A stretch of DNA of 10,589 nucleotides from an uncultured Methanosarcinales archaeon (GTDB lineage Archaea; Nanobdellota; Nanobdellia; Woesearchaeales; CAZDUE01). The notes beneath the pieces are model-generated. The model was not told the origin of the DNA. It did not search any database and saw only the letters and a list, made by a program, of their open reading frames with translations. The translations under genes were made by a program, and so were the position numbers. The stretch covers positions 1-10,589 of the forward strand of contig CAZDUE010000049.1 of NCBI GenBank assembly GCA_964508575.1. The letters are read 5' to 3'. Of the stretch, positions 1-10,589 are shown in pieces (positions within the stretch are counted from its first letter, which is position 1; every line of letters starts with the position of its first letter).

Positions 1-135
1 TTAGGAATTGGAAGTTCTGGGCTTACTGAAGTTTTTAATGAAAAATTAAATCCAGAACTTGAAAAGTGCTTAAGACTTTGGCCTCATAAATCTAGAACTC
101 AGGGATTTTTTGTAGCTAATTTGAGGAAAGTTTAA
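1..135 (+). CDS. 5'-truncated CDS: C-terminal end of an RsmB/Nop2/Sun family RNA (cytosine-C5) methyltransferase
   Basis: Frame 1 translates without stops to LGIGSSGLTEVFNEKLNPELEKCLRLWPHKSRTQGFFVANLRKV*. The terminal P-H...G-F-F-x-A-x-L-R-K motif is the characteristic C-terminus of Sun/NOL1/RsmB methyltransferases. The stop is TAA at 133-135. The ORF is absent from the supplied track only because its start lies outside the window. Confidence 0.6.
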   Translation, partial: LGIGSSGLTEVFNEKLNPELEKCLRLWPHKSRTQGFFVANLRKV

Positions 136-164
136 ATACATGTACACATACACATATATGTATG
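136..164. repeat. 29-nt perfect purine/pyrimidine alternating tract (ATACATGTACACATACACATATATGTATG) with nested palindromes ACATGT, TGTACA and ACATATATGT
   Basis: Read directly from the sequence: strict R-Y alternation from 136 to 164, broken only by GG at 164-165. It runs from just after the upstream stop codon into the ATG of the antitoxin gene. Confidence 0.8.
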
Positions 165-404
165 GGAACTAAAACAATCTCAATAATGGATGATGCATAT
201 GAAATACTTTTAAAAGCTAAGCGCAAGGATGAAAGTTTTTCTGATGTAATTAGAAGAATGTCAGCAAAAAAAGATATAACTAAATACATAGGAGCTTGGA
301 ACATGTCTGATTCAGAAGCAGAAGATATTAAGAATATCATTAAAGATTTAAGGAAAAAATCTGATAAAGAACTTATTAATAAAGTGGAGAGAATGATGAA
401 ATGA
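162..404 (+). CDS. vapB: VapB-like antitoxin (archaeal COG1753/UPF0330-type small antitoxin)
   Basis: 80 aa. The N-terminal T-I-S-I-(M)-D-D-A-Y-E-I-L-L-K-A-K-R-K-D-E-S-F-S-D-V-I-R-R matches the conserved T-I-x-I-x-D/E-E-x-Y-x-x-L...E-S-F-S-D-V-I signature of the archaeal antitoxins paired with PIN toxins. The stop overlaps the downstream PIN gene by 4 nt (ATGA). Translation might start instead at the internal ATG at 186 (MDDAYEILL...). Confidence 0.7.
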   Translation: MGTKTISIMDDAYEILLKAKRKDESFSDVIRRMSAKKDITKYIGAWNMSDSEAEDIKNIIKDLRKKSDKELINKVERMMK

Positions 405-784
405 TTTGTATTGATTCTGATTGCATAATAGATGCTTTGAGAGGAGATGAAAAAGCAGCTAATATGGTAATTAAACATAAAGATGAATTAGTCTCAACTG
501 AGCTTAATGTATTTGAAGTTTTTATCGGAATATATCTTAAAAAATCAGAAAAAGAAAAATTGATTGCAGAAGACTTTTTCAAAGATATAGAAATTCTATC
601 AGGAGAAAACTGGGGTAAGAAAGCAGCAGAGATTAAATCTCAATTAATAAAAAAAGGTAAAGAAATTGACCAGAATGATTGTATCATTGCTTCAATAATG
701 TTAGTAAATGGCTGCAACAAAATAATAACTAGAAATAAAAATCATTTCTCAAGAATTGAAGAGATTGAAGTTATAGAGTACTAA
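401..784 (+). CDS. vapC: PIN-domain ribonuclease toxin VapC
   Basis: 127 aa. The acidic residues sit in canonical PIN positions: D in MICIDSD (N-terminus), E in VSTELNVFE, D in QNDCIIAS, and a C-terminal T-R-N-x-x-H-F. The size is typical for VapC. It is translationally coupled to the upstream antitoxin by the ATGA overlap. Confidence 0.8.
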   Translation: MICIDSDCIIDALRGDEKAANMVIKHKDELVSTELNVFEVFIGIYLKKSEKEKLIAEDFFKDIEILSGENWGKKAAEIKSQLIKKGKEIDQNDCIIASIMLVNGCNKIITRNKNHFSRIEEIEVIEY

Positions 785-848
785 ACATTAAATAGTATTA
801 TTTATTCCTTATGTCATGCAAATAAATGATAAGACTAAAGTGATATTT

Positions 849-1073
849 TCAAGAATCAAAAACCATAGTTTGCATTTGTTTATACATTAAAGCTAAATCT
901 TTTTTCCCAAGTTCTTCTGCTGCTTTAGCAGCTCCTGAATATTCTCCTGATCTTTCATACTCTACCATTTGCATTTCTTTGAATTGCCTATCGCCAGTTT
1001 TCTTAAAAGCTCTTTGTAATGTTTCAAGTTTAGAAGTTTGAATCTTATCCAAGATGTTCTCAAGCATTTGCAT
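849..1073 (-). CDS. small hypothetical protein (74 aa), highly charged, predicted helical
   Basis: ATG-initiated ORF that ends convergently with vapC. No motif recognisable by eye. Composition is K/E/Q-rich, like the other proteins here. A TATA-like TTTTATAAGTTTTATATAA lies just upstream on the minus strand, in the 43-nt gap to the preceding gene. Confidence 0.4.
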   Translation of the reverse strand: MQMLENILDKIQTSKLETLQRAFKKTGDRQFKEMQMVEYERSGEYSGAAKAAEELGKKDLALMYKQMQTMVFDS

Positions 1074-1116
1074 AGAAAATAAGAATGTTCAGCAATTATA
1101 TAAAACTTATAAAAGT

Positions 1117-1422
1117 TTAAGTTCTAACTTCAAAAACGTATCCTCCTGCTTCTATTTCTTTTCTGTAAAATTCAAAGAATCTTAAAGCTTCTTCTTCATT
1201 TCTGCTCATGTAAAAAGGTCTGTTAATTCTACGGCTGTGTAAATGGATATAGTACACCCAAAGGTCTGTTCTTTTTCCGTTCTCTTTTAACTGTACGAGT
1301 TCTAACAATAATGTTGCTCTCACAGGAGCTGTTGCTGATGAATTTATATTTTCAGGATTAATAAATACAGTAACTTGATCTATTATTTGTTCAAGTTTTT
1401 CATCTTTAGAAGACATTATCAT
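1117..1422 (-). CDS. hypothetical protein (101 aa), no recognisable family
   Basis: ATG-initiated ORF (MIMSSKDEKLEQIIDQ...YVFEVRT). An A/T-rich TATA-like stretch (TTTTTTTAAAATAA on the minus strand) lies 10-25 nt upstream of the ATG, suggesting a leaderless or short-leader transcript. It is followed 43 nt later by the 849-1073 gene on the same strand. Confidence 0.5.
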   Translation of the reverse strand: MIMSSKDEKLEQIIDQVTVFINPENINSSATAPVRATLLLELVQLKENGKRTDLWVYYIHLHSRRINRPFYMSRNEEEALRFFEFYRKEIEAGGYVFEVRT

Positions 1423-1466
1423 GCTTTTATCCTTATTTTAAAAAAAGTAGACAGCTTTTCTGATTT

Positions 1467-1570
1467 CCCATGACTGAGCACAGTACACACAGAAACGGAA
1501 GCTTGCTTAACTGGGGTGTTCGAAATGGGAACCCGTGTGACCAAGCCCCTATGGCCGTCTATATGCTGGG
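1467..1570. ncRNA. GC-rich island of about 100 nt, roughly 50% GC against roughly 30% background; candidate structured RNA or 5'-leader element, strand and identity undetermined
   Basis: Sequence CCCATGACTGAGCACAGTACACACAGAAACGGAAGCTTGCTTAACTGGGGTGTTCGAAATGGGAACCCGTGTGACCAAGCCCCTATGGCCGTCTATATGCTGGG. Complementary segments include CCCA(1467-1470)/TGGG(1567-1570), GGGG(1513-1516)/CCCC(1546-1549), GTTC/GAAC around a 7-nt loop (1518-1534), and CCCAT/ATGGG. A TTTATAAA box at 1584-1591 on the minus strand could drive a minus-strand transcript through this region. No tRNA cloverleaf could be drawn. Confidence 0.25.
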
Positions 1571-1608
1571 TAAAATTAGGGATTTATAAAGCTTTCTGCG
1601 TCCTTTGG

Positions 1609-2496
1609 CTATTTTGAGTTTTCTGTATTTATTGGAATGTTTAGCAAAGGAACTGCTTTTGAATCTCCTGTCATGTAGAATGTTGGATATTTTCCATCCC
1701 ACTTTGTTGCTCTTATGTAATCTACATAATTAGGGCTTCTTTGTAATTGTTCTTGGACAAGTTTGACCTTTTCAGCTTCTCCTTTTGCTTCTGCAATTGC
1801 AGCATCTCTTTGGGCTTCTGCTCTTACTCTTATTTGGTCTGCTTCCACTCTGATTCTTTGCAAGTCATTATCTGCTTTCAATTTTTGTTGTTCTGCTGTA
1901 ACTTTAGCTTCGATAGCTTGGTTGAATTGTTCGCTGAAATCAAAGTCTGTTATTGAAACTTGTTCAACTATGACATTATACTGATTAAGCTTGTTTTTTA
2001 ATAAATTCTCAATTTCTGTTCTTACAGCTTCACGCTTATTTATGAGATCAGCAGCATTAAATTGTGCAACTGATGCTTTTGTGGCTTCATGAAGTGTTGG
2101 AAGGATAACAGTATCTTCTACTCCGTAATTTGAGGTGGAGACTTCACTATATATTACAGGAGCTTTGCCTCGTGATAAATGATAATTTACAGCAAGTCGT
2201 ACTTTAACAATCTGTAGATCTTTACTTGCAGCACTCTCTAGTGAGTCTGCAGTATCATCCACTCCAAATTTTTGAGTTCTTACATCATATTTGATAATGT
2301 TCTGAATAATGGGAATTTTAAAATGAAGACCTGGCTCTATTGATTTTGGATTTGCCTTGCCGAATGTTAATAAAACTCCTTCTTGTCCTGAGTTAATAAC
2401 ATAAAATGAATTGAATATCAAGATGAATAATAAAATACCGATCATTAGATTTCTTGCTATTTTTTTGATATTATCTTTTGGATTTACAGATGCCAT
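1609..2496 (-). CDS. SPFH/band-7 domain membrane protein (prohibitin/stomatin/HflC-K family)
   Basis: 295 aa. It has an N-terminal hydrophobic helix (LMIGILLFILIFNSFYVI), then the SPFH core signature GQEGVLLTFGK...PGLHFKIPIIQNI..YDVRTQ, followed by a long A/E/Q/R-rich coiled-coil tail typical of the family. GGAGGT Shine-Dalgarno lies 8 nt upstream of the ATG. Confidence 0.9.
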   Translation of the reverse strand: MASVNPKDNIKKIARNLMIGILLFILIFNSFYVINSGQEGVLLTFGKANPKSIEPGLHFKIPIIQNIIKYDVRTQKFGVDDTADSLESAASKDLQIVKVRLAVNYHLSRGKAPVIYSEVSTSNYGVEDTVILPTLHEATKASVAQFNAADLINKREAVRTEIENLLKNKLNQYNVIVEQVSITDFDFSEQFNQAIEAKVTAEQQKLKADNDLQRIRVEADQIRVRAEAQRDAAIAEAKGEAEKVKLVQEQLQRSPNYVDYIRATKWDGKYPTFYMTGDSKAVPLLNIPINTENSK

Positions 2497-2572
2497 GGTT
2501 TAACCTCCTACTGACTTATTTCAATCATATTTTAAGCTGATTTAAAATACTTTTTAATAAATAGTTGTGGAC

Positions 2573-2608
2573 AATAATTAGTCATAAAGAAAACCGCAGC
2601 TAATTATT
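2573..2608. repeat. perfect 9-bp inverted repeat AATAATTAG / CTAATTATT separated by an 18-nt spacer
   Basis: 2573-2581 is the exact reverse complement of 2600-2608. It lies in the intergenic region between the stop of the 2669-3457 gene and the start of the SPFH gene. It is either an operator-like element in the SPFH promoter region or a stem-loop at the 3' end of the upstream gene. Confidence 0.5.
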
Positions 2609-2668
2609 AGTGTGACAAACATTTTTTATTGCTTATTTTTGTCCTGCTCTAAATTGTTCATTCAAAGT

Positions 2669-3457
2669 TTATATCAAATCTTCTTTGCTATGTACATGTT
2701 TTTCTTTTTCTGAGCTTACATATCCATTTAGTAGTCCTTTATGCACTAATGATGGAAATATTTCAGTTTCAAGGCTATGTCCTTCGCGTTCAAGGATTTC
2801 TGGTTCTATTATGAAGATTGGTGAGAATACGAGGTTACTGTCAGCGTCTGATTTTTGGACAAATTCTATTATTTTGGTGCCTTGCATTCTTACACTGCCT
2901 TTATGTGCTGGTTCTGAAGAAGTAGTAAGCATTATTGTTGCACTGCTCCGGTTATTAAGATGGTTATTCCAGAAATCTTCAATATTGACATTGTCAAAGA
3001 TTATGTCGCTGTAAACTACTAGTGCTCGTTCTTTTAGTTTAGCTTTAAGATATCTTAGGGAATCAGCTGTTCCTCTTGATGTTTTCTCTTCAACATAGTT
3101 GATTTTTACTCCAAATTCAGAGCCGTCTTTTAATATATCAAAAATTCCAGTTAATACTTTATGTCTGGCAATGATGTAAATCTCTTTAAAATCGCTTTCT
3201 CTTAGTTTTTTTATTGCTCTGGATATTATTGTTTCATTTTTTAATTTCCCTAGAGGTCTGAAAATATCAAGACCTTTTATTTTTAGATCTTCTTCATTTC
3301 CTCCTGATAATATTACCGCAGTTCTTTTTTCACCTATTGCAGTTCTAGCGAGAAATTCTATTGCTTGGCTTCTATTTCTTATAGTTATATTGTCAATATA
3401 TTCATCTATTTTTTTAAGTATCTCTTTCTCGATTGTTATGCTTATTTTTTCTTTCAT
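2669..3457 (-). CDS. fusion protein: N-terminal ribbon-helix-helix (NikR/CopG-type) DNA-binding domain + sugar-phosphate nucleotidyltransferase-like domain with a degenerate NTP-binding loop; candidate transcriptional regulator
   Basis: The N-terminal KISITIEKEILKKIDEYIDNITIRNRSQAIEFLAR fits the RHH pattern (alternating beta-strand, helix A, N-R-S-x-A-I turn, helix B); compare NikR TITLDDDLLETLD...NNRSEAIRDILR. The remainder aligns along its whole length with RmlA/GlmU-type nucleotidyltransferases: AVILSGG, LKDGSEFGVKINYVEEKTSRGTADSL versus [32 protein letters not shown] versus LGDNIF, QKSDADSNL versus EKPKQPKSN. The G-x-G-T-R-L loop, however, reads SGGNEEDLK, with no Thr-Arg. The track ORF begins at a TTG at 3466; the first ATG, at 3455-3457 (MKEKISITI...), is the more likely start. 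Confidence 0.8.
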   Translation of the reverse strand: MKEKISITIEKEILKKIDEYIDNITIRNRSQAIEFLARTAIGEKRTAVILSGGNEEDLKIKGLDIFRPLGKLKNETIISRAIKKLRESDFKEIYIIARHKVLTGIFDILKDGSEFGVKINYVEEKTSRGTADSLRYLKAKLKERALVVYSDIIFDNVNIEDFWNNHLNNRSSATIMLTTSSEPAHKGSVRMQGTKIIEFVQKSDADSNLVFSPIFIIEPEILEREGHSLETEIFPSLVHKGLLNGYVSSEKEKHVHSKEDLI

Positions 3458-3466
3458 GAGATTCAA

Positions 3467-3514
3467 TCAAAATGATATGATAAACAAATATATAAATTTA
3501 TCGGATAAGGTAGG
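3467..3514. promoter_or_regulatory. compact bidirectional promoter region with a near-palindromic TATA element and candidate operator
   Basis: AAATATATAAATTT at 3486-3499 is almost self-complementary. It sits about 22 nt from the + strand ATG at 3515 and about 30 nt from the minus-strand ATG at 3457, so it could serve as the TATA box for both divergent genes. An 11-bp palindrome TTATCGGATAA (3498-3508) overlaps the predicted + strand transcription start, and an additional GATAA half-site lies at 3479-3483. Confidence 0.45.
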
Positions 3515-4882
3515 ATGAAGGTAAGATATTTAAACTTGTTGCGTTTTCTTCAAGATAACATGAAAATAGGAATATTCGGCGTGGGATATGTCGGCTTAGT
3601 AACAGGAGCTTGCCTTGCAGAATTAGGAAATCAAGTTATTTGCTATGATATTGATAAAACTAAGATTGATGCTTTAAATAACGGCAAAATTCACATTTAC
3701 GAGCCAGGACTTAAAGAAATGGTTGAAAGGAATTCTAAAATTAAAAACCGACTTGCTTTCACTAATGATCCAGAAGAAACTGTAAAGAATTCTGAGATAA
3801 TATTCATTGCTGTTGGAACTCCTTCTAATGATGATGGCAGCGTGAACTTAAATTATGTAAAAGGAGCTGCTGAATTGATTGCAAAAAACATGGATTCTTA
3901 CAAAATTATTATTAATAAAAGCACAGTGCCTGTTGGAACTGGCAATATTGTTGCAAAAACAATAACGCAAAATTATAAAGGAAATTTCGATGTTGTTTCA
4001 AATCCTGAATTTTTGCGTGAAGGAAACGCAATCCATGATTTTATGCACCCTGATCGTATAGTTATAGGAAATGGTGACGGTGTTCACGGAGCGCATATAG
4101 AAGCTGTAGAAACAGTAAAAAAGTTGTATGCTCCTTTGAAATCCACAATACTTGTTACTGATATAAATAGTGCTGAAATGATAAAATATGCCAGCAATGC
4201 ATATCTTGCAGCTCAGATTTCTTTTATAAATGATCTCGCAAATTTTTCTGAATTAGTGAGCGCGGATATTTCAAAAGTTGCTGAAGGTATGAAACTCGAT
4301 AAAAGAATAGGTAAGCATGCTTTTTTGAATGCAGGAATCGGCTATGGGGGAAGTTGTTTTCCTAAAGATGTTCGAGGAATTATCGATACAGCCAAGGCAA
4401 ATAATTATAATCTCTCAATTCTCGAATCAGTAGAAAAGGTTAATGAGAAGCAGAAGACTCGAATTGTCGAGAAATTAGCTAAACATATCAACATCTCTGG
4501 AAAAAATATTTGCGTTCTAGGGTTAAGTTTCAAGCCTAACACTGATGACATAAGAGAAGCTCCAAGTTTAGATGTAATAAAACTTTTATTAAAAGAAAAA
4601 GCAAAAGTTCGAGTTTATGATCCCGTCTCCATGGATAATGCTAAAAAGCTTTTTTCAGATTCACATTCAGATTCACAAATAGAATTTTCTAAAGATCCTT
4701 ATGAAGCTGCTAAAAATTCAGATGCCCTTTTAATATTGACAGAGTGGAATGAATTTCGCGAGTTAGATATGAAAAAAATAAAAAGCTTAATGAATACTGC
4801 ATTAATAATTGACGGAAGAAACATTTTTGATCCTGTTGAACTTAGATTATTAGGAATAAAATATGAAAGTATTGGAAGGTGA
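3515..4882 (+). CDS. ugd: UDP-glucose 6-dehydrogenase (nucleotide-sugar dehydrogenase family)
   Basis: Rossmann GxGxxG (IGIFGVGYVGLVTGACLAELG), the active-site block GYGGSCFPKD, and the C-terminal UDP-binding domain (LGLSFKPNTDDIREAP) are all present, and the length is typical. An alternative start is the ATG at 3560 (MKIGIFG...), the usual family N-terminus. The 3' end overlaps the next gene by 20 nt. Confidence 0.9.
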   Translation: MKVRYLNLLRFLQDNMKIGIFGVGYVGLVTGACLAELGNQVICYDIDKTKIDALNNGKIHIYEPGLKEMVERNSKIKNRLAFTNDPEETVKNSEIIFIAVGTPSNDDGSVNLNYVKGAAELIAKNMDSYKIIINKSTVPVGTGNIVAKTITQNYKGNFDVVSNPEFLREGNAIHDFMHPDRIVIGNGDGVHGAHIEAVETVKKLYAPLKSTILVTDINSAEMIKYASNAYLAAQISFINDLANFSELVSADISKVAEGMKLDKRIGKHAFLNAGIGYGGSCFPKDVRGIIDTAKANNYNLSILESVEKVNEKQKTRIVEKLAKHINISGKNICVLGLSFKPNTDDIREAPSLDVIKLLLKEKAKVRVYDPVSMDNAKKLFSDSHSDSQIEFSKDPYEAAKNSDALLILTEWNEFRELDMKKIKSLMNTALIIDGRNIFDPVELRLLGIKYESIGR

Positions 4883-5873
4883 GAATATCAAAGCAATAAT
4901 ACCATTGGCGGGAAAAGGAACAAGATTGAGGCCTCATACGTATAGCAAGGCAAAGCCATTGATTCATGTGGCTGGAAAAACCGTTCTCGCTCATATTATT
5001 GATAGGATAAATCCTTTGGGTGTTAATGAATTTATTTTCATCATAGGGGATATGGGAGATCAAATCAAGGATTTTGTAAAGGAAAATTATAAAGATCATG
5101 ATTTAAAAGCAACATTTATCGAGCAAAAAGAACTTTTAGGTGATGGTCATGCAGTTAGTTTGGCAAAAGATTATGTTAATGAAGACATCATCATAGTTTT
5201 TTCGGACACTATTTTTGAAGCAGATCTTAGCAATATAAAAAAAACGAAAAATGACGGGATAATGTTTGTTCACGAAACTCAAGATCCAAAAAGATTCGGA
5301 ATTGTCACTGTGAAAAATAATATTGTCATAGAAGTAGAAGAAAAGCCAGAACATCCTAAATCAAATCTCGCTGCAATAGGTCTTTATTATTTTAAAGACA
5401 GCAGGGCAGTATTTGATGCTCTGGATAAAGTCATAAATCATAAAAAATCCAGTAAAGGAGAATACAGGATTGCAGATGCTCTTGTCATAATGCTCGAGAA
5501 CGGAATAAAATTGGAAGTTGGAAAAGTTGACGAGTGGTTAGATACAGGAAAGCCCGAGACTCTTCTTGAAACTAATAGGATTTTGTTAAGCAAGTATGAA
5601 AACAATCAAAAATCAATACAAGGATCTATCATAATTCCTCCTGTTTGGATTGGCAAGAATTCAAAAATTGAAAATTGCATCATCGGTCCTAATGTAAGTA
5701 TATCTGATAATGTTTTTTTGGAAAGTTCTGTAATTAAGAACAGTATAATTGACAGCAATGCAAAAGTTAAAAGCTGCATCTTATCAGATTCAATAATTGG
5801 ATCAAATTCAAAAGTTACAGACAGATTCAGACGACTTAATGTGGGAGATTCATCAGAGATTCATTACGAATGA
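4863..5873 (+). CDS. sugar-1-phosphate nucleotidyltransferase (glucose-1-phosphate uridylyl/thymidylyltransferase, long form with C-terminal left-handed beta-helix)
   Basis: The N-terminus AIIPLAGKGTRLRPHTYSKAKPLIHVAGK carries an intact G-x-G-T-R-L pyrophosphorylase loop and the K-P-L lysine. The motifs LGDGHAV, EKPEHPKSNLAAIGLYYF and EWLDTG match the RmlA/GlmU core. The C-terminal 90 aa are imperfect hexapeptide repeats (IIGPNVSISDNVFLESSVIKNSIIDSNAKV...), i.e. an LbH domain like that of the long RmlA-type enzymes. Confidence 0.85.
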   Translation: MKVLEGENIKAIIPLAGKGTRLRPHTYSKAKPLIHVAGKTVLAHIIDRINPLGVNEFIFIIGDMGDQIKDFVKENYKDHDLKATFIEQKELLGDGHAVSLAKDYVNEDIIIVFSDTIFEADLSNIKKTKNDGIMFVHETQDPKRFGIVTVKNNIVIEVEEKPEHPKSNLAAIGLYYFKDSRAVFDALDKVINHKKSSKGEYRIADALVIMLENGIKLEVGKVDEWLDTGKPETLLETNRILLSKYENNQKSIQGSIIIPPVWIGKNSKIENCIIGPNVSISDNVFLESSVIKNSIIDSNAKVKSCILSDSIIGSNSKVTDRFRRLNVGDSSEIHYE

Positions 5874-5937
5874 TGTGAATGAATTTGAATGATTTTACCA
5901 TTTAATTTAGCTAAAAAAATTAGTGTAAGGTGATATT

Positions 5938-6861
5938 ATGAAAGTGATTGTTACAGGCGGTGCAGGTTTTATAGGAAGCCATATTGCAGAAGCTTTAATA
6001 AAAGAAAAGCACGAAGTAATAGTTATCGATAATCTTGAAACTGGCTCTAAAGATAACCTTCCTAAAGGGACTAAATTTTGCAATGCGGATATCCAAGACT
6101 TTGATAAAGTTCACGAGATTTTTAAAAAAGAAAAGCCAGACGCTGTTTTTCACCTTGCAGCTCAGATAAATGTACGTTCTTCAATAGAAAACCCTATGAA
6201 GGATGCTGAAGTGAATATGTTGGGAGTAATAAGTATTCTGGAAGCAATGTCTCGAAATGGAGTAAAAAAAATAATTTTTTCAAGTTCTGCTGCTGTTTAT
6301 GGAGATCCAGTTTTTTTGCCAGTGTCAGAATCCCATCCATTGAATCCTAAAAGTCCTTATGGTCTCTCAAAAGCAGGAGCTGAAGAGTACATTAAATGGT
6401 ATGAAAAAAACAAAGGCATTGAGTATGTAATTTTAAGATATGCAAATGTTTATGGTCCTCGTCAAGGATATAAAGGAGAGGCAGGAGTTATTTTCTTATT
6501 TGCCAATCTTTTATTGCAGAAAAAGACTCCAACAATTTTCGGTGATGGTAAACAGACAAGAGACTTCATATTTGTCGATGATGTTGTCTCTGCAAATCTT
6601 TCTGCGTTGAAAATTAAAGGCAAGTCAAAAATTTTTAATATAGGAACAGGCACTGAAATCACATTAAATGAGTTATATGAAAAGCTTGCGTGGGTTTCAG
6701 GATTCAATCCAAAGCCGAAGAAATTAGACGCTGTTCCAGGCGATATTAAAAAAATGGTTTATGATATTTCTCTTGTTCAGCGTGAGTTGAACTGGAAGCC
6801 GAAAACTAGTTTAGAAAAAGGTCTTAAGATTGTTGTTGAAAGTATAAATGCTAAAAAGTAA
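5938..6861 (+). CDS. NAD-dependent nucleotide-sugar 4-epimerase (GalE / short-chain dehydrogenase-epimerase family)
   Basis: Motifs present: VTGGAGFIGSH Rossmann; S-S-S-A-A-V-Y-G-D-P; the catalytic Y-x-x-x-K in PYGLSKAGAEEY; and YANVYGPRQ. AAGGTGA Shine-Dalgarno lies 5 nt upstream. The substrate (UDP-Glc, UDP-GlcA or UDP-Xyl) cannot be assigned from sequence alone. Confidence 0.85.
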   Translation: MKVIVTGGAGFIGSHIAEALIKEKHEVIVIDNLETGSKDNLPKGTKFCNADIQDFDKVHEIFKKEKPDAVFHLAAQINVRSSIENPMKDAEVNMLGVISILEAMSRNGVKKIIFSSSAAVYGDPVFLPVSESHPLNPKSPYGLSKAGAEEYIKWYEKNKGIEYVILRYANVYGPRQGYKGEAGVIFLFANLLLQKKTPTIFGDGKQTRDFIFVDDVVSANLSALKIKGKSKIFNIGTGTEITLNELYEKLAWVSGFNPKPKKLDAVPGDIKKMVYDISLVQRELNWKPKTSLEKGLKIVVESINAKK

Positions 6862-6912
6862 TTTGAAAATAATTTGAATAATGCCGGTGAAATGATATTG
6901 GTGAAAAAATAA

Positions 6913-7860
6913 ATGAAAGTTTTAGTCACAGGAGGAGCTGGTTTTATTGGCAGTCATCTATGCGAGCATCTTTTAAAAAATAATAAGATTACAGAAGTTA
7001 TTTGCATGGATAATTTAGCTTGTGCTAATGAAAATAATATTAAGCATCTTAAGAAAAATTCTAAATTCAGGTTTATGAATCATGATATTGTGAATATTGA
7101 TAATATCAATAAATCAAATATTAAGTGTGATTACATAATGCATTTCGCTTCTAGACCTAGTCCTATTGATTATGTTCGCGATCCAGTTCCAACCATGTTA
7201 GTCGGCTCTTTCGGGACTTATAATATGCTTGAACTTGCCCGCAAGAATAATTGTGAAATCCTTTTTGCATCAACTTCAGAAGTTTACGGCGATCCTTTGG
7301 AGCATCCTCAAAAAGAGAGTTACTGGGGTAATGTTAATTGTATAGGTCCTAGAGCTTGTTATGATGAATCAAAAAGGTTCAGCGAAGCTTTAATGTTCTC
7401 TTATCATAGGCAGTATGATGTTAAAATAAAGATTATAAGGATATTTAACACTTATGGCCCTAGAATGAGAAAGGATGATGGACGTATTGTTCCAGCGTTT
7501 ATCAGTCAAGCTTTAAAGAATCAGGATATTACTGTTTTTGGTGATGGAAAACAGACAAGAAGCTTTTGCTATGTTTCTGATCTTGTTTCTGGAATTATTA
7601 AATTCATGGAGCTAAAGCAAAATTACACAGGACCTATAAATCTTGGAAATCCTGATGAATATACCGTTATTGAATTTGCAGAAATTATAAAAAAATTAAC
7701 AAAGTCAAAATCTAAACTTGTTTTTAAAGATCTTCCTAAAGATGATCCTGCTAGAAGAAGACCAGATATTAATCTTGCGAAGAAAATTCTTAACTGGAAG
7801 CCGGAAATAAGCTTAGAGCAGGGATTGAAAGAGACTATTAATTGGTTCAAGGAGAATTGA
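6913..7860 (+). CDS. uxs: UDP-glucuronate decarboxylase (UDP-xylose synthase)
   Basis: It has the VTGGAGFIGSH Rossmann start, then the UXS-diagnostic block HPQKESYWGNVNCIGPRACYDESKRFSEAL...IRIFNTYGPRMRKDDGRIVPAFISQAL...TVFGDGKQTRSFCYVSDLV. This matches UXS/ArnA-decarboxylase-type enzymes (E-x-Y-W-G, C-Y-D-E-x-K-R, R-I-F-N-T-Y-G-P-R-M) rather than epimerases. Confidence 0.8.
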   Translation: MKVLVTGGAGFIGSHLCEHLLKNNKITEVICMDNLACANENNIKHLKKNSKFRFMNHDIVNIDNINKSNIKCDYIMHFASRPSPIDYVRDPVPTMLVGSFGTYNMLELARKNNCEILFASTSEVYGDPLEHPQKESYWGNVNCIGPRACYDESKRFSEALMFSYHRQYDVKIKIIRIFNTYGPRMRKDDGRIVPAFISQALKNQDITVFGDGKQTRSFCYVSDLVSGIIKFMELKQNYTGPINLGNPDEYTVIEFAEIIKKLTKSKSKLVFKDLPKDDPARRRPDINLAKKILNWKPEISLEQGLKETINWFKEN

Positions 7861-7876
7861 GTTCTAAAGACGCATC

Positions 7877-8362
7877 TTAAAGTTTTACTTTATTATACTC
7901 GTGTATCGGATCATCCTGAACATAAGGAATTCCTTGTTTTAATGAGAATTCTGCTTTTGCAAGTTCATATCCAAGATAAGAAGCATGCTGCAAGCTTGAT
8001 ATTAGTTTATTCTTGATTATTGTATTGTAAATGTCTTCCCCATTTTTTCCTTCTATTCTTAGCTTTAATTTGTGTTTTCCATTCTCAATCATATAATAAT
8101 TGACTCGGATTACTTTTTCATCATGAAACGGCTTTATTGTGAAGAAGCACTTTTTAGGATCTAATTTCCATTCTTTCGTGCTATGATAAGATGCTTTTAT
8201 AAGAGGCGCAGACTCAAAATCTTGAGTATATTCAATTCTCATGAAATAGGGCTTACTTTTCTTGCAAGAGGGACATTTCCAAGTTTTAGAAAGCTCGTCA
8301 AACTTCTTTTTTCCTTTGTTTTCAATTCTTTCATAACCACATCTGCATAAATGCTTTATCAT
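7877..8362 (-). CDS. zinc-ribbon protein of unknown function (161 aa)
   Basis: The N-terminal C-R-C-G...(20 aa)...C-P-S-C forms a four-Cys Zn-ribbon. It is followed by about 120 aa with no family recognisable by eye, although a conserved-looking block H-A-S-Y-L-G-Y-E-L-A-K-A-E lies near the C-terminus. It has its own TTTATAAA box (8384-8391), centred about 25 nt upstream of the ATG, and converges on the UXS gene across only a 16-nt gap. Confidence 0.6.
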   Translation of the reverse strand: MIKHLCRCGYERIENKGKKKFDELSKTWKCPSCKKSKPYFMRIEYTQDFESAPLIKASYHSTKEWKLDPKKCFFTIKPFHDEKVIRVNYYMIENGKHKLKLRIEGKNGEDIYNTIIKNKLISSLQHASYLGYELAKAEFSLKQGIPYVQDDPIHEYNKVKL

Positions 8363-8383
8363 GACTTGTAGATAGTAAATTGA

Positions 8384-8391
8384 GTTTATAA
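8384..8391 (-). promoter_or_regulatory. archaeal-type TATA box (TTTATAAA) for the 7877-8362 gene
   Basis: A palindromic octamer centred about 25 nt upstream of the minus-strand ATG at 8362. This spacing fits a leaderless or short-leader archaeal transcript. The same octamer recurs at 1584-1591. Confidence 0.4.
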
Positions 8392-8421
8392 ATGTTTCGT
8401 CGAGGATTCAAGAATACTTAA

Positions 8422-9330
8422 TCATTTCCTCTCAAACTTGTGTCCGCCAAATTCATTTCTCATTACTGCAAGTAGTTTTCCTCGATAATTTGGACTTTTT
8501 CTTGTTTCTACTCGCATTTTTCTAGCAGCTTCTAGAACTTTCATAGGTGCTTTTTTATTTAAGATTTCAAGCTTTTCCATTTCTTCTTCTGTTTCTCCGC
8601 GAGGAACTTCTCCAAATACTTCGTCAAAATAATCTCGGTTCATTCCTTGTTCCAGCCATGACATTAAACTTGAGGATACAATACTGCCATTGCTCCATGT
8701 TTGAGCTACTTTTTTCATGTCAGTATTAGTTTTATTTTCTGAAGAATATTCATTCACAAGATTCATTCCTTCTGCAATAGCGCCCATCATTCCGTATTCT
8801 ACAGCATTGTGCACTGCTTTAACTAAATGGCCAGATCCTGTTTTTCCCATGTAACCATACCCATTCTTTACACACATATCTTTAAACAAAATCTCAACTT
8901 TTTTGAATATTTCTTGGTCTCCTCCGATCATCATGCATGCTCCTTTTCTTGCTCCAGAAATTCCTCCTGATGTTCCAACATCAAGATAGTTTATTCCTTT
9001 TTTCTTCAAATAAGAATGTCTTCTTTTCGAGTCTTCAAAATAAGAATTTCCTCCATCAATAATTATATCTCCTTTGTCAAGCAGAGGAATCAATTTTTCA
9101 ATATGTTCATCAACCGGGGATCCTGCATTTATCATGAGCCATACAACTCGAGGATTTGGCAGTTTGCTTACAACTTCTTCAAGCGTATAAGCAGGAATTG
9201 CTCCGTATTTTTCAGCTTCTTCGGTTTTTTCAGGGCTTCTGTTGAATGCTACAACTTGATGCTTATGTTCTAGCAAATTAAGAACCATGTTCATTCCCAT
9301 TCTTCCTAGTCCTACAAATCCTATTTTCAT
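8422..9330 (-). CDS. gnd: 6-phosphogluconate dehydrogenase, short (about 300 aa) decarboxylating-like form
   Basis: N-terminal MKIGFVGLGRMGMNMVLNLLEHKHQVVAFNRSPEK is the 6PGDH NAD(P)-binding signature. GNSYFEDSKRR and GTSGGISGARKGACMMIGGD match the catalytic region of gnd/YqeC-type enzymes. The 302-aa length fits the short archaeal/YqeC form. AGGTGGA Shine-Dalgarno lies 4 nt upstream. Confidence 0.85.
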   Translation of the reverse strand: MKIGFVGLGRMGMNMVLNLLEHKHQVVAFNRSPEKTEEAEKYGAIPAYTLEEVVSKLPNPRVVWLMINAGSPVDEHIEKLIPLLDKGDIIIDGGNSYFEDSKRRHSYLKKKGINYLDVGTSGGISGARKGACMMIGGDQEIFKKVEILFKDMCVKNGYGYMGKTGSGHLVKAVHNAVEYGMMGAIAEGMNLVNEYSSENKTNTDMKKVAQTWSNGSIVSSSLMSWLEQGMNRDYFDEVFGEVPRGETEEEMEKLEILNKKAPMKVLEAARKMRVETRKSPNYRGKLLAVMRNEFGGHKFERK

Positions 9331-9379
9331 TTGTCCACCTGATTTTTTTTTAATAATAATCTAATGATAATCTATAAGT

Positions 9380-10309
9380 TCAATCAACTATCGGCTTTAT
9401 TGTGCTGTTAAAAAGTTTTGAGGCTCTTTTCGAATATTCATCTATGTTCTCCTTGAACCAAGGATGATGTTTTCGTTGTATTTTTCCAACTACATAGTAT
9501 CCTATTGCAACCATCATGCCATAATCTGCATCTTTCGGAATTGGTATGTTTATCTGTTTTTTTCCATAAACTTTTTTGTCATTTCCAAAAACTATGAACA
9601 TTTCTTCTGCAGGAATAACAGTAGTAGCATGTTTAACATATTCAGAAGTTTCAACATCTCTTGCAATTTGCCTTCCAAATAGTTCGATAAACTTGACTTG
9701 TATCATTCTTTTGAATTCAGAAAATTCAGGAGGTAAAATTACAAAATACTTGTTGAATTTTTTTGTTTCATCAAAATTTATCAGGTCGATCTTTTCAAGA
9801 TATTCATAAATTCTTTGAGGAGATTCTTTAGTATGTCCAAGTATCATTCCCAAATATGTTGAAGTATTATACGTATATGGCTCCTTTTGTTTTGGAAAAA
9901 CATACTCTTTGTCAGAATATTTTAAAGCGTCTGAGTTTTTAGTGTTTGTTATAAGTGTGATATTTTTTTTATACTTTTTTGAAACTTGTGCAATTATTGG
10001 GGCGTGCTTTCCTCCGCTTGCAGAGACTATTACAACTCCATCAATCTCTTTTATCATCTTTAGTTTGTTCTCAAAATCACTTTCGTTTGCGAATATTGCA
10101 TCTTTATCAGAAAATATTATTCTCGCAGTTGCTTCTGCATTTCCGCTCCCTACAACTAACGGTCTTTTATATTTTATTTCTATTTTAGGAATTTTTTGAG
10201 AATTTAATAATTCCAAAGCTCCCAGAACACAGATATCAAGCTCAGGGATTGTTTTTATATTAAAATTCTGCATTACATTAAAATTCTGTTTTTTATTTAT
10301 ATCTCTCAT
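9380..10309 (-). CDS. SIS-domain-like sugar-phosphate isomerase (possibly a bifunctional phosphoglucose/phosphomannose isomerase-type protein)
   Basis: 309 aa. Two blocks, LVVGSGNAEATARIIF and GVVIVSASGGKHAPIIAQ...ITLITNT, are positioned like the G-M-G-G-S and V-S-x-S-G-N-T-x-E-T phosphosugar-binding motifs of SIS-fold PGI/PMI enzymes of about 300 aa. The assignment rests on pattern alone. The gene lies directly upstream of, and on the same strand as, the 6PGDH-like gene. Confidence 0.45.
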   Translation of the reverse strand: MRDINKKQNFNVMQNFNIKTIPELDICVLGALELLNSQKIPKIEIKYKRPLVVGSGNAEATARIIFSDKDAIFANESDFENKLKMIKEIDGVVIVSASGGKHAPIIAQVSKKYKKNITLITNTKNSDALKYSDKEYVFPKQKEPYTYNTSTYLGMILGHTKESPQRIYEYLEKIDLINFDETKKFNKYFVILPPEFSEFKRMIQVKFIELFGRQIARDVETSEYVKHATTVIPAEEMFIVFGNDKKVYGKKQINIPIPKDADYGMMVAIGYYVVGKIQRKHHPWFKENIDEYSKRASKLFNSTIKPIVD

Positions 10310-10380
10310 ATTGGCAGTTAAGAGCTCTGAGTATTTAAGATTTTTTATTGTGTTAAATGATAAGTATTATGTCATTAATT

Positions 10381-10589
10381 TTATTCTCTGACAATAATAT
10401 AGAATTCATCGCTTACAGCAAATGCTTTTCCGTCTGTTGCAAAGAATGATGCTTTTCGCACTCCTCTGAATCCTTTATCTGGAATGAATGTCACTTTGCC
10501 TTTGTTGATTATTATTGTTATATTCTTTGGATTCGAAACTGCTCTCATCTCAAGTTCATCACCGTCAGGATCTGCAAAGTATTTTCCAA
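10381..10589 (-). CDS. 5'-truncated CDS (C-terminal 69 aa) with a DPDG motif reminiscent of the glyoxalase/VOC fold
   Basis: The minus-strand frame is open to the window edge: GKYFADPDGDELEMRAVSNPKNITIIINKGKVTFIPDKGFRGVRKASFFATDGKAFAVSDEFYIIVRE*, with stop TAA at 10381-10383. F-x-D-P-D-G-x-x-x-E is the hallmark beta-hairpin of VOC proteins. However, about 55 residues follow it, so the assignment is tentative. Confidence 0.4.
   Translation of the reverse strand, partial: GKYFADPDGDELEMRAVSNPKNITIIINKGKVTFIPDKGFRGVRKASFFATDGKAFAVSDEFYIIVRE

Follow-up and report, generated by a model that had tools for sequence, protein, structure and literature searches.

A ribbon-helix-helix–nucleotidyltransferase fusion protein of DPANN archaea, a probable regulator of the synthesis of surface-sugar precursors

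The locus and its divergent operon

The window, i.e. the whole stretch of 10,589 nucleotides that was analysed, carries on its reverse strand a gene for a ribbon-helix-helix (RHH) domain fused to a nucleotidyltransferase (NTase)-like domain, flanked by the gene for UDP-glucose 6-dehydrogenase (Ugd) and by a gene for an SPFH protein (Table 1). The peptides quoted for this protein in an earlier reading made from the letters of the DNA (hereafter the sequence-only reading) were all found in its reading frame: KISITIEKEILKKIDEYIDNITIRNRSQAIEFLAR (residues 4-38), SGGNEEDLK (51-59), LKDGSEFGVKINYVEEKTSRGTADSL, SDIIF and QKSDADSN. A TTG at 3466, upstream of the ATG, is likewise in the open frame of this gene.

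Table 1. Features of the RHH-NTase locus, in window coordinates
Feature	Position	Strand	Remarks
RHH-NTase gene	2669..3457	-	262 aa + stop; ATG at 3457, giving MKEKISITI, in agreement with homologues
Sugar-1-phosphate nucleotidyltransferase-like domain, putative ligand sensor	2672..3322	-	residues 46-262
Degenerate phosphate-binding loop S51-G-G-N-E-E-D-L58	3284..3307	-	replaces (L/A)-G-G-x-G-T-R-L
NikR-type RHH domain	3323..3457	-	residues 1-45; N28-R29-S30 caps helix 2
Conserved promoter/operator block, common to both divergent genes	3489..3535	.	cross-genome conservation
TATA box 2 TTTATATA	3489..3496	-	~35 bp upstream of regulator ATG; its predicted own promoter
Third operator element TTATCCGATAA, near-palindrome	3498..3508	.	
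Operator repeat 2 CATCCTACC	3509..3517	-	family consensus TATCCTACY; 11 bp from repeat 1
Operator repeat 1 TATCTTACC	3520..3528	-	at BRE position of ugd promoter
TATA box 1 TATTTAAA	3527..3534	+	~26-33 bp upstream of Ugd ATG; predicted ugd promoter
Ugd, first gene of predicted target operon	3560..4882	+	TIGR03026, 466 bits vs cut-off 190
Sugar-1-P nucleotidyltransferase	4863..5873	+	intact GKGTRLRP loop, C-terminal beta-helix
GalE-like NDP-sugar 4-epimerase	5938..6861	+	
UDP-glucuronate decarboxylase (UDP-xylose synthase, UXS)	6913..7860	+	human UXS1 match, E=5e-96

The arrangement is widely shared: of 83 related loci, 76 have the RHH-NTase gene divergent from Ugd (Ugd-NTase-UXS operon), with a distance of up to 400 bp in 65 cases, and most of the related loci have an intact NTase in the operon. 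Where related loci carry a UXS, it is mostly 51-62% identical to its counterpart, with a few outliers at 25-33%. The promoter shared by the two transcription units had been put at 48-57 bp, which proved too short. An ATG at 3515 falls inside the conserved TATA/operator block, and every Ugd homologue begins with MKIGI, corresponding to 3560; Ugd therefore starts there and the spacer measures 102 bp (3458-3559). This spacer also contains a palindromic TATTTAAATA.

The NikR-type RHH domain

Searched as a lone sequence, the N-terminus matched RHH_1 weakly (E=0.15; single-sequence searches of Pfam and PDB gave E=0.15 to 0.29 for RHH), while the NikR equivalog models covered only residues 3-46 (E=2e-4, 19-22 bits vs cut-offs of 83-175). 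This marginal result was settled by a profile built from 61 N-termini of the family, which matched E. coli NikR (1q5v, residues 2-44) at E=4.4e-11, Pyrococcus horikoshii NikR (2bj1) at E=4.7e-7 and CopG at E=0.02; RHH_1 (PF01402) was matched by 48 of the 61 members, with a best E of 1.8e-9. The family profile aligns the beta-strand residues K4-S6-T8 with R3-T5-T7 of NikR. Among the 120 clusters of the Woesearchaeal clade (see below), K4, S6, T8 and S30 are invariant, and N28 and R29 are kept in 119.

The AF2 monomer model of the 262-residue protein has a pLDDT of 80.8. Its N-terminus is modelled as coil followed by helices at 11-20 and 29-41, with a pLDDT of 56-67 for the RHH part. RHH domains are dimers, and such low values are expected when an obligate dimer is modelled as a monomer; they are not positive evidence for the domain. 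A role as antitoxin of a type II toxin-antitoxin system was considered but dismissed: neither neighbour is a toxin gene, and the RHH belongs to a fusion with a 215-residue NTase fold that is GT-A-like, not Pol-beta. A match of the protein to HicB_lk was weak (E=0.03).

The nucleotidyltransferase-like domain and its degenerate loop

Pfam NTP_transferase (PF00483) covers residues 47-230 with E=3.5e-17 (63.2 bits vs a cut-off of 21.2), and a Foldseek search of the AF2 model returned GDP-Man pyrophosphorylases, RmlA and MurU at E of about 1e-16 (7x8j, 4ecm and 1lvw at E=1e-16, TM about 0.7). Both halves of the fusion proposed by the sequence-only reading were thus borne out by profile and fold searches. 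No named NTase equivalog (Arch_glmU, rmlA_long, AglF, MurU and others) scored above its NCBIfam cut-off, the best being TIGR03992 with 71.9 bits vs 292 and the rest falling far short as well, and no hexapeptide or LbH match was found, the protein ending at residue 262. Overall identity is only about 20-25% to RmlA-type enzymes, and about 17-25% over the RmlA, GlmU, AglF and GDP-Man pyrophosphorylase enzymes of PF00483, so that the earlier description of a segment as almost identical in pattern to RmlA does not hold. An origin of the domain as a recent duplicate of the NTase of the operon, which would have hinted at the ligand, was also discarded, identity being only 23-24% to either NTase type.

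The catalytic GxGTRL loop had been called degenerate, and the alignments agree. In profile alignments GG-N-E-E-x-L lines up with GG-(T/F/Y)-G-(S/T)-R-L of RmlA and GMPP, the aligned loop reading G52-G53-N-E55-E56-D57-L, with Glu55 for the third Gly, Glu56 for Thr and Asp57 for Arg. When conservation of the loop was counted over 120 clusters at 90% identity from the Woesearchaeal clade, G52 and G53 were invariant and position 55 was acidic in all 120, while the position of the Arg drifts (H43, N35, R19, K8, S6, D5). The degenerate loop is a conserved trait and not a sequencing accident.

Other active-site positions are kept to varying degrees. The Lys of PKP is indeed changed, as the sequence-only reading had it for the K-x-L-x-P lysine, although this is a conservative swap to Arg67 and not a loss. 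Two residues are retained, D151 as the Asp of GD and K202 as the Lys of EKP, whereas the second metal-binding Asp is Asn244 here and Asn (108) or Gln (9) across the clade. The base/sugar pocket is preserved (E-E-K-x-S-x-G-T-A-D, the Asp of GD, Q-K-P), and the sugar-side motifs SDIIF and QKSDADSN, which had been listed as retained, are both present. Glu124 stands at the position of the base-reading Gln of RmlA, in agreement with GDP-Man pyrophosphorylases, and the ligand is thus not necessarily a UDP-sugar. The altered loop suggests a non-catalytic domain; since D151 and K202 are retained and R67 stands in for Lys, residual or altered catalysis is possible.

Spread of the fusion

Relatives of the fusion were found in 172 species genomes, all of them titled DPANN or bearing placeholder titles. 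The full RHH-NTase architecture occurs in at least 128 clusters at 50% identity, spanning Woesearchaeota/Nanoarchaeia, Micrarchaeota and some bacteria. According to the sequence-only reading, common homologues annotated as ordinary enzymes with an intact GxGTRL loop would speak against a regulator. Homologues are common, and in pipeline annotations they appear as “NDP-sugar pyrophosphorylase family”, “AglF” or “hypothetical”, but those of the Woesearchaeal clade are without an intact GxGTRL loop. A canonical GxG(T/S)(R/K)L loop was present in seven of 128 more distant full-length representatives, so that the fusion may go back to an active enzyme. Two family members (P0145 and P0237) are located in glycan clusters; a constant association of the whole fusion family with sugar genes was rejected, as the distant members P0123 and P0228 lie in other, non-sugar contexts.

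A conserved putative promoter/operator block in the spacer

Across related loci the spacer contains a near-invariant block, with an information content of 1.7-2.0 bits at each position of a stretch of about 36 bp and at most 0.3 in most flanking positions, the exceptions being modest peaks such as an A-rich stretch upstream of the TATA box. The block consists of a TATA box and, directly adjoining it, direct repeats TATCYTACY at 11 and 10 bp spacing. Its core ATCTTACCNTTATCCTAC (up to three mismatches) was found in 80 of 84 sources, and over 774 kb each locus has, in essence, a single site; about two chance matches were calculated for this amount of DNA under uniform base composition, and three weak extras were seen. 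Ugd and the TATA box are at a fixed spacing: from the Ugd ATG to the motif the median distance is 30 nt (28-39 in 49 of 66 loci), and the ugd mRNA is predicted to be leaderless or near-leaderless.

Two types of loci can be told apart. Short spacers occur in 26 loci; here the repeats are found between the sole TATA box and the ATG of the regulator, and the third element takes the form of another direct repeat, TATACTACC. Of the 40 long-spacer loci, 26 have a second TATA-like element, against none of the 26 short-spacer ones. In long-spacer loci, including the one in this window, all repeats are located between two divergent TATA boxes and hence upstream of both. Repeat 1 runs 2-3 bp into the TATA box and lies across the BRE.

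Where the two genes are separated, the block can be found beside either of them. It is kept by the RHH-NTase gene where Ugd is absent or replaced (L068, L075, L208) and by Ugd where the RHH-NTase gene is not adjacent (L114, L126, L127, L181), while in two loci (L046, L079) the gene is present without the block. In a blind scan of metagenomes, 78 of 130 exact occurrences of the motif were followed by an RHH-NTase gene. Within the window alone the 9-mer repeat was not in excess (9 vs 8.5 expected), so the support for the repeats comes from cross-genome conservation and spacing, not from their count within the window. An Rfam search of the spacer at E up to 1 identified no RNA family.

The half-site GTAAGA/GTAGGA agrees in five of six positions with the E. 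coli NikR half-site GTATGA (PMC7055735). At the locus of a Micrarchaeota homologue, whose strand reads RVSFF, a TATA element is followed by TATTAC three times, 10 and 11 bp apart; the half-site thus differs along with the beta-strand, while the layout is the same.

Proposed regulator and mechanism

The regulatory role put forward by the sequence-only reading gains independent support from the 76 of 83 divergent loci, from the near-invariant spacer block and from its travelling with either gene. A NikR-type RHH, an enzyme-like domain that has lost its catalytic loop and a near-invariant operator in the shared promoter together make this protein very probably a regulator, so far undescribed, of the synthesis of surface-sugar precursors in DPANN archaea. 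Synteny of regulator and target and a conserved operator in the spacer, by which one-component regulators are recognised, are both found here. As to its mode of action, we consider it likely that it is an autoregulated one-component repressor, in which the RHH binds tandem repeats and a non-catalytic NTase-fold domain senses a ligand.

In this model the RHH would be the DNA-binding part, inserting its K4/S6/T8 beta-ribbon into the major groove. The predicted target is a tandem array of two or three TATCYTACY sites (GTARGATA in the complement), one helical turn apart and abutting the TATA box of the ugd-NTase-(epimerase)-UXS operon. These sites are located between this TATA box and the beginning of the regulator gene (short spacers) or at its BRE (long spacers, including the one in this window), and the bound protein would compete with TFB/RNAP at both promoters. 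It is proposed that, through occupancy at both promoters, the operon for UDP-Glc to UDP-GlcA to UDP-Xyl and the gene of the regulator would both be repressed. The NTase-fold domain would tune the affinity for DNA in response to a sugar-1-phosphate or nucleotide sugar, and co-repression by a product of the pathway (UDP-GlcA or UDP-Xyl) would be the most economical arrangement. The identities of the two domains, the conserved degeneration of the loop, the synteny and the linkage of the conserved repeat block to the gene are observed, whereas binding of the protein to this block, repression over activation, absence of catalysis and the ligand are inferred.

The same protein and operator could instead serve activation, with recruitment of TFB/TBP to a weak BRE when a precursor (UDP-Glc, Glc-1-P or UTP) is available. 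The archaeal activators Ptr2 and TrmBL1 bind upstream of TATA/BRE, and the long-spacer repeats, upstream of both TATA boxes, occupy a position that can mean activation in archaea. However, repeat 1, with its overlap of 2-3 bp with the TATA box, sits on the BRE rather than upstream of it, and the 26 short-spacer loci have their repeats in the classic position for repression. RHH proteins, moreover, are mostly repressors, as known for those of the NikR, MetJ, Arc and CopG type, and we regard activation as unlikely. Less likely still is a bifunctional enzyme-repressor, comparable to PutA, BirA or NadR, whose RHH would bind DNA while its NTase would still transfer nucleotidyl groups, perhaps with unusual substrates or metal use via the acidic loop and a C-terminal HxH. 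It is consistent with D151, K202 and the GTA base motif being retained and invariant, with purifying selection over the whole domain equal in strength to that on the neighbouring enzymes, and with the canonical loops of distant fusion relatives, which suggest an enzyme-regulator ancestor. Against it, Glu in place of the third Gly brings a carboxylate into the triphosphate-binding turn, H, N, R, K, S and D all occur without constraint where the essential Arg should be, Asn or Gln stands in for the second metal-binding Asp, and most related loci already have an intact NTase in the operon.

It is very improbable, finally, that the protein is an ordinary or dead enzyme paralogue with an RHH-like segment used for oligomerisation only, and that the block is no more than a strong core promoter or belongs to some unrelated factor. 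The pipeline annotation as pyrophosphorylase, the genuine TATA box inside the block and the presence of the block beside Ugd even in loci without an adjacent RHH-NTase gene would fit such an explanation. Yet the residues that contact DNA in NikR are conserved and invariant, the block also stands beside the RHH-NTase gene without Ugd, repeats with a helical period that occur once per locus are not a general promoter feature, and the Micrarchaeota half-site changes together with the beta-strand.

Novelty and implications

The sequence-only reading did not recognise the fusion as a described regulator family, and a literature search found no account of it: no description of regulators combining RHH with a sugar nucleotidyltransferase or pyrophosphorylase was found for archaea or DPANN. 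Going beyond the single locus, we lean somewhat towards a large undescribed family of transcription factors, of which this protein would be the first example. In such a family an NTase fold, progressively losing catalysis, would detect a nucleotide sugar and thereby control a NikR-type RHH that acts on tandem direct repeats next to an archaeal TATA box.

DPANN archaea have been cultured barely or not at all, and to our knowledge little of their gene regulation has been characterised. If true, the proposal would provide the first predicted regulator-operator pair for this group and a direct transcriptional feedback on the supply of cell-surface glycan precursors; DPANN surface glycans may matter for attachment to host cells. 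The pair is testable, with an operator of about 36 bp conserved in more than 80 species-level genomes, predicted DNA contacts (K4, S6, T8) and a short list of candidate ligands. The PF00483 fold would join the enzyme folds recruited as sensor domains of transcription factors, and members with intact and degenerate loops would form an evolutionary series that begins with an enzyme-regulator and ends with a domain that only senses. Hundreds of entries named “NDP-sugar pyrophosphorylase” or “AglF” are probably regulators.

Comparison with known systems

With NikR the protein shares a homologous N-terminal RHH with an R/K-x-S/T-x-T recognition strand and NRS cap, the order of domains, with ligand binding and oligomerisation assigned to the part C-terminal to the RHH, and a half-site, GTA(A/G)GA, that resembles GTATGA. 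The C-terminus, however, is a 215-residue NTase fold (PF00483) here and an ACT-like Ni-binding tetramerisation domain in NikR; direct repeats 10-11 bp apart take the place of inverted half-sites with 16 bp between them, and the presumed ligand is organic whereas that of NikR is a metal.

Enzyme-derived regulators include PutA (RHH + proline dehydrogenase), BirA, NadR (HTH + NMN adenylyltransferase), NrtR (Nudix-like + wHTH) and Bacillus subtilis PurR (PRT-like + wHTH). In them, as proposed here, an active or degenerate enzyme fold provides the ligand specificity, and the DNA-binding domain joined to it acts on the genes of the cognate pathway; we know of none among these five with a PF00483 fold, a target in nucleotide-sugar synthesis or a DPANN origin.

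Sugar-NTase folds without catalysis that serve as regulatory or sensing modules are known from the pseudo-NTases of the GMPPA, eIF2B gamma/epsilon and KJC type. One of them, GMPPA, is an NTase paralogue that has no catalytic activity and binds GDP-mannose (PMC11228364). Chains of the GMPP type were among the best fold and sequence matches of our protein, PDB 7d72/7d74 being among the best fold matches. These pseudo-NTases act on a partner enzyme or translation factor by protein-protein contact, with a C-terminal left-handed beta-helix and no DNA-binding domain, whereas the protein described here is fused to an RHH and is without the beta-helix. With the catalytic members of the fold (RmlA, GlmU, AglF and GDP-Man pyrophosphorylase) it shares the fold, the GTA base motif, the Asp of GD and the Lys of (E/Q)KP, and it differs from them in having GGNEE-x-L for GxGTRL, in the loss of the second metal Asp and in its N-terminal RHH.

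Domain structure of the RHH-NTase protein

The 262-aa product of the ORF, in which each of the peptides quoted in the sequence-only reading was found, carries a Pfam NTP_transferase domain on residues 47-230 (E=3.5e-17, 63 bits vs a cut-off of 21). NCBIfam added short matches of NikR models on residues 4-45 and many sub-threshold matches to sugar-1-phosphate nucleotidyltransferase (NTase) equivalogs, the best reaching 72 bits vs a cut-off of 292, and sequence matches in the PDB comprised RmlA, GDP-mannose pyrophosphorylases, MurU and eIF2B-gamma. In an AlphaFold2 model (24 homologues as input, pLDDT 80.8) the C-terminal domain superposes on GMPP, RmlA and MurU (Foldseek E ~1e-16, TM ~0.7). The N-terminus was modelled at low confidence as an extended segment followed by two helices (11-20 and 29-41), as would be expected for one half of an obligate ribbon-helix-helix (RHH) dimer. 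The protein is a member of both the RHH superfamily and the PF00483 fold family.

The RHH domain proposed earlier is real and NikR-like: a profile built from 61 diverse N-termini of the family matched the E. coli NikR DNA-binding domain over residues 2-44 (E=4.4e-11), as well as P. horikoshii NikR (4.7e-7), an RHH antitoxin and CopG, and 48 of these N-termini matched Pfam RHH_1 one by one. In the profile alignment K/R4-S6-T8 correspond to NikR R3-T5-T7, and N28-R29-S30 to the NRS that caps helix 2. Across 120 Woesearchaeal-clade clusters (90% identity), K4, S6, T8 and S30 are invariant, while N28 and R29 are kept in 119.

Profile-to-PDB alignments place the loop L-L-G-G-N-E-E-x-L on L-A-G-G-(T/F/Y)-G-(S/T)-R-L. 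The degeneration of the GxGTRL loop, previously noticed in one protein, is conserved across the same 120 clusters: G52 and G53 are invariant, position 55 (third Gly of the loop) is acidic in all 120 (E113, D7), position 56 is mostly Glu, and position 57, that of the catalytic Arg, is unconstrained (H43 N35 R19 K8 S6 D5; Asp in the window). The Lys of PKP is replaced by Arg67 and the second metal-binding Asp by Asn/Gln244; the Asp of GD (D151), the Lys of EKP (K202, in Q-K-P here) and the base motif E-E-K-x-S-x-G-T-A-D are retained. This pattern would fit a domain that has kept the binding of a nucleotide-like ligand and lost the canonical reaction. The base-reading position is Glu, as in GDP-Man pyrophosphorylases, where RmlA has Gln, so the predicted ligand need not be a UDP-sugar.

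A C-terminal S-S-E-K-E-x-H-x-H (residues 248-256) is near-invariant in the 120 clusters (S248, K251, E252, H254 and H256 in all, S249 in 118, E250 in 116) and has no counterpart in RmlA or GMPP enzymes; possibly it serves as a metal or ligand site in place of the lost Asp. With an identity of 23-24%, the NTase-like domain is no product of a recent duplication of the NTase in the operon.

Features of the window
Feature	Position	Strand	Remarks
PRK13696-like protein	162-404	+	80 aa
PIN-domain VapC toxin	401-784	+	127 aa
RHH-NTase ORF	2669-3457	-	N-terminus MKEKISITI
S-S-E-K-E-x-H-x-H	2690-2716	-	
TATA box 2	3489-3496		
Palindrome (third element)	3498-3508		
Repeat 2	3509-3517		
Repeat 1	3520-3528		
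Perfect 10-bp palindrome	3526-3535		TATTTAAATA
TATA box 1	3527-3534		within the 10-bp palindrome
UDP-glucose 6-dehydrogenase (Ugd)	3560-4882	+	TIGR03026, 466 bits, above cut-off
NTase with intact GKGTRLRP loop	4863-5873	+	
GalE-like epimerase	5938-6861	+	
UDP-glucuronate decarboxylase (UXS)	6913-7860	+	human UXS1, E=5e-96
Protein with CxxC pairs	7877-8362	-	161 aa
Gnd-related 6-phosphogluconate dehydrogenase	8422-9330	-	302 aa, over NF007161 cut-off

Among the remaining genes of the window, the two overlapping ORFs at its start are probably a VapBC toxin-antitoxin module, and the C-terminal half of the CxxC protein matches C-terminal parts of MtrA and dihydropteroate-synthase-like models.

Family and distribution

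A word-indexed search returned 785 relatives, of which the best 120 are all full length (~265 aa); those to which their sources give a name are called 'hypothetical', 'NDP-sugar pyrophosphorylase family' or 'sugar phosphate nucleotidyltransferase' and come from Woesearchaeota or Nanoarchaeia. When one genome per species was scanned, relatives turned up in 172 genomes; all 80 of those retrieved bear titles of Woesearchaeota, Nanoarchaeota/Nanoarchaeia or Micrarchaeota, of an unclassified 'archaeon', or of 'uncultured Methanosarcinales', the last apparently a placeholder. Representatives at 50% identity, searched exhaustively with an HMM, yielded 127 matches at E <=1e-30, and the best 150 matches included 128 with the full-length architecture, so the same fusion does occur in other genomes. 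One relative, in Ca. Gugararchaeum (Micrarchaeota), is annotated AglF. Full-text literature searches found no description of an RHH + sugar-NTase architecture.

The canonical GxG(T/S)(R/K)L loop is kept in seven of the 128 full-length relatives, with many others intermediate. The family is likely to descend from an RHH-enzyme fusion that lost catalysis repeatedly, the clade of the window being among the most derived. The relative P0228 (locus L209) has an intact GKGTKL loop, and the sigma-70-like TTGACA-17-TAGAAT promoter and GGGAG Shine-Dalgarno sequence in front of it (1760-1830) indicate that the fusion is present in bacteria too.

The divergent UDP-sugar operon

Ugd lies upstream and divergent of the RHH-NTase gene in 76 of 83 non-redundant related loci, within 400 bp in 65; an NTase and a UXS usually come after it. 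At loci with ~1 kb between the two genes an extra gene is inserted at the operon head, and the operon is still divergent. The proposal that the operon makes UDP-Glc, UDP-GlcA and UDP-Xyl is reasonable, the NTase specificity being putative.

The longest Ugd ORF starts at ATG 3515 (MKVRYLNLLRFLQDN...), the start adopted in the sequence-only reading, but this ATG itself falls within the conserved TATA/operator block, which the first part of the ORF (3515-3559) reads across. The N-terminus of homologues is MKIGI (MKIGIFG), which corresponds to ATG 3560, and annotation using 3515 is likely wrong. With the start at 3560 the intergenic spacer measures 102 bp, in place of the shared promoter of 48-57 bp first suggested.

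Several loci show signs of insertions in this operon. The UXS gene of L003 (1737-3692; = L017) encodes 651 aa with a LAGLIDADG_3 match between two Epimerase halves, suggesting an intein; in L070 (3701-4903) a 400-aa ORF with LAGLIDADG-type motifs, judged by eye, is inserted between operator and Ugd; and Ugd matches are split in L016, L047 and L071 (residues 1-267 only). Homing elements seem to target the Ugd-UXS operon.

A conserved block, the predicted operator, between the two genes

The spacers of related loci are unalignable apart from one block, with the consensus (purine-rich)-TATTTAAATA-TCTTACC-w-TTATCCTAC-y-TTAT-m-C-k-A-y. Anchored on its core in 80 sources, it reaches 1.7-2.0 bits per position across ~36 bp, and most flanking positions stay at or below 0.3 bits with modest peaks, e.g. 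an A-rich stretch upstream of the TATA box; conservation within such low-information flanks is not attributable to recent common ancestry. Of 84 sources, 80 have the core (<=3 mismatches in 17 specified bases), at essentially one site per locus over 774 kb, with three weak extra matches; ~2 would be expected by chance (own calculation, uniform base composition). No Rfam match was obtained for an RNA family in the spacer.

The block consists of a palindromic TATA box, with purine-rich BRE-like sequence on either side in the window and in related loci, followed by direct repeats TATCYTACY at spacings of 11 and 10 bp. In a short spacer type (26 loci) the third repeat is TATACTACC, the regulator's ATG lies 8-29 nt further, and a second TATA box is found in none. 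The sole TATA box of these loci stands between two divergent, apparently leaderless genes, suggesting a single bidirectional archaeal promoter. The long type, to which the window belongs, comprises 40 loci; its third element is in most cases the near-palindrome TTATCCGATAA (24/40), and a second TATA-like box comes after the third element in 26 of the 40. The distance from motif to Ugd ATG is nearly constant (median 30 nt; 28-39 in 49 of 66 loci), which would suit TATA box 1 to a leaderless ugd mRNA, with repeat 1 on its BRE.

The block goes with both genes: it still stands upstream of the RHH-NTase gene at loci without Ugd or with a replacement for it (L068, L075, L208), and upstream of Ugd at loci that have no neighbouring RHH-NTase gene (L114, L126, L127, L181). 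In L001 and L039 it is at the head of a small-ORF + regulator pair, and it is lacking in L046 and L079, where the RHH-NTase gene sits behind an EndA-like gene. L006 (4940-5000) is the one locus in which the complete TATA-plus-repeat block is turned round with respect to the regulator gene, with TATA box 1 ~30 bp from its ATG and the Ugd operon co-directional. A blind exact-match metagenome scan gave 130 motif occurrences, 78 of them followed by an RHH-NTase gene and eight at contig ends. Reading the flanks of the other 44, we judged ~10 operator-like (eight adjoining a Ugd-type or related sugar-dehydrogenase gene), ~15 to lie in 11-bp satellites and ~19 to be without TATA context; the last look like chance matches. 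Some metagenome contigs consist entirely of the satellite (L111 1-4106, also L106, L149, L200, L203); L111 holds 367 copies of GATAATGGTAG, the reverse complement of CTACCATTATC, with the unit and period of the operator repeat TTATCCTACCA.

On the complementary strand the half-site reads GTAAGA or GTAGGA, one position off the GTATGA of E. coli NikR (PMC7055735), a likeness in keeping with a shared recognition strand. The Ca. Gugararchaeum homologue has a different strand sequence, RVSFF, and its upstream region (L087 4923-4966) shows TTTATAATA, then three copies of TATTAC spaced by 10 and 11 bp and one further, inverted copy, i.e. the layout of the Woesearchaeal block with a different half-site. 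This gene lies in an N-glycosylation cluster, near a 965-aa gene with a faint AglB-like match.

Proposed mode of regulation

We propose that RHH dimers would bind the tandem repeats on one helix face, the NTase domains keeping them in register. At the ugd promoter bound dimers would lie over the BRE and be in contact with the TATA box; their place at the promoter of the regulator gene itself would be between TATA and start (short type) or over the BRE (long type). Either placement is typical of archaeal repressors that act by excluding TFB or RNAP. A ligand in the degenerate NTase pocket may tune DNA affinity, and classical feedback would result if the co-repressor were a product such as UDP-GlcA or UDP-Xyl; de-repression driven by a precursor, or activation, is also conceivable in its place.

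Comparison with known systems

The earlier interpretation as a one-component regulator is considerably strengthened by the synteny and by the repeat block linked to the gene, which together with the domain identities and the conserved loop degeneration support a predicted regulator whose sensor fold would be new to such proteins. The archaeal lineage that it belongs to is poorly understood, and the operator predicted for it is unusually clean and amenable to experiment. The protein shares with NikR the plan of an RHH plus a C-terminal ligand domain, but lacks the ACT-like Ni-binding domain of NikR proper. It falls far under every cut-off of the named NTase equivalogs and has no GxGTRL. Its putative sensor domain resembles the pseudo-NTases GMPPA and eIF2B-gamma, although GMPPA-type proteins possess a beta-helix, which is absent here, where a predicted DNA-binding domain is present instead. 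In its logic the protein would be similar to the enzyme-derived one-component regulators PutA, BirA, NadR, NrtR and PurR.
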